64,000 nucleotides of DNA, taken from Escherichia phage UPEC06. Every line of letters begins with the position of its first letter. Within the stretch, counting starts at the first letter, position 1. The stretch is taken from the sequence record MW250786; one strand, given 5' to 3'. A program made the position numbers and the translations under genes. Positions 1 to 64,000 of the stretch are shown one piece after another. The notes beneath the pieces are model-generated. The model saw nothing but the letters and a program-made list of their open reading frames with translations, searched no databases and was not told where the DNA came from.

Positions 1-17
1 CTTGGAAATAACCTCAA

Positions 18-44
18 GGGAGCCTCGTGCTCCCTTTTCTTTTA
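18..44 (+). terminator. Rho-independent terminator closing an upstream + strand gene
   Basis: GGGAGC-ctcgt-GCTCCC hairpin followed by TTTTCTTTT; approx coords. Confidence 0.6.
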
Positions 45-102
45 ATTCTCTGGATATTATGATAAAATACGCTTATCGTCTAATTTTGGAGCAGGAGGAA
101 CA

Positions 103-1587
103 ATGGCGTCCAATTACGGTCTAACGGGTAGTGGATTTAACCTCCCGCCGATGGAAGACTTGATTCAGGAAACGAAGAAAACTTTCAAGAATGAATTTGG
201 TGAAGATTTCAATACCGAAAGTAACTCAGTTGCTGACAAACTCATTTCTATCTTTAACGAACGTGAATATCAACTCTGGTTGTTGATGGGTTCTGTTTAT
301 TACGCACAGACAATGCAAGGTGCAGAAGGTATTTACCTTGACGACCTTTTATCTAAGCGTGGTATTTATCGTAACGGGAAGACTCGAAGCACAGGTCAGG
401 TTCAGTTGACCATTGATTCCACTATCCCTTACAACATGATTTACTCTGCCTCTGCATACACCATCGACAACGATTATCGTCTATCTAACGATGTTCAGGT
501 TGCAGGAAACATTTTTGCTCAGGTCATCCGTGGTTCGGATCTTTCTGTCGGAAGTTACCGATTACAGATCCAGAACATCAATGATCAATCGATCAAGACC
601 ATGACATATCAATTGACAGCCACCACTGGTGCGCCTGTTATCGCATTCTTCTCTGCAATTAAAGATTTCATTGTGGAGAACACTATCCTGTCCAACCGTG
701 ATAAAATCATTATTGATTCCGTAGCCAACTCTATCCACATTGGGTATGATAGTAACAAGAACCTTATCGGCTTGTCAAGCAGAATCGATTTCCGTACTCA
801 ACCATTGGCAGGTACTAGAACTATCACAATGGATGTTAGAGCTACGGAGCCTGGTTTAACATCTCGTGATGCTTTCAGTGTTCGTGGAATAAGTCCGGTT
901 CCGGCGGGTTTCCTTGACTTGACGAACCTGATTGCATTCACCCCAGGGTCAGACGTAGAATCAGATAATGAATACCGTCTCCGTGCAATTGATGCAGTTA
1001 ACACAGGAAAGGCCACTCGTGCAGCGATCCTTTCTGCACTGCTGAACAAAGTTGAGGGTATAGAAAAGGTAAGGATCTTTGCAAACAATACCGACAAGAC
1101 TAACTCTGTTGGTGTACCTCCTTACTCCTTCATGCCTGTTGTTTACGGTGGTAACACTGCTGAAATCAGTCAGGTACTTTACGACACTATCGCGGGTTCC
1201 AACAATACGTCAGGGAGTACTTTCTACAATATCACCACTGAAGATGACCAAGTAGAAACAATCTGGCACACGAAGGCCCAAGCTCGTAACCTGAGTATGA
1301 GAATCAGCTATCGTGGAAGACCTCTTTCTGTTGTCGAAGAAACAACTATCTCAAATAGCTTGATTACTGCGATAAATGGGACTATTATAGCCGGAACTCT
1401 GTACAACGTTCAGTTGGTAGGTACAGTTATCAGTTCAACGGCATCATCTCGTTTCACTCAAGTTTTTGTTGAGATTAAGAACGTAGAAGAACCTGAGTCT
1501 TCCTATGTTGGAACAGATGTATCTGCCGATGTTACTGAAGTATTCGCCCTGTCCGCAGAGAATATTGAATTCCGTCAGATAGTTTAA
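103..1587 (+). CDS. putative baseplate protein (Baseplate-J/wedge-like)
   Basis: 494-aa ORF with GGAGG RBS, first of a same-strand structural block before fibre genes; family call from overall resemblance only. Confidence 0.45.
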   Translation: MASNYGLTGSGFNLPPMEDLIQETKKTFKNEFGEDFNTESNSVADKLISIFNEREYQLWLLMGSVYYAQTMQGAEGIYLDDLLSKRGIYRNGKTRSTGQVQLTIDSTIPYNMIYSASAYTIDNDYRLSNDVQVAGNIFAQVIRGSDLSVGSYRLQIQNINDQSIKTMTYQLTATTGAPVIAFFSAIKDFIVENTILSNRDKIIIDSVANSIHIGYDSNKNLIGLSSRIDFRTQPLAGTRTITMDVRATEPGLTSRDAFSVRGISPVPAGFLDLTNLIAFTPGSDVESDNEYRLRAIDAVNTGKATRAAILSALLNKVEGIEKVRIFANNTDKTNSVGVPPYSFMPVVYGGNTAEISQVLYDTIAGSNNTSGSTFYNITTEDDQVETIWHTKAQARNLSMRISYRGRPLSVVEETTISNSLITAINGTIIAGTLYNVQLVGTVISSTASSRFTQVFVEIKNVEEPESSYVGTDVSADVTEVFALSAENIEFRQIV

Positions 1588-1596
1588 GGAGAAAGA

Positions 1597-2238
1597 ATGG
1601 CAGAGGTTACAGAAAAGAAGGATGTTAACCACATCCATCCTCTGCCTGATTTCGTCAAAGGGGGTATTGATTATTTACCCCCTGAGGTCTTTGAGAATAA
1701 AGATAACATCCAAAAGGTCCTTGAGATCTTCTTGAAACGTCTTGAACTCATCGATCAGAAAGCTGTTGAACTGGCAGAGATGAGAACAATCATCAATGCA
1801 GAGGGCGACACTCTCGACGAGATAGGCAGACAAAATGGTATCTTCCGTAACGGATTGAATGACCCTGAGTACAGGGCTGTTATTATAATCCTTACAGGTA
1901 TCGGATCTAAAAGCGGAACAAGGTCTGAAATAATATCCACACTGAAGCAATTATTCGGCGAAGAGGGTGTGACTACCTACAAGGGTAGAAACTATCGTAT
2001 GGATATCAACATCTTCAACACCTGTGTGGAAGTTGAGCTTATTCTTGACCAAATACTTGATATGCTCCCTCTGGTGACTCACTTGCGAGTTGTGGAGAAT
2101 CAGGGATACCCGTTTGGATTTGAGGGTGACGAACAAGCATTTGGGTGGGCATCCGTCTACGACACTGATCGTACTGGCGCGGGTGGACTTGCAACTTTAG
2201 TTTATGTATCTGACGACGAAGACCCTTGGGGCTTTTAA
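1597..2238 (+). CDS. putative baseplate/tail-associated protein
   Basis: 213-aa ORF 10 nt after previous stop with AGGAG RBS; position between baseplate and fibre genes. Confidence 0.4.
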   Translation: MAEVTEKKDVNHIHPLPDFVKGGIDYLPPEVFENKDNIQKVLEIFLKRLELIDQKAVELAEMRTIINAEGDTLDEIGRQNGIFRNGLNDPEYRAVIIILTGIGSKSGTRSEIISTLKQLFGEEGVTTYKGRNYRMDINIFNTCVEVELILDQILDMLPLVTHLRVVENQGYPFGFEGDEQAFGWASVYDTDRTGAGGLATLVYVSDDEDPWGF

Positions 2239-2250
2239 TGGGAGAATTTA

Positions 2251-3885
2251 ATGGCTAGACCAACAACACCGATTGTTGTCTTTGCGGCACAAGATGTTAA
2301 CCTTCCTGGCACTGGAAGACCTAACAAATCAAAACCGATTGATGACCTTTTAGCGAAGGGCTATGACAAAGGACAAAAACCAGCGGCAGAGGAATTCAAC
2401 TATATTCTTCACCAATCTGGTGCTTGGCTTAACTGGATCGTAGAAGAGAAGTTCCCTGAAGTTGAAGAAGAATATAAGCGACTGATTCAGGAACTCGAAA
2501 CACGAGTAAACAATCAACTGGAAGTTATTCGTGAAGATGTTGCAAACGTAAGACAATCAGTTGCAACCTTGAGAACTTATGTAGAGCAAACTGTTGCAGA
2601 CATTCGTCGTGAGATCACTGCGGTTGATCAGCGTGTTACTCGTTTGTCTCAAGACTTGGATAATGCTGTTTCCAGATTAAACGCCCGTATTGATGAGCTT
2701 GAACCTCGTTTAGTTCCGATCGGTGCAATTCTTACTTGGGCAGGCCAAACACCTCCGGCGGGATTCTTGGAATGTAATGGACAGGTATACAGTACATCTC
2801 AAAACCCGAAACTTTATCAAGTCCTTGGTAGGAACGTAGTACCTGATTATCGTGGATTGTTCCTTCGTGGCTGGGCGCACGGATCTGGCGCTTACGATCC
2901 TGACTCTGGTCGTGCTTTGGGTTCTATTCAAGGTGATGCGATTCGAAACATTACTGGCGCGATGGGTTACGAAAGTATTCGTACTGACCACGGATATCGT
3001 GAGAGTGGTGCACTTTATACGCAATATAACTCAAACTCAGGTCCTGATCACGATCGTAAAAACCCAGCGGGTGATGTTCGATTTGATGCAAGCCGTGTTG
3101 TTCCGACTGCACCAGAAAACAGACCTAAGAACGTCGCAGTGATGTATATTATCAAGACTGATCAGGCACAAGGTACGGGAAGTCTGTCACCAACTGCACT
3201 TGTTACTACGCCGGACACTATTACAAACCGCGTAGGGTTTACTCAAGGGATTTCTGCTCAGGTTCTCCCTGCAAACTTGGCAAGTCAATACCCTGTGACG
3301 TGGACTTCTCAGAACGGTAATGTTGCAACAGTGGATAGTGCAGGTAACGTAAGATTAACTGGTCCAGGTGAAACTAACATTATCGCCTCTATCTCTACTG
3401 GTATCTCTGCCCAAGTTAAAATAGTTTCATATACACCACTGACAGCAATCAGTATCGGTAGCATACCTAGTGTAGAGGTTAATGATTCCGAGGTTATTCC
3501 TGTTAATAGAACACCTGCTAACTCTAACGAGCCTCTCGTGTATTCTACCAGTAATGCTAACGTCGCTGTTGTAACTCAAAGCGGTTACGTATCTGGTGTT
3601 TCTCCAGGTACAGCGGTAATAACAGTTCGTGGGTCTATCACAGGCATCCAAGCCACAAGACAGGTCACTGTAATTCCTGCAACGATTGTTCAGACCATAG
3701 AGGATGTTCGTTTAGGTCTTGAGCAACAGACGACAATGAATGGCGATGATTATACAAATCCTGTGCGTGCTCCGGCGGGTTGTGTTATTACTGGCGTTGT
3801 ATCAGCAGGTCTTGGGTTAAATCAAGGTTATTATAAACCGATCCAGAAGCGTATATCTGGCGTATGGGTAACGGTGGAGGGTTAA
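2251..3885 (+). CDS. tail fibre protein with phage tail-collar domain and C-terminal Ig-like (Big_2-type) repeats
   Basis: Motif LTWAGQTPPAGFLECNGQ...YQVLG...DYRGLFLRGW typical of tail-collar domain; N-terminal coiled-coil; C-terminal VTWTSQNGNVATVDSAGNV Ig-like repeats. Confidence 0.7.
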   Translation: MARPTTPIVVFAAQDVNLPGTGRPNKSKPIDDLLAKGYDKGQKPAAEEFNYILHQSGAWLNWIVEEKFPEVEEEYKRLIQELETRVNNQLEVIREDVANVRQSVATLRTYVEQTVADIRREITAVDQRVTRLSQDLDNAVSRLNARIDELEPRLVPIGAILTWAGQTPPAGFLECNGQVYSTSQNPKLYQVLGRNVVPDYRGLFLRGWAHGSGAYDPDSGRALGSIQGDAIRNITGAMGYESIRTDHGYRESGALYTQYNSNSGPDHDRKNPAGDVRFDASRVVPTAPENRPKNVAVMYIIKTDQAQGTGSLSPTALVTTPDTITNRVGFTQGISAQVLPANLASQYPVTWTSQNGNVATVDSAGNVRLTGPGETNIIASISTGISAQVKIVSYTPLTAISIGSIPSVEVNDSEVIPVNRTPANSNEPLVYSTSNANVAVVTQSGYVSGVSPGTAVITVRGSITGIQATRQVTVIPATIVQTIEDVRLGLEQQTTMNGDDYTNPVRAPAGCVITGVVSAGLGLNQGYYKPIQKRISGVWVTVEG

Positions 3886-3887
3886 TT

Positions 3888-4400
3888 ATGAGAATGAATA
3901 ACTTCAAGCTTTATACACCGGAAGTTAAATCTTTCGGAGAAGGAGTTCAGTATTTTCAGGATGATAAGGGTCGTGATTTCTACGACTCTCGTGCACTATT
4001 CAAAAAGAAATATGTTGTTTTCTTTGATGAGCATAATATTGTCCGTGGCTGGGCAAAGAGTGAAGAAGTTACCCGTCTTCACCCAGGTGGTTTATCTGTT
4101 GTGGATCTTAATACCCTCCCTAAAGATTTTTCTTTGCAAGGTGGTGTTTGGTCATTCAACGGAAAACAGGTAGTTAAGGCAGACTATGATCCTGCTTTTA
4201 GCACCGCTGCAAGAAAGGCTGGCATTCTGCAAGTGATCGGTTCTGTTATCGTTCCGCTTCAGGATGCTGTTGAATTGGGAGATGCTACAGATGATGAGCT
4301 TGAGAAGTATAACGATCTTCGTAAGATGAGAGTTAAAGTCATGCGTATCCCTGATAGCACCTCCCCTGGTGATATCGACTGGTCAGAGTTCACCTTTTAA
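3888..4400 (+). CDS. tail fibre assembly chaperone (Tfa-like)
   Basis: Resembles Tfa/P2 gpG N-region (FDEHNIVRGWAKSEEVTRLHPGGLSVVDL); start moved to ATG 3888 with GGTGGAGGG RBS, track start 3864 overlaps upstream gene. Confidence 0.6.
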   Translation: MRMNNFKLYTPEVKSFGEGVQYFQDDKGRDFYDSRALFKKKYVVFFDEHNIVRGWAKSEEVTRLHPGGLSVVDLNTLPKDFSLQGGVWSFNGKQVVKADYDPAFSTAARKAGILQVIGSVIVPLQDAVELGDATDDELEKYNDLRKMRVKVMRIPDSTSPGDIDWSEFTF

Positions 4401-4410
4401 CCTTAGATGA

Positions 4411-4428
4411 GTCGGGCTTCGGCCCGAC
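4411..4428 (+). other. GC-rich hairpin after fibre chaperone gene, no U-tract
   Basis: GTCGGGC-ttc-GGCCCGAC perfect stem directly after stop at 4400. Confidence 0.4.
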
Positions 4429-4439
4429 TATGGAGACTT

Positions 4440-4772
4440 ATGATTGTTGATATAATGGCAGTTCTTAAAGCACTTTGGGGTCTTTTAACATTTATTTTGC
4501 TGGGTGCACTAAAGATCTTTTACACCGACTTTAAAAAATTAGAGTCACGTCAAAGCGAGCTTGAAAAAGATGTTCTTCGTTTGAAGGAATCTGCGGTTAC
4601 TAAGGATAGTATCGATGCCATTCTTGACCGTAAGATAAAACATATCACTGATACGATCCAGGATATTAGGACCGATATCACAGATATGCGAAAGGAAGCA
4701 AAAGAAGAAAACCACGCTCTACAGAAGGATATTCGAGAATTACTAAACAAAATTATTGAGAACCGCAAATGA
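4440..4772 (+). CDS. membrane-anchored coiled-coil protein
   Basis: N-terminal hydrophobic helix then charged heptad-like region; start set to ATG 4440 with GGAGA RBS (track start 4407 lies in hairpin). Confidence 0.5.
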   Translation: MIVDIMAVLKALWGLLTFILLGALKIFYTDFKKLESRQSELEKDVLRLKESAVTKDSIDAILDRKIKHITDTIQDIRTDITDMRKEAKEENHALQKDIRELLNKIIENRK

Positions 4773-5227
4773 TTACAGCCATAATATATGGCATTTGTTT
4801 CGTAATCCTTGCTACTCGAAAAGAGAGTGGAACAAAGATAATGGCTGGGCTTTGCCTAGCCTATCTCGTATTGGAGAACCTGATCCTTTGGTTCTTCTCT
4901 ACGCAACAATATTTCGACATCACTCTTTATTTTAATGTTCTCTGGACATTGGATTCGATACTGCTTTTCACTATGGGTTGTACAGTGAAAGGATTACGAC
5001 AAAAACTTATCGTATGCCTAAGTATTCCGTTCATGCTTATTCAAGTGTTTGCAATCCAATATCCAGAATTGTTCCCCTTATGGGTTTACGAATTCGCTCT
5101 TAGAGACGCTCACAAATATTTCATAGAAACCTTTGTGTTCGTTTATTCTTGGAAGGATAATACCGTACCGGAATGGATAAGGACAGCAGTGGTGATATTT
5201 CTGGTGCTCATTGCCCATATGGTATGA
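4769..5227 (+). CDS. multi-pass membrane protein
   Basis: 152 aa with 4-5 hydrophobic segments; ATGA overlap with upstream stop. Confidence 0.5.
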   Translation: MITAIIYGICFVILATRKESGTKIMAGLCLAYLVLENLILWFFSTQQYFDITLYFNVLWTLDSILLFTMGCTVKGLRQKLIVCLSIPFMLIQVFAIQYPELFPLWVYEFALRDAHKYFIETFVFVYSWKDNTVPEWIRTAVVIFLVLIAHMV

Positions 5228-5249
5228 ACATTGATAATGAAGGTGATCT

Positions 5250-5510
5250 ATGTTAAAATTTCTCAAAGACCTCGTTACCTCTGCGGTGGAACCAGATAAA
5301 GCTTCCCATACAAAGTTTTGGTCTAACGTAGGTATGGCTGCTATGACTGCCGTCTTTCTATGGTATGGATTCAACAATACATTGCCTGAATGGTATGTGT
5401 GGCTTTATGCTCCTACGGTAGTGGCTCCACACCTTTTGAGTGATCTCATTAACCTCCGCTGGGGATTATCTTTGAAAAAAGATAAAGGCCCTTCTGACGA
5501 AAACAAGTAA
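5250..5510 (+). CDS. small membrane protein (holin-like topology)
   Basis: 86 aa, two hydrophobic segments, charged C-terminus, RBS-like sequence upstream. Confidence 0.45.
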   Translation: MLKFLKDLVTSAVEPDKASHTKFWSNVGMAAMTAVFLWYGFNNTLPEWYVWLYAPTVVAPHLLSDLINLRWGLSLKKDKGPSDENK

Positions 5511-5522
5511 GAGGAGAAAACT

Positions 5523-8500
5523 GTGTCGTCTAATACTGATATATTGGCACTGGTAAGTACCGAAGCAGATCTTGCTGTTGACCAGATCATTGAAGACTCT
5601 CGAAGACTTCATTTGATCGTCAACGGAACTGCAACAGAACAAGCTGTTACAGAAGATGGTAGCTTAATCCCTAGTGTACGTAAAGCGATAATTGATAACT
5701 TTTATTTTAAAACTCCACCGTTACCGTGGAGAAATGGAAGTTCAGTTATTGAATTCAATCAGTTATATGCATTTACCGATGTAAATGGCAACGTAACTTG
5801 GTGGTATGCCCCAGGTGCAACTACCAGCACTCCTGTCGTTATGCGAGACAGTCCAATCAACGACGGTAAGTTCAGACCTTTCTTCGATAAAGGTAACATT
5901 CAAGAAACTTACGCCCCTATCCTTTCCCCTGTTTTTCGTGGAAACCCTACTGTACCTCTTGCTGCTGAAGGTGATAACTCATTTACTATCGCGAACACAG
6001 CTTGGGTTAGTCGAGAAATAGAAAAAGTACGTGGTGAGGTTCTTGAAGAGTCCAGAGGTGAATTCCAAAACATTATCGTTGCAGATGATGCGAGTCTGAA
6101 AGATCTCTATGTAAGTGGAGAAACCATCTTCACTGGCGACAGGATCGCTGCTCTTGATGCCGAGTTATCTTTAAAAAGATTACGAATGACAGGGACAGAC
6201 GCAGAAATCGCATTTGAACAAAATGGCGTTCCACCCCAGGCAGGGTTAACAAAAAGAACAAATATCAAGCCTTTCCAAGTCACCACTGGTGTTGTTGATA
6301 CCGATAATATAACTGCGAGAGAGATCAAGGTTGGAAATACCTCTGTTTCCACGAATTCTCTTGATGTTGATGGATTCATGCAAGGTGACTATCTTCACTT
6401 AGAGGGTAATGCCAATAACGCAGAAGACCGCCCACAACTGATCGTTGACGGTATTGCGGAAATAAATACTCTTCGTGTGACGAACACCATTGAAGGATTG
6501 AAGGCTGACGTTGAAGGTCTGGATATTAATCCTAACAGCATTGTGGTTGAAAGAACTGCGGAGATTAAGGGAAATACAACCCTTGGTGCAGATCTTGCCG
6601 TTACTGGCAATACGGTATTGAAAAATGTAAGAATCGAAGGTACTCTCACGGGTGCTGGAATCGGTGTTGACGGGAAAGACATTTCCCCTCGTAATGTGAG
6701 TGCAACATCCGTTACTGTGGCAGAGAGCTTAAACATTACTGGACCTACTACGGCTTCCGGCGACGTTACGGTAAACAACCTGACGGTTAATGGAACACTC
6801 AGGGCCGATATCGACTTTGGAACTGCTGCTGTTGAATTCCAAGATCTGACTGTGACTAACAAGGCAACGATCAAGGATCTTGAAATCACCGGAAACCTGA
6901 CGGGAGTTACAGTCTCTGTTGATGGTGAAGCAATCTCCCCTTCTTCGGTGACAACCACAGGAAACATCGATGTTGGTAACAACATGCGTGTTCGTGGTGA
7001 TATTACTCTGGACGGTGAGTTAAGTATCCCAAGCTTAGATACTGGGGACATAACGGCTGCTGCAATTGATGGTGCGAGCCTCTCAGTTAGTGGCGACATT
7101 ACCGCAGGAACAACTTCGACCACAACGGTTAACAATCTTGTAGTCACAGGAACCACTACAGGAATCACTGTAACGGGCAATGTTGACGGACAAGACATTC
7201 TCCCATCCTCTGTAGAAACAACGTCTGTAGTGGCCTCTGAGAGAGTTACAACGGCAAACCTGACATCTACAGGTGACACTCAGGTAAATAACCTGACAAT
7301 TACTGGAACTGTAACAGGATTCGATGTAGATCTTACCGGAAAGGACATTCAGGTTAATACCTTGACGGTTACTCGCGGGTCAACTTTTGACGAGGTTACT
7401 GCTAATAACATAACCAACAATCAAAAGATTACCACAGTAGACCTTCAGGTTACTGGAAACCTGACGAATGCAGACGGTGAACAATTCTTTGCAAACGTCA
7501 CTGGTCAAGATATACTTCCTAATAGTGTGCAGTCTGCAACGTCTGTGAGAACTAAAACGCTACGTGTCGAAGAGACTAGCCTATTGGAAGGTGCTGTTAC
7601 CTTAAATGATGGTTTGACTATCACTGGTGGTAATATCACATCTGTTCAAGGTCAAGCAAGCTTCAATGACGTACAGGTATTTGGATCTCTTCTGGACGCG
7701 AATGGTAATGCCTTAGGGACAGCGGAAAGCATAAACGGTAAAGATATCTCTCCTCGTAGCGTTACTGCTCAAGTTGAGATTCAGACTACTGCAATTGTTG
7801 CTACAGGTCAAGCTGAAGTTGGTTCTTTGATTTCAACTGGACAAGTAATGGCAGGAAGCTTAGAGGTTTCAGGGATAGGTAATATTGGTCAGGTTATTAC
7901 CGACGACGTTCGTGCTGGAAAGGTAACTTCTGGTAACACCGTTATTACTCGTACTGTTGGATCTAGCGATCCTGCTCTTGAAGTTCGTGGACCAGGTGAG
8001 ATTCAGGGTGACCTTAATGTAACCGGAACTGTAACTGGTAACATTGACCTTAGCTCTCAAGACGTTAACGTTGCTTCAATGACCTCAACGGGAACAGTAA
8101 ATGCCCTTTCCATTGAGTCTCGTACATCGGTAACTGGATTGTCTGGTACATTCGGTGAAGATTATGAAGGTGCACCTACCTATGGTATAACTTCTCTTTC
8201 CGGCGCAAACATCAACAAGAACCTTCGAGTTGGTGGAAACCTGACTGTTGTTGGTAACATCTCTGGCAATATCGACTTATCTGGAAAGGCGATCGAGCCT
8301 GCATCTTTGTCTACCACGACAGCTACGTTAACGACGGCGAACATAACAGACCTGACTGTAACTGGTCAGTTTAATATCCCGACTGTACCGTTAAATGTTC
8401 AATCCCTTAGTTCTGAAAACGCTATTTCCGCAAGCAAGTTCAGCACCACACCAAAAGAAGTAAGCACCACCTCTTCTTCTTACATCCCAGACGGCTCAAC

Positions 8501-8756
8501 GAGCATATATAACGTAAACGTTATAAATGATGTTGAAGTGAAAGCGCCGATTGGCCTGTTGAGTTCAGGAAAAGGTGAGTCGGTATTCCTCTTCTTTGAA
8601 CAGGATGGTACTGGTGGACATGCGGTAACATTCGGATCGGAGTTTGTTGTGCATGGTACTGAAACCATCAAAACAGATGCAAACACTGTATCGGTAGTTA
8701 ACATGGTTTATCGTGGCAAAGGCCCATTGATTGACGTATTCATCACTCGTCGCTAA
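5523..8756 (+). CDS. long tail fibre protein with internal periodic repeats
   Basis: 1077 aa, GTG start after GAGGAG; many recurrences of GxDISPxSV...TGN.T.. units; Ser/Thr/Gly/Val/Asn-rich fibre-like composition; terminator follows. Confidence 0.75.
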   Translation: MSSNTDILALVSTEADLAVDQIIEDSRRLHLIVNGTATEQAVTEDGSLIPSVRKAIIDNFYFKTPPLPWRNGSSVIEFNQLYAFTDVNGNVTWWYAPGATTSTPVVMRDSPINDGKFRPFFDKGNIQETYAPILSPVFRGNPTVPLAAEGDNSFTIANTAWVSREIEKVRGEVLEESRGEFQNIIVADDASLKDLYVSGETIFTGDRIAALDAELSLKRLRMTGTDAEIAFEQNGVPPQAGLTKRTNIKPFQVTTGVVDTDNITAREIKVGNTSVSTNSLDVDGFMQGDYLHLEGNANNAEDRPQLIVDGIAEINTLRVTNTIEGLKADVEGLDINPNSIVVERTAEIKGNTTLGADLAVTGNTVLKNVRIEGTLTGAGIGVDGKDISPRNVSATSVTVAESLNITGPTTASGDVTVNNLTVNGTLRADIDFGTAAVEFQDLTVTNKATIKDLEITGNLTGVTVSVDGEAISPSSVTTTGNIDVGNNMRVRGDITLDGELSIPSLDTGDITAAAIDGASLSVSGDITAGTTSTTTVNNLVVTGTTTGITVTGNVDGQDILPSSVETTSVVASERVTTANLTSTGDTQVNNLTITGTVTGFDVDLTGKDIQVNTLTVTRGSTFDEVTANNITNNQKITTVDLQVTGNLTNADGEQFFANVTGQDILPNSVQSATSVRTKTLRVEETSLLEGAVTLNDGLTITGGNITSVQGQASFNDVQVFGSLLDANGNALGTAESINGKDISPRSVTAQVEIQTTAIVATGQAEVGSLISTGQVMAGSLEVSGIGNIGQVITDDVRAGKVTSGNTVITRTVGSSDPALEVRGPGEIQGDLNVTGTVTGNIDLSSQDVNVASMTSTGTVNALSIESRTSVTGLSGTFGEDYEGAPTYGITSLSGANINKNLRVGGNLTVVGNISGNIDLSGKAIEPASLSTTTATLTTANITDLTVTGQFNIPTVPLNVQSLSSENAISASKFSTTPKEVSTTSSSYIPDGSTSIYNVNVINDVEVKAPIGLLSSGKGESVFLFFEQDGTGGHAVTFGSEFVVHGTETIKTDANTVSVVNMVYRGKGPLIDVFITRR

Positions 8757-8758
8757 TA

Positions 8759-8785
8759 GAGGCCCTTCGGGGCCTTTTCTTTTTA
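8759..8785 (+). terminator. Rho-independent terminator after long fibre gene
   Basis: AGGCCC-ttcg-GGGCCT hairpin plus TTTTCTTTTT. Confidence 0.7.
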
Positions 8786-8795
8786 GGAGGACAAC

Positions 8796-10031
8796 ATGAT
8801 CCCTTTTCCAATTATTAATTTCGGTGGCAGTGTTCCACTACCTGTAGGCGTTACAATCAAGTATGCAGTAAGTACCAGCACCGGAAATATTTTTATTCTG
8901 CTTACCAATGGGCATCTATATGTAACTGGATCTAATTATCTAAACGGACTTGGTAAAACAGGGACCACAAATAATGCAACTTCGGGATGGTCACTTACTA
9001 ACACAGGTGTTGAAGAAGTTTATGAGGCAGGAACAGAAAGTACACTGTACGGCGGTGTGTGGGTTAAGAAAAATAATAACCACTATGAATATATCTCTGC
9101 TGTAATCTTCCCCACTGTTGACACAACTCTCCAAAACAGTTGGAACGTCTTGCCTGAATCTGCATACATTGTCGATGGCGTAAATATCTTATCTTCCGCA
9201 ATACAAATAGCCAGATCATACGCGATCCAGCCCGACGGCACTGTTTACAGACTTCTTCCAGAGGGACCTCAAGTAGCTTGGCCTGAGAAAACAAAATACC
9301 TGTATTTTGCAAACTATAATGCTATTCGTGTCGAGGTTGACGGAACTTTAAAATACCGAGGCGACAATGGTATAGATCAAGTGGCAGGCACTTCTGCCGG
9401 AACAACATTATCAACTTGGACAACCATCGGGGATTCTTCTGTAAGGTATATTAGGGCAAAATGTGCTCGTGGTCAAGTGGCTAACACGAGTGGCGGTTCA
9501 GGTGCTCAATCTATTGTACTTGTTGTTGCACAGAGGGAAGATGGGTCATGGGATGCAGTTGGATCGGCAGCAAGAGCAGGGATAAACTCAACCAACGTCC
9601 TCGGTCCTAATTTAGCACCTATGACAAGCATTCCTGCTGGAGTTGAAGTTTACCTAACTAACCAGATCAGTTATACAAACGCAAGTGTGAGCACTAGGGC
9701 AGCACTGCAAGTATTCATCTCTGACAGGGTTAATGGAGTTTATCAATCGACAGGTGGACAAGGTGGATACACATACTCCTTATTTAGAGATCTTCCTATA
9801 ACCACCAACGCAACATCTTTTGAAAGCATACATCAAGATATTATAGATGATGGCGGCATTCTCCATATGACTGGCTCATTGGCTGACACTTTCAAAGTGA
9901 TTGTTAGTGGTAATGGTAATCTTTACTGGACAGGGAGAGGTTACACAGGGGCTATGTACCCTGCTGACTTTACGGCCTCTAATACGATAGCTCAGAAGTT
10001 TAACTTGGAAGGTATAGTTATTCCAGCATAA
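8796..10031 (+). CDS. putative distal tail fibre / receptor-binding protein
   Basis: 411 aa, strong RBS AGGAGG, immediately after long fibre gene; no recognisable motif. Confidence 0.4.
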   Translation: MIPFPIINFGGSVPLPVGVTIKYAVSTSTGNIFILLTNGHLYVTGSNYLNGLGKTGTTNNATSGWSLTNTGVEEVYEAGTESTLYGGVWVKKNNNHYEYISAVIFPTVDTTLQNSWNVLPESAYIVDGVNILSSAIQIARSYAIQPDGTVYRLLPEGPQVAWPEKTKYLYFANYNAIRVEVDGTLKYRGDNGIDQVAGTSAGTTLSTWTTIGDSSVRYIRAKCARGQVANTSGGSGAQSIVLVVAQREDGSWDAVGSAARAGINSTNVLGPNLAPMTSIPAGVEVYLTNQISYTNASVSTRAALQVFISDRVNGVYQSTGGQGGYTYSLFRDLPITTNATSFESIHQDIIDDGGILHMTGSLADTFKVIVSGNGNLYWTGRGYTGAMYPADFTASNTIAQKFNLEGIVIPA

Positions 10032-10066
10032 AGAAAAGGCGCTCAAATGAGCGCCTTTATTTTTAT
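10032..10066. terminator. bidirectional terminator at convergent strand switch
   Basis: AAAGGCGCTC-aaat-GAGCGCCTTT hairpin flanked by A-run and T-run, between + gene ending 10031 and - gene ending 10080. Confidence 0.7.
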
Positions 10067-10079
10067 CTAAATTTTACGA

Positions 10080-11255
10080 TCAAAACGGAATATCGTCGTC
10101 AAAATCCATATCATCTACAGACATATTCACATGGCCTTCGATATCAGGTGTAGGTGAATCTTCTGCTGACGGAGTTAACTGCGGTTCCGGCTCAGATTTC
10201 TTTTCTTCTTGCTTAGGGGTTGAAGCCCCGTTACGGATCTTATCTTCCAACTGACAGATAAATCGGAAATTCTCTTCTGTTTTAGCAATAAACGTTTCAA
10301 TGTTATTACTTCCCCAACGGGCAGAAAGAATACCACACTGGCCTAAACGAGCACCAAAAGAATAATCATCCATAGATTTAAACTCTTCGCGAAGTTTTGC
10401 TTTAATGGAGTCCATCGCTGCAAGAACTTGCTCTACAACAATACCCTGATTTACGATCGTTTCATTCGGGAACATCGCATCTGTGATAGACAGTGCATTA
10501 CCTAAACGAATAGGCAGATCGTCTTTACCTTTACCTGAACGTGATCCTGTTCCAGTACTTGCACCTTTTGGACCGTAAGCTTTAAAGCCTGTAACCGTAC
10601 CATCATCTGAACGAACACCTGCAATACGACCACCTTCTGTAATCTGACCCGTCTGTTCATCAGTGAGGTTTACAGTAACTTCTGTGCCGTCTTCCAGCTT
10701 AACAACTACCTTATTGCCTTCGATAGATGTGATATCACCATAAATCTTCTTAGCTGCACCACCAGACGGCTTTTGCTGCTGTTGGGAACCATTTGATTGC
10801 TGCTGTTGCTGACGAGGCTCACGAGCACCGGATGCGTCAGTAATCTTGATACGTGCTTTCTTACCTTCCGTAGAAGAACCCTGACTACCATCTTGTTTGG
10901 TGTAGGTCTTGATAACAACAGGTAAGCGAATTTTCATACCTTCTTTAAGATCAGTGTAACCACCTTCAGGATTTTTAATCTGGAACTGATTCTCATACTT
11001 CAGGTTTTTAACTTCACCTTCACCAAAAGAAATCCAAGCCTGGTCTTCACCTTCTTTCAGAAGAACTGCATAGCGGTGGGTATTGTTAATGCTTTTTTGC
11101 TGACCTGTATTCTTATCTTTAAAGGTGGTAACGCGTGGACTACCATCTTCATTAATACGTTTAATGAGGATACGTTCAATCGTACCTGCTGCAATGTTTA
11201 CTGTGGTATCGGAAACAGCATCGTATACAGCATTGATAACTTTAACTTCAGACAT
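10080..11255 (-). CDS. single-stranded DNA-binding protein with acidic C-terminal tail
   Basis: C-terminus ...DDMDFDDDIPF matches the SSB acidic tip (DDDIPF); Gln/Gly-rich linker. Confidence 0.65.
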   Translation of the reverse strand: MSEVKVINAVYDAVSDTTVNIAAGTIERILIKRINEDGSPRVTTFKDKNTGQQKSINNTHRYAVLLKEGEDQAWISFGEGEVKNLKYENQFQIKNPEGGYTDLKEGMKIRLPVVIKTYTKQDGSQGSSTEGKKARIKITDASGAREPRQQQQQSNGSQQQQKPSGGAAKKIYGDITSIEGNKVVVKLEDGTEVTVNLTDEQTGQITEGGRIAGVRSDDGTVTGFKAYGPKGASTGTGSRSGKGKDDLPIRLGNALSITDAMFPNETIVNQGIVVEQVLAAMDSIKAKLREEFKSMDDYSFGARLGQCGILSARWGSNNIETFIAKTEENFRFICQLEDKIRNGASTPKQEEKKSEPEPQLTPSAEDSPTPDIEGHVNMSVDDMDFDDDIPF

Positions 11256-11338
11256 TTAAATCTCCTTTAACTATTGAACACACCACTTAAGGCCGAGAAA
11301 CTATATTACAACTAACTTATTTGAATTGCAAACAACTT

Positions 11339-11719
11339 TTAGAGATAAACTCGCTTAACTTTTTCATGAACATTATCAAACAAAGTGTTGATCATCTGCA
11401 AGTCTTTAATAAGTTCTTCCGTAAATTGTTCTTCTTTGTGAGCAAACACACGAGAACGGTCAATGTTTACGGGATCTGCACTTTGGTCACCAGACAGGTC
11501 GAAAATGTCGATACCAATACGAGCACGACCTTTTTCAATCTTATTCTCATCATCAATACCATAAACACTCATGATTTGCATTTCACGATCTTCTTCTTTG
11601 TTTGTATAGATGATCGTGGTATTCAGATTCTTAATGCCATCATAAATGTGGATATTACGTGTAGCTGAGATAGGAATCCAATCACCAACCAGATAATCTT
11701 TACCGTCGAAAATACTCAT
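11339..11719 (-). CDS. hypothetical protein
   Basis: 126-aa ORF with RBS in - strand gene array. Confidence 0.5.
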   Translation of the reverse strand: MSIFDGKDYLVGDWIPISATRNIHIYDGIKNLNTTIIYTNKEEDREMQIMSVYGIDDENKIEKGRARIGIDIFDLSGDQSADPVNIDRSRVFAHKEEQFTEELIKDLQMINTLFDNVHEKVKRVYL

Positions 11720-11773
11720 CTTCTTTCCTCTGTTGTTTAAGTGGGGCCATTATGCCCCAAGTAGTACTTTCTG

Positions 11774-12361
11774 TCAAGGACGTTTTGGTGGACTAACGAC
11801 ACCTTTTTTAGATAAAGGTAATTCGTCTGCATCTTTTCCACGAAGAGATTCTAGCCACTCATCTAAAGACAGGGGTACTTTACCATCACCTTTGGACCAC
11901 ACAGACAAGCAATACAGATCGTATGCAGATGGACCTCGATCACCTTTGTCACCATTCGGCCCTTTTAAGCTCTCCAACCAATCCTTTTCGTTCAGTGGGA
12001 TAGCACCTGGATCTTCTTGATGAAGAACTCTTAGGTATGTTTCATAAGCAGACTCTCCACGAGGACCCATTTGACCCTTCTCACCTTGTGGCCCTTTTGC
12101 ATAATCTGCGTACTTAGATTCCAGATATGCAGACTTCACACCTTCAGGGGCAACGGAAACCTTATACAATGACCAAGCTAACAGAGCTATCCAACAAGCA
12201 AACAGTGCAAGCGGATAAGGGATCATTGAAGTAAAGAATGACAGAGCTAAAATTACAACCTTGTTCTTGTGATTACGACGGAAAGCGATGATCACAGGGG
12301 CTAACCAGATAGCAAAGATAACCCACGCAGATAAGATAAACAACCAACTAATGTATTCCAT
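11774..12361 (-). CDS. membrane protein with short collagen-like G-X-Y repeats
   Basis: Two N-terminal hydrophobic segments; GPQGEKGQMGPRGES and GPNGDKGDRGPS triplet runs. Confidence 0.5.
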   Translation of the reverse strand: MEYISWLFILSAWVIFAIWLAPVIIAFRRNHKNKVVILALSFFTSMIPYPLALFACWIALLAWSLYKVSVAPEGVKSAYLESKYADYAKGPQGEKGQMGPRGESAYETYLRVLHQEDPGAIPLNEKDWLESLKGPNGDKGDRGPSAYDLYCLSVWSKGDGKVPLSLDEWLESLRGKDADELPLSKKGVVSPPKRP

Positions 12362-12549
12362 TAAGCCTCCTCGGTATCGTCTTTAAAGTAATCTAACATC
12401 CAACTTTCTACAGGGGTTGCATAGTAACCCGTTCGACCTTTCTTTTGAAACTCCATGATAATTTCATTTGCAATACCTTTTGTGATTGCGATCCCGATCA
12501 GTGCACCACCAGGTCCCATTACTGCATGTGAACTAAGATCATTACTCAT
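12361..12549 (-). CDS. hypothetical protein
   Basis: 62-aa ORF, start/stop abut neighbours. Confidence 0.35.
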   Translation of the reverse strand: MSNDLSSHAVMGPGGALIGIAITKGIANEIIMEFQKKGRTGYYATPVESWMLDYFKDDTEEA

Positions 12550-12841
12550 TTTTAACCCCCTTCATTTTATCTCTTAAACTTTGAGCATCCCACGTATAAC
12601 CTGAGGAGATACCTTTTTCACGTTCACTATCTTTGAACTTGCAAATTACAGATTTTGCTTCACCATCAACAACAACCGCATAACTGTTGTAATAATTGTG
12701 TTGCTTCTTGCAAAATTCGTGTAACTCCTTAACCTCTATTGGCATCAGAGAAGGTAGATTTTTGTATCGCTTTGTCTGATCATCTTCACCATCTCCGCAA
12801 CCAACAAGAAGAAGTATACATAAAATGATTAACCTTTTCAA
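12542..12841 (-). CDS. putative lipoprotein
   Basis: Signal peptide with lipobox-like LLVGC. Confidence 0.5.
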   Translation of the reverse strand: MKRLIILCILLLVGCGDGEDDQTKRYKNLPSLMPIEVKELHEFCKKQHNYYNSYAVVVDGEAKSVICKFKDSEREKGISSGYTWDAQSLRDKMKGVKNE

Positions 12842-12989
12842 TAGCTACCCCCAAAATATTTTGTAATCTCTACTGCAAATATTGTCCCAAGTATAAACCA
12901 TGTGGCACTTAGTACGTTGAAGGGTAAAAACCTTGATCCTGTAAGAGAAACCATAATGAAAAACGTTACAAAAATCTCTGGAGAAATCA

Positions 12990-13391
12990 TCATTGTTTGA
13001 TAGTCCCCTTGGCGATCATCTCGTCAAGTTCATCTTCCGCACGACACATAATCTGATAGATAGTCTCTGGATTGTTTAAGAATTCTGTGTACTTTTTGAT
13101 ACGACAAACTAAACGTGCACGAACTTTACGCTCACGGGCCACATGATTAAAGTAATGTCCCTTTTGTCTGTAGATCCAAGCATAATATACAGTTTTTGCT
13201 CTATTGCGATCACAACCTAAACGTTCAGCCAACAGAGTGTAAGGGTCATTATTAGTGGGACCAAACAAAAATATTTCTGCAAAACTTTCCTTCATGATAC
13301 GAGATTCTTCATCCGTGATTCGCGGACATTCTTCAGAACCGTAGCGTGGGGTTTTAGTGGCATTTGGCTTCTTAGGGTATACTTTACGCAT
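12990..13391 (-). CDS. hypothetical protein
   Basis: 133-aa basic ORF with RBS. Confidence 0.5.
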   Translation of the reverse strand: MRKVYPKKPNATKTPRYGSEECPRITDEESRIMKESFAEIFLFGPTNNDPYTLLAERLGCDRNRAKTVYYAWIYRQKGHYFNHVARERKVRARLVCRIKKYTEFLNNPETIYQIMCRAEDELDEMIAKGTIKQ

Positions 13392-13458
13392 TTCATCACT
13401 CCTCTAATTAAAACTCTTACTCCCGATGTGAGGAGCCTTTCGGCCCCTCTCTTAAATA

Positions 13459-14067
13459 TCAATCACAACTACTTGAAGAACTACTGCTGCTACTGTCAGA
13501 AGAATAACTATCATATGATGATGAGCTATCATACGAACTTGATCGACTTGAAGAACAGTAAGAACTTGAACTACTTGTACGATCTTCACTGGAGGACATT
13601 ACAGCAGCATACGTTGCCACACCACCTAAAGCTGCCACCTGAGGATCAACCTGGCTAGTTCCATATCCATTTGGAGAGTCGCTCATCTTACGTGGTGCTG
13701 CCCGACGTGCCTGATCAATATACTGTCGCTTTGCCTTCGGCGGTAATTTCTTACCTTGAGCATAGGACGGTAATTCAACGCCCTTCAGTTGTTCATTCAA
13801 AGGTTTCGGCGGTGTAGCCTGTGATTTTGGTCGTTCAACAGAGATATCAACAACCTTCATCGTCTTATCCTTGATGTTTACCCCAACCAGTACTTCATTT
13901 TCTTTTAATGGCTTTTCAAGATCGCGTGTTTCAACTGGACCAAATTTAACGCTTGCAGTTTCCTGACGTTGTTCGGCCTGCTTTGCAATATATTTGTCGA
14001 TCGCCGCAGTTTCTACTTCCAGCGGAATAAACAGTGATTTTACCCAAGCAACAAACTTCTTGATCAT
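13459..14067 (-). CDS. hypothetical protein with Ser-rich C-terminal tail
   Basis: 202 aa; C-terminal ~40 residues almost entirely Ser with Tyr/Asp/Cys. Confidence 0.5.
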   Translation of the reverse strand: MIKKFVAWVKSLFIPLEVETAAIDKYIAKQAEQRQETASVKFGPVETRDLEKPLKENEVLVGVNIKDKTMKVVDISVERPKSQATPPKPLNEQLKGVELPSYAQGKKLPPKAKRQYIDQARRAAPRKMSDSPNGYGTSQVDPQVAALGGVATYAAVMSSSEDRTSSSSSYCSSSRSSSYDSSSSYDSYSSDSSSSSSSSSCD

Positions 14068-14288
14068 ACTCTTTCTCCTTTTTCATCAATAACAATCAGT
14101 GGCTCAATAACTAAAAGACGTTGCTTCATAAGACTTTTTATAGTCTCATCAATGTCAGACAGAAGAATATCTTTTTGACCTTCTATCCAATTGAGTGCTG
14201 CCTTTTCTGAAACAAATGCAATACCTTCTTGACCAATATCCCATTCACAGAATACTTTATACACCATCATCCTCTCCCTTGTCAACAT
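14064..14288 (-). CDS. hypothetical protein
   Basis: 74-aa ORF, overlaps neighbours by 4 nt. Confidence 0.4.
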   Translation of the reverse strand: MLTRERMMVYKVFCEWDIGQEGIAFVSEKAALNWIEGQKDILLSDIDETIKSLMKQRLLVIEPLIVIDEKGERV

Positions 14289-14574
14289 TATTCGGATTCA
14301 GTTTCTTTTCTGCGGTCTTCAAAATAATATCCAGCTTTTCAATTTCCTTATGTAAAGGCTCAGATAATAACTTCTCACCAAAAAGCCAGAATTTCTTCAT
14401 GCCTTTCTTAACGCACTTCCCCATAAAGCCCGCGAGGTCTTCTAGTCGCCAAGCGATAAAACTAAATATTGCAGCTAAAAGGTGAATCACGGCCAGCAGT
14501 AAACGATGTGGGTTTAGTACAGCAAGGCACAGGATCATAAAGATTATTTTAGTAAATCCCCAAATAATTTTCAT
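14257..14574 (-). CDS. small membrane protein
   Basis: 105 aa, two hydrophobic helices. Confidence 0.4.
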   Translation of the reverse strand: MKIIWGFTKIIFMILCLAVLNPHRLLLAVIHLLAAIFSFIAWRLEDLAGFMGKCVKKGMKKFWLFGEKLLSEPLHKEIEKLDIILKTAEKKLNPNNVDKGEDDGV

Positions 14575-14957
14575 TCGTAATTAATCTCCACTTTAACAAT
14601 TTCACCAGTTTTATCATTGAATACTTCAATGTCATAGTATTCAACAATGCCTTCATCATCAAAAGAACTTTTTTGTTTGCAAGGTGATACCCAAAAACCG
14701 TGGATTACTGCCTCCTCAAGTCCGTCGGTATGTGATACAACACTCAATGTCGGGTAAGGAACCATAATAGGTTTTACCTCACCACAACCACACGTACAGC
14801 AAAATACTTCATCTTCTTCCAGTTGGTACAATCGCTTTTCTGGAACAAAGGTCAGATGCGCCAAAGGATATTTAGAGACGATAGCATTAATATAAGGTTT
14901 TCCTGCCAAGCTGTCAATAAATTCATTAAACTCTTTTCTATTTTTTGATAAACTCAT
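14571..14957 (-). CDS. hypothetical Cys-containing protein
   Basis: 128 aa, CCTCGCG cluster, overlapping stop/start. Confidence 0.45.
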   Translation of the reverse strand: MSLSKNRKEFNEFIDSLAGKPYINAIVSKYPLAHLTFVPEKRLYQLEEDEVFCCTCGCGEVKPIMVPYPTLSVVSHTDGLEEAVIHGFWVSPCKQKSSFDDEGIVEYYDIEVFNDKTGEIVKVEINYE

Positions 14958-15190
14958 CGAGTACCTCCAAAAATATTTAAAGCTTTAGAATAATCAATGT
15001 GACCTGGAACAGTGTGAGCCTCTTGTACAAGACATTCCCGACAAATACGTGACACAACTGTTGTCTTGATCTCTTCTGTATCGCAGAAGCGAGACAATAC
15101 TTTTGTAACTTGATTGCATTGAGTAATGACAAAATCATGTTTACAACTTGGTTTGTTTTCTTCAGTTTCTTTCTTTTTAAAAGGCCACAT
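14954..15190 (-). CDS. hypothetical Cys-rich protein (possible zinc ribbon)
   Basis: 78 aa with CxH...C...CxxC spacing. Confidence 0.4.
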   Translation of the reverse strand: MWPFKKKETEENKPSCKHDFVITQCNQVTKVLSRFCDTEEIKTTVVSRICRECLVQEAHTVPGHIDYSKALNIFGGTR

Positions 15191-15198
15191 GATGACTC

Positions 15199-15381
15199 CT
15201 ATTCTTCAACTATTTCATATTCATCTTTCAAGAGCATAAATTGATAGTCCTTGCCCTTATTCGCAATAATAGTACCAGACGCGCTTTCTTTTGTCACGAA
15301 AAGAATTGAATCTTTTTGGACACCGTAATACTTAAGTTGCTCAAGCAGTTTGGTCTTCGATTCTAAGATTTTGACTTTCAT
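15199..15381 (-). CDS. hypothetical protein
   Basis: 60-aa ORF, start overlaps upstream stop. Confidence 0.35.
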   Translation of the reverse strand: MKVKILESKTKLLEQLKYYGVQKDSILFVTKESASGTIIANKGKDYQFMLLKDEYEIVEE

Positions 15382-15638
15382 TAGATATCAATTACTACGA
15401 TTTCAAGCATTGAATTTTCAACAGCTTCCTTAAGCTCATCGTATACAATAATAGACCAATCATTATTAAGATTACCTTTGATCAGTTTAGCCACCTGTTC
15501 TAACGAAGTCACAAAAGGTGTGTCACATTCATTATTGGAAAGACTTAACTTTGTGTGCATAAAGCCATCATCATCGGCAGTTTGCCAAAATGAAACAAAT
15601 TCACCACTGACTTTATGTTTTGCTGAGTAAAATTTCAT
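15381..15638 (-). CDS. hypothetical protein
   Basis: 85-aa ORF in compact array. Confidence 0.4.
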   Translation of the reverse strand: MKFYSAKHKVSGEFVSFWQTADDDGFMHTKLSLSNNECDTPFVTSLEQVAKLIKGNLNNDWSIIVYDELKEAVENSMLEIVVIDI

Positions 15639-15809
15639 TTAATTGACCTCTTTCTTTCCGAGATACTCTTTAAGGATTTCGAAAAGTTCTTCAGCTTGGA
15701 TTTTGTCCATAATAACAGAATCTTCGGCATGGTAGATTTCGATAGTGTCGTCAAAGATTGCAACTTGTTTTTTGTCAAACTCTTCAGTTTCTTTTAAGAA
15801 TTTTTTCAT
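15639..15809 (-). CDS. hypothetical small protein (below track cut-off)
   Basis: 56-codon ORF read by eye, ATG with AAGGGG RBS, stop abuts next start. Confidence 0.35.
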   Translation of the reverse strand: MKKFLKETEEFDKKQVAIFDDTIEIYHAEDSVIMDKIQAEELFEILKEYLGKKEVN

Positions 15810-15830
15810 TTATTTATTCCCCTTAGTAGT

Positions 15831-16097
15831 TTATAACTTTTCTTTACCTAAAGTAAGATTGATCTCGAAAGCTTTTGTTGTAGCTTTGTCGTCTTCGTTG
15901 AAGAAATTAAATTGGACATAGCTCTCAGTCGAACTAACAGCCATACCTACAGAGACAGTTCCTTCTGGTACGAGATGCTTATATTCTTCTTTTAACACAA
16001 CGTCGTAAAAATACATCGTCCCACAATCAATTTCATCCCACCCATCAAAAGATTCGATGAAAGCTTTTTCAATACCAACTAAAGTCTTTTCTGACAT
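15831..16097 (-). CDS. hypothetical protein
   Basis: 88-aa ORF. Confidence 0.4.
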   Translation of the reverse strand: MSEKTLVGIEKAFIESFDGWDEIDCGTMYFYDVVLKEEYKHLVPEGTVSVGMAVSSTESYVQFNFFNEDDKATTKAFEINLTLGKEKL

Positions 16098-16120
16098 TAT
16101 ATTTTCCTCTTCGTTTCAAG

Positions 16121-16393
16121 TTAGATATAGTCTACACCAGCTTGTTCCAACAAGTCAAGCCTTAATTTAAGTTCTTTTTCACGATAGTCGGAAACAAGTT
16201 TATCCTTTTTCTTTTCTTCTTCTTCGAACTGGTCGAGTGGAAGAATACGAATAATGTGTTCTGCCTTCATGTAGGATGTTGATCCGATAAGCTGAACATT
16301 ACCATTTGGCAGCAGTCGGCCTTTGATCACCCGATAACGAGGAAACAGATCATATTTGACGATTGCTGTAACTGCCATATTACTCATGTGCAT
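16121..16393 (-). CDS. hypothetical protein
   Basis: 90-aa ORF. Confidence 0.4.
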   Translation of the reverse strand: MHMSNMAVTAIVKYDLFPRYRVIKGRLLPNGNVQLIGSTSYMKAEHIIRILPLDQFEEEEKKKDKLVSDYREKELKLRLDLLEQAGVDYI

Positions 16394-16757
16394 TCTCCAT
16401 GTCAGAAATTCGATCTTCTACCCAACCACGACGGTAAATGTTGAGGTAAGATTTACCTTTTGAACCATGATGGGCATATTCGTCAAAATCAAAATCGAAA
16501 GGTGTCTCGGTGTTAAGACCTGCGTCAAAGAATTGATTCTTCATTTCGAATTGCACTTTCATGTCTGGATCATTTTTACCCAGGAATGAGGACAAATTAA
16601 AACAAAGGCCAGCGCCTCGGTAAAAAGCACCATCTTTTGGTGCACCAATGTCTAACCATTTCTTATATTCCTTGTAGAAATTCAGAAGTTGCGGACTGCT
16701 TTTCATTTTGTTCTCCTCATTTGTTTTGATAGGACTACTATAACATAGTCCTATCAA
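16380..16757 (-). CDS. hypothetical protein
   Basis: 125-aa ORF with RBS. Confidence 0.45.
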   Translation of the reverse strand: MIGLCYSSPIKTNEENKMKSSPQLLNFYKEYKKWLDIGAPKDGAFYRGAGLCFNLSSFLGKNDPDMKVQFEMKNQFFDAGLNTETPFDFDFDEYAHHGSKGKSYLNIYRRGWVEDRISDMENAHE

Positions 16758-16839
16758 CTTGTATACTATTTAATTAAAGATTTTATGAATGCTTGGTAGG
16801 ACCCTTCTTTACATACCCATCTGGATAATAAAAATCATC

Positions 16840-17217
16840 TTATACTCCAAATGTGGATTTGATTTCAGCAATAACCTCATGCACATTGTTTTCGTTTACT
16901 TCAAATGTGTAGGACGTTGGTTTAAGGAACGTCTGAGGTGAAACATTAACAAAGAATTCAAATTCATCATCAAAAATTTCAAAGTATTTTCCCGGTGTTG
17001 ATTCTTGACTTTTGAAAACAGAACCATCTTCCATAGTAACAGAAGAAACAGATTTTTCACCAAGGGTGTATGTTTTTAACTCATCAACAACGAAACTAGG
17101 ACCGTGACGACGTAGTATTTCAACCATAGTTCGGTTGGCCCCGCAAATACCTGCCCGCTTAATAAATAACTCTTCACACCGAGGATTGAGAATATAAGTT
17201 TTTCCTACTTGCATCAT
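16840..17217 (-). CDS. hypothetical protein, paralogue family member 3
   Basis: MxVGKTYxLNP...HGPxF...EDG...E.EF.FF...ETI.xIKSTF shared with the two upstream genes. Confidence 0.55.
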   Translation of the reverse strand: MMQVGKTYILNPRCEELFIKRAGICGANRTMVEILRRHGPSFVVDELKTYTLGEKSVSSVTMEDGSVFKSQESTPGKYFEIFDDEFEFFVNVSPQTFLKPTSYTFEVNENNVHEVIAEIKSTFGV

Positions 17218-17227
17218 AACAACCCCC

Positions 17228-17587
17228 TTATGATAAGTTAAATGTGGATTTGATCAGGTCGATAGTTTCTTGTGCGTTTTGCTCAGATACTGACACCTGG
17301 ATAATTTTAAGATCACTGACCTCTTCGAAGTATTTGAACTCGGATTCACGAAGTTCAAAGTACATTGCCCCGCAGCCCACACTGAATGAATCACACCCTA
17401 CAGCACCATCTTCTGTTGTGATGTTATTAACATACATATCACCTTCGATCATACTCATGTTGTTAACAATAAATCGCGGCCCGTGCTCATCCAGAAAAGA
17501 AACAATCTCGTGATTGTAACTTGGGTCAGCCTTAATAAATTCTTCCACGAATTTTGGATTAAGTTTATAAGTTTTACCCACTTCCAT
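17228..17587 (-). CDS. hypothetical protein, paralogue family member 2
   Basis: Clear similarity to 17599-17973 product; AAGGAG RBS. Confidence 0.55.
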   Translation of the reverse strand: MEVGKTYKLNPKFVEEFIKADPSYNHEIVSFLDEHGPRFIVNNMSMIEGDMYVNNITTEDGAVGCDSFSVGCGAMYFELRESEFKYFEEVSDLKIIQVSVSEQNAQETIDLIKSTFNLS

Positions 17588-17598
17588 TTTTGTTCTCC

Positions 17599-17973
17599 TT
17601 ACGCTAGGTTAAAGGTAGCTTTAATCAAGTCTACGGTTTCTTGTGCATTACTACGAGAGACGGCAACTTGAACGATAACAGGATCTTCATCTTCCCCGAC
17701 TTCTTTAAAGAAGGGAAATTCACTCTCTGCAAGTTCAAAGTATACACCCTTGTTACATTCGCAGCCGTGAAGACTGTCACTACCTAAAGTACCATCTTCA
17801 AATATGACATTGTTAACGTATGTAACATTATCATAAACGTGGGTGGTGTTGACAACAAATTTAGGACCGTGTTTATAAAGAAGGTCAGCCAATTCTTGAT
17901 TGTAGCTAGGGTCCATATTGATAAAAGCTTTTTCTAAGTCTTGATTAAGAATGTAAGTTTTTCCGATTTCCAT
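17599..17973 (-). CDS. hypothetical protein, paralogue family member 1
   Basis: Start moved to ATG 17973 (MEIGKTYILNQ) with GAGGAG RBS; track N-extension lacks RBS. Confidence 0.55.
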   Translation of the reverse strand: MEIGKTYILNQDLEKAFINMDPSYNQELADLLYKHGPKFVVNTTHVYDNVTYVNNVIFEDGTLGSDSLHGCECNKGVYFELAESEFPFFKEVGEDEDPVIVQVAVSRSNAQETVDLIKATFNLA

Positions 17974-18047
17974 CTTTGTTCTCCTCTTCAGTTGATGGAT
18001 ACATCTTAGTTGATGTGGATATGTCTTGTCAATAGCTTTTTGCACAT

Positions 18048-18075
18048 AAAAGAAAACCACCCCGAAGGGTGGTTT
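18048..18075 (-). terminator. Rho-independent terminator after DNA polymerase gene
   Basis: AACCACCC-cgaa-GGGTGGTT hairpin followed by T-run on - strand. Confidence 0.65.
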
Positions 18076-18081
18076 AAATTA

Positions 18082-20736
18082 TCAGTGGCACGCCCCCCAG
18101 TTCATCCCTGTGAGGTATTCACCTGTTATGTGTACAGGAGATTTCATCATTCGTGCTGCTTGCTCTACACAACGAACAACCATCTCTCCAACTGGACAAT
18201 ACATGATCGTGTAGATTCCATTCTCATCAGGATCACACTTAAACTTCCCTTCTTTCACACAATGACCATCCAAGATCATTTTCTTAGCCAAGCAAGCTTC
18301 TACAAATTTCTTCGCGTCAGCTTCGTTGTCAAAGGTCCAAGTCTTCTTGAACTTGTGCGGCACTTCAAGCTGGTATTCATCATGATAGTAAATGATACGG
18401 CGAACACCCTCATCATACCAACCTTTCTTGACCAACTGCCAGTGCAGGAGGATACCCACCAAGTCAAACAGTGCAGCACCACCATTCTGCTGATAAGCAT
18501 TAAGCAATGAGTGTTTGGAACGAGTGTAGATCTTACGTCCATCAAGACCGTAGATGAATCGCTTACCGTTAGCTTCCCAAAACTTCTCTAATGCTTCTTT
18601 ACGACCTTTCAAGCCGATGTTGCTATCCCAGAATGCGTCGATTACTGCCTGGGCTTTCTCAAGAGTGATTCCCAGCATTGATGCAATCTTCGCCGCCTGC
18701 GCCCCGTACATGATTCCGTATGTCACGCCTTTACCTTCACCACGAGAAACCTTCTTCCCTGCCGCTTTGGTATACGCTTCTGCGTTTCGGGAGTGAGCAT
18801 CTCCAGATTCCATGATACGAAGATAAGCGCCACCATCGAAATCATACGCGCCCCATGCCGCGATCATACCTTCCAAGTTTGAACCGTCGATACCTACCTG
18901 ATATTTACCCTCGGAGGCTCTAAACAGTTCACGCATCTCTTTACCGAGAAGAACTTTCTCATCCGGCTTAGGTACGTTTGCTACGATCGTATGCTTACGA
19001 CGACCTGTGTTAGTTATTCCACTATAACGGGCCGGAAGTTTACCGTCAACCCGTAGACGTGGATGGTTAAGCCATCCGGTATCAACCTTCTCTTCTTTCA
19101 GTGGGTCAAGAACAGATCGTCGGTTACGTAAAGACAGCCATTTAACAATCTGTTTAGCCATTTCACCATCTACTCGCTCAAGGTTAGGGCAAAGACCCTG
19201 CTGATCCTTAAGTTGTGGAGATGTTGGTAATGCACGGGCTTTCTTACGGAAGAACTTGAACATCTTTTCTTTATCGGACCACTGTTTAGGGGTGATCGAT
19301 AAGCTTTTCAGAATCAGATCACGATACTCCGTCTGATCCAAATCTTCAATATATTGACGAACAATCAGGTCAACCTCACTATCTGGACGTTGTTTCTTGA
19401 ACTGATCTTTAGTTGCATCCTTTGTACGCCAAATTGTTGGAATCCACCCTGCATCACGGATCAGGAACTTCTTAACGTCGTCCTGGTTACCAATACGCAT
19501 CGGGATCATAATGTCCGGCATCTTTTGTTCTTTGATATCCATCAAAGCACGAGCCATATCTTCCGGCGGCAAAGGAACAAGCCCTTGCTGCTTAACGTTT
19601 TGTGCACGGATAAAATCACCCATTTTGGATTCATCTTCTACACCGTGTTCAACACAATACTTGATCGCGGCGGCAGTAAGAGATCCGTCAGCCTTAAACG
19701 GCTTACTTGGTGCACCTTTAAACTCTAATGCTTCCCAATTGATATTATAACCTAACTTCTCTAACCATTTCCAACCTGTACCGGAAAGAGATCCATCACC
19801 CTTGAAAGGCTTAGATGGGAATGTCGGTTGTGCTGATTTCGACATTTCTTTCTTCGGTAACTTAGGTTCAACCTCTAACTCAATGTCTGTCATCATCTTA
19901 TCGATACGATCACGGAGCTTGAGTGCTTTTTCTTCATCAAATGAAACACCCTGAATCTCTTGCTCAATCATCAGGTAGTCGGTCAGCATACCTCGACGCA
20001 AGGCATTCTTCCAGTTGATCATTTTAAACTTCTTCTGATCTTTGTCTGTTTCATCCTTAAACATGAAGCGTTTATCATCGGGCATGGATTCACAAGAGAT
20101 CTCTTTCATCAGAGCATCCCACACCATTTCGTTGATAATTACGTCTTCAATAATACGATCGCAATATTTCCAAAGTGGAAGGCCACGCCAATCTTCAATC
20201 GCCACTTTCTGGTTGGCTACTCGCATACCCCAAGCTTCAAGCCCGTGAGGGCCTACAGGCTTCATTTTACCTGTGACTGGGTTCTTTACCATCTCGGGAC
20301 AACCACGAGGCAGAGGGCGATCTGGATACAATGTACGAGACATTGACAGTGTATCAAAGATGGTCACTTGTTTACCATTAATCGTACCCATGCAACCAGG
20401 GTCTGCAAACATATCGTAAGTTGTTCCAAGCATCTTCTTAAACAACTGGAGGTCGTAGCCGAAGATGTTGTGGATAGCAATTGCCTTAGGCTCTGTGACA
20501 AACCATTCGTTTAATTCTTCAATAGTGCGAATCTTAAAGTTTTTACCTTTAGATTGGATAAATTTAACAGCTTGATCGTAACCTTCCCGTTGGGGATCAA
20601 GAAAGATGTTCCAGTTATCTTTTTTATACTCTTTAAACAGGACGCAGTGAATGAGATCAACCTCTGTCAACAGGCCGTTAGCTTCCGCATCTCCAATAAA
20701 TAAGCCTTTCATTTTTTCTCCTTCTTTAAACTCCAA
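18082..20736 (-). CDS. DNA polymerase, family A, with 3'-5' exonuclease domain
   Basis: Exo I-like FIGDAEANG; motif A-like VGIDGSNLEGMIAAW; motif B-like RGEGKGVTYGIMYGAQ; motif C-like YYHDEYQLEV. Confidence 0.85.
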   Translation of the reverse strand: MEFKEGEKMKGLFIGDAEANGLLTEVDLIHCVLFKEYKKDNWNIFLDPQREGYDQAVKFIQSKGKNFKIRTIEELNEWFVTEPKAIAIHNIFGYDLQLFKKMLGTTYDMFADPGCMGTINGKQVTIFDTLSMSRTLYPDRPLPRGCPEMVKNPVTGKMKPVGPHGLEAWGMRVANQKVAIEDWRGLPLWKYCDRIIEDVIINEMVWDALMKEISCESMPDDKRFMFKDETDKDQKKFKMINWKNALRRGMLTDYLMIEQEIQGVSFDEEKALKLRDRIDKMMTDIELEVEPKLPKKEMSKSAQPTFPSKPFKGDGSLSGTGWKWLEKLGYNINWEALEFKGAPSKPFKADGSLTAAAIKYCVEHGVEDESKMGDFIRAQNVKQQGLVPLPPEDMARALMDIKEQKMPDIMIPMRIGNQDDVKKFLIRDAGWIPTIWRTKDATKDQFKKQRPDSEVDLIVRQYIEDLDQTEYRDLILKSLSITPKQWSDKEKMFKFFRKKARALPTSPQLKDQQGLCPNLERVDGEMAKQIVKWLSLRNRRSVLDPLKEEKVDTGWLNHPRLRVDGKLPARYSGITNTGRRKHTIVANVPKPDEKVLLGKEMRELFRASEGKYQVGIDGSNLEGMIAAWGAYDFDGGAYLRIMESGDAHSRNAEAYTKAAGKKVSRGEGKGVTYGIMYGAQAAKIASMLGITLEKAQAVIDAFWDSNIGLKGRKEALEKFWEANGKRFIYGLDGRKIYTRSKHSLLNAYQQNGGAALFDLVGILLHWQLVKKGWYDEGVRRIIYYHDEYQLEVPHKFKKTWTFDNEADAKKFVEACLAKKMILDGHCVKEGKFKCDPDENGIYTIMYCPVGEMVVRCVEQAARMMKSPVHITGEYLTGMNWGACH

Positions 20737-20877
20737 CTAGACTAAAACAAAGCCCAGCCGGAGGTATTACCCTTCGGCTAGGTTATCAAAAGTGCAGGTA
20801 TCCTTCATCAATAAAGTAAAGCATAACTAAAATAGCGAATACCCCACCTAAGAAGATTAAACCCAGTAAAGTAGGCA

Positions 20878-21123
20878 TCAGTCTTCTATTACCTCAAATT
20901 CACTACTAAAAGCTACAATAGTCTCACCGTAGCCCATGTTCAATCGGGCAGTTGTAGGTTTGCCATTCCTAGATAGATAGTACACCCTCGCTTCGTAAAT
21001 GTCACCAACTTTTACACCGTAATCCTGTAGGTCTTTGTTATTGATATCTTTATTTTCAGCATTGATTATTCGAACACTGCTGATCTCTGAGTATACAGAA
21101 TTATCTTTCATAGGTATTACCAA
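20878..21123 (-). CDS. hypothetical protein
   Basis: 81-aa ORF. Confidence 0.4.
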   Translation of the reverse strand: MVIPMKDNSVYSEISSVRIINAENKDINNKDLQDYGVKVGDIYEARVYYLSRNGKPTTARLNMGYGETIVAFSSEFEVIED

Positions 21124-21605
21124 TCCTCTTCTGTTTGTTCATACTCGGAAGGGGTGATGAAGTAATTCTGACCCCGCTTGCACTGGTTGAAAGTCCCAAT
21201 ATACCAAGTGCCGATATCCATATTGATGAAAGTTTCTTCGTGAACAAGGATGAAATCAGCAAGATTATTGTCTGACCGTTGAGTTGCTAATAAAATATGC
21301 TCAAAATCTGCTAATGTCATGTTGTAACAGAAACCATCTTCGTCCTCCATAACCGCAACAACAGAACTACGCCCTTGAGTGAATTGACGAAACTGTAAAC
21401 GTAAATGACGATGTTCATGTTCATTCGTCTTCACCTTTTTCCGATTTTCGAAATATTCTTCGGAATAATTTGGATGCCTTAATTTCAGCTTTTCGATCTC
21501 TTCGGTAGAAAGAGCATCCTTATCCCAACCAGTAAACCATTTACCGTTATCATTAAATACCGCAGGGTATTTACGCTTACTCAAATCTTTAAACATTTGA
21601 ATCAT
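21117..21605 (-). CDS. hypothetical protein
   Basis: 162-aa ORF, overlapping neighbours. Confidence 0.5.
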   Translation of the reverse strand: MIQMFKDLSKRKYPAVFNDNGKWFTGWDKDALSTEEIEKLKLRHPNYSEEYFENRKKVKTNEHEHRHLRLQFRQFTQGRSSVVAVMEDEDGFCYNMTLADFEHILLATQRSDNNLADFILVHEETFINMDIGTWYIGTFNQCKRGQNYFITPSEYEQTEEDW

Positions 21606-21975
21606 CTCCTTCAGCTAGGCTACGAATATACTTGAAAATTTCTTCATGATCATTACCAAATGCAACATATCCATTTTCAGCATCAAGTCCATAATTATGC
21701 TCTATTTTCTCTAAAAAGCAATTTCCGTAAGTAATTTTTTCAACCAGGGGATCGGATTCTGAAAAACCCAACCCAAAAGCTTTCCAGTGCTCACGTTTAA
21801 GCTCCACGTATTCCCACGGTTTATCTCCATCGTGGAATAACACAAGGGTGTCTTGATCTTTCTTTTCTACATTGACATGACCATAAAATCCACTGGGCGA
21901 TTTGTTAAATTTCATAATCTTCTCCGTAAATATCTTTAATTTTTGAACTGAGGTATCCAGGATCGCTACCATCAT
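21589..21975 (-). CDS. hypothetical protein
   Basis: 128-aa ORF. Confidence 0.45.
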   Translation of the reverse strand: MMVAILDTSVQKLKIFTEKIMKFNKSPSGFYGHVNVEKKDQDTLVLFHDGDKPWEYVELKREHWKAFGLGFSESDPLVEKITYGNCFLEKIEHNYGLDAENGYVAFGNDHEEIFKYIRSLAEGDDSNV

Positions 21976-22237
21976 ACCACACTTCTACGAAAACCTTTTG
22001 GGAATCCTTCACGATCTTTGCCCCTGCTCTTTCAACCTCCTTGAAGAAAGATTGCAAGATGTGATCATCTAACAGGTTTACCCCATAAGCATCGTGGAGG
22101 GATTTTTCATCGTGAACATACACAACCATCTTACCATCATACGTAACTTGAATGTAATGGTCATCTTCCCAAGTAATAGCCGGAGAATCCGGCTCAAGCT
22201 TTGCAATAACACCAATAGTCAATCGGTTGTCACTCAC
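21905..22237 (-). CDS. hypothetical protein
   Basis: 110-aa ORF; overlaps neighbour by ~70 nt, start may be internal. Confidence 0.4.
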   Translation of the reverse strand: MSDNRLTIGVIAKLEPDSPAITWEDDHYIQVTYDGKMVVYVHDEKSLHDAYGVNLLDDHILQSFFKEVERAGAKIVKDSQKVFVEVWYDGSDPGYLSSKIKDIYGEDYEI

Positions 22238-23451
22238 TCTTTACCCCCTGCGATGCGTAACATTTGGATAGTTTTCTCCAGTTCTTTACGAGGTTTGGCA
22301 ACTAAACGACGTTCGTGTCGCTTCAGGAAGCCTTCTAAGAACTCTAACGGTTTAAAGGATAACACTTCCTGTACTGATTCGTCAACAGCATACTCTTTCT
22401 GGACCATACGATAAACCGGATTTTTTACAGTTACAGGAGTATAACCCTTACTGATCGCCATTTGGGTAACAACACGCTTCTTGCCATCGGTCCATGAGTC
22501 ATCGATCGGGAAAGAATCTTTGCCGTATTTTTCAGAGAATAACTTAACTGCTGTTTTTGTCAAGTCATCCTGATCCTCTTGTGACCGACTTTGACCCCAA
22601 TAATAGCCACCAGAGGTCTTAGCACGACGTTCTGAGAACAAAGCAAGGTCATCGTACTGCTCAAGAGCCAAACGCGCCAGAAGCTCGATATCGTCGCTTT
22701 CTGACAGTAGTCGGTTTGCTTCGTACTTAACCTCAAAAGTATTTGCACTATCACGATCACGGTCGAGAGTAAAAGCTTCCGGCTTAAAGTCATAATCGAA
22801 TTTAAAATTGCCTGGAACACGAGTAACGAACAGTCCATTTACAAACAGGTTGCAGTCACCACCTGTGATAGATCCATCCTCTTCTTCATTTTGGTATTCG
22901 TCCGCAGCATTATACAGTTTAGTATAAGCTTTGCCGCGATCATTCTGAATAACGACTGTACGTTCAGTGGTTGGCGCATAGTTATTCATAATTTCAGACA
23001 TAGCACAATGAGGGATGTTTTCAATGATCACAGTTACAGTATTTGAATCACGGCCTGACAAAGCCTTTTCATGGATATCTACCGCCAAAATATTCTGTTC
23101 GTATACTGTATCATAAACCATATTTGGAATCCAAAGATCATTACCATTTTCGATAACAATGTCTGCACCTTCACGAACAAGCACCAGAAGACCTACTTTC
23201 AGACCTTCACCAAACTTACCGATCTTGCTGTCATCATCACGTTTGGTTGAAACACCCATCAAAAGGCCGGAAACGGGAACAACACCGCCACGAGAGATGA
23301 TTGTGATCTTACCTTGATTACTATCATCTTTACTAAAATAAATATTGAAATCTTCTGTATCGATAGCATTTTGCATTAGTTCACGAGCACCTTGCCACCA
23401 TGACCAGTGACTGACGTAATTTTCAGTGATGCTCAATTTAATCTGTTTCAT
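22234..23451 (-). CDS. putative GHKL-type (Bergerat-fold) ATPase domain protein
   Basis: N-box-like RELMQNAIDT (ExxxNxxD) near N-terminus and Gly-rich IGKFGEGLKVG; motif-level only. Confidence 0.4.
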   Translation of the reverse strand: MKQIKLSITENYVSHWSWWQGARELMQNAIDTEDFNIYFSKDDSNQGKITIISRGGVVPVSGLLMGVSTKRDDDSKIGKFGEGLKVGLLVLVREGADIVIENGNDLWIPNMVYDTVYEQNILAVDIHEKALSGRDSNTVTVIIENIPHCAMSEIMNNYAPTTERTVVIQNDRGKAYTKLYNAADEYQNEEEDGSITGGDCNLFVNGLFVTRVPGNFKFDYDFKPEAFTLDRDRDSANTFEVKYEANRLLSESDDIELLARLALEQYDDLALFSERRAKTSGGYYWGQSRSQEDQDDLTKTAVKLFSEKYGKDSFPIDDSWTDGKKRVVTQMAISKGYTPVTVKNPVYRMVQKEYAVDESVQEVLSFKPLEFLEGFLKRHERRLVAKPRKELEKTIQMLRIAGGKE

Positions 23452-23463
23452 TTATTTGCCCTC

Positions 23464-24180
23464 TTATTTGTTGTATTGATAAATTGCTTCAGCCAAGCCC
23501 CGTGGGGTTAATGACCGGATCATCTTAGTTCTTGCTGACTTACCCCCCAACTTATTCTGCTGATCTGACCAACCAGGTGCAACAGGAACCGGAGAGGTTT
23601 TTGGAATTATAAACCCATTCCCTGTCCAAAGTCCAGTCTTTTTAGGATAAGCATCCCGTGGTTTAATGTACTGAGGAAAATAAGGGTTAACATCATTTAC
23701 CGGAAGATAACCACCATATTCCCAAGGGTTGAAATATACCGTAGGCTTTCGCCATTGTCCAGCTAAAACACTAACGGGGTTCTCGATCATGTAAGGACAA
23801 TCAAAAACAAATTCCGCAAGCCAAGCTGCAATCTTTGCAGTTCTTACCGCCTTGATCTGGAAGAAAGGATCTTTTGCTTTCTTTGATGCAAAGTGACGCG
23901 AACCACTGACAGCCATATCAGTACATGGAGGGTAGGCAAGGATCAGGTCCGGTGATGGCAATCCTAAGTTCTCTACATTTTCCATCCATTCAATATCGAT
24001 AAAAGCGTTAACGTAAGTGATGTTGGGATGAATTTCCTTTACACCTTCATAATCCCCGTGATCAGCATCGTCATAGTTGAAGCAGTAGCATTTGTGCCCT
24101 GCCTTCGCCCAGGGAAGAACATCAATCCCTGAACCAGAAAAGAGACTCCAGATAATCTTTTTATTCATCGTAGCATCCAA
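23464..24180 (-). CDS. short DNA cytosine-C5 methyltransferase-like protein (no obvious TRD)
   Basis: Motif I-like LFSGSGI (FxGxG), motif IV-like PPCT (PCQ variant), motif VI-like ENP; only 238 aa. Confidence 0.45.
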   Translation of the reverse strand: MDATMNKKIIWSLFSGSGIDVLPWAKAGHKCYCFNYDDADHGDYEGVKEIHPNITYVNAFIDIEWMENVENLGLPSPDLILAYPPCTDMAVSGSRHFASKKAKDPFFQIKAVRTAKIAAWLAEFVFDCPYMIENPVSVLAGQWRKPTVYFNPWEYGGYLPVNDVNPYFPQYIKPRDAYPKKTGLWTGNGFIIPKTSPVPVAPGWSDQQNKLGGKSARTKMIRSLTPRGLAEAIYQYNK

Positions 24181-24473
24181 ATAGTGGTTAATTTACAAAT
24201 ACACCAGAAAAGTCCGATCAGTGTAGCTAAAGTAATAACACAAGTCAATGCTATAGGTAAGAATATCGTCATAATCACTGCAAAGACTGAAATACCTATG
24301 CTTGCAATAAGATCCGGCACGAAATAGTGAAATGGATCTCTTGCCTTTTTAATGTTGTCCCATGTTATTACTACGGAGCTAAGGACGAGCCAGAATAAAA
24401 AGTACAAAATGCAAGGAAATAAAGTCATGTGTGACTTAACCATATCAAACCACATGTTGTAGAATTCAATCAT
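24165..24473 (-). CDS. small membrane protein
   Basis: 102 aa, 3 hydrophobic helices. Confidence 0.45.
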   Translation of the reverse strand: MIEFYNMWFDMVKSHMTLFPCILYFLFWLVLSSVVITWDNIKKARDPFHYFVPDLIASIGISVFAVIMTIFLPIALTCVITLATLIGLFWCICKLTTIWMLR

Positions 24474-24793
24474 TCAGTTTTCCTCGGTACAGATGCAATA
24501 ACAGCCTTTTCGACGAGATATACAATAAATCTCCCAATCCCTGCCAAAAGGAGAGCAAAGACTGTAAAAGGCAACCCATAAATAAGAACCAAAATCATCA
24601 ATCCAAAACAAGCGGAAAACAGGACTTCTGTGCCCAGCCACATCTTGGAGTAATTGATATAATTATGCCGCAATTTTAAAAACAGTCCAGCAATAGAACC
24701 TACAGAAAATATACCAATCAACCAAGGTGCGGTTACAAATTGACGGCTAAACGCCTCCCAAAAAACAAAAACATTAATGATTGCTTCGATCAT
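24470..24793 (-). CDS. small membrane protein
   Basis: 107 aa, 3 hydrophobic helices. Confidence 0.45.
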   Translation of the reverse strand: MIEAIINVFVFWEAFSRQFVTAPWLIGIFSVGSIAGLFLKLRHNYINYSKMWLGTEVLFSACFGLMILVLIYGLPFTVFALLLAGIGRFIVYLVEKAVIASVPRKTE

Positions 24794-25044
24794 AAACCAT
24801 ACCTCACTTCATATAAGAATTCATCAAGATCTTTACTGTCGTCTGAACCTTCTACTGTCAGTGGCATCAGATGTTCTTTAAGATAATAGCAAAGATTGCC
24901 GGAACTTGTTTCTACTAAACATGTTGTTTTGCAAACCATTTTAACCCTTACCGATAGTCCGGCATCTTCATGGCTGTGGACCATTGCAAGGCAACCATCG
25001 TAAAGCTTATCCTCATAAGGTAAGCAAGGATCTGGATTTTTCAT
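24790..25044 (-). CDS. hypothetical protein
   Basis: 84-aa ORF. Confidence 0.4.
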   Translation of the reverse strand: MKNPDPCLPYEDKLYDGCLAMVHSHEDAGLSVRVKMVCKTTCLVETSSGNLCYYLKEHLMPLTVEGSDDSKDLDEFLYEVRYGL

Positions 25045-25445
25045 TGGGAACCTTCCTCCTCTGCATATGCAATCTTAGTCATGTATTCAATACATTCACA
25101 CTGGACATTGTGGCTATTAAAAACAGCCTTGTCGTTGTAAATAACTTGCCAATAGTCAATGCTTTCAATTTCGGAAAGGTATGCAACACACTCCCCTTTT
25201 GGATTAATAAGTTCAACTCGATCAGTTTCTCGTAATTTCCAACCAGTAGGCAACTGAACAGCTTGTTCCTTAAAAATCATAATATCGTCACGGTGACCAG
25301 TAAATCTTTTAAATGCTCGCAGTAATTCTTTGTATTCACGATACTTCACATAGAGGCCATCCTCTGATTTTTCCATACGGGCTTCATTGATATTGCAATT
25401 ACCATCCATATCCCCAACAAGGTCATAACGATATACAGGTTTCAT
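25041..25445 (-). CDS. hypothetical protein
   Basis: 134-aa ORF. Confidence 0.45.
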   Translation of the reverse strand: MKPVYRYDLVGDMDGNCNINEARMEKSEDGLYVKYREYKELLRAFKRFTGHRDDIMIFKEQAVQLPTGWKLRETDRVELINPKGECVAYLSEIESIDYWQVIYNDKAVFNSHNVQCECIEYMTKIAYAEEEGSQ

Positions 25446-25654
25446 TTTTTAACTTTCTCCTTTTTCTCAGGTTTTACATCGCAAACTTTTTGTTGGTAAC
25501 TGATCGGTGTTACATAGCGCCACGTCTTTTTAAGGTTCTCAACGAGGATTCTCATTTGTTCCTCATCAGCACCCCAGCCTGCGGTATGTGCTATTTCATC
25601 AACACTCATTTGGCATTTAACATACCATCTTGTAACTGTCTTCGATTGTATCAT
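25442..25654 (-). CDS. hypothetical protein
   Basis: 70-aa ORF. Confidence 0.4.
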   Translation of the reverse strand: MIQSKTVTRWYVKCQMSVDEIAHTAGWGADEEQMRILVENLKKTWRYVTPISYQQKVCDVKPEKKEKVKK

Positions 25655-25680
25655 TAGTGTTTCCTTGAGGTCAAGAAATT

Positions 25681-25977
25681 TTATTCAATACCGAGTTCTT
25701 TTGCACTGTAAATATCGTTACCTTCATAACCTTTGTAGTAGATCAGAATATCTTTGACAATCTCTCCTGTCGGTCCGCTCCGGCGGGTACGTGGTCGTGG
25801 TGAGTTTACCAAATAAACTTCACGACGAGTATTTATTTTTGTTGTACGGTGACCTTCGACGAAGGTCAATGTTGTATATGCAGGAACCTTGACAAGAACC
25901 TCTACCTGGTCACCAGCCGTATTCTGTTGTTCATTTGCCATATCGTCTTTAACAACAGTAATCATAAGTTTGGTCAT
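25681..25977 (-). CDS. hypothetical protein
   Basis: 98-aa ORF. Confidence 0.4.
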   Translation of the reverse strand: MTKLMITVVKDDMANEQQNTAGDQVEVLVKVPAYTTLTFVEGHRTTKINTRREVYLVNSPRPRTRRSGPTGEIVKDILIYYKGYEGNDIYSAKELGIE

Positions 25978-25979
25978 TT

Positions 25980-26243
25980 TTATTCTCCCTTGTTCAATGT
26001 GGATACAAATTCGATATATGTTTCTGCATTTCGCTTATGGTAAATCCGAGGATAGCTGTCGGTTACTTTGCTGTATTTGATGTATCGCTCAAGCATACCG
26101 ACAATGCCACCAATGGAATGCACAACAACGCCTTCTTCACCAACAAAGGTAACAACCTCTACGAATGGACTATTGTCATAAGAGCGATTTACAATCAGGT
26201 CGCCGACTTCAAATTCGATTTTATCATTTTGTGAGTAGTGCAT
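25980..26243 (-). CDS. hypothetical protein
   Basis: Track ORF 25980-26663 trimmed to ATG 26243 (MHYSQND) with GGAGA RBS; longer form overlaps helicase and a terminator. Confidence 0.45.
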   Translation of the reverse strand: MHYSQNDKIEFEVGDLIVNRSYDNSPFVEVVTFVGEEGVVVHSIGGIVGMLERYIKYSKVTDSYPRIYHKRNAETYIEFVSTLNKGE

Positions 26244-26304
26244 TTGTTTCTCCTTTCTGTTTGGTATGGGAGAAGTATAGGGGAGTTTAGGAGGGGTGTC
26301 AATA

Positions 26305-26334
26305 GAAAAACCGCCCGAAGGCGGTTTATTTTTA
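26305..26334 (-). terminator. Rho-independent terminator after helicase exon
   Basis: AAACCGCC-cgaa-GGCGGTTT hairpin with T-runs on both strands. Confidence 0.65.
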
Positions 26335-26337
26335 GGA

Positions 26338-27444
26338 TCAGAAAGGCGCGTCATCGTCCCAATCATCCGGCTCTGTGTCCGGCACATCAGGAATATCACC
26401 TGCGGATTCAACGATACTTTGTTGCTCCCATGTAGGTTCTTCTGAAGGTTGTTCCATTTCTTCCATAACCTTCTTGATCTCTTCCTCTTGCTCACGCAGG
26501 AAGTTATCATCCGGCTCAGGAATATCTTCCTCTTTAATATCTGAACGAGTGAGATCACTGTTTTGTTCAGACAGAGGTTGAATCTCTGCTGCCTTAGGCT
26601 TGAAGTCTGGAGAACGATGATCATCTTCTGGATGAGCGGCATACCACTCACGAAGAGTTTCATAAGGACTCTCTAAGAAGCCCTCTGGCGGTTCCAGATA
26701 ATCACCCGTGTCAATGTCATAGAACACAGGGAATTTACCAGCACGACCGTGTTTACGGTCATCCAGAATAACAAAGTAAGAAGTGTTACGTTGTTTCATC
26801 GGGAGTTCTGGATCTTTGTTACGTTCAATACCCCACATATAATAAGTGTTTCGCATCATTGCACGACTGCCAGCAAACTGCGCTGACTGGACTTGACCAC
26901 CAAATTCATGAGGCTTGCCAGATTCAGGCTTATTAAGGTGACAGAAGCAATAATAAGTAAAGCCAAGTTCTTTTGCCAGCTTAGAGATCTCATCCGAGAA
27001 TCGTTCCAGTTCCTGGTTAGCTTCGGAAGCACTCATACCTTGCACAAGACGAGTGATCGGGTCAATAAAGATATCTTCACAACCTTCTACAATCACTGCG
27101 TGACGGATAGCACCTTTCAGTTCATCCCATACTGCACGACCATAGTTGTTATAATAGATGACACTATCACCAACCTCATCTGTAGCTTTGATCAGTTCTT
27201 CTTGCTTAAAGTAGCCACGTTGCCCTTCAAATACTTCATTACCCCAAATGTCACGGAAAGTTCCATCTTCTTGAGGAATCATTACCTTTTCTGCGTTAAC
27301 AAAGTCTTTATGATAACGCTTACCTGCGATCTTTTTACAGGTAATTTCGTTCTCTTCTTCAAACTTAAACACCGCAGCTTTTGACTTCTCAATACCCGTG
27401 ATGTGTTCAACCATTTGGTTAAGAAGTTCAGACTTGCCCATTTT
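26338..27444 (-). CDS. primase-helicase, exon 2 (T7 gp4-like DnaB-family helicase domain, acidic C-terminal tail)
   Basis: Begins at Walker A (K)MGKSELLNQ; CFCHLNKPESGKPHEFGG...ALMRNTYYMWGIERNK resembles T7 gp4 helicase motifs; ends DDWDDDAPF; no own ATG/RBS, track start is TTG two codons after a stop. Confidence 0.6.
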   Translation of the reverse strand, partial: KMGKSELLNQMVEHITGIEKSKAAVFKFEEENEITCKKIAGKRYHKDFVNAEKVMIPQEDGTFRDIWGNEVFEGQRGYFKQEELIKATDEVGDSVIYYNNYGRAVWDELKGAIRHAVIVEGCEDIFIDPITRLVQGMSASEANQELERFSDEISKLAKELGFTYYCFCHLNKPESGKPHEFGGQVQSAQFAGSRAMMRNTYYMWGIERNKDPELPMKQRNTSYFVILDDRKHGRAGKFPVFYDIDTGDYLEPPEGFLESPYETLREWYAAHPEDDHRSPDFKPKAAEIQPLSEQNSDLTRSDIKEEDIPEPDDNFLREQEEEIKKVMEEMEQPSEEPTWEQQSIVESAGDIPDVPDTEPDDWDDDAPF

Positions 27445-28200
27445 CACCGTTATGTTCAGCAAGGTTCGCTACTCCTTGCCCGTTCTCTAAGAACTGCTAC
27501 ATGTCCCCATGCAGACCAGACTATATCTTCAACCCGTAAAACAGGTGCTATGCACTTCGAGCCGCTTGGCCCTACTCTACTCGGTTCAAGAGCTTTGCTC
27601 TTGCCTTTCGATAGTCGTTGCTCCTTCCTCTCAACCGCTTTGTAATCTCTCGAACTGTATCGCGATGAATACCAAAATATTGTGCAATTTCTTTCTGAAG
27701 CATGGTTGTTTTAATGACCATATCATAAACTTCTTTTTCGAAATCATCATCGAATCGGTTTGGGTTTCTTCTTCCCGCTTTCCAACCGTGATCAACATTT
27801 TGCTTTGTAGTCATCCATTCTAGATTACTATCTGCGTTATTTTTCCTGTCTCTATCTTTATGATTAACGACAGGTAGATTATAAGGATTTTCTACATAAT
27901 GTTCAGCCACAAGTTGATGTATAAATCTCCTAGTGACCTTACCATTCTTACTTAATGAAACTCTTAGATACCCTGCACTATTCGTGTCTGGCTTTAGTTT
28001 CTTAAGTTTTCGGTACACATCTCCGCGTCTGGTAATTATGTATTGTTCAAAACCCTTTATTCTTTTCATTTCAACCTCCCTTTTAATGATAACAAAGAGG
28101 TTGAGAGGCTTGGATCAGGATTATCTGTTCTAGACTTCCCCTGAATTCACATAGTATTTAGTCGAGGCATTACTGCCAAGGCTGGCTAGACTTAATGTTT
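27445..28200 (-). mobile_element. putative group I intron (~756 nt) carrying an HNH homing endonuclease ORF
   Basis: Upstream exon ends in U; intron nt 15-20 GCCAGC can pair with exon GCUGGU (P1 with U.G); intron ends in G; phase-0 join restores Walker A; internal HNH ORF. Confidence 0.55.
27572..28069 (-). CDS. HNH homing endonuclease
   Basis: HNH motif VVNHKDRDRKNNADSNLEWMTTKQN, basic helical C-terminus, strong GGGAGG RBS; lies inside putative intron. Confidence 0.7.
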   Translation of the reverse strand: MKRIKGFEQYIITRRGDVYRKLKKLKPDTNSAGYLRVSLSKNGKVTRRFIHQLVAEHYVENPYNLPVVNHKDRDRKNNADSNLEWMTTKQNVDHGWKAGRRNPNRFDDDFEKEVYDMVIKTTMLQKEIAQYFGIHRDTVREITKRLRGRSNDYRKARAKLLNRVE

Positions 28201-29136
28201 ACCAGCACCGATGAAGTAACCTTCACCTGGACGACGACCCAAGGTAAGCTTGGTCATGGTGGGCCAAGGGAACTTCTTGCCGAGTTTAGGGATCTCATGT
28301 GCCTTTTCGCGGAACTGTGAATAAGTCGAGAAACCATCAGGCACATATTCTTTTGGCTTCATTGCAGCCCAAAACAACTGATCAGAAAGACCTTTGTTAT
28401 ACATATCGCAAGGGTCCATATCTTCTGGAATATCCACGACCTTCATTTGTGGAATTACAGAGTATACCGCTGCAACTGCATCTTTACCTTTCATGATCCC
28501 TTTGGCCTTCTCTGCTTCTGTCGCACGGTCAGCATCGAAAGCTACGATAATCTCTTCAAACTTACTCAGAAGCTTATAGTTATTCTTCTGTGATAAGTTT
28601 TGCACGGCATTTGATGTACCGTTAGAGATAGATACAACTGTGAAGTTTGGTTTACGGGTGGAACCATCCTTCGGTTTGTACTTCTCTGTCAATACCTGCC
28701 ACAAGATTGCAGCATCGTATTCACCTTCAGTGATAAAGATCATACGTTTGGAAGACTTATTTGCACCTTCCAGCCCAAACATATCACAAGCCACAGATTG
28801 GAAACCAATAGTTGTAAAGTGACCTTTCTGTTGCTTAGGGATCGTAAGATCACGCTTCTTAAAACCTACAACCTTACCTTCCAATGTGTACGGAAAATAA
28901 TGCGCCTCTGGTGTCATACCGTCTTTAGCTGACAACTTGGTACGAATACCAAATCGTTTAGCTGTCTTTTCGTCGATACCACGCTCAGGGATACTTTTAC
29001 ACGGATAAGTCAATACGTCTTCAACTGTTTCTTCCACACGAGACACACCACCACCATAATTACGTGCTACTGAAGCTTTAGGATTTTTATGTCCAAACTT
29101 ATAACCGCCAAACAGACTTTCGCCAATAGTGCTCAT
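28201..29136 (-). CDS. primase-helicase, exon 1 (TOPRIM primase domain)
   Basis: TOPRIM motifs IFITEGEYDAAIL and IIVAFDADRATE; C-terminal KLTLGRRPGEGYFIGAG resembles the DnaB/gp4 segment before Walker A; no N-terminal Cys4 zinc ribbon. Confidence 0.6.
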
Positions 29137-29293
29137 TACTGCTCCTTGATCATTGTCGCCAAATAAATAGTGTTACCGTTTGAATTAATACCTGTTGTTA
29201 CAGGACCAATCAATTTATAACCGTAATCGTAATGCTTCAGTATAAATTTTTGAAGAGCCAATAGATTTGTATATGATAAGATCTTAACGTCCA

Positions 29294-29569
29294 TCAAAAA
29301 CCTCCAGTTTCTTCATTAAATGCCTGACGTACTTGTGCATCACGGACACGTTCTTCAATACAACGATACACTACTTCATAAGGGATATCAAGAGCAATTT
29401 CTTCACCATCTTCATAAACAGTGATTGAAAAAATATCTAAGTAATCTTCGGCATCCCAATCTGACTCCGCATTTGGAATACCTTTGTACATAACAACCTC
29501 TGCTTCAACAACTACCTCTTTACCGATTGCCTTATGAAAATGTGTGAATTCGAAGTTTACTGTACGCAT
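29294..29569 (-). CDS. hypothetical protein
   Basis: 91-aa acidic ORF. Confidence 0.4.
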   Translation of the reverse strand: MRTVNFEFTHFHKAIGKEVVVEAEVVMYKGIPNAESDWDAEDYLDIFSITVYEDGEEIALDIPYEVVYRCIEERVRDAQVRQAFNEETGGF

Positions 29570-29605
29570 TTTATTTTCTCCTGATAATTTATATTTATTT
29601 ACTGC

Positions 29606-29797
29606 TTACTTTTTGGAAATGATATGTTCTTCACGAACTTGAAGCTTAGTGCCATCTTTCATCTCGACAAGGTAGGCATTGCAAAGAATGTATTCTTGCA
29701 GCATCAAGATCTTACCATCACCTTTCTTACCGTACTTTTCGCCAATCTGATCGAAGCTTACATCATCATTGATTGCGTATTTGAACACATTATTCAT
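29606..29797 (-). CDS. hypothetical protein
   Basis: 63-aa ORF. Confidence 0.35.
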   Translation of the reverse strand: MNNVFKYAINDDVSFDQIGEKYGKKGDGKILMLQEYILCNAYLVEMKDGTKLQVREEHIISKK

Positions 29798-30225
29798 GCG
29801 TATTCAACCTCACTGATCATTTCAAAACCATCATTTTGGATCAGTGTTTTAACAAAGCCGATATTACCTTCTTCTATGTTTCTGTGCAACCACATATAGC
29901 CTTCAGCACAATAAACATTGACACCATAGCCAAGTTTAGCTGCTCGTTCAAAATCACCGTTTTCTTTCTTAACTAAACAACGAACCATCTTTTTCATCAG
30001 TCTTTCCCCCTTGTGTTCAGGAACAACGTGTTTATTGATTACTTTAACAATACGTTCCCGTAATTGTTGTGTATGACCATATTTTGAAAAAGTCTCCATG
30101 ATCTCACCAATATGCTTACTGAATAGGTGAGGTGGGATTTTTAACTTTCCAAGTTGATCCATATCATTCCTCAATAATCTCAAGTTTACCGTTGATAGTG
30201 TACAACGTAGTTGCTTTATCTTCAA
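29794..30225 (-). CDS. hypothetical protein
   Basis: 143-aa ORF, overlapping stop/start. Confidence 0.45.
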   Translation of the reverse strand: MKIKQLRCTLSTVNLRLLRNDMDQLGKLKIPPHLFSKHIGEIMETFSKYGHTQQLRERIVKVINKHVVPEHKGERLMKKMVRCLVKKENGDFERAAKLGYGVNVYCAEGYMWLHRNIEEGNIGFVKTLIQNDGFEMISEVEYA

Positions 30226-30388
30226 TGGCTTTTAAAGCCTGAATGACAGAATCATAAAACTGTTCAGATTCCTTAACTTCTTGTTTGCACTTCTGGATAT
30301 GATCAGCACTAATGTCGCGAAGACTCAGCAGTTGTGCACGGTTCAGTACAGATAGGTCTACAGAAAAATCATCAACTTTAAAACTCAT
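30164..30388 (-). CDS. hypothetical protein
   Basis: 74-aa ORF; overlaps neighbour by ~60 nt. Confidence 0.35.
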   Translation of the reverse strand: MSFKVDDFSVDLSVLNRAQLLSLRDISADHIQKCKQEVKESEQFYDSVIQALKAIEDKATTLYTINGKLEIIEE

Positions 30389-30470
30389 CTATAATCTCCT
30401 TGTTTGTGTTCAGTTACTTTATCATTTTAAGATAAAGATGCAACAAGTTTATTGCATCTTTTTGAATTAT

Positions 30471-31829
30471 TTATTGATCCTTGAAGATACTGGGGAACTT
30501 CTCATGATAGAAGTTTACAACATCTTGGTCAACAATGATATCTTTTACTCGTAAGCGTTTCAAAAGGCGAAGACCTTCTACACTCGTGGCACGGGAGAGC
30601 ATAACATATGCTTGACCAGGTGTGAAAGTACCAAAGCCGAGATCGATGTTTACCTTACCTAAAGTTAAACCTTGTGCCTTGTGACCAGTGATCGCATAGC
30701 CCAACTTGAATGGGTATTGAATGTATTCACCAATAGATTTATCAACAAGAACAGTCTTTTCAACCATCTTCTTGATCATCTTTTTAGTCCCGTCCGGCAT
30801 ATCAACCTCTTCCTCTTCAAGCATCATCTTTTTCTCAGGTACTTGAGCAACGTTGTTCCATGTTGCAGGGCCAATTGGGACCATTTTACCATCAATATCT
30901 ACAACAACGAAGGTTTTTGCGATACGACGAACAATACCAACTGTACCATTGACATAATCAGGGACTTTCTTCTTCTGATCATTATCGTTAACGACAATCA
31001 TCACTTTAAGACCTTCCTTAAGGAAAAGTTTTTCATTGACTGGACGTTCAACAAATTCACCAGTAATACGAGCATTGAACTCATGCTGTTCAGCATTAAT
31101 CTTTGCATATTCTTTGTTGTTGATCTCTTCTGCCAGCTTGTTCGTGGTAGTTAAAGTTACTGCCCCGTCAAGTGGACGACCAAAGCAACGCTGGTTAAAG
31201 AAGTTAACGGCATCAGGGATGTTTTTCCCGATACGAATATTGTTCAGGTGTTCTGCAAACACTGGATCACTTTGGCGATGAACTTTAGGGAGATAAGCAT
31301 AGGTCAGATTCAAAGATTCCCAAGTTTCGCACCCAAAAGGAATTTCTTTCCCGTGCAGTTCACGGAACAAAGGAACCTCTTCTTTCTTAAGTACAGGCTT
31401 GATCTGGAAACCGTCACCAAACATGATGATCTGGAGTCCACCAAAAGGCTTATCGGATTTACGATGGTGGCGAAGTTTCATATCGATTTCTTTCAGTTTG
31501 TCACTTCGAGTCATGCCGATCTCATCAAACACGATACCATCGAGTGCATCAGATGCCATAAGCATAGCTGCCTTTTTAGATTTTGCCTTATAATCCTCAG
31601 ATGTTGTAACCCCAAATGTCAAACCAAAGGCTTTGTGGGTGGTAACACCACGAATGTTTAATGATGCTACACCTGTTGGTCCAACGAACAAGAAACTATC
31701 GGCAAAGAAATCACGAAGTGCTGCGATCATCATACTTTTGCCACTACCACCAGGTCCAGTGATAAAAACGTTTTCACCATTCATGATTGCTTGCATCGCT
31801 GCTTCGTTACCGATCACTGTCTTAGTCAT
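30471..31829 (-). CDS. SF1 DNA helicase, Dda/RecD-like
   Basis: Walker A FITGPGGSGKS, Walker B IVFDEIGM, HRQSD-type motif. Confidence 0.7.
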   Translation of the reverse strand: MTKTVIGNEAAMQAIMNGENVFITGPGGSGKSMMIAALRDFFADSFLFVGPTGVASLNIRGVTTHKAFGLTFGVTTSEDYKAKSKKAAMLMASDALDGIVFDEIGMTRSDKLKEIDMKLRHHRKSDKPFGGLQIIMFGDGFQIKPVLKKEEVPLFRELHGKEIPFGCETWESLNLTYAYLPKVHRQSDPVFAEHLNNIRIGKNIPDAVNFFNQRCFGRPLDGAVTLTTTNKLAEEINNKEYAKINAEQHEFNARITGEFVERPVNEKLFLKEGLKVMIVVNDNDQKKKVPDYVNGTVGIVRRIAKTFVVVDIDGKMVPIGPATWNNVAQVPEKKMMLEEEEVDMPDGTKKMIKKMVEKTVLVDKSIGEYIQYPFKLGYAITGHKAQGLTLGKVNIDLGFGTFTPGQAYVMLSRATSVEGLRLLKRLRVKDIIVDQDVVNFYHEKFPSIFKDQ

Positions 31830-32019
31830 TATTTAGTTCCTCATATTCATATGGGTAGAGTAGATATCCTTTGTTGTCTTTTAGTGCTACAGCTATAACA
31901 CTCTCAAGGTAAAAATCATCGTCATAGTGCATTTCTTCAATTACAAGAATATCACCTTTCTTTGGATGATCATCGCGATCACTGAAATCATTTAGTAGTT
32001 TTATTTTTACGTTTTTCAT
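31822..32019 (-). CDS. hypothetical protein
   Basis: 65-aa ORF. Confidence 0.35.
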   Translation of the reverse strand: MKNVKIKLLNDFSDRDDHPKKGDILVIEEMHYDDDFYLESVIAVALKDNKGYLLYPYEYEELNND

Positions 32020-32200
32020 ATAACATCTCCGCTGCTACAAGGGATAAGATCATTGCCATATACATTACAATGGAAGTCACACTGATCTGAATGAAAACCT
32101 CATCGGTTACATGATCAAAGTAAGCATTCTTTACATATCTTACGCCCACGAGCCAAAATACCATTACTACAGCAAATGTCAGTATCATACGTTTTATCAT
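31988..32200 (-). CDS. small two-TM membrane protein (holin candidate)
   Basis: 70 aa, two hydrophobic helices, charged C-terminus, directly downstream of cell-wall hydrolase gene. Confidence 0.45.
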   Translation of the reverse strand: MIKRMILTFAVVMVFWLVGVRYVKNAYFDHVTDEVFIQISVTSIVMYMAMILSLVAAEMLYEKRKNKTTK

Positions 32201-32712
32201 TTCTTTTTCTCCTCTTTATCTTTATAAAAGATGTGATTTTCTATGGTAACTGTTCTTTTCAGAAGTTTACGCCACACAGGCTTAACCTTCTTAGTGTGAT
32301 AATACAAAGATCCATGCGTTGGGTCAAACCTTTTATACAAAACCTCATTATTTTTTATCTTATGTACAAACTTAGAGATGCTGAGCGCACCCTCCCAGGA
32401 GTCTTTATCTGTTATGCTATAAGAGGATTTAGTTAATGTCCATGAAAACTGAGAGGCTTGATACACAACTCCTTTCATTGTTCTCGGGAATTTATCATTT
32501 TTCATCCGATTCATTGTAACGAAGGCAACAGCCATTTGACCATTTATCGTCTCGCCTCGGGACTCCATATAGACATTACAGGCTAAGGCATTTACAGAAT
32601 TATCCTTTTTCGTACATTTATGAATAACCTTCTGTGCTCTCTCTTTGGCATAAGTGACGCCTGGTGCCAGAGACAGAGTACAAATCAAACCACATAAAAC
32701 TAATTTTTTCAT
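32197..32712 (-). CDS. secreted cell-wall hydrolase (SleB/Hydrolase_2-like), endolysin candidate
   Basis: N-terminal signal peptide; NALACNVYMESRGETINGQMAVAFVTMNRM resembles the SleB-type hydrolase core. Confidence 0.5.
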   Translation of the reverse strand: MKKLVLCGLICTLSLAPGVTYAKERAQKVIHKCTKKDNSVNALACNVYMESRGETINGQMAVAFVTMNRMKNDKFPRTMKGVVYQASQFSWTLTKSSYSITDKDSWEGALSISKFVHKIKNNEVLYKRFDPTHGSLYYHTKKVKPVWRKLLKRTVTIENHIFYKDKEEKKK

Positions 32713-32758
32713 TTTCCCTCCAATTGAGGACCCAGCTTATCACTGGGTCACCCTCTTG

Positions 32759-33145
32759 TCAACTACCTTCGATATGCTTCTGAATTTGATCAGCAATACC
32801 TTTCCACAAACCATTAAGGAAAGGGTTGCTTGTGATGACTTCGCCCAACCAGGGGCCATACAGGCGGTATACGTAGTCATCTGTGATCGCATAGATACTT
32901 CCATCACGTACAGCAAGACCACGTACAAGGGAGGTTGTTACACGACGACCTGCAAACCCCGTCTTTTGGTATTCCAGTTCAGAATGTTCAATATAACCTA
33001 CCAGACTTACCAGATTTTGAGTTCCATCAATTTCAAACCCGCATTTCTTTTCGAGGTCTTCTGAAATCGTACTAACCCCTTCCAGTGCAAAGTTACCACC
33101 GAATTTTAGGCCATACTTAGCTGCCAGTTTATCGTGTGCTGTCAT
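32759..33145 (-). CDS. hypothetical protein
   Basis: 128-aa ORF. Confidence 0.45.
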   Translation of the reverse strand: MTAHDKLAAKYGLKFGGNFALEGVSTISEDLEKKCGFEIDGTQNLVSLVGYIEHSELEYQKTGFAGRRVTTSLVRGLAVRDGSIYAITDDYVYRLYGPWLGEVITSNPFLNGLWKGIADQIQKHIEGS

Positions 33146-33336
33146 TTTACACTTTCCTTGATCAGTTGTTCAAAAGTTTCAACATCCTGAGTGATATGTG
33201 CTGTACTTCCATCACGGAAGACAACAACTGTAGTTTCTTCACCAAAATGATTACCTTGACGAAAGAGAAGAATCTCATCTACACGCAGAGCAACTTTAAG
33301 ACCACCTTCACCTGACAGATTTGCTTTTACGAACAT
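33142..33336 (-). CDS. hypothetical protein
   Basis: 64-aa ORF. Confidence 0.35.
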   Translation of the reverse strand: MFVKANLSGEGGLKVALRVDEILLFRQGNHFGEETTVVVFRDGSTAHITQDVETFEQLIKESVK

Positions 33337-33527
33337 TATAAACCTCCCATACTACGAAGAATAACATCTTTCATACGAATAAGAATTTCATTCTTATCCA
33401 CCTCAGGAAAAATTTCAACCAGTTTAATAAGTAAACTTCTTCCACTTTTATACTCGCCCGATCTTGCAAGGTGCAGAACAGTTCTTGCAAACTCTAACTC
33501 GTCTAAAGGTACTTTTCCTTCAACCAC
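33336..33527 (-). CDS. hypothetical protein
   Basis: 63-aa ORF. Confidence 0.35.
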   Translation of the reverse strand: MVEGKVPLDELEFARTVLHLARSGEYKSGRSLLIKLVEIFPEVDKNEILIRMKDVILRSMGGL

Positions 33528-33781
33528 TCCGCAGCCTCCTTTAAGTTATCAAACACCTTATAAGCAACACCTGTATATTCCGAACTCCAATCGTCACTTG
33601 GATCATAATCCTCGTTAATTTCTTCTACATCGACATGATACTTATTTTCGTAGTCCTTTTCAACAAGAATACGAAGATCATGGTAAACAGATGCTTCAAC
33701 TTGGTCTGCTATTTTATCAAAGTAATCTCGATCTGTCATCTTTATACCCCGCAACGTTGGAGAAAAGCTTCGCAAATGCAC
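33503..33781 (-). CDS. hypothetical protein
   Basis: 92-aa acidic ORF. Confidence 0.4.
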   Translation of the reverse strand: MHLRSFSPTLRGIKMTDRDYFDKIADQVEASVYHDLRILVEKDYENKYHVDVEEINEDYDPSDDWSSEYTGVAYKVFDNLKEAAEWLKEKYL

Positions 33782-33993
33782 AAAAAATCTTCTTTTTCTA
33801 CATTCTTGATATCCATACCGATCTCTTTAAAAAGTTTAGGAAGATCAAGAGCCTTCGCGTCCTTTTCTAACTTGAAGTAGCCGTTCTTATCATACGGAAT
33901 TTTTTGGAGGAATAGAACATCTGGATTATCAGAGCCTTTTGTTTTTGTTGCTAGGTAATCATAAATATCTTCACGAGGTACTGGCTTCTTCAT
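33742..33993 (-). CDS. hypothetical protein
   Basis: 83-aa ORF. Confidence 0.4.
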   Translation of the reverse strand: MKKPVPREDIYDYLATKTKGSDNPDVLFLQKIPYDKNGYFKLEKDAKALDLPKLFKEIGMDIKNVEKEDFLCICEAFLQRCGV

Positions 33994-33994
33994 A

Positions 33995-34426
33995 TTATTC
34001 TCCTGTTAAATTTAACTTATCGCCTTTCCTCATTTCAAGAAAGGCTTTCAAATCTCCAAACTTGGTTTCAATAAATGCCGAACCTGCTGGGGCTTTGTTA
34101 TAATCCCAGTTATCTTTGGCCTCGTCAATATCACCATGTAGGTTCGTGAACTCATTTTTGAACTCGCGCACAGACCACTTGACAGAACGATGACGAGTAG
34201 GGATGTAGTTGGAAACAGAGGCATAACTAAGTCGCTTCTGAACCTCATCAATAATACCCTTTACCTTCAACTCGAACAACTTCCGAAACACGGGGTGGAT
34301 AAGGTCCTCAGGGGCATCTACATACACACGAGTAAGCCCAGGGTGGTGATTGAAGCTGACCTCAATCTTGTTGCGACTCTTACCTTCCCGTACTGTTACC
34401 ATATATTTACCGATTTCAAATTTCAT
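33995..34426 (-). CDS. hypothetical protein
   Basis: 143-aa ORF. Confidence 0.45.
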   Translation of the reverse strand: MKFEIGKYMVTVREGKSRNKIEVSFNHHPGLTRVYVDAPEDLIHPVFRKLFELKVKGIIDEVQKRLSYASVSNYIPTRHRSVKWSVREFKNEFTNLHGDIDEAKDNWDYNKAPAGSAFIETKFGDLKAFLEMRKGDKLNLTGE

Positions 34427-34469
34427 CTATAAAGCCCTCTCTGTTTCCAATGAGGGCAGAATACATGAC

Positions 34470-34664
34470 TTACTCTACCGAGTCAACCGTTTCAACAAAG
34501 ATAATGTTACCATATTTCAGCTTACGGCGGTTGTCACCTTTGTGGGTGTGGTCCACAGGGTTAAATGATCCAATATCATTGGAATGTTTCCAGCCAGATT
34601 TAACAGAAAACTGCTTAACAACAGCAGCAAAATCTTCCGGCTTTAACTCAATCATATGCTCCAT
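34470..34664 (-). CDS. hypothetical protein
   Basis: 64-aa ORF. Confidence 0.35.
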   Translation of the reverse strand: MEHMIELKPEDFAAVVKQFSVKSGWKHSNDIGSFNPVDHTHKGDNRRKLKYGNIIFVETVDSVE

Positions 34665-34751
34665 TACATACTCCTTTCATAAGAAATTTCTCTATAGGGG
34701 CTTCATAGAGTAAAACCCCTATTGATTAAGATAGAACCTATTATCAGTTAT

Positions 34752-35141
34752 TTACTCGTCAACAACTTTCCAACTCCAAAGATAACCATCTTTAGGCATA
34801 GTGGAACCTTTAACAAATATCATTTCGTCATAAAGATCATTTTCGTTAGGCAAATCTTCTAGGAGTTTAAACTCAACATTGTTATACTCATTATAGATGA
34901 TTTGTGCACGGAGTTTCTTGCCTACCTTAATGGAGTTAGTTTCTGATCGAACACATTCAATAATGTATCCCTTTTCATAAGAAATTTCTTCACGAGATAC
35001 CTTATAGACCTTGACCAACGCAGGAAATTCCTTTTGTATTTTCAAAGCTGTATGCTGCGCTTCTTGTTCACTATCATAGCCCTTGAAAAATTTAAAAACT
35101 TCACCTTCCCACTTGATCCAGACTTCATATTCTTTTTCCAT
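34752..35141 (-). CDS. hypothetical protein
   Basis: 129-aa ORF. Confidence 0.45.
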   Translation of the reverse strand: MEKEYEVWIKWEGEVFKFFKGYDSEQEAQHTALKIQKEFPALVKVYKVSREEISYEKGYIIECVRSETNSIKVGKKLRAQIIYNEYNNVEFKLLEDLPNENDLYDEMIFVKGSTMPKDGYLWSWKVVDE

Positions 35142-35151
35142 GTATTACCTC

Positions 35152-35469
35152 TTAAGAAATAAGTTGGATTTTTGGACCTTTTTCTTTTTCTGCTTGACGC
35201 AGGCGTTCACGAACGTAGAGTTCGATATCGGTTGGTCGCCACAATTCAACCATAACCACATCAAAACGATTTTCGTGAGCACCAGGTTGTTTATTCATGT
35301 GGCTTGCCATCAGATCTGCACTCTCTTGATCAGCAAATACAGCTTTTGCGACAATTGCTTTACCGTCTTCAGTTTGTCCCATACTCATGCTTGGGATGTT
35401 GTGACCTGCATCATTATCACGAATAGCAAACACAAGAGTAGTTTCAGCATTTTTCAGAAAGTCAGTCAT
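35152..35469 (-). CDS. hypothetical protein
   Basis: 105-aa ORF. Confidence 0.45.
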   Translation of the reverse strand: MTDFLKNAETTLVFAIRDNDAGHNIPSMSMGQTEDGKAIVAKAVFADQESADLMASHMNKQPGAHENRFDVVMVELWRPTDIELYVRERLRQAEKEKGPKIQLIS

Positions 35470-35683
35470 TAATAATCTCCACGTCAGAATTGATATCAGT
35501 TTTATAAAACAGTCCCAGAGTTTCTGCGACCTCTATGAAAACAGCATCCCCAGATACAACTGCATCAGAGGTTGCGTATACTTTATTATAAATCGGCTGG
35601 CCTGTAAAGTCATAATCAACAACATATTTAAACTTTTGGCCTTTCTTTACATCACGGGCTTTGATCAGCTTAACATTAATCAT
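35462..35683 (-). CDS. hypothetical protein
   Basis: 73-aa ORF. Confidence 0.4.
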   Translation of the reverse strand: MINVKLIKARDVKKGQKFKYVVDYDFTGQPIYNKVYATSDAVVSGDAVFIEVAETLGLFYKTDINSDVEIIND

Positions 35684-36371
35684 CGGTACTCCCTATTTGT
35701 AATGGTACAATACCTAAAGCTTCCAGGCCTGCCTCTACAACCTTACGATTTACAGAAGCTTCGAACTCTGCTTGTGCTTTCGCCTTAACAACCTCGGAGT
35801 TTTCCTTAAACACGTTGATCGCATGTTGAGTGATATCCGGCAGCTTTGAATGAACACGAGTGATCTTATTCTTAAGTTCAGTCAATTCTTTCTTTGTTGC
35901 CTTACCTTTCTCAATAAGTTGCTGGACTTCAATTACGGCTTCCAGATGGTCCTTTAAAAGATCTTTTAAGTCTTTATCCACGTTCAAGCCGATCATGTCA
36001 GAACTATTTTGTTGTCCCTCAATACCAGGAACATATCCATCGCCCTTGATATATCTTAATGTGATTGGTACGCCTTGTCCACTATGGGATGCCACTAACT
36101 CTGCCCATTGGTAAGATGTTAATTCAATCTCAATGATACGAGAGTTTCGTGACGTATAATAAGACGGCAAACCATAAGAGATCTCCTGGTATGCGGTATC
36201 AATACGTAAACAAACACGTTGATTGTGTGTGGTGTCTGATCCGAACATTTCCACATTCCCACCAGTTGGGTGAGTGATTGATGCCAACCCATAAGCTGGG
36301 TGTGTCTGGATTACACGCTCAAATACTCCAGCTTCAGATAATTTTACTTCGGGCTTCATTACGTTTCTCAT
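35676..36371 (-). CDS. hypothetical protein
   Basis: 231-aa ORF, C-terminal half Lys/Glu-rich helical. Confidence 0.5.
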   Translation of the reverse strand: MRNVMKPEVKLSEAGVFERVIQTHPAYGLASITHPTGGNVEMFGSDTTHNQRVCLRIDTAYQEISYGLPSYYTSRNSRIIEIELTSYQWAELVASHSGQGVPITLRYIKGDGYVPGIEGQQNSSDMIGLNVDKDLKDLLKDHLEAVIEVQQLIEKGKATKKELTELKNKITRVHSKLPDITQHAINVFKENSEVVKAKAQAEFEASVNRKVVEAGLEALGIVPLQIGSTDD

Positions 36372-36379
36372 AAAATCCC

Positions 36380-36580
36380 CTATTTTATTTTTACAATGTA
36401 TTTAGAAGTTCTTCGGATTCTTTGGGTCCTTGTCCAAGTTGGGTCAACATACTCTATTTCTGCCAGACCCTTACTCGGGATGATTCTGGTGATAATCCCC
36501 TTAAATATAGTTTTACGATCGTCATATGTAAAAGCTACTTTGTCACCAACTTTGATCTCTGTACCCATTAAATCTTTCAA
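36380..36580 (-). CDS. hypothetical protein
   Basis: 66-aa ORF. Confidence 0.35.
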   Translation of the reverse strand: MKDLMGTEIKVGDKVAFTYDDRKTIFKGIITRIIPSKGLAEIEYVDPTWTRTQRIRRTSKYIVKIK

Positions 36581-36584
36581 ATCA

Positions 36585-36809
36585 TCAACCCCGTCTTTCT
36601 TTCAATTCCTGTAAGAACAACTCATCAGCAAGATTATTTAAACTTTCTGCCAGATTGCGAGCTTGTTCACGAGTGACACGAATACCAACAGAATCACAAC
36701 CTTCGCGATCACAATAGTCAATACCAATCAGAATTTTACCTTTTTCAGTTGAAGGGGTGATGTTAATTTCTGCCTGATAATCTACGCCAATATCCTGGAA
36801 TATCATCAT
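36585..36809 (-). CDS. hypothetical protein
   Basis: 74-aa ORF. Confidence 0.35.
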   Translation of the reverse strand: MMIFQDIGVDYQAEINITPSTEKGKILIGIDYCDREGCDSVGIRVTREQARNLAESLNNLADELFLQELKERRG

Positions 36810-36963
36810 TTTGTATATACCTCTTGTATTTCTGCAATTAATGTTTCAGAGGAACTGGCAATCTCTGCTCGGATTTCCTCTGCTTTTTCTTTGTCTTCAA
36901 ATAAGGTCGGATGAATTTGAGCATCCTCTCCACAATGTAGACACAGTATAGCATAATACTTCA

Positions 36964-37326
36964 TCACTTATTACCTTTTTCTTCTTCATGTGGCTTAACA
37001 ATAATCTCTTCAATAATTTTAGGATCGATGTTTCTAGTATACATAAAAGTATAAAGCGCCGTTTTCAAAGCTGCACGTTTACCATAATAATGCCCTGTGA
37101 TACCGTTCTGTTTTGACAGTTTATAAATCTCTACCATTTTGCTTTCAACTTCTTCGTTGGAGATCTTAACATACTCCACTGCTGACATTTGCTCGATAAA
37201 TATTGCATCGAGGCCGTACAATTTGATATCTCGTTCAACGTATTCTTTGAATCGCTGCCATTCTGCCTCGTCTTTAATAAGATCTGCAATTTTAAAGATT
37301 ACTGGATGCTTGTTTGATTTAGTCAT
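36964..37326 (-). CDS. hypothetical protein
   Basis: 120-aa ORF. Confidence 0.45.
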   Translation of the reverse strand: MTKSNKHPVIFKIADLIKDEAEWQRFKEYVERDIKLYGLDAIFIEQMSAVEYVKISNEEVESKMVEIYKLSKQNGITGHYYGKRAALKTALYTFMYTRNIDPKIIEEIIVKPHEEEKGNK

Positions 37327-37381
37327 TTATTTCCCCTTGTTTGTTTTGATAGGGTCATATTACATGACCCTTGATATGGTG

Positions 37382-37639
37382 TCAACTAAAAATTAAAGAA
37401 ACAACGTGATAAATTACCTGAGGAACAATGATCAGAAAGTATAGATCAACAAACCCTGAGATAAAGTGATAAGCCTTCAGCTTTGTACGTTTACCTTTGT
37501 AAAAATCAGAGGCGATTTTGAAATATTTATAAAGAGTTCTTACAAATGCAAAACCGATCAATCCTAATCCAGTAAGAACCACAACAAACACTGAAAACTG
37601 TACGTCAGCACTAAAAACACCAACAATAAGATCTAACAT
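37382..37639 (-). CDS. small membrane protein
   Basis: 85 aa, two hydrophobic helices. Confidence 0.4.
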   Translation of the reverse strand: MLDLIVGVFSADVQFSVFVVVLTGLGLIGFAFVRTLYKYFKIASDFYKGKRTKLKAYHFISGFVDLYFLIIVPQVIYHVVSLIFS

Positions 37640-37914
37640 TAAATTTCCTCCAAATCAGATTCTACGATATAGATGCCTGGTGAAACTCTATAAGCCCAAG
37701 TGTTAAAAGTACAAGAATACATAATTCCTTTTACTTTGTAAGTTTTATTTGCAAACTGGCTTACAGGGTTAGTGACTTTCACCATTGTGTCACTTGCAAA
37801 CTTAGGCATACCGTGCTTTGAAATTGCTTCACGATCAACTTTGTAAACATCCCTCCCAAAGAACTTTTCTAGTGGGCAAAGATTATTCTCAAAATCAGTA
37901 CCCATAGTCAACAT
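37639..37914 (-). CDS. hypothetical protein
   Basis: 91-aa ORF. Confidence 0.4.
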   Translation of the reverse strand: MLTMGTDFENNLCPLEKFFGRDVYKVDREAISKHGMPKFASDTMVKVTNPVSQFANKTYKVKGIMYSCTFNTWAYRVSPGIYIVESDLEEI

Positions 37915-38161
37915 CTCCTGTAATTACCGAAGTGCTTTTCTTTGTCTTACCATTTGAAGTCTTGATATGAGTATCTGCATGAGGACAATACACCACATTC
38001 AGACTCATATCTCCTGGGTTAGCTTTGAGACGATAAATCTTACAACCTGCCTCTTTCATTTCTTGCGGTAAAATGTAATTAGTAGTCTTATCGACAACAC
38101 CCTTTTGATCACAACCGGAAATGAAACATATCATAAAAATCGCAGCAATAATCTTTTTCAT
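37895..38161 (-). CDS. putative lipoprotein
   Basis: Signal peptide with lipobox-like FISGC. Confidence 0.45.
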   Translation of the reverse strand: MKKIIAAIFMICFISGCDQKGVVDKTTNYILPQEMKEAGCKIYRLKANPGDMSLNVVYCPHADTHIKTSNGKTKKSTSVITGDVDYGY

Positions 38162-38508
38162 TTTACCTCCATCATAAATACTTTAACTTTTCGTACCTCT
38201 AATCTTACTTTATTAGAGCCTTGAAGTCTATTTCTTTTTTCAATTGCGTCATTAATGTCGCCATAGAAGTAGTGATCCTTACCTATTGTTGGTATTCCAT
38301 TGCCGCCTTGCATAGCCAGTGTATACATTTCTTTTCCACCTTGCAACCCTTTTGATACTTTTTCTTCAAAATATTTATTGAATTGGGTTGGTGAAGTGTC
38401 AATTTCTACATCATCTTCCCATCCCATAACTTTATCCCAAAAACGGTCAATCTTGTCAAGAACTTTGTTACTAATCTTTTTAATCTTCTTCAACATAATC
38501 TTCCCCAT
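38158..38508 (-). CDS. hypothetical protein
   Basis: 116-aa basic ORF. Confidence 0.4.
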   Translation of the reverse strand: MGKIMLKKIKKISNKVLDKIDRFWDKVMGWEDDVEIDTSPTQFNKYFEEKVSKGLQGGKEMYTLAMQGGNGIPTIGKDHYFYGDINDAIEKRNRLQGSNKVRLEVRKVKVFMMEVK

Positions 38509-38968
38509 TATTTATTTGGATACCGAAACGATTTTCATTTGAAGAAAAGAAACCCATCTTCATCCGATCAATCTCGTGTTTCATAACTTCCTGCATCGTT
38601 AATTTAAGGATTTCTTTGTTTAATTTTGGCTTAACTTCACGGAGCTTGTCAAGAAGTTTTTCCATTTCTTCTTTTACTTTTTCTTCCTCATTTTCTATCT
38701 CTAATTGGTCCATTGCATCTTTACAAACACAGCAATGGCCCACAACTCTTAAAATATGATTTTGTATAGGTAATGCTTTTCTTCCACAATACCCACAAAC
38801 AATAGACCCACCGGAGTTTCGAGCATCCACTGTCAATGTAGGTTTGGCCCCTTCTGCCTGAGAATTCCAAGTCTTTTTGCCTTGATAATCAAACATAAAG
38901 AATTCGTAGGATCTTTCATCAACGTGATCTTCGAGCATATGTAAAGTTCTTGTATTGAAATGTTTCAT
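38480..38968 (-). CDS. hypothetical Cys-rich protein (possible zinc-binding)
   Basis: 162 aa with CGYCGRK...HCCVCK cluster; first gene of - strand block at divergent promoter region. Confidence 0.45.
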   Translation of the reverse strand: MKHFNTRTLHMLEDHVDERSYEFFMFDYQGKKTWNSQAEGAKPTLTVDARNSGGSIVCGYCGRKALPIQNHILRVVGHCCVCKDAMDQLEIENEEEKVKEEMEKLLDKLREVKPKLNKEILKLTMQEVMKHEIDRMKMGFFSSNENRFGIQINNGEDYVEED

Positions 38969-39004
38969 TTTTAAACCCTCGTTGTTTGTATGAGCTAACT
39001 ATAC

Positions 39005-39018
39005 GAGAACTTGAGAGG
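39005..39018. promoter_or_regulatory. GAGAACTTGAGAGG motif copy in divergent promoter region
   Basis: Same 14-mer as the iteron-like repeats at 47.94-48.11 kb; lies between divergent genes at 38968 and 39089. Confidence 0.4.
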
Positions 39019-39088
39019 AAGATCAATACTTGATTTGTATTTTATTTTCATTATACTGTGCACATCTAAAACAAGAAGGGGATAAGAA

Positions 39089-39652
39089 ATGAGTCAAGAT
39101 AAAGAGTTAGCCATTGCGATATCCGTAGCTGCTTCTGCCCATGTTGACCAAGTAGATAAAGGGGGGAATATCTATATTCTTCATCCTTTGCAGGTGATGC
39201 AAACATTGCAGCAAAAGGGAAGGGAAGATTTAATGGCAGCAGGAGTTTTGCATGATGTGATTGAAGATACTGAAATCACTATGGAACACCTCTTTAAAAA
39301 GGGGATTTCAGAAAGAACCTTAGTGATTGTCGATGCAGTGACAAAGAAACGTAAGCAATCTTCATCTGATTACCTAGAGGGGATTTTAGAGAGTGAGGGT
39401 GCTTGTCATGTTAAGCTTGCGGATCTTAAACACAACTTAGATATTCTGCGAACTTGTAGCACCACAGAAAAAGACTTGCAACGGGTCAGGAAGTATGTAA
39501 CAATGCACTTGTTGATTACGGAGATGGTTGATTGGTATGAAAGTATCGGAAGGTATCTCGATTATTGTGATTCTTTTGCCTATTGTAGCTATCTCGACGA
39601 ACGTAAAGAATTTGTTCAGAAACTTATTAAAAAATGGAAGGAGTTTAAATGA
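39089..39652 (+). CDS. HD-domain phosphohydrolase, SpoT/RelA-hydrolase-like (putative (p)ppGpp hydrolase)
   Basis: Signature AAGVLHDVIEDT with upstream His; 187 aa consistent with a stand-alone hydrolase domain. Confidence 0.55.
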   Translation: MSQDKELAIAISVAASAHVDQVDKGGNIYILHPLQVMQTLQQKGREDLMAAGVLHDVIEDTEITMEHLFKKGISERTLVIVDAVTKKRKQSSSDYLEGILESEGACHVKLADLKHNLDILRTCSTTEKDLQRVRKYVTMHLLITEMVDWYESIGRYLDYCDSFAYCSYLDERKEFVQKLIKKWKEFK

Positions 39653-40182
39653 AAAAGGTATTAAGTATCGAACCTTTCACAACAACATACTTTGACGATT
39701 TGGAACGTTACGGTGATTATGGGGTACAAGACGCTGATGGTTGGAAAGAATTCCCTGAAGAAACAAAAGGCCACATTACAAAGTTAGGTTGTAAGATTAA
39801 TGGATCTGAACCAAAAGGTGTTTACACCATGTTTTCTTTCCTTGAAGCTATGAATCCTACATACAAGGGGGATAGACAATTTGGTTTTTCTTTTGCATCA
39901 TTCCTTACTTGTAGTTGTGGTCATGGTGGTTGTGCGGGCTATCATGATAATGTGGTTATTCGACGTAAAAAGAATACCGTGATGGTCATGGGTAAAAAGG
40001 AAGATGGTTATGACGAAGGTGTTGTATTGACAGGTGAATCTGTTGTATACTTCGATAAAAAGCAGTGGGACGGTGTTCTAGAACACTACCTTAAACTCTT
40101 CAAAGAAAGTCCTGATGGTGTTTTTGAAGATGCGGGTTTTATGTTTACTGGTCGTTGGGGGACTAAAAATTTTTCAAAATAA
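39649..40182 (+). CDS. hypothetical protein
   Basis: 177-aa ORF, ATGA overlap with upstream gene. Confidence 0.5.
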   Translation: MKKVLSIEPFTTTYFDDLERYGDYGVQDADGWKEFPEETKGHITKLGCKINGSEPKGVYTMFSFLEAMNPTYKGDRQFGFSFASFLTCSCGHGGCAGYHDNVVIRRKKNTVMVMGKKEDGYDEGVVLTGESVVYFDKKQWDGVLEHYLKLFKESPDGVFEDAGFMFTGRWGTKNFSK

Positions 40183-40252
40183 TTTAAAAACTTGTTGACT
40201 TAAGAAATAGAAAAGATATACTTATCACATCAAAAACAAGAGGAGATATAAA

Positions 40253-41482
40253 ATGCAAGAAACTTATCAACGTATGGACCAAACCATGTTCAAAAAACGT
40301 ATCAGTGTTCGTGATATGGAATCACTGATTCGCCTGGGGGCTTCCATCGGAAAGACCGTATTCTTTTTTGGTGGTGCTGGTCTTGGTAAGTCTGAAAAAG
40401 TAAAACAGATCGCTGATTCCATGTTCCCACATCGTGTAGGTAATAACCTTTGTGATGTTCGTCTGTCGGATAAAGAGCCACAAGATATCGCAGGTATTCC
40501 GATTCCGATCTCTTATCCAGATCCGAAAACTGGTAAAGAAGTCACTCGTACCGTATACGCAGTTCCAAACTTTTGGCCTACTGATCCTGATTGGGAAGGT
40601 ATCGTGTTCCTGGATGAACTGCCAAATGCACCATTGGGCACTCAGCACTCTGCATATCAGGTTATTCTTGATCACGTTGCAGGTGAGCATAAGTTCCCGA
40701 AAGGTACTGTGTTTGTAGGTGCAGGTAACCGTGATACTGATGGAGCAGGGACTACTTCTATGCCTGGTCCATTGGTTAACCGTATGATCATTGCAGAAGT
40801 TGATTATAATCTGGATGTGTGGATCGAAGACTATGCGATTCCGTTCCGTCTGCACCCGAACATTATTGGTTTCTTGAAGCAGTTTCCAGAGCATTTCTAT
40901 ACTGGTGACGTAGAAAACCGAAGTACTCCGGTTTATTCATCTCCTCGTCAATGGAAAACAGCATCTGACATTCTGTACAAGTATGATGCGGGTGAGATTA
41001 ATGAATTTATCGCAGAGGTTGCTCTTGCAGGTACAGTTGGTGAAGGCTTGGAAGTACAGATCCTTGCTTATCACTTACGTGCTAAAGAACTTCCACCTAT
41101 TGAAGATATCTTCAGTGGTGCAGTGGAAGAACATAAACTTGATCGCAGCAAGAACGACCTTGTTTACGTACTGGCACAAACTGGCCTTCGTCGCATGGAA
41201 GATGAAGTGATGGATAATGATATGCCGGATGATAAGTTCCTTGAACGTGCAGGTAACTTCCTTACGTTCATGTACAATAACTATTATGCGAACAACAAGG
41301 ATACGATGATTGCTTTGATCTTGGGCGTGTTCCGTGGTCCAAACGATAAGCCATCTATCTTGACTGTTAACCCGAAACGTCAGAAAATGATTCCGCTTAT
41401 GCGTAAGAGTTGCCCGACTGTTTCTGCCGCAGTTATGGAATACATGACTCGCTATGGTCAACTGATTAAAGAATTCGAATAA
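40253..41482 (+). CDS. MoxR-like AAA+ ATPase (CobS/RavA-type)
   Basis: Walker A FFGGAGLGKS, Walker B IVFLDELPNA, sensor-like VFVGAGNR; RBS AGAGGAG. Confidence 0.65.
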   Translation: MQETYQRMDQTMFKKRISVRDMESLIRLGASIGKTVFFFGGAGLGKSEKVKQIADSMFPHRVGNNLCDVRLSDKEPQDIAGIPIPISYPDPKTGKEVTRTVYAVPNFWPTDPDWEGIVFLDELPNAPLGTQHSAYQVILDHVAGEHKFPKGTVFVGAGNRDTDGAGTTSMPGPLVNRMIIAEVDYNLDVWIEDYAIPFRLHPNIIGFLKQFPEHFYTGDVENRSTPVYSSPRQWKTASDILYKYDAGEINEFIAEVALAGTVGEGLEVQILAYHLRAKELPPIEDIFSGAVEEHKLDRSKNDLVYVLAQTGLRRMEDEVMDNDMPDDKFLERAGNFLTFMYNNYYANNKDTMIALILGVFRGPNDKPSILTVNPKRQKMIPLMRKSCPTVSAAVMEYMTRYGQLIKEFE

Positions 41483-41562
41483 TCTCTTGACAACGAAAAA
41501 CAGTTAACTTAATATAAGGGCATCTCGAAAGAGGTGTCCTTTTTTAATTTGGAGAAAATGAA

Positions 41563-43095
41563 ATGGCAAAACTGACGATTGAAGAAAGTAACATGATTGA
41601 AATGCAAGTCTCTGAAGCGGAACGTATCATTGAGGCTGCTAGTCTACAACTGATGCGTTTTAAACCCTTCTACGGGGTGATGCTTTCGTCTATGCCTGTT
41701 AAAAAGGCAACTGAGTGGTGCAGTACAATGGCGACTGATGGACGCAACCTATACTATCATCCAGAATTCATTGCAGGTATGACAGAAGAACGTAAAAAAT
41801 TAGTACTCGATCGACTTTCCAAATCTGAGTCCGATCCTAAAAAGCTTAAAGAGGCAACTGAATTTATTAATGTTTTTTATCGACGGAAGACCGCTCGTGA
41901 AGTTGCACTTATTCTTGAGCATGAATGTGATCATGTGATCTCTGATCACGCCTCTCGCGGTAAAGGATTTAATCATGAACTTTACAACATTGCAGCGGAT
42001 CATCGTATCAATACAACGGCTGTGCTTATTCACCAGAAAGGGGATGAGTTAGGTAAAGCCTGGTTCCCTGCCGGAGAGAGAACGGTATTTGATAAGAATG
42101 CTGAATTTGGATTTATGGCCTGGTCTTATTGTGACTTCCGATTCAAAGATATGTATACAGAGCAAATCTATGAAATCTTAAATAAAGAGCAGGACGATAA
42201 AGAAAAATCCAAAGGGGAAGGTTCTGGAAGTGGAAAAGGAGATGGTGAAGAAGGTGATCAAGGCCGTAAAGGTGTTGATCAGCACATGGACCCAAATGGT
42301 GATCCAGAAGATTCAGAAGATGATAGTATCGAAGATGCACTCGGAATCGACCGTAAAGCGAAACCTAAGCAAACAGCAGAGGAACGCCAATATAACGATG
42401 GGGTTATGCGTCGAGCCATTGAGAATGCCGTACAGGCAGCAGGAAGCGGTGCACCGGAAGATGCACGACGTTTTGTAGAGGCGGCAGGTAAACCAAAGAT
42501 TAACTATCTTCGTTTGTTGCGTAAAACTATTGAACGTCTGTTCAAAGATGATGTATCATATCGTCGTTTGTCACGCCGTAGTCACTCGTTAACTCGGACT
42601 CTCCGTAGCTCAGGTTACTTGTCTGGACGACAAACAATTGGTTTACCATCAAAGAATAAACAGAAGACTATCCGTGCAGGTGTTTTCTTTGATGTGTCGG
42701 GATCATTTAACGATGAACTGTTAAGACCAACAATGCGTGAGATTCGTGGATTGTGTAATCTTTACGACGAGTTTGAGGTCACGATGGCTTGCTGGTCAAC
42801 AAAGGTTGGTAACATTGAAACGTATACGAAGAAGAATGTGAATGAGATTGCTAACTATAAGATCAAGACCACATTTGGTACGGATGTTTCTTGTGTGTTT
42901 GAAGCATTAGATGAAATGAAAGACCCTATGGATCAGATCATCATCTATACTGACGGTTACTTTGCTGATGTATCCCAAAAGAAAGATTGGGCCAAAAAGT
43001 ATGGTAAGAATGTTCTTTGGATCATCCTGGGTCGTGGGTCTTCGTTCAATCCACCTTTTGGTAAAGCCATTGATTTTGACAAGTATCTTAAATAA
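41563..43095 (+). CDS. vWA-domain protein with N-terminal HExxH metallopeptidase-like motif (DUF2201-like MoxR partner)
   Basis: HExxH in ALILEHECDHVISDH; MIDAS-type DxSxS in VFFDVSGSF; acidic Gly/Glu/Asp-rich linker; directly downstream of AAA+ gene. Confidence 0.6.
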   Translation: MAKLTIEESNMIEMQVSEAERIIEAASLQLMRFKPFYGVMLSSMPVKKATEWCSTMATDGRNLYYHPEFIAGMTEERKKLVLDRLSKSESDPKKLKEATEFINVFYRRKTAREVALILEHECDHVISDHASRGKGFNHELYNIAADHRINTTAVLIHQKGDELGKAWFPAGERTVFDKNAEFGFMAWSYCDFRFKDMYTEQIYEILNKEQDDKEKSKGEGSGSGKGDGEEGDQGRKGVDQHMDPNGDPEDSEDDSIEDALGIDRKAKPKQTAEERQYNDGVMRRAIENAVQAAGSGAPEDARRFVEAAGKPKINYLRLLRKTIERLFKDDVSYRRLSRRSHSLTRTLRSSGYLSGRQTIGLPSKNKQKTIRAGVFFDVSGSFNDELLRPTMREIRGLCNLYDEFEVTMACWSTKVGNIETYTKKNVNEIANYKIKTTFGTDVSCVFEALDEMKDPMDQIIIYTDGYFADVSQKKDWAKKYGKNVLWIILGRGSSFNPPFGKAIDFDKYLK

Positions 43096-43104
43096 GGGGG
43101 ATCT

Positions 43105-43476
43105 TTGAGCGAGTATACTTACAAGTTATCAGTTGGTAGGCGTGGTGTAGTTATGACTATCAACATGATTAATGAAAGTGCGGAGGCTGTAAAATGGTGG
43201 GCCTCCACCTTTAACGGGAAAGGTTTTACTTTATCTCGCCATAAGATTGGATCAGGAAAGCCGATAGATCTTGTAAAGGAAGACACTTTCCTGTATCCTG
43301 ATCGTATTGCTGATGAAGATATTGATTTCCTGTCTGCTACGGTTGGTAGTCTGTTAGATGAGGAGCCAGATATTGTAAGGTTGCTCTCTTTGCTTACCGC
43401 AATGTGGTCAGCAGGTCATGATGAGGAAAGTATGCATACGATGGTAAGGAATACGTTGAGACGTTGGTCTAAGTAA
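43105..43476 (+). CDS. hypothetical protein
   Basis: 123-aa ORF; track start is TTG, alternative in-frame ATG at ~43153. Confidence 0.4.
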   Translation: MSEYTYKLSVGRRGVVMTINMINESAEAVKWWASTFNGKGFTLSRHKIGSGKPIDLVKEDTFLYPDRIADEDIDFLSATVGSLLDEEPDIVRLLSLLTAMWSAGHDEESMHTMVRNTLRRWSK

Positions 43477-43796
43477 CAACATTTCCTTTATGCCCATTTA
43501 GGCATACAATACTATATTAGATGATAAACCCCTCAACCTGCTCGGTTGCTTCGACGGGGTTTATATATCTATTAAAAAATTAACCACACTCACATTCGTT
43601 CGGTACTTAATTTTTTAAGTCACCACAAAATTGTGTTGACACCACAATCAAACAGGTGTAGAGTTAACAAGAGAAGGAAAGTTAATTGGATAAGTTTTAC
43701 ATATACTGTCTAACATTGGGATTGATCTTCATGATTGTTGGATCAGTGGGTAAAGTTTTACTCAATAGTTTTGGAATTTATTAAGAGGAGATCGTA

Positions 43797-44039
43797 ATGA
43801 GAGTACGTCAACATCGTGGTACATTGATCGAAAGTTTGAAAACTGTTAAACAGATTGAAGGTACAAAACAAGCTCTTGTGGATCATATCAACAAAGAGTT
43901 AGGTAAACCGTTTAACTTCTCTGTTGATTCGATCAGCATTGTGGAAAAAGGAGTTGATGAGCGTATCAACTGGAACAACCATCTGATCCTGATTGATGGA
44001 TTTGGTGTATTTGGTTATTGTGATCAACATCCTGTTTAA
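43797..44039 (+). CDS. hypothetical protein
   Basis: 80-aa ORF with AGGAG RBS. Confidence 0.45.
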   Translation: MRVRQHRGTLIESLKTVKQIEGTKQALVDHINKELGKPFNFSVDSISIVEKGVDERINWNNHLILIDGFGVFGYCDQHPV

Positions 44040-44159
44040 GAGGTGGTTATGGCTATTAAATGGTGGTTGTTTGTAGTTCCTGCAAATGATAATGCAGGCG
44101 GTGATGGTAAACGTGCAGTCGCACAAACCTATGTCTATGGTCGTCATTAAGGAGTTATT

Positions 44160-44567
44160 ATGGATGCTTTTTTGAGTATTGTGTTTGCACTGACAGTGGT
44201 TGATTGGGTATTTATCGGTATCTATCTACTCTGTATTCCTTTTGTGATCTGGTTTTACATTGACCTTTTGGCAGGTACTGGCAAAGTAACTGGAATGGAC
44301 TACTTCATGTTTGTTGTTGTGATTCTCATGGGGCCTTTAGCCTTGTTGTCTTTCCTTATTGCAAACATTGTGGTAAGAGGGGGCGCTATCAAACAAACTG
44401 TTCTTTTAAAGGTGAGTAGAACTGATATTGGTAAGAAGATCATTGTCTGGAACATTACACGTAAGCTTAAAAAGACCAATACCAAATGGGTTAATCCTTT
44501 AGAACGAGCCGTTCAGAAACGTCACAAAGTCTTATTGGAGAGAAAACATGGGAAACGAAATCCGTAA
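44160..44567 (+). CDS. membrane protein
   Basis: 135 aa, 3 hydrophobic helices then basic tail. Confidence 0.45.
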   Translation: MDAFLSIVFALTVVDWVFIGIYLLCIPFVIWFYIDLLAGTGKVTGMDYFMFVVVILMGPLALLSFLIANIVVRGGAIKQTVLLKVSRTDIGKKIIVWNITRKLKKTNTKWVNPLERAVQKRHKVLLERKHGKRNP

Positions 44568-44708
44568 AATCAAGTGGAAGTTTTGGGAATACGCATTGGT
44601 TGTCGCTGGATATCTTTTCGGCTACAATCATGAGGTATACTATGGCGTAAAGCATAATCGAAACATGGCGTACTTCGCGTGGAAGTTTCCAGAGCGTAAG
44701 GAAAAGAA

Positions 44709-45230
44709 ATGAAAGTCACAGAAAGCTTAGTTAAAAAGGTTCGAATAGAAGAACTCCAGGAAGAAAGGCTCGATCCTATCGAGGTTATCATTGAGAACTA
44801 TGATAATGGTAGAGGTAAGATCATAATCACCTCCGGCGGTGAGTCCTGGGTAGGCCAATGGAATGCGATGGGAGGGAGTGTAGAATCCTTTATCCAACGT
44901 GTCGATAATGACTACCTCATAGGGTGTATGGGGCGAGCACCTAAGTTCATTGAAGATAAAGATCAGGACCCTGTTTTCATTAAGAAGATGATCTTGAAGC
45001 AACGCCGGACCGATTCAATAACTAAAGGGCAGGCGAGATGGGCTTGGGATTATACGGAGACGTTTGCCCCTGACCGTGATCATATCCTTCATGGGGTTCC
45101 TTTTGCGCTTCAACCCCTGAGGGAGTTAGAAGAACCTTGGTATCTGGACTGGCCCACAAAAATCAATACAGATTATACTTATCAAAGTAAAATCCTGGAT
45201 GTTGTTCGTAAAGTAATAAAGCCAAATTAA
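44709..45230 (+). CDS. hypothetical protein
   Basis: 173-aa ORF with RBS. Confidence 0.5.
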   Translation: MKVTESLVKKVRIEELQEERLDPIEVIIENYDNGRGKIIITSGGESWVGQWNAMGGSVESFIQRVDNDYLIGCMGRAPKFIEDKDQDPVFIKKMILKQRRTDSITKGQARWAWDYTETFAPDRDHILHGVPFALQPLRELEEPWYLDWPTKINTDYTYQSKILDVVRKVIKPN

Positions 45231-45305
45231 TCACAAGAAGGGGTTGACGAGTGTCGCCCCTTGATTTAAACTTCAGTTATCGAAAGAAAGAGAGGAATCT
45301 AGATA

Positions 45306-45521
45306 ATGACTAAGCTTGTAACTTACGTGTTCGAAGGTGATGCTGTACCAACTGAATTTTTTGAAGATGTTTACAGCAATGATCGTGGAGTGGAACCTTT
45401 AAAGGTTTTACTTGTTGATGTTACCAACTATGGTGATGATATCGAAGTCACAGTGCAAGGAACAACCCAACAAGTCATTGATGAACGTATGAAGTATTGG
45501 GCACTGTTGCTGAAAAAATAA
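45306..45521 (+). CDS. hypothetical protein
   Basis: 71-aa acidic ORF with RBS. Confidence 0.4.
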   Translation: MTKLVTYVFEGDAVPTEFFEDVYSNDRGVEPLKVLLVDVTNYGDDIEVTVQGTTQQVIDERMKYWALLLKK

Positions 45522-45552
45522 AAAGTTATTTTAAATTACATAGGAGAAAGAA

Positions 45553-46173
45553 ATGGCTATCTATGCAAAACTGAAAGAAAGTAAGAAAAGTTATTTTATT
45601 TCAATGGACCCATCTAACCGACGTATGATTGAAAATCATGGTGATCGCTTCATTGTACGACCTTCCGAGAATAACGATTCTTACTTACGTCCGGTGGGTC
45701 CACGTATTGAGGGTCAGTTCTTAACATCCCGAGATATCGAAGAGTATTTTACATTCTTCCCTGAATGGTCAGCAGAGTCAGCAGAATACATCGTTAACCT
45801 AGCGATCCCAAGGGGTAGCGTTGCTATTGATGATCAGTATCTGCTGGGGGATAAATGGGGTGACTACAAGATCAAAACAAGTCATCCAAATATGTGGCGA
45901 CTGTATAACTCCGATAATCCTGACGATTATGTTATGCTTAAGCAAAGTAATTTGGAGAAATACTTCACCTTACAGGAAGATAGCTTAAAGAAAGCATTGG
46001 CTAAGTTTGACAATTACACACCTGCACCTGTAGAAAAAGAACAGGAAGTTGTAGATACGGATGTTTTTGAATTGAAGATTAAACGCACAGTAAGGGTTAA
46101 GGATGCAGAAATCACAGAGGACAATCTGGATCAGTTCATTGCACAGCTTACTAAACTGGTTAAAGGAGAATAA
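45553..46173 (+). CDS. hypothetical protein
   Basis: 206-aa ORF with AGGAGA RBS. Confidence 0.5.
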   Translation: MAIYAKLKESKKSYFISMDPSNRRMIENHGDRFIVRPSENNDSYLRPVGPRIEGQFLTSRDIEEYFTFFPEWSAESAEYIVNLAIPRGSVAIDDQYLLGDKWGDYKIKTSHPNMWRLYNSDNPDDYVMLKQSNLEKYFTLQEDSLKKALAKFDNYTPAPVEKEQEVVDTDVFELKIKRTVRVKDAEITEDNLDQFIAQLTKLVKGE

Positions 46174-46176
46174 AAG

Positions 46177-46491
46177 ATGATTATCGATCAAAGAACGCAA
46201 GTAGTTATTGACAAGACTTTCAGTGTACGTAAAAGTATCATTGCAGACATTAGTCTTGAGCGTATGACCGAAGAGGGTATTGATACTTCTGTAAACTACC
46301 CCTTGATGGAAGAAGACTTCCTACGTAAAATTATGAAACAGGGTTTTACCGACCATGTTCAGATAGAGACGAACAAAGATATGTGGTTAGTCTTTAAACT
46401 GTCTGCCGATACTGATCACGAACAAGAATTCAATGCGGCATTGGCCTGGATTCTTAAATACTGTGATGACAATGACCTAGAGGTAATGTAA
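46177..46491 (+). CDS. hypothetical protein
   Basis: 104-aa ORF, 3 nt after previous stop. Confidence 0.45.
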   Translation: MIIDQRTQVVIDKTFSVRKSIIADISLERMTEEGIDTSVNYPLMEEDFLRKIMKQGFTDHVQIETNKDMWLVFKLSADTDHEQEFNAALAWILKYCDDNDLEVM

Positions 46492-46718
46492 TGTACAAGC
46501 TTCCAAAGAACTTTCGATTCTATCGTGATCTGAAATTAAAGACTGTACTGTTTGTCGAGAATTTAGAGTTGGAGGAGTTTTATGGTTTTGAATGGTATGA
46601 AGGGGATATGGGAGAGATGAACCTCAAGAATGTTCTCGAATTTTGGGGCAATGATGATGGGGAAGGATACAGCCCCACTCCAAAACACGAGCTTTCCCTT
46701 GTTGAGATCAGAGACTAA
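46491..46718 (+). CDS. hypothetical protein
   Basis: 75-aa ORF, overlapping stop/start. Confidence 0.4.
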   Translation: MYKLPKNFRFYRDLKLKTVLFVENLELEEFYGFEWYEGDMGEMNLKNVLEFWGNDDGEGYSPTPKHELSLVEIRD

Positions 46719-46823
46719 CAAAATAAGGGGTCTAAACAGGCCCCTGTAAGCATAAACAAGTACAAGACGATAAATGACCTTACCAAAGATAAAAGGTCCT
46801 CACAAACGCATACAGGAGCTTAC

Positions 46824-47642
46824 ATGGCCTACCGTAAATTTGACCCACTGATCATTTATGAAGTTGTCCCAATGAGTATAGCCAACCCTCATGGTTTGCA
46901 ATCACCTACTCCACTTGATCATAAAACAATGATCAGGAATGCAGAGTACACTTTAAGAGATCTAGAGAATGAGGAGATTGAAAGTGCTGTGCATGGGTTG
47001 AAAGACCTGATCCGTGAACTTGATACGGATGATTCTGTTCAAGAATATATTGAAAAGTCAGAGGCACTAATCACGAAGTTTCATGAATACCGCACTAAGG
47101 TATCTCGTATTCTTGATGAAGCTTTTGATCCTTCATTAAAAGACCCGATAAAGGATGACAAAGCAATACTCTTGCTTAGTCAAATAGCTGACGCTACTGA
47201 CAACATGGACCCTGGTTTTGTAAGAGCTGATCATACCTGTGTAGATCAGTTTCCTTTAGCTTATCTTAAATCCAAAAAGGCATTCGGTAGTCTGGCTTTT
47301 GTCTGGGAGTATGAGAAAGATTCCCTTACTCGTTACATCAATCGGGTAGGTAAGAAAGATATTTCAGTTACATTGAACATCTTCTCTGACGGTTCTTTGA
47401 TGGTTCATAACAACTGGACAAAAGAAAGTATCCTCTTTGGTAAAGAAAGAGATCAGAAATTTAAACTGGTAAACTATATCCGTTTCGCAACAGAGGATAG
47501 TAAAATGGGTAAGTCATTTAAAGAGGAGGACTTTAAAACTTTCTTTGAAGACTGGCTTTCCCCAACAGAAGAAGAGATCCAACTATTCAAAGCTGTGAAT
47601 GGGGATGTTTCGTTCGACCTGTACACACTCTTTAACGAGTGA
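46824..47642 (+). CDS. hypothetical protein
   Basis: 272-aa ORF with AGGAG RBS; last gene before repeat region. Confidence 0.5.
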   Translation: MAYRKFDPLIIYEVVPMSIANPHGLQSPTPLDHKTMIRNAEYTLRDLENEEIESAVHGLKDLIRELDTDDSVQEYIEKSEALITKFHEYRTKVSRILDEAFDPSLKDPIKDDKAILLLSQIADATDNMDPGFVRADHTCVDQFPLAYLKSKKAFGSLAFVWEYEKDSLTRYINRVGKKDISVTLNIFSDGSLMVHNNWTKESILFGKERDQKFKLVNYIRFATEDSKMGKSFKEEDFKTFFEDWLSPTEEEIQLFKAVNGDVSFDLYTLFNE

Positions 47643-47770
47643 TATTTGTTCGCTGAAACAAATTCAAATTTCAGATCCAAAATATATTTGAGATATTTCC
47701 CTGTGATATTTGTTTCATGGGGAATTTTCAGATTTCAATTTGAAATTCTATTTGAGATAAATTTAAGACT
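47641..47770. repeat. short direct repeats (GATATTTGTT, AAATTTCAGAT, TATTTGAGATA, each x2)
   Basis: Interleaved direct repeats in AT-rich non-coding DNA; approx coords. Confidence 0.5.
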
Positions 47771-47938
47771 CCTGCCACCGTGCCCCCTCCATACTGTGTC
47801 ATTCCTGCATACCTGCACCACTAGATCAACTTAGTTGATGCCCCTTCTTACAGACTCACCCTCCAGATTCAATACGTTACTGTTCCAGTATACCTGTGAT
47901 ACAAAGCAAACATACGACACTAGTGACCAAAATAATTT

Positions 47939-48106
47939 GAGAACTTGAGGGGTTTTTCATTTTTAAGATCGTAACCTGAAAGCTGTTCACGAGAACTTGA
48001 GAGGTTTTTCGATACAGCGATTAGGAACTTGAGAGGTTTTTCATTTTTGAGTTTGCATTTGAAATTGAGAACTTGAGCTACAGGCCAGATACTTGAGGGG
48101 TTTTTC
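47939..48106. repeat. iteron-like direct repeats, 4 full and 1 partial copy of GAGAACTTGAGRGGTTTTTC
   Basis: Copies at ~47939, 47991, 48024, 48067 (partial), 48088 with irregular spacing. Confidence 0.65.
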
Positions 48107-48469
48107 AAATTTCAGTTTCATTTCAAAATTGAAAAATTTTTTATATGCACAAAAATATAGGGCTTGTCAAGGTCTTTGATAAGAAATTTTCAGGAGGTGA
48201 GAATTATTCTCATTTGCAGAATAACGGGCAGGGGTGGTGATTGCTTCGTGAAACCGTCCTCATCACCATGAATATATAATAGCACCGTTTTTGATTAGAA
48301 AGCAACAACATTTTAAAAATATTTTTCGGTAAATTTTGGGCGAGCTACCGGCGATCCACCTTACAACCTGGCGGCGATGCCTGGTATGTTAGCCCCGCCT
48401 TTACGCCGTGGGGATGGCGATTGTTTTCCTATGTAAGCATTATGGCCCCTGGCGGGGCCGTTGTCAACA

Positions 48470-48754
48470 TTATTTTTTATCTTCTTGCCAAGTAAGAACG
48501 CCTAACCAAAAATACACGTCGCCCTTAGCGTTCGGTGGTATCTTGCTTTCTTTCCCGCCAGCACACGCCCAAAGGTAACCATCGGTAAACGTATCAAGGT
48601 AGTCCATATCTTCCACCTTTCGATCCGCCAGGTTAAGGATAGTATTAACGTCTAAGCCTGTTGCGCTTGCTACCTGGTAGACCGTGCCACCTTGCCAGCC
48701 TAACGAGTGCATAAGATGCAAAGTAGTAGTAGTAGTAGTGGTGATGGTAGTCAT
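48470..48754 (-). CDS. hypothetical protein in locally GC-rich island
   Basis: 94-aa ORF; N-terminal poly-Thr encoded by (ACT)n-type repeat; only - strand ORF in this region. Confidence 0.4.
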   Translation of the reverse strand: MTTITTTTTTTLHLMHSLGWQGGTVYQVASATGLDVNTILNLADRKVEDMDYLDTFTDGYLWACAGGKESKIPPNAKGDVYFWLGVLTWQEDKK

Positions 48755-48947
48755 AGTATCGCCCTTTCTTCTGTTGTGCGCCCTGGTTGGCGCGGTAAAA
48801 AGACTATAAATGATCTTCCTTTATATAGCAAGGAAAAAGAAATTAAAAAAGATTAAAAATAATGTTGACGTAGTGAATCTGGTAGCGTAGTATTCATCTC
48901 ATCGAACGGCGACATGCCAACAAGTAAACAAATAAAAGGGCAACAAA

Positions 48948-49133
48948 ATGAATAAAAGAATTACAAACGTAAATCCTGGCGAACGTTTCCAACATGAGGG
49001 GCATTTGCACACTGTAGTAAGCAACAAGGAGCATACTGTAAGAGTTAATCGAAATATCTTGCAATTACGTGATCGTTTTGGTATCGTACAGACTTACACT
49101 TTCGAAGCAAATAAAACAGTTAAAACTTTCTGA
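48948..49133 (+). CDS. hypothetical small protein
   Basis: 61-aa ORF after TTGACG/TAGTAT promoter-like pair. Confidence 0.45.
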   Translation: MNKRITNVNPGERFQHEGHLHTVVSNKEHTVRVNRNILQLRDRFGIVQTYTFEANKTVKTF

Positions 49134-49144
49134 GGATTTTTAAA

Positions 49145-49480
49145 ATGGCACTAGTCACTAAGTATTTCATTGAAGGCCAGCAAGCGGCGCAACAAGGTTA
49201 CAGCCGTGTTACTCGTTACAAGAAAGAAGAAAACAAGGTTGAATTTTTCAAAGGGTATGACAGTGTAAACCGTGATGCAATGGTCCTACGCTTCGAATCC
49301 GATCCAGTGGGCAAGCCTGTTACCTCTTACCAGGCATCACCGCAGATTGTTTATGTGGGGACTGTTAAAGAATGCAACGACAAATTGATCACATTGAAAC
49401 AATCGGATCGTGCTGGTTACTTTGTTGTTTACACTGCCGATGGTAAGCCTTACCAGTACGAAAGCAAATATTTTAAATAA
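49145..49480 (+). CDS. hypothetical protein
   Basis: 111-aa ORF with RBS. Confidence 0.5.
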   Translation: MALVTKYFIEGQQAAQQGYSRVTRYKKEENKVEFFKGYDSVNRDAMVLRFESDPVGKPVTSYQASPQIVYVGTVKECNDKLITLKQSDRAGYFVVYTADGKPYQYESKYFK

Positions 49481-49486
49481 AAAGTA

Positions 49487-49543
49487 TTGACAGAAAGAAA
49501 GAAGTAGATTAAATTATACCACGTAACGCCGCAATCGTGCGGC
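49487..49543 (+). promoter_or_regulatory. promoter-stem-loop cassette (TTGACA-17-TAAATT + leader hairpin)
   Basis: -35 TTGACA, 17-nt spacer, -10 TAAATT, then GCCGCA-atcg-TGCGGC hairpin; approx coords. Confidence 0.6.
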
Positions 49544-49570
49544 AATAAAAACTGATAGGAATTGAACAAA

Positions 49571-49783
49571 ATGGCTAAAATCATCATTAAAAAATCCCGT
49601 GTATCTTCTGTTGCTCGCGTCGAAATGGTAAACACTATGCCAGGTTACCGGACTCGCGAGGAAGCCCGAAGCGTTGCAAAACAGATTAAAGCCCGTGGCT
49701 TAACTGTAAGTGCACCGACCAAAACACAAGAAGGATGGAAGGTATCTATTAAATCCGGTACACTGTCGATCAATAAACACTAA
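49571..49783 (+). CDS. hypothetical small basic protein
   Basis: Track ORF starts at TTG 49562; in-frame ATG 49571 follows RBS. Confidence 0.5.
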   Translation: MAKIIIKKSRVSSVARVEMVNTMPGYRTREEARSVAKQIKARGLTVSAPTKTQEGWKVSIKSGTLSINKH

Positions 49784-49846
49784 TAGCCAAAACATTAACG
49801 GGGCAAATTTGCCCCTCACTAAATAACATTATCCAGGAGTATTAAC

Positions 49847-50005
49847 ATGACTAGCCAAAACACTAACATTGAAAAAATCAACATTACGAAAGAGCGTAAA
49901 GCATGGAATGAAACATTGAATCTCAAAGGTAAGAAGCTGAATAAAACTAAACGCGATCGCAGTACAAAGCGGGCCTTTTGTGAATTTACAGCGGATCAAG
50001 AATGA
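49847..50005 (+). CDS. hypothetical small basic protein (below track cut-off)
   Basis: 52-codon ORF read by eye after GGGGCAAATTTGCCCC hairpin and GGAG RBS; stop overlaps next start. Confidence 0.35.
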   Translation: MTSQNTNIEKINITKERKAWNETLNLKGKKLNKTKRDRSTKRAFCEFTADQE

Positions 50006-50301
50006 TGATTAAAGTTATTGCACTTACTGCTTTATTGTGTATGCCGTTTTTGGCGCACGGTACTAAGTTTTACGGTGCTAACTTGATAGATTGTAAAGCT
50101 CATATGCTGGACCATGAAACAGGTAATAAATTTGTTAAGCCCTTCCAGATCAATCCGGCGGCATTTGTTGACGGTGTTTTATATCAGGAAGGTAAAGCCA
50201 CTACGCTGATAATGCACTATGATCCAACAACAAAGAAAGGTAGTCTATCAATCCAGGTTGGAGAGGTGGAAGAGTTTTCCGGTGAAATAGTCTGTAATTA
50301 A
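50002..50301 (+). CDS. secreted small protein
   Basis: 99 aa with N-terminal signal peptide MMIKVIALTALLCMPFLAHG. Confidence 0.5.
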   Translation: MMIKVIALTALLCMPFLAHGTKFYGANLIDCKAHMLDHETGNKFVKPFQINPAAFVDGVLYQEGKATTLIMHYDPTTKKGSLSIQVGEVEEFSGEIVCN

Positions 50302-50307
50302 TATCTT

Positions 50308-50339
50308 GAGGCCCGTCATTGTACGGGCCTTTTTCTTTT
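50308..50339 (+). terminator. Rho-independent terminator
   Basis: GAGGCCCGT-cattgt-ACGGGCCT hairpin plus TTTTCTTTT. Confidence 0.7.
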
Positions 50340-50549
50340 ATGAAAATAATATTGAAAATGTTGTTGACAGTGACAACAAAAAGCGTAGAATGTATCACAT
50401 CAGGACGGGGCAACATAAGTAGACAACTTGTAAGTCGTAAGAAAACCAAGTGACCGTCAAAAATAGCTTGAAATGAAACATAAATAGTAATAAGATACTT
50501 ACATCGAAGGCGGGAATATCTCCCGATTCACAAATAAGAGAGAAATATT

Positions 50550-50822
50550 ATGGCATCATATAGCGCAACAATGATCGTAACGGGCACAACTGGTAAACCT
50601 ATGAGCGGTGGCGGATCATTCGCTAACATCAATATTGACGGGCGTTTATCCCTGGATGCCGCGATCGCCGTAGCGCAAGAAACATTTAAGAAAGAATGTA
50701 TTTTCAACAAGCAAGAGTATCTAGGCTTCGCTATTGAGAAAACTACTCGTTTTGTTGACTATAACAACCCTTTGATGGTTGATACTAACCTAAAAGCGAA
50801 AGATGTAGATTTCTTATTGTAA
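50550..50822 (+). CDS. hypothetical protein
   Basis: 90-aa ORF after promoter-like TTGACA and CGGGA-atatc-TCCCG leader hairpin. Confidence 0.5.
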   Translation: MASYSATMIVTGTTGKPMSGGGSFANINIDGRLSLDAAIAVAQETFKKECIFNKQEYLGFAIEKTTRFVDYNNPLMVDTNLKAKDVDFLL

Positions 50823-50867
50823 GTAATTGACAGCGGCAAGATTTACGAATTTTGTAGCAAATAGTAC

Positions 50868-50926
50868 TTGCAAAGTAATTAGATTAACGTATAATGTTTT
50901 ACATCGAGAGCGGCAATAGTGCCGCC
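50868..50926 (+). promoter_or_regulatory. promoter-stem-loop cassette (TTGCAA-16-TATAAT + GCGGCAATAGTGCCGC hairpin)
   Basis: Consensus -10 TATAAT with conserved leader hairpin ~15 nt downstream; approx coords. Confidence 0.6.
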
Positions 50927-50948
50927 TCACATCAAAGAGATTAAAATT

Positions 50949-51176
50949 ATGGCTATCCTTATTGTTCGTGTATCCGGTACAGTTGGTAACTCCCAAGTTG
51001 TGGCGGTTGTAACCAGCAAAAACATAAATGAGGCAAGCAATGTATTAAACAGATGGGCCGTTGCTAATTTTGGTGAGTGGTCAAGTGTTGAGTATATCGA
51101 ATCTTACCAGGTGCCAACTATTAGCCTAACCGATCTCAATGTTGATCGCTTGTTATGCCTGGATGAATTGATTTAA
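50949..51176 (+). CDS. hypothetical protein
   Basis: Start set to ATG 50949 (MAILIV) after RBS; track N-extension overlaps the hairpin. Confidence 0.5.
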   Translation: MAILIVRVSGTVGNSQVVAVVTSKNINEASNVLNRWAVANFGEWSSVEYIESYQVPTISLTDLNVDRLLCLDELI

Positions 51177-51260
51177 AAAGTAATTGCAAAGTAAGTCGAA
51201 TAAAGTATAATACATTACATCACGGGGAGAAATTATTATCCCCAGTAAGAGGAAACTAAA

Positions 51261-51404
51261 ATGAAAACTTGTCAGTGTGGTAAAAAGTCTATTGCTGGTC
51301 TGCGTCGCGGTGTTGCTTTATGCCAGTATCATTACAATACTCAAGTATGGGGTAAAATGTGGGCTGACCAGGTTGAAGCAGCAAAGAAAGCAAAAAATAG
51401 TTGA
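51261..51404 (+). CDS. hypothetical small Cys-containing protein (below track cut-off)
   Basis: 47-codon ORF read by eye after promoter/hairpin and GAGGA RBS. Confidence 0.35.
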   Translation: MKTCQCGKKSIAGLRRGVALCQYHYNTQVWGKMWADQVEAAKKAKNS

Positions 51405-51457
51405 CAGCAAGAAGAAAAAGAGTAAACTGTATTACGTAGGGCGGCAATAGCGCCGCC
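51401..51457 (+). promoter_or_regulatory. promoter-stem-loop cassette (TTGACA-16-TAAACT + GGGCGGCAATAGCGCCGCC hairpin)
   Basis: As other cassettes; approx coords. Confidence 0.55.
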
Positions 51458-51478
51458 ACATCAAAGAGAGAAATCAAA

Positions 51479-51697
51479 ATGGCTAATATCCGCACCGTGT
51501 TAAAAAATGCAAAAGAAGTTTTATTTTCTGACGATGAATATTTTAATCGCAATATCAAAGGTGTTCGGAACATCGAGGACGTAAAGGATTTATTTGGAAT
51601 CAAAGGTAACGTATATCGTAAAGGATTGCACGGTAATAATTTTGAATATAAATTAGCTGATAGTGATTATAATTTTACACTAACAATCATTAGTTGA
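51479..51697 (+). CDS. hypothetical protein
   Basis: 72-aa ORF after cassette. Confidence 0.5.
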   Translation: MANIRTVLKNAKEVLFSDDEYFNRNIKGVRNIEDVKDLFGIKGNVYRKGLHGNNFEYKLADSDYNFTLTIIS

Positions 51698-51790
51698 AAG
51701 TTTTATCACAGCACTATTGACTTAAGCGGATAGTGCTGGAATAATAACTTTTATCAAGTACTACAAATCAAACAAAGAGAGAATACAATC

Positions 51791-52030
51791 ATGGCTAATA
51801 ACAAAACTTTCAACGGTCACAAAAACAAAACTCATTGGAATGTTTCCTTGTGGATTAATAACGATATATCACTGTATCGATTGGCTAAAGATTTCATCGC
51901 CGATAATACTAATCGTTATGATGCGGCCCGCCACATGATGTTATTTTTAGAACAAATTGGACAAGATAAAACACCGGACGGCTTCAAATATAGTACCACT
52001 GCAATCCGTGCCGCGATGGTTGGAATGTAA
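51791..52030 (+). CDS. hypothetical protein
   Basis: 79-aa ORF with AAAGAGAGA RBS. Confidence 0.5.
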   Translation: MANNKTFNGHKNKTHWNVSLWINNDISLYRLAKDFIADNTNRYDAARHMMLFLEQIGQDKTPDGFKYSTTAIRAAMVGM

Positions 52031-52043
52031 AAAGAAAAAGTAG

Positions 52044-52100
52044 TTGACATAAACAAGCAAAACAAGTAAATTAATCACATCAAGCGGGGAATGGCCCCGC
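52044..52100 (+). promoter_or_regulatory. promoter-stem-loop cassette (GTAGTTGACA-17-TAAATT + GCGGGGAATGGCCCCGC hairpin)
   Basis: As other cassettes; approx coords. Confidence 0.6.
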
Positions 52101-52124
52101 TAAAAAAGAAGAGAGAGAAATCAA

Positions 52125-52460
52125 ATGGGCTTTTTATCTATCGTACAGGCTAACTTCGAAAATGATTTTATTGCTCAAGTTATCAACATTGACAAAGGTA
52201 TCCCAAATATCAATTTTGGTTTCAATAGTGGTGGTTATGAGAGATACCAGTATTTTGTAACTGACGATGGAAGTGTTTTAGGTATCAATACGGTGATGGC
52301 TAATATCCAAAACATTAATTTCAATGATCCCGATGAGCGCTCATTCTATATCGTCGGTGTCCAGGTGAACTACAATGATGACTCTTTAATCGATGATTAC
52401 ACTGGCGAGACGTTAGAAAGTGCTTACAGTGACGAATCAGAAGAAGAAGAAGAAGAATAA
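52125..52460 (+). CDS. hypothetical acidic protein
   Basis: 111 aa, C-terminal SDESEEEEEE. Confidence 0.5.
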   Translation: MGFLSIVQANFENDFIAQVINIDKGIPNINFGFNSGGYERYQYFVTDDGSVLGINTVMANIQNINFNDPDERSFYIVGVQVNYNDDSLIDDYTGETLESAYSDESEEEEEE

Positions 52461-52474
52461 GATTAAAAAAGTAG

Positions 52475-52532
52475 TTGACTGAAAGACTACAAAGAAGTAA
52501 GATAATTAACGAATAGGGGGAACATCTCCCCC
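52475..52532 (+). promoter_or_regulatory. promoter-stem-loop cassette (GTAGTTGACT-17-TAAGAT + GGGGGAACATCTCCCCC hairpin)
   Basis: As other cassettes; approx coords. Confidence 0.6.
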
Positions 52533-52558
52533 GTAAACAAAAGAAAGAGAGATTAAAA

Positions 52559-52741
52559 ATGACAGAACTGATTGCAACTACAAAGATCGAAGGCGTTAAC
52601 GATGTTACTTTGTCCTATGATCCTTCTACTCTGGTTTATGTTGTGAAATATGGCAGAATGATCGCAGAACTTGATTGCATTGATGAGGCTTTCGAAAAAT
52701 ATTTCGAACTTATCAATATTGCTTATGATGACTACCGTTAA
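52559..52741 (+). CDS. hypothetical protein
   Basis: 60-aa ORF after cassette. Confidence 0.45.
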   Translation: MTELIATTKIEGVNDVTLSYDPSTLVYVVKYGRMIAELDCIDEAFEKYFELINIAYDDYR

Positions 52742-52771
52742 CATACAACGCAAAAATAGAAAGGTGATAAA

Positions 52772-52981
52772 ATGATCAATGAAAAAACAATCAATGACGT
52801 TCGAGAGGAAGTTTTAGCCGTTGCCGTAGAATCTGGCGCACGTCAGGCATTTTGGAAAGCTACTGATCTTTACCCTGAACAAGCTGAAAATATTTTAAAC
52901 CAGGTCAGCGTTAAACTCGAAGAGATGGGCAAAGTCAAAACAAGTGAGCGCCTCGACCAAATCATTAAAGAAAGTTTTTGA
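52772..52981 (+). CDS. hypothetical protein
   Basis: 69-aa ORF with AAAGGTGA RBS. Confidence 0.45.
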   Translation: MINEKTINDVREEVLAVAVESGARQAFWKATDLYPEQAENILNQVSVKLEEMGKVKTSERLDQIIKESF

Positions 52982-53045
52982 TTGACTTTTAACATTGCCC
53001 CTATTAGTATTCAGGGGCAAGATTAAAAGAAACAAGGACACAAAG

Positions 53046-53357
53046 ATGAACGATATTGTTAGTATCATAGGTTTACTGGGTATAGGCTACGTCGCCACAT
53101 CAATTACGATGAGTTACTTCAATAAAAGGCGTGATAAAATGTTTTGTTACTTTGAATACCGTTACCGTGGTAAGGTTGGATCATCCCGTGACTATGGTCC
53201 GATGTTAGAGATTGATGCGGTTGGCGCTATGCAGTATCGCCAGTCACTAGGGGCTGAAATAATTTTTGAAGTGTACCGCAGTACAGAAGAAGAGATCCAC
53301 GACATTATTGACGAGCGTCAATATTACCACGAACAACAAACTAAACGCAGGGCTTAA
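53046..53357 (+). CDS. hypothetical membrane-anchored protein
   Basis: Start set to ATG 53046 (MNDIVS); N-terminal hydrophobic helix. Confidence 0.45.
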   Translation: MNDIVSIIGLLGIGYVATSITMSYFNKRRDKMFCYFEYRYRGKVGSSRDYGPMLEIDAVGAMQYRQSLGAEIIFEVYRSTEEEIHDIIDERQYYHEQQTKRRA

Positions 53358-53507
53358 CATATGACTAATACAAACCGACAAAAAATCATCAAAACTAAAA
53401 AACTTGATTTCAATACTTATCAAGAATGCAAGAAGAAAGTAAAAGAAAAGCGAGAGAACAAGCGGCACGAATGGATCACCAATACAATCGATCTTTAATA
53501 ACAATCT

Positions 53508-53531
53508 AAGCCCATTATGTGGGCTTTTTCT
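53508..53531 (+). terminator. Rho-independent terminator
   Basis: AAGCCCA-ttatg-TGGGCTT hairpin plus TTTTCTT. Confidence 0.6.
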
Positions 53532-53545
53532 TATGGAGAACAGAC

Positions 53546-53773
53546 ATGATTAATATTCTTTCACTGACAGAAGTGATCCGTTTCCTCAAAAACAACGCCC
53601 TGGGGACTTCTATAACGTATCTAATCCCGCAAGGTAAAGATTATGCCAGCGTTACACGTTCAATCACCGCTACGGCTTCCAGGGAAGAAATAAAGGTCAG
53701 CGTAAGCCAATTGTTGATTGTTGATCCATCATCTTGCGAGACTATCCAGGCGGTGAAGATAATTAGAAAATAA
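53546..53773 (+). CDS. hypothetical protein
   Basis: Start set to ATG 53546 (MINILS) after GGAGAA RBS. Confidence 0.45.
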   Translation: MINILSLTEVIRFLKNNALGTSITYLIPQGKDYASVTRSITATASREEIKVSVSQLLIVDPSSCETIQAVKIIRK

Positions 53774-53858
53774 TTTAAAAAACTTCTTGCATCCATTATT
53801 GAGGGGGTGTATATTAGTTTCATCAAGACGAGATAAAGATAACCCAAAGGTGATTATT

Positions 53859-54152
53859 ATGTTATACGAAGTTTTTGCTGGATTTTGTTTTTATGGTGCT
53901 GCCGCCGTTCGCCAGTGTGATGATTATGTGGTTGAGTCATTTGATGATCCTTTGGCGTGTGAGATTGTTACTACGGCATACGAGCAAGATCGCCGTTGGA
54001 TTAATCCGGCCTGTATCGCATCGCCTGAGGTTGAACCTATGCCGGAAGGTGAGGAATTAACAGAGGAAGACTTGCAAGAAGTAAAAGAAGTTATGAGCTA
54101 CATGATTGATAATCTGGACGCTGAAAACTTACAACGTGCATTGCAAAAATAA
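53859..54152 (+). CDS. hypothetical acidic protein
   Basis: Start set to ATG 53859 (MLYEVF) after AAAGGTGA RBS. Confidence 0.45.
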   Translation: MLYEVFAGFCFYGAAAVRQCDDYVVESFDDPLACEIVTTAYEQDRRWINPACIASPEVEPMPEGEELTEEDLQEVKEVMSYMIDNLDAENLQRALQK

Positions 54153-54165
54153 TTTGAAAAAGTAG

Positions 54166-54223
54166 TTGACTGAAAGCAACAAAACAAGTAAATTATTCAC
54201 ATCAGGCGGGGAATGGCCCCGCC
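54166..54223 (+). promoter_or_regulatory. promoter-stem-loop cassette (GTAGTTGACT-17-TAAATT + GGCGGGGAATGGCCCCGCC hairpin)
   Basis: Near-identical to the cassette at 52044; approx coords. Confidence 0.6.
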
Positions 54224-54238
54224 AAACAAAAAGAGATT

Positions 54239-54619
54239 ATGAAAATGGCTAAAAATACTAACGTTTGTGATTACGCTGACCTCGTTACTCTGAATGCAGA
54301 TTCTAAAATCAACTTGTCAGATGTGGAAGCGGTACACGTCCTGGCACGCCGTTGGTTCCAACAATCCTACGGTAATACATATTTTTCTTTAAGTGTAGAC
54401 GTGGAGATCGCTGGTAAATTGGTTGAAGTGGTTAGCGTGCCGTTCAAATATGGATATGGTGACCATTTCGATACCGTGGCACTGGAAGAATTTAGCAAGG
54501 TTATCAACCTGGAAGGAAAGGAGTTTTCAGAGTATAGTTACCTTTCCCGTTTTTGCCGTGACAATAACATCCCTGTTTATTCGAACGCTGTTGATGTTAA
54601 ACGCAAAAAAGATATGTGA
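54239..54619 (+). CDS. hypothetical protein
   Basis: 126-aa ORF after cassette (ATG 54239 or 54245). Confidence 0.5.
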   Translation: MKMAKNTNVCDYADLVTLNADSKINLSDVEAVHVLARRWFQQSYGNTYFSLSVDVEIAGKLVEVVSVPFKYGYGDHFDTVALEEFSKVINLEGKEFSEYSYLSRFCRDNNIPVYSNAVDVKRKKDM

Positions 54620-54706
54620 TTATTATTGACAGCACACAAAAAACAAGTAAATTGTATCACATAGAAAGCGGGAACACTTCCCGCTTATATCCTAAAGGTA
54701 AGAGAA

Positions 54707-54958
54707 ATGTTCGAACAAATCAAAACTACAACGGCTAACGTAACGGGTACAGTATCTCACTTCATTAGTGATGAATCGCGGGGCGTTCCTTATTGTGCGG
54801 TGCATGTAAACAAAAATGGCGACTACTGGTTAACGGCGTATGGATCTTATTCTTTCGGACGTAGTGCACACCAAAAGATCCTGGATAAAGTGCAGCCAAC
54901 GGGTAAAAATATTACCGCTGAAATGTTTAATAAATCACTTGCAAAGTTAAAAGCGTAA
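54707..54958 (+). CDS. hypothetical protein
   Basis: 83-aa ORF after TTGACA/TAAATT promoter and GCGGGAACACTTCCCGC hairpin. Confidence 0.5.
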   Translation: MFEQIKTTTANVTGTVSHFISDESRGVPYCAVHVNKNGDYWLTAYGSYSFGRSAHQKILDKVQPTGKNITAEMFNKSLAKLKA

Positions 54959-55259
54959 AGTATAATATATCACATCAGGCGGGGAGTGTTTCCCCGTCAC
55001 AAAATGAAAGGTTAACAAAATGAAAGCAAGCATGATGGTAGCGACTGTAAACATTATCATTGGTAACGGAACTGGACACCACGAAATCATAAAAAACAAG
55101 GCTTACTCTATTAGCTCCCTCAAAAACGACATGCGTTTATCTTTGGGCCAAATCCGCGCTTACTTTCGTGAAGGCTATCAGAAAAAAGTAGCAAATTAAT
55201 AGTTGACGCAAAGGTCATTTTAATTTAATCTATAACAAATCGACAAATGAGGCATAATC

Positions 55260-55562
55260 ATGTTTACCAAAGCAAATGAGTATTTCTTTTTAGATTCACT
55301 TGACGAAAGTATCTTTGTAGCTATGGGCAAAAAGTCAATGGTCTTTAAACGCAAAAAAGATAATGGTGACTTTGAAGATAGCGAAGCCGTGCTAACAGTC
55401 AAGGAAGGTAAAGAACCTGCTACGTCTGTTTTAATCTATACCTTGACCAACGGCGGTGAAGTTATCGCATCAGGTAGTAGCCATCCGATCCCAAAATCGG
55501 AAGTGAACACTGTAATTATTGGTTTTGTTGCAGCTTGTTTCTACGAGGAAAAAAGCAAATGA
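55260..55562 (+). CDS. hypothetical protein
   Basis: 100-aa ORF after TTGACG promoter-like site. Confidence 0.5.
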   Translation: MFTKANEYFFLDSLDESIFVAMGKKSMVFKRKKDNGDFEDSEAVLTVKEGKEPATSVLIYTLTNGGEVIASGSSHPIPKSEVNTVIIGFVAACFYEEKSK

Positions 55563-55723
55563 ATCCGCAAAATTTATCTTATGTAAATTGGCCCAATAAG
55601 GCTGAGAAGAAAGAAAACTTGAAACGTCTGGTTAACTTTTATCGTGAAGCTGATCATAGTAAAGTAACAGCGGTTAAAATGGCAAAGCGCCACCTTAACA
55701 AGCCAGGTACTAAACTAATTTAA
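55559..55723 (+). CDS. hypothetical small basic protein
   Basis: Start set to ATG 55559 (MNPQN), ATGA overlap with upstream stop. Confidence 0.4.
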   Translation: MNPQNLSYVNWPNKAEKKENLKRLVNFYREADHSKVTAVKMAKRHLNKPGTKLI

Positions 55724-55794
55724 AAACTTGTTGACGTTGGCTTGTGCCGTACCTATAATGGACGGCATAGGCAAACGAAATAGGATTTATAGAA

Positions 55795-56001
55795 ATGAAA
55801 AAGAAAATTGTATATAACTTTGTTAGCTTTATTGCGACTACCCTCCTGGCTATTGCAGGGCTATCTTTAATCGTCGCCGTAGGATCTTTGTTTCCTGGGG
55901 CAATAGGTATTAGCATAGCTTTCGCTGCATTGTCTGTTTTTACAGGCTATGCAGGGATTAAAGTTATTTACTGGTCAGAAGATTATAAATATTCAAACTA
56001 A
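55795..56001 (+). CDS. small two-TM membrane protein
   Basis: 68 aa, two hydrophobic helices; after TTGACG-N-TATAAT promoter. Confidence 0.5.
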   Translation: MKKKIVYNFVSFIATTLLAIAGLSLIVAVGSLFPGAIGISIAFAALSVFTGYAGIKVIYWSEDYKYSN

Positions 56002-56391
56002 ATTGAGGTGTAAGGTGTATAAATTATTGGCCTGGGAAACAGAATCATCGTCACCGATCAGCCGGACCTTTTTTGATTTGTGCACGGCTTACAAGCTGGC
56101 AAAGGGAGGATATCATAAGGCCCAGATCATTGATGAATTTAATGTTATCCTTTATGAATTTTAATTAATTCATGCACTTAAAAGAAAGTTATAAAAAGTT
56201 TTAAAAAGTAGTTGCAACAAACATTGGGTAGTAGTATAGTACTTTCAACGGGGCGAGATAGCCCAAAACGAAAAAACTTGAAAGGTGATTATCATGATGG
56301 CAATTTTCTTAGTTTCTCTTCTGGTCGCTGTATGTTCTGCCACTGCTGCCGCTGTACTTTACGATACACGTTACAATGAGGAATAATAAAA

Positions 56392-56610
56392 ATGAATATT
56401 GTCAACATTACAGGAAAAACTGAACTCCTTAAAAATCTTGCACCAGGTGAATCAACTGTATGGATCTGTAACAATGGAGAAGTAGAAAAACAGATGAGAT
56501 TGTTTACCGCCATTTGTTGTCGGCTGAATATGAAGGTCACACAAATCCGATCGATGATTGTTAGTGTGGGAAACATTCCGACTGAATGCATAATTCTTAC
56601 AAAGATTTAA
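56392..56610 (+). CDS. hypothetical protein
   Basis: 72-aa ORF. Confidence 0.45.
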   Translation: MNIVNITGKTELLKNLAPGESTVWICNNGEVEKQMRLFTAICCRLNMKVTQIRSMIVSVGNIPTECIILTKI

Positions 56611-56686
56611 AAATAGCTTTACAACAACGATAAAATCAGTACAATACAAATCAGGCAATAAAGCCGACTAAAGAAAGGTAAAGACC

Positions 56687-56926
56687 ATGCAAACTATTAT
56701 CACTAAATTTCTTCCTCCTACTAATACCCGTGGCGCTCGCATCAAAGCAAAATGTTGGTTGACAGATATCACTATCGCCTATCCGGTAGCCGAGATCAAC
56801 GAAGCCCATAAACTGGCGGCAGAAGTGTTAATTACAAAATTGAAGATGACAACAGATATTGATTGGAATATCGTTGCAAGCGGTGAAACACCGGACGGCA
56901 GCGGCTACGCTTTCATTATCAAATAA
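56687..56926 (+). CDS. hypothetical protein
   Basis: 79-aa ORF with RBS. Confidence 0.45.
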   Translation: MQTIITKFLPPTNTRGARIKAKCWLTDITIAYPVAEINEAHKLAAEVLITKLKMTTDIDWNIVASGETPDGSGYAFIIK

Positions 56927-56935
56927 TCATAAAGC

Positions 56936-56954
56936 GGCGGGAATAGTTCCCGCC
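56936..56954 (+). other. intercistronic leader stem-loop (GCGGGAA-tag-TTCCCGC) without promoter
   Basis: 8-bp GC-rich stem between stop of upstream ORF and RBS of next ORF; same family as promoter-linked hairpins. Confidence 0.5.
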
Positions 56955-56980
56955 TTATTAAAGAGAAAAGAGAAGATATC

Positions 56981-57259
56981 ATGACTATTACTAAATTATC
57001 CACCGAAGAGATCACCAACATTCTGACTACTAATCTTGGAGATTGGAAGCGTGAAGCTGATTTGCAAGCAACCTGTAAACTGAATACAGAGCTAACATCA
57101 GACGATATTGAAACGATCGTCCATGCTGATTTCTATGATGCTTTGCATGATGATTCTATCGTCCTTGAAACGTTGTTAGATAATGCCTGGATCAATCCCG
57201 ATTTGGCGGCGTATGGTCATAGCGCCTTTGTTACTATCCACAATATTTATAACCGTTAA
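56981..57259 (+). CDS. hypothetical protein, paralogue of 58733-59011 product
   Basis: MTITKLSTEEITNILTTNLGDWKREADLQ aligns with MTIAKLSAEEIEQVLTTNLEQWKREADIQ. Confidence 0.55.
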   Translation: MTITKLSTEEITNILTTNLGDWKREADLQATCKLNTELTSDDIETIVHADFYDALHDDSIVLETLLDNAWINPDLAAYGHSAFVTIHNIYNR

Positions 57260-57269
57260 GAGGTGATAA

Positions 57270-57533
57270 GTGGCCCTTTCAACAACAAATAAAGTAATTG
57301 GTGTTATCCCTGGGAGATCAATCAAGGTTGGCGATCTCATACGCTTACAAGTTGCTTCCTTTCCTGGTCCGGCTTATGATTTTTGTCATACCGTTGCGAT
57401 TCAAGAGAATCCGCATGATGTTAACCTCATGGTGATTTGGTACAAGCTGGCAAATGGTCAACTTTGCGAGGATATCATAGGGAAAGATGAGGCGTTCAAT
57501 ATTATGTACCAAAACGGCCCGCTAACGGCCTAA
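57270..57533 (+). CDS. hypothetical protein, paralogue of 59255-59482 product
   Basis: GTG start with AAGAGGTGA RBS; shared PxYDFC...VIWY...DIxGxDE pattern. Confidence 0.5.
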   Translation: MALSTTNKVIGVIPGRSIKVGDLIRLQVASFPGPAYDFCHTVAIQENPHDVNLMVIWYKLANGQLCEDIIGKDEAFNIMYQNGPLTA

Positions 57534-57630
57534 AACGGCGAAAGTATGCAATCACCTTACTTGATACTATTCTACGCCCTGGCTTATCCTGGGGCTTTTG
57601 ATTGGGGTAGAAAATAATTCGAAAAAGTAG

Positions 57631-57687
57631 TTGACGGCAATTAACACTATGGTAAAGTGTACCCCGTAGGGCGGCAATAGCGCCGCT
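57631..57687 (+). promoter_or_regulatory. promoter-stem-loop cassette (GTAGTTGACG + GGGCGGCAATAGCGCCGCT hairpin)
   Basis: As other cassettes; approx coords. Confidence 0.55.
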
Positions 57688-58045
57688 CACTGAAAAAGGG
57701 TAAAATCATGTTAGAAAAAATTTTCACGGTTGTAATCTTAGGTTTAACATTCTTTGTAGGAGTAACTGCAACGATGGCTAATATGATTTTATCTTTCAAT
57801 GGTATTGGTTAAGAGGAAACAACAAATGAAAACTTTCAACGCAACAGCCTCAACAATTGGCTATATTATTACAGTACAGGCCGTGGATCTGGTAGCGGCG
57901 GCAAACAAGATTAAAAAAATGATTCCGACAGATAGCAAATTTTCCGTATGGGAAGTCAAATAATCCTTGACAGTAATTTATTATCTGGTAAAGTCTATTA
58001 TGTAGGGCGGCAATAGTGCCGCTGATAACCGAAGAGAAACAACAA

Positions 58046-58219
58046 ATGATCCCAACTATCTTTTACATATCTCGCAAAGGCATCAACATCCATTGGATGG
58101 AAGATTTAGAGCAAGCTATAGAGTATGCCCGTGGTCGTGTCGCTATCGGCGGCGTAGATATCACCGTTACCGATGAGAACGGGATCGAGTATTATAACAG
58201 CGAAGAAGAAGACTACTAA
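58046..58219 (+). CDS. hypothetical small protein
   Basis: Start set to ATG 58046 (MIPTIF) after promoter, GGCGGCAATAGTGCCGC hairpin and RBS. Confidence 0.45.
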   Translation: MIPTIFYISRKGINIHWMEDLEQAIEYARGRVAIGGVDITVTDENGIEYYNSEEEDY

Positions 58220-58263
58220 TCAACAGGGCGGCAAGAATGCCGCCATATAAAGGAATAAATGAA

Positions 58264-58650
58264 ATGAAACAAGAAATCATCAATACAATTATCGACGGTT
58301 ACAAAGAAGCCTTTATTTTCGCTGAATCAGCAACGGATCAGTACGGGGAGCATATCGATAACCTTGATCCTTATGACTTCTCCCAGGACGCAAACGACCG
58401 GATCGCCCAGGATGTAACAGCCTTCATTAATGCCAATATCGCCGTTATATCTGAGGCAATGTCTGACGGTGCAACAGCGATCCAGATAGGGAATGATTTA
58501 CATCTTACACGCAACGGTCACGGCGTAGGATTTTGGGATCGTCCTGAGATATACACCACGGATACGGGTAACCGTTTGAGTAATGCCGCTAAATTAATGC
58601 CTAACGTGTCAGCTTACATTGGGAAAGATAATCTGATTTATATTGAATAA
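58264..58650 (+). CDS. hypothetical protein
   Basis: Start set to ATG 58264 (MKQEII) after RBS; track start 58237 lies in loop of hairpin GGGCGGCAAGAATGCCGCC. Confidence 0.45.
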   Translation: MKQEIINTIIDGYKEAFIFAESATDQYGEHIDNLDPYDFSQDANDRIAQDVTAFINANIAVISEAMSDGATAIQIGNDLHLTRNGHGVGFWDRPEIYTTDTGNRLSNAAKLMPNVSAYIGKDNLIYIE

Positions 58651-58656
58651 AAAGTA

Positions 58657-58712
58657 TTGACAAGCTGAATCAACCTGATAAGATGTATCACATAGGGGCG
58701 ACAAGCGCCCCG
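58657..58712 (+). promoter_or_regulatory. promoter-stem-loop cassette (TTGACA-16-TAAGAT + GGGGCGACAAGCGCCCC hairpin)
   Basis: As other cassettes; approx coords. Confidence 0.55.
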
Positions 58713-58732
58713 CCTAACAGAGAGATAGAATC

Positions 58733-59011
58733 ATGACCATCGCCAAATTATCCGCTGAAGAAATCGAACAAGTGTTAACTACTAACCTGGAACAATGGAA
58801 ACGTGAGGCAGATATACAATCAGCACAATGGCTTAACGAGAAGTTAACACCGGATGATCTGAGTAAGATTATAGATCCTCAATTCTATGAAGATATTCAC
58901 GACACGGCGTTATCCGTTGAGGATGTACTCGATAAGCATTACATTGCTACTGATTTGCAGGTTTACGGGCGTAAAAACTTTATTACTATTCACGACATTT
59001 ACAATAACTAA
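58733..59011 (+). CDS. hypothetical protein, paralogue of 56981-57259 product
   Basis: See 56981-57259. Confidence 0.55.
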   Translation: MTIAKLSAEEIEQVLTTNLEQWKREADIQSAQWLNEKLTPDDLSKIIDPQFYEDIHDTALSVEDVLDKHYIATDLQVYGRKNFITIHDIYNN

Positions 59012-59046
59012 GGGCGGCAACGCCCTACAACTAAAAGGGTAATATT

Positions 59047-59241
59047 ATGACGTTAGCAACATGTACCGGATCAAAAATTGCTTGCTTTGAGTTTATGGAA
59101 GACTACCACACGACCGCAATCACTAACCAATATATTACAGTGATCACGCGTGACGGTATCGCCTGGCATGTTCCGGTTTATGATGGGGATACCTATGAAG
59201 TCACCGATAGCGACGGCAATACAGCTATCTTTGTTGTCTAA
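59047..59241 (+). CDS. hypothetical protein
   Basis: 64-aa ORF after GGGCGGCAACGCCC hairpin and RBS. Confidence 0.45.
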   Translation: MTLATCTGSKIACFEFMEDYHTTAITNQYITVITRDGIAWHVPVYDGDTYEVTDSDGNTAIFVV

Positions 59242-59254
59242 GGGGGGAAACACT

Positions 59255-59482
59255 ATGCACAATAACATCATTACCGATCGTGCCGCTACTATGCGCCCTG
59301 GCGATCGGGCACGTTTACAGATCGGCGCTTATCCGTTCCCTACTTATGACTTTTGCAAAGTAACCGCTATCGAAAACAATCCGTTCGAACCTGATACCGT
59401 GATCGTATGGTATGAAGGAAGAGGTAATAAATTTGAAGACATTTTGGGGCGAGATGAGTTATTGAATATTCTACGTTATTAA
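59255..59482 (+). CDS. hypothetical protein, paralogue of 57270-57533 product
   Basis: Start set to ATG 59255 (MHNNII) after AAGGGGGG RBS. Confidence 0.5.
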   Translation: MHNNIITDRAATMRPGDRARLQIGAYPFPTYDFCKVTAIENNPFEPDTVIVWYEGRGNKFEDILGRDELLNILRY

Positions 59483-59600
59483 TCGCCGTCTAACAGCCTT
59501 AAGCCTGTTAAGCTATGCAACCCCCTACCTTGTCCAATCGTCGCGCCCTGGTTTATGCTGGGGCGTTCTACGTTACAGCAAAATAATTTTAAAAATACGC

Positions 59601-59659
59601 TTGACGCTCGCCAGGTGAGCGGGTATATTTTATCACGTAGGGCGGCAATAGTGCCGCTC
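59601..59659 (+). promoter_or_regulatory. promoter-stem-loop cassette (TTGACG-17-TATATT + GGGCGGCAATAGTGCCGCT hairpin)
   Basis: As other cassettes; approx coords. Confidence 0.6.
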
Positions 59660-59679
59660 ACTGAAAAAGGTAAATCAGC

Positions 59680-59871
59680 ATGAAAACTATCACCTATCTG
59701 GAATCGAATAATAAATTTTTTGCCCCTGTTGATGAAATCATCGAAGCCCTGGCAAACGGTGAGGGTGTAAATGGCTTGCCTCATGCTCAATTAGTCGGAC
59801 TTGTCAAGGCAAACAAAGAATTAGCCTACTATGTAGAAAACTTTGAAACAGCAGTTATATTTACAAAATAA
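59680..59871 (+). CDS. hypothetical protein
   Basis: 63-aa ORF after cassette. Confidence 0.45.
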   Translation: MKTITYLESNNKFFAPVDEIIEALANGEGVNGLPHAQLVGLVKANKELAYYVENFETAVIFTK

Positions 59872-59951
59872 AGGTTGTATTCATTCCGCAACTGGTTTAT
59901 ATTATTTGTGTAGGGCGGCAATAGTGCCGCTCACTGACTGGAGCTATCATT

Positions 59952-60353
59952 ATGGCCTTTACAATCACCTCTTACACTGACGTTGCCAACATTGCTAAAA
60001 CTTTCGGCCCTGAAGCCCTTAAGTATGCGGTATCCAATGGTAAACTAACGAAAGAGCAATGTTACCTGATTGGAAGCTGTAAACGTTGGGCGGCATCTCG
60101 TAACATCGAGATTGAAAACGTAAATGATGGTAACATCGAGTATAGCGTTGATGCAGTATTCAAGGCCGTGTATTTGGGCGGTATCTATAATACCAACCTT
60201 AATGATGTGCGTATCGTTCGCACTGGTTTTGGGGCTTATGATGTTCCAGTTCGCGAAGCTATGGAAAAAGGTTATATTAATCCAGCTATTTTAAGTATGA
60301 TCATGACTGAGGCCAAAGAACGTAACGAAGTACGGGCCATCCTGGGCCTGTAA
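59952..60353 (+). CDS. hypothetical protein
   Basis: 133-aa ORF after GTAGGGCGGCAATAGTGCCGCTCACTGA element. Confidence 0.5.
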   Translation: MAFTITSYTDVANIAKTFGPEALKYAVSNGKLTKEQCYLIGSCKRWAASRNIEIENVNDGNIEYSVDAVFKAVYLGGIYNTNLNDVRIVRTGFGAYDVPVREAMEKGYINPAILSMIMTEAKERNEVRAILGL

Positions 60354-60451
60354 TGAAATATTAACAGAAAACTATTGACACGGATCGTCAATATGCTAAT
60401 ATTTATCACGTAGGGCGGCAATGGTGCAGCCCACTGGAAAAGGTAAAAATC

Positions 60452-60697
60452 ATGTACCAGACAACTAAAATTGGCAATATCTATCACGATCCTAAAAACT
60501 CACGCGGTACAGCCTGGATCAAGATGCCCAACAACGTTTGGTACTATGCATTAAAAGGCAATACCTTGATGGGCAATCGTTGGAAGTGGATTAAAGAAAA
60601 TAACAACATTATTAACGATGAAAAAATCCAAGAAATGGTAGCAACGGGTAAGGTTGTAATGCAAGAAAACACCGACCGCCTTACTCGTCAATTTTAA
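60452..60697 (+). CDS. hypothetical protein
   Basis: 81-aa ORF after TTGACA promoter and degenerate hairpin. Confidence 0.45.
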   Translation: MYQTTKIGNIYHDPKNSRGTAWIKMPNNVWYYALKGNTLMGNRWKWIKENNNIINDEKIQEMVATGKVVMQENTDRLTRQF

Positions 60698-60706
60698 TAT
60701 CAATAA

Positions 60707-60722
60707 GGGGCGGCAACGCCCC
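60707..60722 (+). other. intercistronic stem-loop with GNRA-type loop (GGGGCG-GCAA-CGCCCC)
   Basis: 6-bp GC stem, GCAA tetraloop, between ORFs and upstream of RBS. Confidence 0.5.
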
Positions 60723-60745
60723 ACCTCGACCAAAGAGAAACAATA

Positions 60746-60952
60746 ATGAGTATTGCAGCGATTAGCTCATCCGACATTAAAAAGGCTTTATCTGTGTTGC
60801 GCTATCACCACCACAGGAAAGTAATCAACGATGAGAGCTATCTAGATTCATCGTTAGAAAGCGATACGTTGGAAGCCATTTCAAAATTATCCGATTTACA
60901 TAAACGCATGACCGAAAGCAACCGATCCGACTTCATAGGGGGCGAAATATGA
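60746..60952 (+). CDS. hypothetical protein
   Basis: 68-aa ORF. Confidence 0.45.
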   Translation: MSIAAISSSDIKKALSVLRYHHHRKVINDESYLDSSLESDTLEAISKLSDLHKRMTESNRSDFIGGEI

Positions 60953-61209
60953 GCATTGCAATGTTAATTAATGCGGTAGAAGAGGCAAAAGCATTAAAGC
61001 TATGTGTTGAACTGATTGATCAACCAGGCGGCGATCTCCTTGTCCAAATTTATCCCCAAAAGGATTATTCTGGCGCTTATAGTTGGTGCTACTCTGACAC
61101 GTTCGGACAAGTAGACATTAAAGCAATAACATCGTTTATCAACAGGGCCATACTTGAGCAAACGATAGAGATTAACGGAATGTTAAAAACACCCTGGCAC
61201 ATTTACTAA
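60949..61209 (+). CDS. hypothetical protein
   Basis: 86-aa ORF, ATGA overlap. Confidence 0.45.
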   Translation: MSIAMLINAVEEAKALKLCVELIDQPGGDLLVQIYPQKDYSGAYSWCYSDTFGQVDIKAITSFINRAILEQTIEINGMLKTPWHIY

Positions 61210-61216
61210 GTTCGAT

Positions 61217-61246
61217 AAAAGGGCTTGACTTGTTCGGCCCTTTTTT
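61217..61246 (+). terminator. Rho-independent terminator
   Basis: AGGGC-loop-GCCCT stem followed by TTTTTT. Confidence 0.55.
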
Positions 61247-61385
61247 GCTATTCTTATCAAACGGGCGGCAACTGGGGACAGGGGAAGGTAATCACCGGAA
61301 GACTTTGGCATATACTGATAGTAAATAACTATTAATACTCACCAAAAATAAAATAAAATTTATTAAATCTTTACAATTCTACGTA

Positions 61386-61680
61386 TTGACACCGGATCAC
61401 CGTTATATTATTATTTATCTCGTAGGGCAGCGAAGCAGTGATGCAAAGTAGTTACTCTATGATGTAAGTTCTGAGAAGTCGAATCCGATAAAGTATCAGA
61501 AAGTTTCTAAGTTTTCGAATCGTCCAGATGAAAAAGGCTGGCAAGTGTTGAGAAAGGGCACGTTGAGTAAGTCCCGAAAAGGGGCGCTCTTAGACACCTT
61601 CTACTGAGATTGCGATCAAAGTGTTAAACTGTGAGAAACAAAAAGAGTACCAGGAAAGAAAAAAAAAAGTTAAAAAGATT
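61386..61680 (+). other. promoter-driven non-coding leader / candidate small RNA locus
   Basis: TTGACA-N17-TATTAT promoter-like pair, then ~250 nt with no ORF above ~10 codons before the next promoter at ~61684. Confidence 0.3.
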
Positions 61681-61755
61681 ATTGACACAAAAGTAAGTTT
61701 TGTACTATTATCTATCTCGTAGGGCAAACATTCAAAACATTAAAAAGGGTACAAA

Positions 61756-62031
61756 ATGTTACAGCTTAACGCTAAATTAGACAAAGAAATCACTGAGTTT
61801 TGGGATATGGTAGTAGCTACAGATGTAGACGGTGTAGCAAGTCCTTACCTCAATAACATCGAGTATCACAATGTTGCAGCTATGAATGCAGAATATGCAG
61901 AAGAAGGCGGCGCGGATAAGTTTGCTAAAAGCAACGGTTTCACTGATGCTAATGATATGATGCAATCAGTATTGTGGCAAGCCCAGGAAGATTTTGAAGA
62001 AAAAACACTTGAATTCGCCAGACGTTCATAA
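61756..62031 (+). CDS. hypothetical acidic protein
   Basis: 91-aa ORF after TTGACA-N-TATTAT promoter-like pair. Confidence 0.5.
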   Translation: MLQLNAKLDKEITEFWDMVVATDVDGVASPYLNNIEYHNVAAMNAEYAEEGGADKFAKSNGFTDANDMMQSVLWQAQEDFEEKTLEFARRS

Positions 62032-62086
62032 TAGAATAATCAAACGGGCCGAGAGGCCCACTAACTGACCTAACAGGATTAATATC

Positions 62087-62356
62087 ATGAATCGCATCGA
62101 TCAGCTTAAAGTAGTTCAGCATATGGCTTACCGTATCCTTGAAGTCCAGAAGGGTAGCAAAAAAGAAGTATGCGAGAAAGCGTACAAGGTATTCAGCCAT
62201 AAATCTGACGATTGGAAATTACAGAAAGTTAAAAAGGCCGATATCCTGGGCTACCTTGAGGATGAGATCCGCCTTGCGGAGCAAAAACAGATTCGTCGTG
62301 ATGAGGCAGAACATAACCAGGCCTGGCAGGAGTGGTTTAAAGGGTATACTAAGTAA
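62087..62356 (+). CDS. hypothetical protein
   Basis: 89-aa ORF with RBS. Confidence 0.5.
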   Translation: MNRIDQLKVVQHMAYRILEVQKGSKKEVCEKAYKVFSHKSDDWKLQKVKKADILGYLEDEIRLAEQKQIRRDEAEHNQAWQEWFKGYTK

Positions 62357-62487
62357 TACTAAAACAGGGGCCATATGGCCCCTTTGTAAATATCCAATTA
62401 ATTTACAATTCTCCCTATTGACAGGCTAGTCAGTTTTGCACTATAGTTAAGTTCCTGGCAGCAAACAACAAAACAAAGGACAACAGC

Positions 62488-62907
62488 ATGAACATCAAAT
62501 CAAATAATCCGGCATACTCTTTCGATAACGCTTTTTGTCACGGTAGCGCCGCCAAAGGTTTTGAAATTGATGGTAAACTGGTTATCGTCAATGTTGATGG
62601 GGAAGAGGTTGCAGTTTATCCAGTGGCAGACGTTAAAAGCCGTTTACAGTGCCGCATGGACGTTAACGAATATCGCCTTGATCCGGTTCGTGTAGTTGCC
62701 TTAGTCCTGGAAGAAGAAATTAAAGCAATGCAGCATAGCAACAAGTTTATCGGTGATGCACAGGACAACATGAAAGTAAGCCGCCACAAAGTTAATGAAG
62801 CACTGAAAGATTTTGGCTTTAAAGACCTAGTTATTAAACGTGATGAAAAATTCCGCTTTCGTAATGATCTGGCAAATCGCTACTATGAAATCTATGAAGC
62901 ACTTTAA
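62488..62907 (+). CDS. hypothetical protein
   Basis: 139-aa ORF after TTGACA promoter-like site. Confidence 0.5.
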   Translation: MNIKSNNPAYSFDNAFCHGSAAKGFEIDGKLVIVNVDGEEVAVYPVADVKSRLQCRMDVNEYRLDPVRVVALVLEEEIKAMQHSNKFIGDAQDNMKVSRHKVNEALKDFGFKDLVIKRDEKFRFRNDLANRYYEIYEAL

Positions 62908-62920
62908 GAGGTAAGACAAC

Positions 62921-62947
62921 AAAGGGCCGCTATTGCGGCCTTTATTA
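62921..62947 (+). terminator. Rho-independent terminator ending the small-ORF array
   Basis: AAAGGGCCGC-tatt-GCGGCCTTT hairpin plus TTTATTAT. Confidence 0.65.
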
Positions 62948-63151
62948 TATCCATCGGCGTGACTCTCCCAACTCTATTAATCCCCTCCCTCATTTGGATC
63001 ATCCTACTCTATCCAACCCTTCTAACTTACTTTACCCATCAATCTAATCAGCTTCCTGAATCTCTCCTATAAAAATCAAAACTAACCTGATAGCTTACCA
63101 CAACAAAACACACAAAGAAAGAACTATTTTGCCCACAAAGAAAGCAGTTTT

Positions 63152-63790
63152 AAAGAGATACCATTGCCAGAGTATGGAGGTGGCGCGACCGTAGGGAGCG
63201 ACACTATAAAACGAGTATACCCCTCCTACCGCTATGCGGTCATCGGTGATAACCGATAACATACTGTTATCTGTTCTCTTCGTTTCCTCGTTTTATAGTG
63301 TCTACTTATAGTAATCTTTTATCCTTTGTCAATACATTATCGAAGATAATATTGAATTATTTAATGCTTTGTTAGTAATTATTTATGCATGGATACTGAT
63401 TATGTATGCAATAAGGATGCAATGGGAAGGCCGTTAGTGTGACCACACAAAGAGGCTGTAGGGTACACAAAGAGGCCGTAAAAGGCTGTATTTGCCCACA
63501 GAATGAACAAGTAAGCAGGGCGGTACGCCAGTTTGCTAGACAAAACTCTCTTCTCTCTTCTCTCCCCAAATAAATTTTTTCTTGCTTTTATTGCCAGAGT
63601 ATGGCGGGGCGCTCAGGCTATTGATGGCCCTGATGGAGTCGCTCCTGCACAGTTGGGATAGTTCATCGTTGGATAGTCACAAGTTGGTATTATTCTTCCC
63701 ACTAGTTGGAACAGGCCAGAACTGGCGGGGCTTGGAGTCGCTCCACTTGTTGGGCGGAAGAAGGGCGCTTGCAGTGCGTATAAGTTGTAT
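63152..63790. repeat. dispersed imperfect repeats in terminal non-coding region
   Basis: ATTGCCAGAGTATGG at ~63152 and ~63590 with a variant GCCAGAACTGGCGGGG at ~63713; GGAGTCGCTCC x2; CACAAAGAGGCYGTA x2 at ~63445-63480. Confidence 0.4.
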
Positions 63791-64000
63791 TATGTTAAAT
63801 GCAGATCGAAATCGGTATTCTAAATCAGATTCAGAAGTCAATAGAAATCTTTAACTTTATTGTTGGGGTAGCACAACATTTTTCTTGACAAGTCGAATCA
63901 AAGATGTATTGCGGATTGAAAATAAATGAAGATAATGCTTGACTTCTTGGATATTTTGAAAACATCGGACCCCCTCTCCCTCCCCCACGGTCGCCGTGCC

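What the first reader, a model, noticed from the sequence alone, without database searches (positions are those of the whole stretch)
47641..48470. 830-bp non-coding hub with iteron-like direct repeats, with a copy in the divergent promoter region at 39.0 kb
Between the last + strand gene of the middle block (ends 47642) and the lone - strand ORF at 48470-48754 there is no ORF of 60 aa or more. The region holds 4 full and 1 partial copy of GAGAACTTGAGRGGTTTTTC (about 47939-48106, irregular spacing) plus a second set of short repeats at 47641-47770. The 14-mer GAGAACTTGAGAGG recurs once at ~39005 in the divergent promoter region between the two large blocks. This pattern fits a binding site for one regulator or initiator, and the 47.9-48.1 kb cluster is a candidate replication origin or transcriptional switch.
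Basis: seen in the sequence. Interest (0 to 1): 0.6.

Follow-up and report, generated by a model that had tools for sequence, protein, structure and literature searches.

The report
Conserved repeat-bearing control hub in rV5-like phages
An 830-base gene-free stretch of this E. coli phage carries four same-direction copies of a 16-base site, plus a fifth exact copy inside the promoter of the DNA-replication genes; the same layout recurs in over 300 related phages, so it is a real control region, most likely the replication origin, though that is unproven.

Summary
ACTTGAGRGGTTTTTC occurs four times on the + strand at 47943-48106, with none expected by chance. There is one partial copy. Genome-wide the 14-mer recurs only at 39005.

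The window is a Septuagintavirus (Vequintavirinae), about 94% identical to phages A5-4 and W70. The hub is not peculiar to it. At least ten genus-level lineages of rV5-, PVP-SE1-, CR3- and phi92-like phages keep the same module order:
- left tandem repeats;
- 3-4 direct repeats with lineage-specific, often palindromic cores and a shared GTTTTTC tail;
- an A+T-rich block;
- Fur-box-like palindromes;
- leftward sigma-70 promoters aimed into ORF-free DNA;
- a GC-rich structured element.

The 39005 copy lies in the 17-nt spacer of the promoter heading the replication-gene block (DNA polymerase, primase/helicase).

Best reading (about 0.4): a transcription-activated, iteron-type origin whose binding protein also acts on the replisome promoter. 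A pure transcriptional switch is nearly as likely (about 0.3).

Tested and not supported: a coding ORF, a tRNA or Rfam RNA, and DnaA boxes. A packaging or terminal-repeat site is unlikely but was judged only by analogy with phage BME3. No initiator protein was identified. GC skew is uninformative.

The parts
47639..47766 (+). Module A: two tandem ~64-bp units (GTGATATTTGTT ... ATTTGAGATA) that overlap the stop codon of the last + gene.
   Evidence: the repeat finder family D3. GTGATATTTGTT is found only at 47639 and 47703 in the window and the W70 remainder. GATATTT / ATTTGAGAT motifs sit at the same hub edge in CR3, V18, phi92 and phAPEC8.
47770..47935 (.). Module B: unique spacer, G-poor on the + strand (22 G, 54 C; skew -0.42).
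   Evidence: The skew is in the 1% tail of the window. It is seen weakly in V18 and PVP-SE1 and not in CR3 or phi92.
47939..47958 (+). Repeat R1: GAGAACTTGAGGGGTTTTTC
47991..48010 (+). Repeat R2: GAGAACTTGAGAGGTTTTTC. It is the copy most like the 39005 site (shared ACGAGAACTTGAGAGG....TC.ATAC).
48023..48042 (+). Repeat R3: AGGAACTTGAGAGGTTTTTC
48068..48079 (+). Partial repeat: GAGAACTTGAGC
48087..48106 (+). Repeat R4: AGATACTTGAGGGGTTTTTC
48100..48165 (.). A+T-rich block (82% A+T at 48100-48149) that includes the palindromic A/T tract GAAAAATTTTTT at 48131-48142.
   Evidence: z about 2.8, top 0.2-0.3% of the window, but not the extreme. The same GAAAAAATTTTT element ends every repeat unit in PVP-SE1, 4MG and K45PH128C2.
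48198..48212 (.). Perfect palindrome TGAGAATTATTCTCA, the local version of the Fur-box-like operator. A + promoter-like site TTGATA-17-GAGAAT (48176-48204) overlaps it.
   Evidence: It is the only perfect copy in the window and matches the E. coli Fur consensus at 14/19. Orthologous boxes in 4MG, phi92, V18 and phAPEC8 reach 15-16/19 and occur in clusters of up to 5.
48236..48267 (.). Conserved hairpin-forming segment (GGTGAT...ATCACC) between the palindrome and promoter P(-)1.
   Evidence: Alignment A2. This is part of the core conserved across about 150 phages (window 48198-48284).
48276..48305 (-). P(-)1: leftward promoter-like site TTGCTT-18-TATTAT. It matches 8/12 and falls below the scanner threshold in this clade.
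   Evidence: Read. At the same alignment columns, 6 of 11 phages have a 9/12 promoter.
48338..48425 (.). Module F: GC-rich conserved element (GAGCTACCGGCGATCCACC ... GTTAGCCCCGCC ... GGGGATGGCG) with stems that covary. It probably lies in the transcript from P(-)2.
   Evidence: 318 phage records match. Alifold on both strands shows an A-U<->G-C exchange at 5:5 and CCCC/GGGG<->CCAA/TTGG in A5-4. No Rfam family matches.
48439..48467 (-). P(-)2: strong leftward sigma-70 promoter TTGACA-17-CATAAT (11/12).
   Evidence: It is present at the same alignment columns with the same 17-18-nt spacer in 11 of 11 phages compared.
48470..48754 (-). Lone 94-aa '-' ORF (phrog_19316, homologue of phi92 gp224). 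It borders the hub but is probably not the repeat binder.
   Evidence: It is 76% identical to phi92 gp224 although the repeats of the two phages are unrelated. The AF2 model has pLDDT 90.7, is all-alpha, and has no fold match.
39005..39018 (+). Sixth site: exact 14-mer GAGAACTTGAGAGG inside the 17-nt spacer (39004-39020) of the leftward promoter TTGATC-17-TATAGT (39026->38998). That promoter heads the replication-gene block and stands back-to-back with the + promoter TTGATT-16-TATACT (39030-39057).
   Evidence: The block encodes DNA polymerase A, primase/helicase and a Dda/PIF1-like helicase. The site is kept in W70, A73, A5-4 and LTH01; W70, A73 and A5-4 differ from one another only at the position that also varies among hub copies, while LTH01 (GAGGAG) also changes the following base.

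Best explanation
The region is the local form of a control hub shared by rV5-like and phi92-like myoviruses. Its four and a half same-direction repeats are binding sites for a sequence-specific, probably phage-encoded, DNA-binding protein (inferred). They adjoin an A+T-rich, easily melted block. They also lie downstream of two conserved host-type promoters that fire leftwards into DNA with no gene to express (shown as sequence features). The most likely function is a replication origin of the iteron type that is opened or primed by this incoming transcription, as at lambda ori, the T7 primary origin or T4 oriF (inferred). A sixth, exact copy of the site sits between the -35 and -10 elements of the promoter for the DNA polymerase/primase-helicase block. 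The same protein would therefore also throttle expression of the replication genes, as plasmid Rep initiators repress their own promoters through an iteron copy (inferred). A palindrome just upstream of the repeats is Fur-box-like in sister genera and may let a host or phage repressor gate the transcription that enters the repeats (speculative for this phage).
For: Repeats are real, co-oriented and confined: 4 exact 16-mers versus 0 expected. Genome-wide there is only the hub plus 39005. The pentamer TTGAG occurs 10 times on the + strand and 0 times on the - strand in 528 bp, against 0.55 expected. Positional conservation with sequence turnover: every genus examined has 3-4 direct repeats at the same place, with cores such as GTACTCGATCGG (PVP-SE1, 4MG, V18), GGGTCTCGATCG (CR3), GTTCTCGATCGAG (K45PH128C2) and TTATTTAAAGTTTTT (phi92), and with a shared GTTTTTC / A-T-tract tail. 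The A+T-rich block is 82% A+T with z about 2.8. The leftward promoter TTGACA-17-CATAAT is conserved in 11/11 phages and a second one in 6/11. No '-' strand intrinsic terminator and no conserved ORF lie downstream. The 39005 copy lies in the spacer of the promoter of the replication block. It is maintained in four relatives; in three of them variation is confined to the degenerate repeat position. The region is not coding, not a tRNA and not a known RNA family.
Against: No replication data exist for any phage of these subfamilies in the literature I could search; the rV5 paper only labels the region 'non-coding'. GC skew switches at 38-40 kb with gene orientation and not at the hub. The A+T-rich block is matched by many early-region intergenic spacers. 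No initiator was found. The adjacent 272-aa protein is acidic and of unknown fold. The 94-aa ORF cannot explain the repeat specificity. The first gene behind the 39-kb promoter is a zinc-ribbon plus coiled-coil protein with no known relative. PVP-SE1 does not carry its own repeat core in its equivalent divergent promoter, so the operator copy is clade-specific. Repeat spacing of 32-84 bp is wider and less regular than in classical iteron origins.
Confidence: 0.4

Rival explanations
1. A pure transcriptional switch. The repeat array is an operator or decoy cluster for a phage regulator that times gene expression. The regulator represses the replication-block promoter at 39 kb. At the hub it controls or blocks the leftward transcripts, which would otherwise run antisense into the 39-47.6-kb + block. 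No role in replication initiation is involved.
For: The one site outside the hub is in a promoter spacer, the classic repressor position. The hub lies between the early block of small genes, each with its own sigma-70 promoter, and the middle block. It contains conserved promoters and an operator-like palindrome. Palindromic cores in other genera suit dimeric repressors.
Against: Four of the five hub copies do not overlap any promoter-like site on either strand (my reading with the criteria). An 830-bp ORF-free region with phased A/T tracts and 3-4 widely spaced sites is more than a simple operator needs. The promoter copy is absent from PVP-SE1 although the array is present.
Confidence: 0.3
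2. A non-coding RNA locus. The conserved leftward promoters make a long '-' strand RNA. Its 5' part is the GC-rich structured element, and its body carries GAAAAACCYCUCAAGUUCUC four times. The RNA would act as a sponge, an antisense RNA or a processed small RNA.
For: P(-)2 is conserved in 11/11 phages and points into ORF-free DNA. Module F shows covarying pairs. All repeats are on one strand.
Against: The repeat unit has no conserved hairpin. The cores differ between genera while only an A/T-rich tail is shared. There is no recognisable terminator and no Rfam match. The extra copy at 39005 sits in a promoter spacer, which argues for recognition as DNA.
Confidence: 0.1
3. A genome-entry checkpoint like the injection-stop region of phage T5. 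The hub lies at the inner border of the early-gene block. It would pause DNA transfer until early proteins are made, and the leftward host-type promoters would then help RNA polymerase draw in the rest of the genome, as in T7.
For: In the phi92-like phage BME3 the 342-bp terminal repeat lies about 12 kb (8% of the genome) beyond the hub, at the far end of the early block. The T5 stop region is likewise a conserved, untranslated maze of repeats at 7.9%. The window has a second large non-coding region at 62.9-64.0 kb that could hold the terminus. The promoters point from the early block into the remainder of the genome.
Against: The hub has no paired DnaA boxes; a single 8/9 match at about 48143 is not conserved in A5-4. 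It has no long inverted-repeat pair like T5 IRC/IRD. The termini of this clade are unknown, and some rV5-like phages were reported as circularly permuted. Two-step entry has never been reported for these phages.
Confidence: 0.07
4. A packaging site or physical genome end (pac site or direct terminal repeat boundary).
For: The LTH01 record is opened exactly inside the hub, at about window 48345. Klebsiella phage KPP-1 has a 514-bp terminal repeat in a large non-coding region with similar motifs.
Against: In BME3 the annotated terminal repeat is about 11 kb away from the hub. The KPP-1 repeat lies at a convergent gene junction, not at the hub position. Other records of the clade open elsewhere.
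Confidence: 0.03
5. A small protein gene on the '-' strand, as annotated in A5-4, A7_1, A73, W70 and LTH01 (79 aa).
For: An ORF is annotated in five relatives.
Against: The ORF is interrupted by a stop in the window. It starts at TTG without a ribosome-binding site. Repeat copies fall in two reading frames. It has no homologue outside the clade.
Confidence: 0.02

Closest known systems
Iteron-type origins with transcriptional activation (phage lambda ori; theta plasmids such as pSC101, F and P1 oriR)
   Same: Several co-oriented direct repeats lie next to an A+T-rich block. Transcription is directed towards the region. A further copy of the repeat sits in the promoter of replication genes, the analogue of Rep autoregulation.
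   Different: Spacing is 32-84 bp rather than about 20-22 bp. No initiator gene was found in cis. There are no conserved DnaA boxes. The operator copy controls a whole replisome operon and is clade-specific. No functional data exist.
Transcription-primed phage origins (T7 primary origin with tandem promoters plus an A+T-rich segment; T4 oriF/oriG promoter plus downstream unwinding element; ColE1 RNA II)
   Same: Tandem promoters fire into ORF-free, A+T-rich DNA. In this clade the transcript is G-rich, because the + strand is G-poor downstream.
   Different: The promoters are host sigma-70 type. A repeat array lies between the A+T-rich block and the G-poor segment. R-loop formation is untested, and the skew is not conserved in other genera.
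Phage T5 injection-stop (iss) untranslated repeat region
   Same: It is a large, conserved, ORF-free region dense in direct repeats and palindromes at the inner edge of the first-expressed gene block. In the relative BME3 the hub is about 8% of the genome from a terminal repeat.
   Different: The hub lacks the paired DnaA boxes and the long IRC/IRD inverted repeats. It is not inside a terminal repeat. Two-step entry is not known for these phages.
Fur operators of Enterobacteriaceae (GATAATGATAATCATTATC)
   Same: The palindrome next to the repeats aligns with boxes in sister genera that match the consensus at 15-16/19 and are clustered, overlapping a candidate promoter spacer.
   Different: The window's own box is a symmetric GAGAAT-N-ATTCTC variant that matches only 14/19, a score reached 14 times by chance-level sites in the window. 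Binding is untested.

Membership tests
Iteron-type replication origin | Three or more direct repeats in one orientation, clustered in non-coding DNA | tested here: met
   Four exact 16-mers plus one partial copy, all on the + strand, within 168 bp. Equivalent arrays occur in all genera examined.
Iteron-type replication origin | Adjacent A+T-rich DNA-unwinding element | tested here: inconclusive
   48100-48165 is 82% A+T with z about 2.8, but about a dozen other sites in the window are as unstable or more so.
Iteron-type replication origin | Cognate initiator protein, usually encoded nearby, that binds the repeats | tested here: not met
   No Rep, O or DnaA-like protein was found among the flanking genes or the first genes of the replication block by Pfam, PHROGs, PDB sequence search and two AF2 models with Foldseek. 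Binding cannot be tested here.
Iteron-type replication origin | Repeat copy acting as an operator in the promoter of replication genes | tested here: met
   The exact 14-mer lies in the 17-nt spacer of TTGATC-17-TATAGT, which heads the DNA polymerase / primase-helicase block. This is a sequence feature only. It is absent from PVP-SE1.
Iteron-type replication origin | Replication demonstrably starts there (marker frequency, 2D gels, autonomous replication) | not testable with these tools
   No read data are available. The literature search found no origin mapping for these subfamilies.
Iteron-type replication origin | Strand-composition switch at the origin | tested here: not met
   The cumulative GC skew minimum is at 38-40 kb, where gene orientation flips, and there is no change at 47.6-48.5 kb. 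The rV5 authors reached the same conclusion for rV5. Skew is dominated by transcription and is therefore weak evidence.
Transcription-primed origin (T7 / T4 oriF / ColE1 type) | Promoter(s) directed into ORF-free A+T-rich DNA | tested here: met
   P(-)2 matches 11/12 and is conserved in 11/11 phages. P(-)1 is found in 6/11. No '-' strand terminator and no conserved ORF lie downstream.
Transcription-primed origin (T7 / T4 oriF / ColE1 type) | Persistent RNA-DNA hybrid (G-rich transcript on a C-rich template) | tested here: inconclusive
   The + strand of 47770-47935 has skew -0.42, but this is not conserved in CR3 or phi92.
Fur operator | Match to the 19-bp Fur consensus or the 7-1-7 inverted repeat, overlapping a promoter | tested here: inconclusive
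   The window box matches 14/19, at background level. Orthologous boxes match 15-16/19 and occur in clusters of up to 5 in phi92, CR3, V18, 4MG and phAPEC8.
T5-type injection-stop region | Pairs of DnaA boxes and long inverted repeats, located at the end of the first-transferred segment | tested here: not met
   There is only one 8/9 DnaA-like site, and it is not conserved. No long inverted-repeat pair was found. A location relative to a terminus is known only for BME3, by analogy.
Terminal repeat / pac site | Coincides with physical genome ends | tested here: inconclusive
   The BME3 terminal repeat is 11 kb from its hub. The LTH01 record opens inside the hub. No reads are available for this clade.
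Protein-coding gene (A5-4 gp61-like) | Intact ORF conserved among relatives, with a start signal | tested here: not met
   There is a stop codon in the window, a TTG start and no RBS, and the repeats fall in two frames.
Known RNA families / tRNA | Covariance-model or tRNA match | tested here: not met
   ARAGORN found none. Rfam found nothing at the gathering threshold and only chance-level hits at E<=10.

The most novel reading that the evidence does not exclude
The hub is a genome-entry checkpoint outside the T5 family. The terminal early-gene block (about 8-10% of the genome) would enter first, and transfer would pause at the repeat array. The conserved leftward host-type promoters, gated by the Fur-box-like operator, would then let RNA polymerase pull in the rest. 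In that reading a virulent phage would couple completion of infection to early protein synthesis and possibly to host iron status.
Probability: 0.07. Interest if true: 0.85.

Novelty: new variant of a known kind. Interest (0 to 1): 0.5.

Why it matters
rV5-like and phi92-like myoviruses are among the most used broad-host-range candidates for therapy against E. coli, Salmonella, Klebsiella and Cronobacter. I found no origin mapping or description of their early-to-middle control in the searchable literature, and the rV5 genome paper simply marks this stretch 'non-coding'. Showing that one 0.8-1-kb module is conserved in order across more than 300 genomes gives a single, well-delimited target for experiments. 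The module holds lineage-specific repeat cores, conserved promoters aimed at ORF-free DNA, Fur-box-like operators and a structured GC-rich element. If it is the origin, it supplies the missing cis element for engineering and for replication studies of these phages. If the Fur-like boxes are functional, it would be a case of a strictly lytic phage family reading a host iron sensor.

Tried and rejected
- tRNA/tmRNA: none in the window or in nine related loci. The tRNA features annotated over the hub of K45PH128C2 are not reproduced.
- Rfam: no family matches.
- Coding ORF on the '-' strand: rejected.
- Terminal repeat or pac site: unlikely by analogy with BME3. The KPP-1 repeat lies in a different non-coding region.
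- DnaA boxes and GATC clustering: the single DnaA-like site is not conserved, and GATC is not enriched.
- GC skew: follows transcription only.
- Module B as an R-loop-prone segment: the skew is not conserved.
- Test for a repeat copy in the divergent promoter of another genus (PVP-SE1): negative.
- Repeat units as sigma-70 promoters on either strand: none fits except the 39005 site (reading against the criteria).
- Candidate binding proteins: the 272-aa neighbour, the 94-aa '-' ORF and the 162-aa zinc-ribbon protein gave no DNA-binding or initiator fold.
- Synteny with the mapped theta origin of ICP1: no comparable non-coding region near 60 kb in the reference record, and the coordinates are not transferable.
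- Literature: nothing on this region for rV5, phi92, PVP-SE1 or Septuagintavirus. The PVP-SE1 paper is not held.
Full report
**What is in the sequence.**

The stretch 47643-48469 lies between the stop codon of a 272-aa + strand gene and the stop codon of a lone 94-aa - strand ORF. It holds four + strand copies of ACTTGAGRGGTTTTTC at 47943, 47995, 48027 and 48091. These are the only exact copies in 64 kb, and the dinucleotide-preserving shuffles give no sign that such a cluster arises by chance.
- With the four bases before them, two copies are exact 20-mers.
- The other two differ only in those four leading bases.
- A half copy, GAGAACTTGAGC, lies at 48068.

Start-to-start spacing is 52, 32 and 64 bp. 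The pentamer TTGAG occurs ten times on the + strand of 47643-48170 and never on the - strand, against about 0.55 expected. At the left edge two ~64-bp units are repeated in tandem (47639-47766). Their 12-mer GTGATATTTGTT occurs nowhere else.

- Two mechanical 62-aa TTG-start ORFs exist in the region.
- Relatives annotate a 79-aa - strand CDS over the repeats.

That ORF is broken by a stop codon in the window. It has no ATG or ribosome-binding site, and it reads the repeats in two different frames. I treat it as spurious. No tRNA and no Rfam family matches.

**Where the window comes from.**

The region is 90-97% identical to Escherichia phages A5-4, A7_1, A73, W70 and LTH01. One flanking protein is 100% identical to a protein of phage UPEC06. 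These phages form the genus Septuagintavirus in the Vequintavirinae. The window contains, in order:
- the end of the tail-fibre block;
- a 29-kb - strand replication block (DNA polymerase A, split primase/helicase, Dda/PIF1-like helicase, methyltransferase);
- an 8.6-kb + block (39089-47642);
- the hub;
- a + block of small early-type genes, each with its own promoter.

**The hub is a conserved module, not a local oddity.**

BLAST with the right part of the hub finds 318 phage records in Vequintavirinae and Stephanstirmvirinae. A core at window 48198-48284 is found in about 150 records. I read the equivalent non-coding regions of phi92, phAPEC8, EC_OE_11, PVP-SE1, 4MG, CR3, F1M1E, CB7, K45PH128C2 and V18. 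All of them are 0.75-1.0 kb, free of credible ORFs, and built in the same order:
1. GATATTT / ATTTGAGAT repeats at the left edge.
2. A unique spacer.
3. Three or four direct repeats spaced 63-84 bp apart.
4. One to five palindromes of the form TGA(G/T)AATNATT(C/A)TCA.
5. A short GC hairpin.
6. A - strand promoter.
7. A GC-rich element of about 90 nt (replaced in V18 by a second palindrome/hairpin copy).
8. A second - strand promoter.

The direct repeats change their core from lineage to lineage:

| Lineage | Repeat core |
|---|---|
| PVP-SE1 / 4MG / V18 | GTACTCGATC.. |
| CR3 / F1M1E | GGGTCTCGATCG |
| K45PH128C2 | GTTCTCGATCGAG |
| phi92 / phAPEC8 | TTATTTAAAGTTTTT |
| This window | GAGAACTTGAGRGG |

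All lineages keep a GTTTTTC / A-T-tract tail. In several genera each unit also ends in a palindromic GAAAAAATTTTT element. Some cores are perfect 10-12-bp palindromes. Conserved position with lineage-specific, partly palindromic cores is what one expects of sites that co-evolve with a sequence-specific protein. That is inference; no binding data exist.

**Promoters.**

The scanner finds TTGACA-17-CATAAT (11/12) on the - strand at 48467->48439. I applied the same criteria to an alignment of eleven phages. A - strand promoter occupies the same columns, with a 17-18-nt spacer, in all eleven. A second one, 175 columns further left, is present in six. In the window that second site is weaker (TTGCTT-18-TATTAT, 48305->48276, 8/12). 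No + strand site passes the criteria in any phage. A TTGAAT-18-CAGAAT arrangement with the palindrome in its spacer is conserved outside this clade, and the window has TTGATA-17-GAGAAT overlapping the palindrome. No - strand intrinsic terminator is predicted between 49500 and 47000. Host-type promoters therefore send transcription leftwards through the GC-rich element, the palindrome, the 82% A+T block (48100-48165) and the repeats, with nothing to translate.

**The sixth site.**

GAGAACTTGAGAGG recurs exactly at 39005-39018. At up to two mismatches it occurs nowhere else in the window or in the remaining 74 kb of W70. It lies in the divergent region between the two large blocks. More precisely, it fills the 17-nt spacer (39004-39020) of the - strand promoter TTGATC-17-TATAGT, which heads the replication block. 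That promoter stands back-to-back with the + strand promoter TTGATT-16-TATACT. The similarity to hub copy R2 extends beyond the 14-mer (ACGAGAACTTGAGAGG....TC.ATAC). The site is retained in W70, A73, A5-4 and LTH01. W70, A73 and A5-4 differ from one another only at the position that is also degenerate among hub copies; LTH01 also changes the following base. The whole spacer is about 94% conserved, so this is weak evidence. PVP-SE1 does not carry its own repeat core in its equivalent promoter region, so this link is specific to the clade.

**How it most likely works.**

*Shown:*
- a co-oriented repeat array next to an A+T-rich block;
- conserved promoters reading into it;
- one repeat copy in the promoter of the replisome genes.

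*Inferred:*
- one protein recognises all six sites;
- at the hub it assembles on the array while incoming transcription opens or primes the adjacent A+T-rich DNA;
- at 39 kb it limits replisome gene expression.

This is the logic of iteron replicons (Rep binds both the origin and its own promoter) combined with the transcriptional activation known for lambda ori, the T7 primary origin and T4 oriF. Those comparisons rest on my knowledge of those systems. I give this reading about 0.4.

*Evidence against:*
- GC skew turns at 38-40 kb with gene orientation and not at the hub, as the rV5 authors also found for rV5.
- The A+T block is not the least stable site in the window.
- Repeat spacing is wide and irregular.
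- No initiator was identified.

*Candidate proteins examined:*
- The acidic 272-aa neighbour is syntenic with CR3 gp127, but its function is unknown.
- The 94-aa ORF is 76% identical to phi92 gp224 although the two phages have unrelated repeats. It therefore cannot set the specificity. Its confident all-alpha model has no fold match.
- The first gene behind the 39-kb promoter encodes a 162-aa protein with four invariant cysteines, a beta zinc-ribbon-like domain and long helices. It also has no known relative.

**Rivals.**

1. A purely transcriptional switch (about 0.3) explains the promoter-spacer copy best. It does not explain why the hub copies avoid promoters, or why so much structured non-coding DNA is conserved.
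2. A long - strand non-coding RNA (about 0.1) fits the promoters and the covarying stems of the GC-rich element. It does not fit the lineage-specific cores or the DNA-level copy at 39 kb.
3. A T5-like entry checkpoint (about 0.07) is suggested by geometry. In BME3 the 342-bp terminal repeat lies about 12 kb beyond the hub, at the far end of the early block. The T5 stop signal is also a conserved untranslated repeat maze, at 7.9% of the genome. The hub, however, lacks the DnaA-box pairs and long inverted repeats, and the termini of this clade are unknown.
4. A pac or terminal-repeat site (about 0.03) is contradicted by BME3. The only support is that the LTH01 record happens to open at about 48345.

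**The palindrome.**

In 4MG, phi92, phAPEC8 and V18 the boxes match the E. coli Fur consensus at 16 of 19 positions. They are clustered, with four or five in 110 bp of phi92. The window's single box is a symmetric GAGAAT-T-ATTCTC variant. It scores only 14/19, a level reached by 14 sites in the window. I therefore record Fur control as plausible for the family and unproven for this phage.

**Novelty and verdict.**

I found no description of this region beyond the label 'non-coding' in the rV5 paper. The kind of element, an iteron-bearing control or origin region, is well known. What is new is the combination seen here and its conservation across two subfamilies. The function remains to be shown by marker-frequency sequencing, binding assays and transcription-start mapping.

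Noticed in passing
window 48338-48425 (also L002 3005-3085, L007 1645-1722, L009 2725-2802): A GC-rich element of about 90 nt is conserved in 318 phage records and lies between the two leftward promoters. Its stems covary (A-U<->G-C at 5:5; CCCC/GGGG<->CCAA/TTGG in A5-4/A7_1, which have swapped the central part). The arrangement CCCC..CGCC..GGGG..GGCG could form a pseudoknot. No Rfam family matches, and the transcribed strand is unresolved: G.U pairs favour the + strand, while the conserved promoter favours the - strand.
   Followed up: partly
L002 2760-2876 (phi92); L009 2482-2603 (CR3); L012 1496-1520 and 1626-1656 (V18); L015 1355-1380 (4MG): Clusters of strong Fur-box-like sites (up to 16/19 to GATAATGATAATCATTATC, four or five in tandem in phi92) occur in the control hub of strictly lytic phages. 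This suggests host iron status is read by these phages. I found no literature on it.
   Followed up: partly
window 62908-64000: A second large non-coding region follows a strong terminator-like hairpin (62924-62947). It has an extremely G-poor stretch (62963-63128, skew -0.74, the lowest in the window) and internal repeats (ATTGCCAGAGTATGG at about 63166 and 63592; CACAAAGAGGC twice near 63447-63470). By analogy with BME3 and KPP-1 this may be where the terminal repeat or physical ends lie.
   Followed up: no
window 48463-48486 and 48846-48869: A 24-nt inverted repeat (92% complementary) brackets the 94-aa ORF. Each arm is the A/T-rich upstream element plus the TTGAC -35 box of an outward-facing promoter (P(-)2 leftwards, the first early promoter rightwards). 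The ORF therefore sits in a symmetric promoter cassette.
   Followed up: partly
window 48718-48754: The 5' end of the 94-aa ORF is a trinucleotide run (GTA GTA GTA ... on the + strand) that encodes a poly-threonine N-terminus (MTTITTTTTTT). Annotated lengths in relatives differ (80, 88 and 94 aa), so the tract or the chosen start codon may be polymorphic.
   Followed up: no
window 38480-38968: The first gene of the replication block encodes a 162-aa protein with invariant C58, C61, C80 and C82. It has 86 homologues in the representative library. A confident AF2 model (pLDDT 91) shows a small beta zinc-ribbon-like domain followed by two long helices. It has no Pfam family and no PDB fold match. 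It is a candidate DNA-binding regulator sitting directly behind the promoter that carries the repeat copy.
   Followed up: partly
L013 1337-1490 and 1957-2032 (Klebsiella phage K45PH128C2, OY978796.1): The record annotates tRNA-Met, tRNA-Ile and tRNA-Lys over the hub (Fur-like box, hairpin, promoter). ARAGORN finds no tRNA there, so the features look misplaced.
   Followed up: yes
L008 1-162 (Salmonella phage RUS_R7, PQ002170.1); LTH01 record start (L003 end = window ~48345): Two related records are opened inside the hub. RUS_R7 also carries an 'attL' repeat_region over the Fur-like box and is filed under Demerecviridae, although it is PVP-SE1-like. These are probably annotation artefacts, but the break points could reflect assembly behaviour at a repeat or a real end.
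   Followed up: no
(hit tables): About 20 records named 'Campylobacter phage' (MG0656xx, host C. jejuni) carry this Enterobacteriaceae-phage hub at 70-87% identity. Their host labels look doubtful.
   Followed up: no
L017 1880-2700 (Klebsiella phage KPP-1 non-coding region holding the reported 514-bp terminal repeat): This separate non-coding region also contains several Fur-box-like sites (up to 16/19) and the TCTTTACAAA motif seen next to the hub promoters of other genera. The same regulatory words are therefore reused at more than one control region in these phages.
   Followed up: no

What the first reader, a model, noticed from the sequence alone, without database searches (positions are those of the whole stretch)
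48300..48790. Locally GC-rich island containing a lone - strand ORF with a poly-Thr N-terminus
About 48.33-48.78 kb is visibly more GC-rich than the flanks (for example GGCGATCCACC, CTGGCGGCGATGCC, CCCCTGGCGGGGCC). It holds the only - strand ORF in the right half of the window (94 aa), whose N-terminus is a Thr run encoded by an (ACT)n-type repeat that could expand or contract by slippage. The composition contrast suggests a recently acquired gene next to the repeat hub.
Basis: seen in the sequence. Interest (0 to 1): 0.4.

Follow-up and report, generated by a model that had tools for sequence, protein, structure and literature searches.

The report
Conserved phage pseudoknot RNA gene
The GC-rich patch is not a recently imported gene: it is an old, conserved pair of leftward units in rV5/phi92-like phages, a small protein gene with a slippery threonine repeat followed by an unannotated, promoter-driven structured RNA related to an orphan RNA family.

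Summary
Window 48330-48779 is 49.6% GC against 40.3% for the window (top 0.3% of 450-nt windows). It contains a 94-aa minus-strand ORF starting MTTITTTTTTT.

The 'recent acquisition' reading does not hold. The block sits at the same position in 130-224 rV5/phi92-like phage genomes. The ORF's GC (46%; GC3 47%) is within the range of other genes.

The GC peak comes mainly from a ~100-nt non-coding element (48334-48433, minus strand, 58% GC) and a GC hairpin inside its promoter spacer.

That element has:
- a near-consensus sigma-70 promoter (TTGACA-17-CATAAT), kept in 37 distinct relatives;
- an H-type pseudoknot and a bulged hairpin, both with compensatory changes;
- a conserved tail, AUCGCCGGUAGCUCG.

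It occurs as two alleles. Allele 2 travels with an HNH homing endonuclease and weakly matches Rfam RF03044 (Proteo-phage-1, function unknown). The window's allele 1 does not match it.

(ACT)n varies from 2 to 6 among close isolates, so slippage is supported.

The RNA's mechanism is inferred, not shown. My best guess is a promoter-proximal RNA module acting on host RNA polymerase (about 0.3). A trans-acting sRNA is nearly as likely.

The parts
48803..48831 (-). Promoter-like site upstream of the ORF (TTGCTA-17-TATAGT, 9/12)
   Evidence: An equivalent site lies upstream of the unrelated small ORF in Mydo.
48778..48793 (-). GC hairpin GCGCC-N6-GGCGC in the ORF's 5' leader
   Evidence: Read from the sequence. 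The same hairpin is present in phi92 and W70 (output).
48470..48754 (-). 94-aa ORF. All-alpha small protein of unknown function (phrog_19316, the phi92 gp224 family).
   Evidence: The AF2 model has pLDDT 90. No fold match was found.
48722..48739 (-). (ACT)6 trinucleotide repeat encoding part of the N-terminal Thr run. Its length differs among isolates.
48439..48467 (-). P1: sigma-70-type promoter TTGACA-17-CATAAT (11/12). It starts 3 nt after the ORF stop codon.
   Evidence: The hexamers and spacing are kept in 37 distinct relatives while the spacer sequence varies.
48444..48459 (.). GC hairpin GGCCCC-TGGC-GGGGCC inside the P1 spacer. It may double as the stop signal for the ORF transcript.
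   Evidence: Spacers average 73% GC, and 28 of 37 fold at -3 kcal/mol or better.
48334..48433 (-). Structured non-coding RNA, allele 1: 13-nt purine-rich leader, pseudoknot, bulged hairpin, conserved tail.
   Evidence: nhmmer and covariance-model matches. DNA conservation in 224 records. Indel lengths do not fit a coding frame.
48404..48419 (-). Helix P1, CGCC (48419-48416) with GGCG (48407-48404), enclosing the loop AUCCCCAC.
   Evidence: Invariant in 28-29 of 29 sequences. On the plus strand it reads as a weak terminator-like hairpin.
48393..48413 (-). Pseudoknot helix: loop CCCC (48413-48410) with GGGG (48396-48393), bridged by the A-rich UAAAGGC.
   Evidence: Compensatory sets CCCC/GGGG, CCAA/UUGG, CCAG/CUGG and CUCC/GGGG. 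The same helix covaries in Proteo-phage-1.
48360..48392 (-). Helix P2: irregular hairpin with a 1-nt 5' bulge and a variable tip.
   Evidence: A-U 18, G-C 10, G-U 1 at one pair. At least six different sequences fold to the same shape.
48339..48355 (-). Conserved 3' tail AUCGCCGGUAGCUCGCC. It is shared by both alleles, resembles the Proteo-phage-1 tail CCGGCAGCC, and is where the homing endonuclease gene is inserted in other phages.
48276..48305 (-). Weak counterpart of a second tandem promoter (P2) that is strong in other genera.
   Evidence: The window copy did not pass the scan.

Best explanation
Shown. The island is two old, adjacent minus-strand units inside a plus-strand gene block of an rV5/phi92-like myophage (closest relative: Escherichia phage A5-4).

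Unit 1 is a promoter, a 5' hairpin and a 94-aa all-alpha protein of unknown function, whose N-terminal Thr run changes length by (ACT)n slippage.

Unit 2 starts 3 nt after the stop codon. It is a near-consensus sigma-70 promoter with a GC hairpin as its spacer, followed by a ~100-nt non-coding RNA. The RNA folds into an H-type pseudoknot (CGCC/GGCG hairpin whose loop CCCC pairs with a downstream GGGG across an A-rich linker), then a bulged hairpin, then a conserved unpaired tail. This RNA and the hairpins, not foreign DNA, make the region GC-rich. The RNA is a divergent relative of the Rfam motif Proteo-phage-1.

Inferred. No intrinsic terminator follows the RNA, and it is always the first thing transcribed from its promoter. 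I think it most likely works as a self-folding promoter-proximal module that acts on the host RNA polymerase that makes it, in the manner of HK022 put RNA. That would let leftward transcription run on through the adjacent hub of promoters, palindromes and iterons.

My probabilities: identity as an RNA gene about 0.85; this mechanism about 0.3.
For: Promoter:
- 11/12 match, the best in the region.
- The -35 and -10 hexamers and the 17-nt spacing are kept in 37 distinct upstream regions although the spacer sequence changes.

RNA structure:
- Structure counts beat all 500 shuffles and all slid controls, with 88% of cells paired against 26-49%.
- The pseudoknot is kept through CCCC/GGGG, CCAA/UUGG and CCAG/CUGG.
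- The bulged hairpin is kept through at least six unrelated sequences.
- G-U pairs occur on this strand only.
- Loop indels of 1-6 nt exclude coding.

Conservation: 224 phage records, mostly unannotated at this spot.

Family link:
- Rfam RF03044 hits allele 2 on the same strand at 21.6 bits.
- An independent model built from 24 sequences that match conserved Proteo-phage-1 motifs (one of the set, L107, confirmed at 76.6 bits) finds all five allele-2 copies in 203 kb, E 4e-4 to 0.02, with helices in register.

Mechanism:
- No terminator on the RNA strand.
- Bona fide Proteo-phage-1 RNAs lie between a Q-like antiterminator gene and holin, or after a CI-like repressor gene. Those are the sites where lambdoid phages place antitermination signals.
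- put RNA is ~70 nt, sits just downstream of PL, and has a triplex-containing stem plus a bulged stem (PMC9378689).
- The homing-endonuclease cassette brings its own promoter together with its RNA copy.
Against: - No transcript data: the start, the end and the abundance of the RNA are all predicted.
- The window's allele 1 gives no RF03044 hit even at E <= 10 and is not found by my Proteo-phage-1 model. Its link to the family rests on allelism, intermediates and shared parts.
- In rV5-like phages nothing downstream on that strand obviously needs antitermination; the neighbouring genes are convergent.
- In Pseudomonas phages the module is followed by ~150 nt of further conserved RNA and a terminator. 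That fits a discrete sRNA equally well.
- The Q-like protein of those phages is absent from rV5-like phages.
- Similarity to put is in architecture only. I did not compare sequences.
- The helix CGCC/GGCG never varies, so it is not supported by covariation.
Confidence: 0.4

Rival explanations
1. A trans-acting small RNA. The same RNA gene is expressed early from P1 and released by processing or Rho. It then binds a conserved host or phage partner (protein or RNA) through its tail AUCGCCGGUAGCUCG or its pseudoknot.
For: - Rfam files the related family as 'Gene; sRNA'.
- It has its own strong promoter.
- In Pseudomonas phages the related RNA is a discrete unit between two intrinsic terminators.
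- A 17-nt unpaired tail is conserved across both alleles.
- The homing-endonuclease cassette carries a complete replacement copy, as expected for a needed gene product.
Against: - No terminator or other defined 3' end in rV5-like phages.
- No complementarity or similarity to E. coli genomes was detectable by BLAST, although short seeds cannot be seen that way.
- The module always lies directly at the transcript start, which a trans-acting RNA would not require.
Confidence: 0.3
2. The conserved block works mainly as DNA or through the other strand. It could be part of a replication origin or regulatory hub (primer or activator transcript, protein-binding sites). It could also be a plus-strand terminator that stops the upstream operon before it runs antisense into the ORF.
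For: - It borders a ~1-kb non-coding hub with iteron-like repeats, A/T tracts, Fur-box-like palindromes and up to five tandem promoters.
- The complement of the CGCC/GGCG hairpin followed by a pyrimidine run is flagged as terminator-like on the plus strand in the window and in Mydo.
- The rV5 paper shows a 'non-coding' box in its genome map and could not place the origin (PMC3606486). I did not check that this box is the same region.
Against: - A 4-bp stem with a C/U-mixed tail is a poor terminator and does not explain the pseudoknot or hairpin covariation.
- The G-U pairs would be A-C mismatches on the plus strand or in duplex DNA.
- Related RNAs in Pseudomonas phages are not next to replication genes' origins.
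- The iterons differ between genera while the RNA stays constant.
Confidence: 0.1
3. One reading: a recently acquired foreign gene whose composition has not yet adapted to the phage genome.
For: - Local GC is 49.6% against 40.3%.
- The ORF is oriented against its neighbours.
- The small ORF at this position differs between genera: phrog_19316 here, a DUF7170 protein in Mydovirus and Seunavirus, and none annotated in PBES02 and KaOmega.
Against: - The ORF and its flanks are syntenic and about 77% identical in about 130 records of several genera.
- The ORF's GC and GC3 are within the spread of the phage's own genes.
- The GC peak lies in the non-coding RNA and hairpins.
- No mobility gene or flanking repeat is present in the window.
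Confidence: 0.03
4. The GC-rich stretch downstream of the ORF encodes a small protein. Candidates are the plus-strand 56-aa ORF at 48408..48578 or the 'hypothetical proteins' annotated there in some records.
For: - A mechanical ORF exists.
- Several GenBank records annotate a hypothetical protein under the match.
Against: - Insertions and deletions of 1, 2, 4 and 5 nt occur in the hairpin tip and the pseudoknot loop among relatives.
- Conservation is highest where pairing is predicted, with no third-position pattern.
- Most records annotate nothing here.
Confidence: 0.02

Closest known systems
Rfam RF03044, Proteo-phage-1 RNA motif (Weinberg et al. 2017 candidate RNA; function unknown; filed as sRNA)
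   Same: - Same strand and same order of parts: a 5' hairpin whose loop pairs with a downstream segment (H-type pseudoknot), a second hairpin, a ~14-nt linker, and a tail CCGG(C/U)AGC.
- Allele 2 in related phages also shares the hairpin-loop start AUAGCCG. It is detected at 21.6 bits by Rfam and at E 4e-4 to 0.02 by my own model of the family.
   Different: - The window's allele 1 is not detected.
- Its second hairpin has a variable tip without AGCCGG.
- The linker across the pseudoknot is a plain A-rich strand rather than an inserted hairpin.
- It has its own sigma-70 promoter and no terminator.
- Bona fide members found here appear to be in temperate Pseudomonas-type lambdoid phages (host inferred from homologues of the adjacent Q-like protein). 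They carry ~150 nt of further conserved RNA plus a terminator.
HK022 put RNA (putL/putR), a protein-independent processive antiterminator
   Same: - A ~70-100-nt RNA directly downstream of a strong early sigma-70 promoter.
- Two structural domains, the first with a third strand in the helix groove and the second with a bulged nucleotide.
- Extreme conservation would fit a host RNA polymerase partner (PMC9378689).
   Different: - No sequence comparison was made.
- put has no classical pseudoknot.
- put has clear downstream terminators and genes to read through; in rV5-like phages none is evident.
Lambda pR' leader ('6S RNA') between Q and the lysis genes
   Same: Bona fide Proteo-phage-1 RNAs occupy this position: Q-like gene, then a ~240-nt terminated RNA, then holin and terminase.
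   Different: - This applies to the Pseudomonas relatives, not to the window.
- Lambda's Q engages a DNA site and a pause, not a conserved RNA fold (own knowledge).
Free-standing phage homing endonucleases next to stable-RNA genes (for example T4 SegB in the tRNA cluster; own knowledge)
   Same: - An HNH endonuclease gene (phrog_953, E 8e-79) is inserted in the tail of the RNA gene in Ro1 and cardinal, where the cut allele-1 copy was read directly.
- P7_Pc has a related arrangement, with a broken allele-1 tail and a full allele-2 copy.
- The insertion comes with a diverged, presumably cleavage-resistant, allele 2.
- Allele 2 without the endonuclease occurs in A5-4, A7_1 and KP12, as gene-conversion tracts would leave it.
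   Different: Cleavage specificity was not tested. The window itself carries allele 1 and no endonuclease.
PHROG 19316 / phi92 gp224 small proteins
   Same: The ORF matches at E 8e-50 over residues 8-94 and is 75% identical to phi92 gp224.
   Different: The window and its closest relatives have an expanded N-terminus, MTTI(T)n, instead of MTTTT.

Membership tests
Rfam RF03044 Proteo-phage-1 | Score at or above the curated gathering score (42 bits) | tested here: not met
   Window 48300-48480: no RF03044 match at E <= 10. Allele 2 in Ro1: 21.6 bits. Positive control L107: 76.6 bits.
Rfam RF03044 Proteo-phage-1 | 5' helix formed between the hairpin-loop segment and a downstream segment (Rfam helix 1, my pseudoknot helix) | tested here: met
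   CCCC/GGGG in the window. Compensatory CCAA/UUGG and CCAG/CUGG in relatives. The same helix covaries in the family (4 of 5 pairs with double changes).
Rfam RF03044 Proteo-phage-1 | Second hairpin with the conserved loop GAUaAGCCGG..AGUGC | tested here: not met
   The window's hairpin tip is CAUCGCCG and varies among allele-1 sequences. Allele 2 keeps AUAGCCG.
Rfam RF03044 Proteo-phage-1 | Conserved 3' tail AACaCCGGCAGCC | tested here: inconclusive
   The window has AUCGCCGGUAGCU, 7 of 9 identical to CCGGCAGCC. Ro1 allele 2 has CCGGCAGCU.
Rfam RF03044 Proteo-phage-1 | Detected by an independent covariance model built from family members | tested here: not met
   Model R2 finds the five allele-2 copies but not the window or any other allele-1 sequence in 203 kb.
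HK022 put-type antiterminator RNA | Lies directly downstream of an early sigma-70 promoter | tested here: met
   The first helix starts about 20 nt after the -10 hexamer (about 14 nt after the predicted start).
HK022 put-type antiterminator RNA | Suppresses pausing and termination by binding the beta' zinc-binding domain of RNA polymerase | not testable with these tools
   Needs in vitro transcription and polymerase mutants.
HK022 put-type antiterminator RNA | Sequence or structure homology to putL/putR | not tested
   I had no put sequence in hand. Only the published description was compared.
Recently acquired genomic island | Coding sequence with atypical composition or codon usage | tested here: not met
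   ORF GC 46.3% against 41.7 +/- 2.8%; GC3 47.4% against 39.4 +/- 7.6%.
Recently acquired genomic island | Patchy presence among close relatives, or mobility genes or repeats at the borders | tested here: not met
   Present and syntenic in all relatives examined. No mobility gene in the window.
Slippage-prone simple-sequence (contingency-type) repeat | Repeat-unit number differs among otherwise near-identical isolates | tested here: met
   (ACT)6, (ACT)5 and (ACT)4, plus interrupted forms with 4 or 2 units, in the window, A5-4, A7_1, A73 and LTH01. All changes are in frame, so they modulate length rather than switch the gene on or off.
tRNA or tmRNA gene | Cloverleaf detected by ARAGORN | tested here: not met
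   None in the window or in 18 related loci. The tRNA-Ile annotation in OY978796 is out of register with its sequence.
PHROG 19316 | Significant full-length profile match | tested here: met
   E 8.2e-50, residues 8-94 on profile positions 2-88 of 88.

The most novel reading that the evidence does not exclude
The pseudoknot-plus-hairpin module is a protein-independent RNA that reprograms host RNA polymerase, a second put-like class. It would be shared by lytic rV5/phi92-like phages of Enterobacterales and by temperate Pseudomonas lambdoid phages. That would give the orphan Rfam motif Proteo-phage-1 a function. It would also explain why a homing endonuclease that targets the gene must carry a resistant replacement copy with its own promoter.
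Probability: 0.2. Interest if true: 0.8.

Novelty: new variant of a known kind. Interest (0 to 1): 0.55.

Why it matters
rV5-, phi92-, PVP-SE1- and phiTE-like phages are widely used as therapeutic and biocontrol phages, and most of their early region is unexplained.

An unannotated RNA gene with a near-consensus host promoter, conserved in more than 220 genomes across many host genera, is probably one of the first and most abundant products of infection. It is also a target and a passenger of a homing endonuclease.

Linking it to Proteo-phage-1 joins an orphan RNA family to tractable E. coli phages in which its function can be tested genetically.

For genome scanning, the case shows that a local GC peak in an AT-rich phage can mark a structured RNA and hairpin signals rather than foreign DNA.

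Tried and rejected
- **pseudo-ToxI antitoxin mimic of phiTE.** It lies at 106.7 kb of phiTE, not at this locus.
- **tRNA or tRNA-like gene.** ARAGORN finds none. A 'tRNA-Ile' annotation in OY978796 is misregistered.
- **Direct Rfam identity for the window.** Only chance-level hits (Histone3, a 12-nt CRISPR-DR18 hairpin) on the promoter-spacer hairpin.
- **Mimic of, or antisense to, host DNA.** No BLAST match in 5,426 E. coli genomes.
- **Plus-strand promoter reading of the upstream TATAAT.** There is no usable -35. On the minus strand the same bases form a proper second promoter.
- **CsrA sponge (GGA motifs).** The motifs are not kept in allele 2.
- **DnaA box or GATC site in GGATCGCC/ATCCACC.** The positions vary without constraint.
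- **Pairing of GGUGG with CCACC.** Variation is not compensated.
- **Homology of the ~150-nt downstream domain of Pseudomonas Proteo-phage-1 RNAs in rV5-like loci.** nhmmer --max finds nothing at E <= 10.
- **Shared protein partner.** The Q-like protein next to Proteo-phage-1 has homologues only in Pseudomonas phages.
- **Literature.** No paper in the library contains the core sequences or the name Proteo-phage-1. The supplement of Weinberg 2017 is not held.
- **A broad scan of 9 loci at once.** It lost the weak RF03044 hits through the filters.
Full report
**What the window is.** The 2 kb around the finding is 94.7% identical to Escherichia phage A5-4 and 92-95% identical to A7_1, A73 and W70 over its full length, and 96.8% identical to LTH01 over the 63% that aligns in one piece, because that record ends inside the region. 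These phages are filed under Vequintavirinae. A 2024 paper describes a Septuagintavirus clade within that subfamily, which I take to be these phages without having read it. More distant relatives are phi92, phAPEC8-like phages, PVP-SE1, phiTE, Mydo and many Klebsiella, Cronobacter and Pectobacterium phages.

**Check of the observation.**
- The GC rise is real. Windows of 400 nt over 48200-48799 are 46-49% GC, against 35-41% on the flanks.
- The stretch 48330-48779 is 49.6% GC against a window mean of 40.3% (z = 2.8). Only 0.3% of 450-nt windows reach it.
- The ORF 48470..48754 (minus strand, 94 aa) exists. It begins ATG ACT ACC ATC ACC (ACT)6.
- From about 41.5 kb rightwards, long ORFs are almost all on the plus strand.
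- The GC excess is unevenly spread: 58% in non-coding 48335-48432, 59.5% in 48433-48469, and only 46.3% in the ORF.

**The 'recent acquisition' idea fails.**
- The block 48333-48905 recurs at about 77% identity in about 130 phage records, although its flanks do not align.
- In phi92 it is gp224 with the same orientation and neighbours.
- The ORF belongs to phrog_19316 (E 8e-50) and to a family of ~88-aa proteins starting MTTTTLHLMHSLGWQGGTVHQVA.
- Its GC and GC3 lie about 1.6 and about 1.0 sd above 35 long ORFs of the same window, below the maximum.

**The slippage idea holds.** Near-identical isolates carry (ACT)6, (ACT)5 and (ACT)4. A73 and LTH01 carry interrupted runs with 4 or 2 terminal units. 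W70 and phi92 have the short MTTTT/MTNTT start. All variants stay in frame.

**The unexpected part.** The non-coding 48333-48462, just beyond the ORF's stop codon, is more widely conserved than the ORF.
- It occurs in 224 phage records at 74-88% identity, mostly with nothing annotated.
- It persists where the neighbouring small ORF is a different protein (DUF7170/phrog_4653 in Mydo, Ro1 and PVP-SE1).
- It persists where no ORF is annotated at all (PBES02, KaOmega).

**Anatomy on the minus strand.**
- Three nt after the stop codon lies TTGACA (48467-48462), a 17-nt spacer and CATAAT (48444-48439). This is the best promoter match in the region, 11/12.
- In 37 distinct relatives the hexamers and spacing are kept: TTGACA, TTGCAA or TTGACG at -35, and TATAAT, TATACT, TATATT, TATAGT or CATAAT at -10.
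- The spacer changes sequence but stays GC-rich (mean 73%) and usually forms a hairpin.
- That hairpin followed by the T-rich -10 may also stop the ORF transcript. This is an inference.

**Fold of the RNA.** The predicted transcript (about 48432 to 48334) has the following parts.
- A purine-rich 13-nt leader.
- The hairpin CGCC-AUCCCCAC-GGCG.
- An A-rich linker UAAAGGC.
- GGGG, which pairs with the loop CCCC to form an H-type pseudoknot.
- An irregular hairpin with a one-nucleotide 5' bulge and a variable tip.
- The tail AUCGCCGGUAGCUCGCC.

**Evidence for that fold.**
- On 29 sequences, 88% of cells pair, against 26-49% when the partners are slid. Cells with double changes and the covariation score exceed all 500 shuffles.
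- The pseudoknot is kept as CCCC/GGGG, CUCC/GGGG, CCAA/UUGG and CCAG/CUGG.
- One hairpin pair is A-U in 18 sequences, G-C in 10 and G-U in 1.
- At least six unrelated hairpin sequences, including a minimal GC-UUCG-GC version from a metagenome, fold to the same bulged shape.
- The hairpin tip and the pseudoknot loop vary by 1-6 nt, which excludes a coding frame.
- G-U pairs occur only in this sense.
- CGCC/GGCG never varies, so it is supported only by the topology.
- No intrinsic terminator follows on this strand, in the window or in Mydo.
- On the plus strand, the complement of the first hairpin plus a pyrimidine run looks like a weak terminator. A dual role is possible.

**Two alleles and a homing endonuclease.**
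- A5-4 is otherwise almost identical to the window here, but it has a different ~60-nt interior between the conserved ends CGCC...ACGGCG and ATCGC(C/T)GG. I call the window's form allele 1 and this one allele 2.
- Allele 2 occurs in at least 12 records from several genera: Ro1, cardinal, P7_Pc, KP12, NDO71, P8734, FKP3, A5-4, A7_1, and in diverged form in Erwinia phages.
- In Ro1 and cardinal, an allele-1 copy is cut in its tail (GGATCGCTGGTAC|AACG...). It is followed by a 197-aa HNH endonuclease gene (phrog_953, E 8e-79) and then a complete allele 2 with its own TTGACA-hairpin-ATAATC promoter.
- P7_Pc has a related arrangement, with a broken allele-1 tail of different sequence and a full allele-2 copy.
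- This is the pattern expected of a homing endonuclease that targets a conserved gene and carries a resistant replacement. Cleavage was not tested.
- Intermediates from metagenomes and Erwinia phages (L069, L074, L033) mix allele-1 and allele-2 features. This supports common descent of the two alleles.

**Relation to known RNA families.**
- Rfam gives nothing for the window.
- It does match allele 2 of Ro1 to RF03044, Proteo-phage-1, over the whole model and on the same strand. The score is 21.6 bits against a cut-off of 42.
- I collected sequences matching conserved Proteo-phage-1 motifs from viral contigs (one of them, L107, scores 76.6 bits). I aligned 24 of them and confirmed covariation in its pseudoknot and hairpins: 12 of 17 pairs have double changes.
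- I then built an independent model. In 203 kb it finds exactly the five allele-2 copies (E 4e-4 to 0.02), with the helices in register, and it does not find allele 1.
- Shared parts are the pseudoknot topology, a 4-bp hairpin whose loop starts AUAGCCG, a 14-nt linker and the tail CCGGCAGC.
- I therefore treat the window's RNA as a divergent variant of this family, not as a member by Rfam's criteria.

**Context of the bona fide family.**
- It lies in 40-60-kb contigs with lambdoid gene order: NinB, NinG, a Q-like protein (phrog_3412/3373, weak match to Q-like phrog_304), then the RNA, then holin and terminase.
- In another subgroup it lies after a CI-like repressor gene and before an exonuclease gene.
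- Homologues of the Q-like protein occur only in Pseudomonas phages. One is annotated as an antitermination regulator.
- These RNAs stay conserved for ~150 nt beyond the Rfam model and end in a terminator. That extra domain is absent from rV5-like loci.

**How it most likely works.**
- Shown: a conserved promoter, a conserved fold, a conserved tail, and no terminator.
- Inferred: the module is always promoter-proximal. It is conserved across hosts whose shared factor is the transcription machinery. Its relatives sit exactly where lambdoid phages place antitermination signals. It also resembles HK022 put RNA in size, position and two-domain build.
- I therefore favour a cis-acting module that modifies the transcribing RNA polymerase, so that leftward transcription proceeds through the adjacent hub (about 0.3).
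- A discrete trans-acting sRNA is almost as likely (about 0.3), and it fits the terminated Pseudomonas form better.
- A DNA-level, origin or plus-strand-terminator role is less likely (about 0.1).
- Weak points of the favoured model are the absence of any minus-strand gene downstream in rV5-like phages and the lack of any transcript data.

**Verdict.** The slippage idea is supported. The acquisition idea is rejected. What is really there is an unannotated, widely conserved structured RNA gene next to a small conserved ORF: a new variant of an orphan RNA family, with an allele system driven by a homing endonuclease.

Noticed in passing
window 47930-48110 (compare L004 1950-2210 and L029 1770-1890): Four to five copies of GAGAACTTGAG(R)GGTTTTTC. 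Other genera carry different short repeats at the same place (GGGTCTCGATC in phiTE, CGATCGAGAACC in Mydovirus) together with A/T tracts. This looks like an iteron-type hub, possibly an origin or a regulatory region.
   Followed up: partly
window 48198-48212; L061 960-985; L005, L029: The palindrome TGAGAATTATTCTCA. In other genera it appears as one to four nearly invariant copies of AATGAGAATGATTATCATTCAA. That matches 14-15 of 19 positions of the E. coli Fur-box consensus as I remember it. A virulent phage carrying conserved Fur-like operators would be unusual.
   Followed up: partly
window ~48215-48305 (minus strand); L005 2287-2472: Downstream of the RNA there are further tandem minus-strand promoters; Mydo has five in 650 bp. 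The second is preceded by a direct repeat TTTGTAAAGAAnTGTAAAGA. A conserved stretch CATRGCG...GAGACAAACACC(N5)TGCCCGYYATTC shows apparently compensatory changes and may be a second structured RNA. The window's copy of the second promoter is weak.
   Followed up: partly
L107 9116-9350 and about 110 other viral contigs (L080-L199): Bona fide Proteo-phage-1 loci are conserved for about 150 nt beyond the 82-nt Rfam model and end in an intrinsic terminator. The Rfam model seems to describe only the 5' domain of a ~240-nt RNA lying between a Q-like gene and the lysis genes.
   Followed up: partly
L021 6420-7013; L030 928-1521; L031: The same HNH homing endonuclease gene is inserted at the same point of the RNA gene in phages of at least two genera from two subfamilies (Ro1 and cardinal, a Justusliebigvirus). 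P7_Pc (a Certrevirus) has a related arrangement. In Ro1 the truncated allele-1 RNA becomes the 5' leader of the endonuclease mRNA.
   Followed up: partly
window 48346 (record PP430345, LTH01): The LTH01 GenBank record ends inside the RNA gene. Several other records start or end within 0.2-2 kb of this locus. This may be an assembly or annotation convention rather than a physical end.
   Followed up: no
L029 (OY978796.1 9360-12402): The annotation of this record (tRNA-Ile, tRNA-Met, many pseudo CDS) is out of register with its sequence. ARAGORN finds no tRNA there.
   Followed up: yes
window 48778-48793: A GC hairpin GCGCC-N6-GGCGC lies at the start of the ORF's predicted mRNA. It is conserved in phi92 and W70 and adds to the right edge of the GC island.
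   Followed up: no
window 46824-47642: A 272-aa protein (phrog_12463, no Pfam match) always flanks the non-coding hub on the other side in every genus examined. Its link to the hub is unknown.
   Followed up: no
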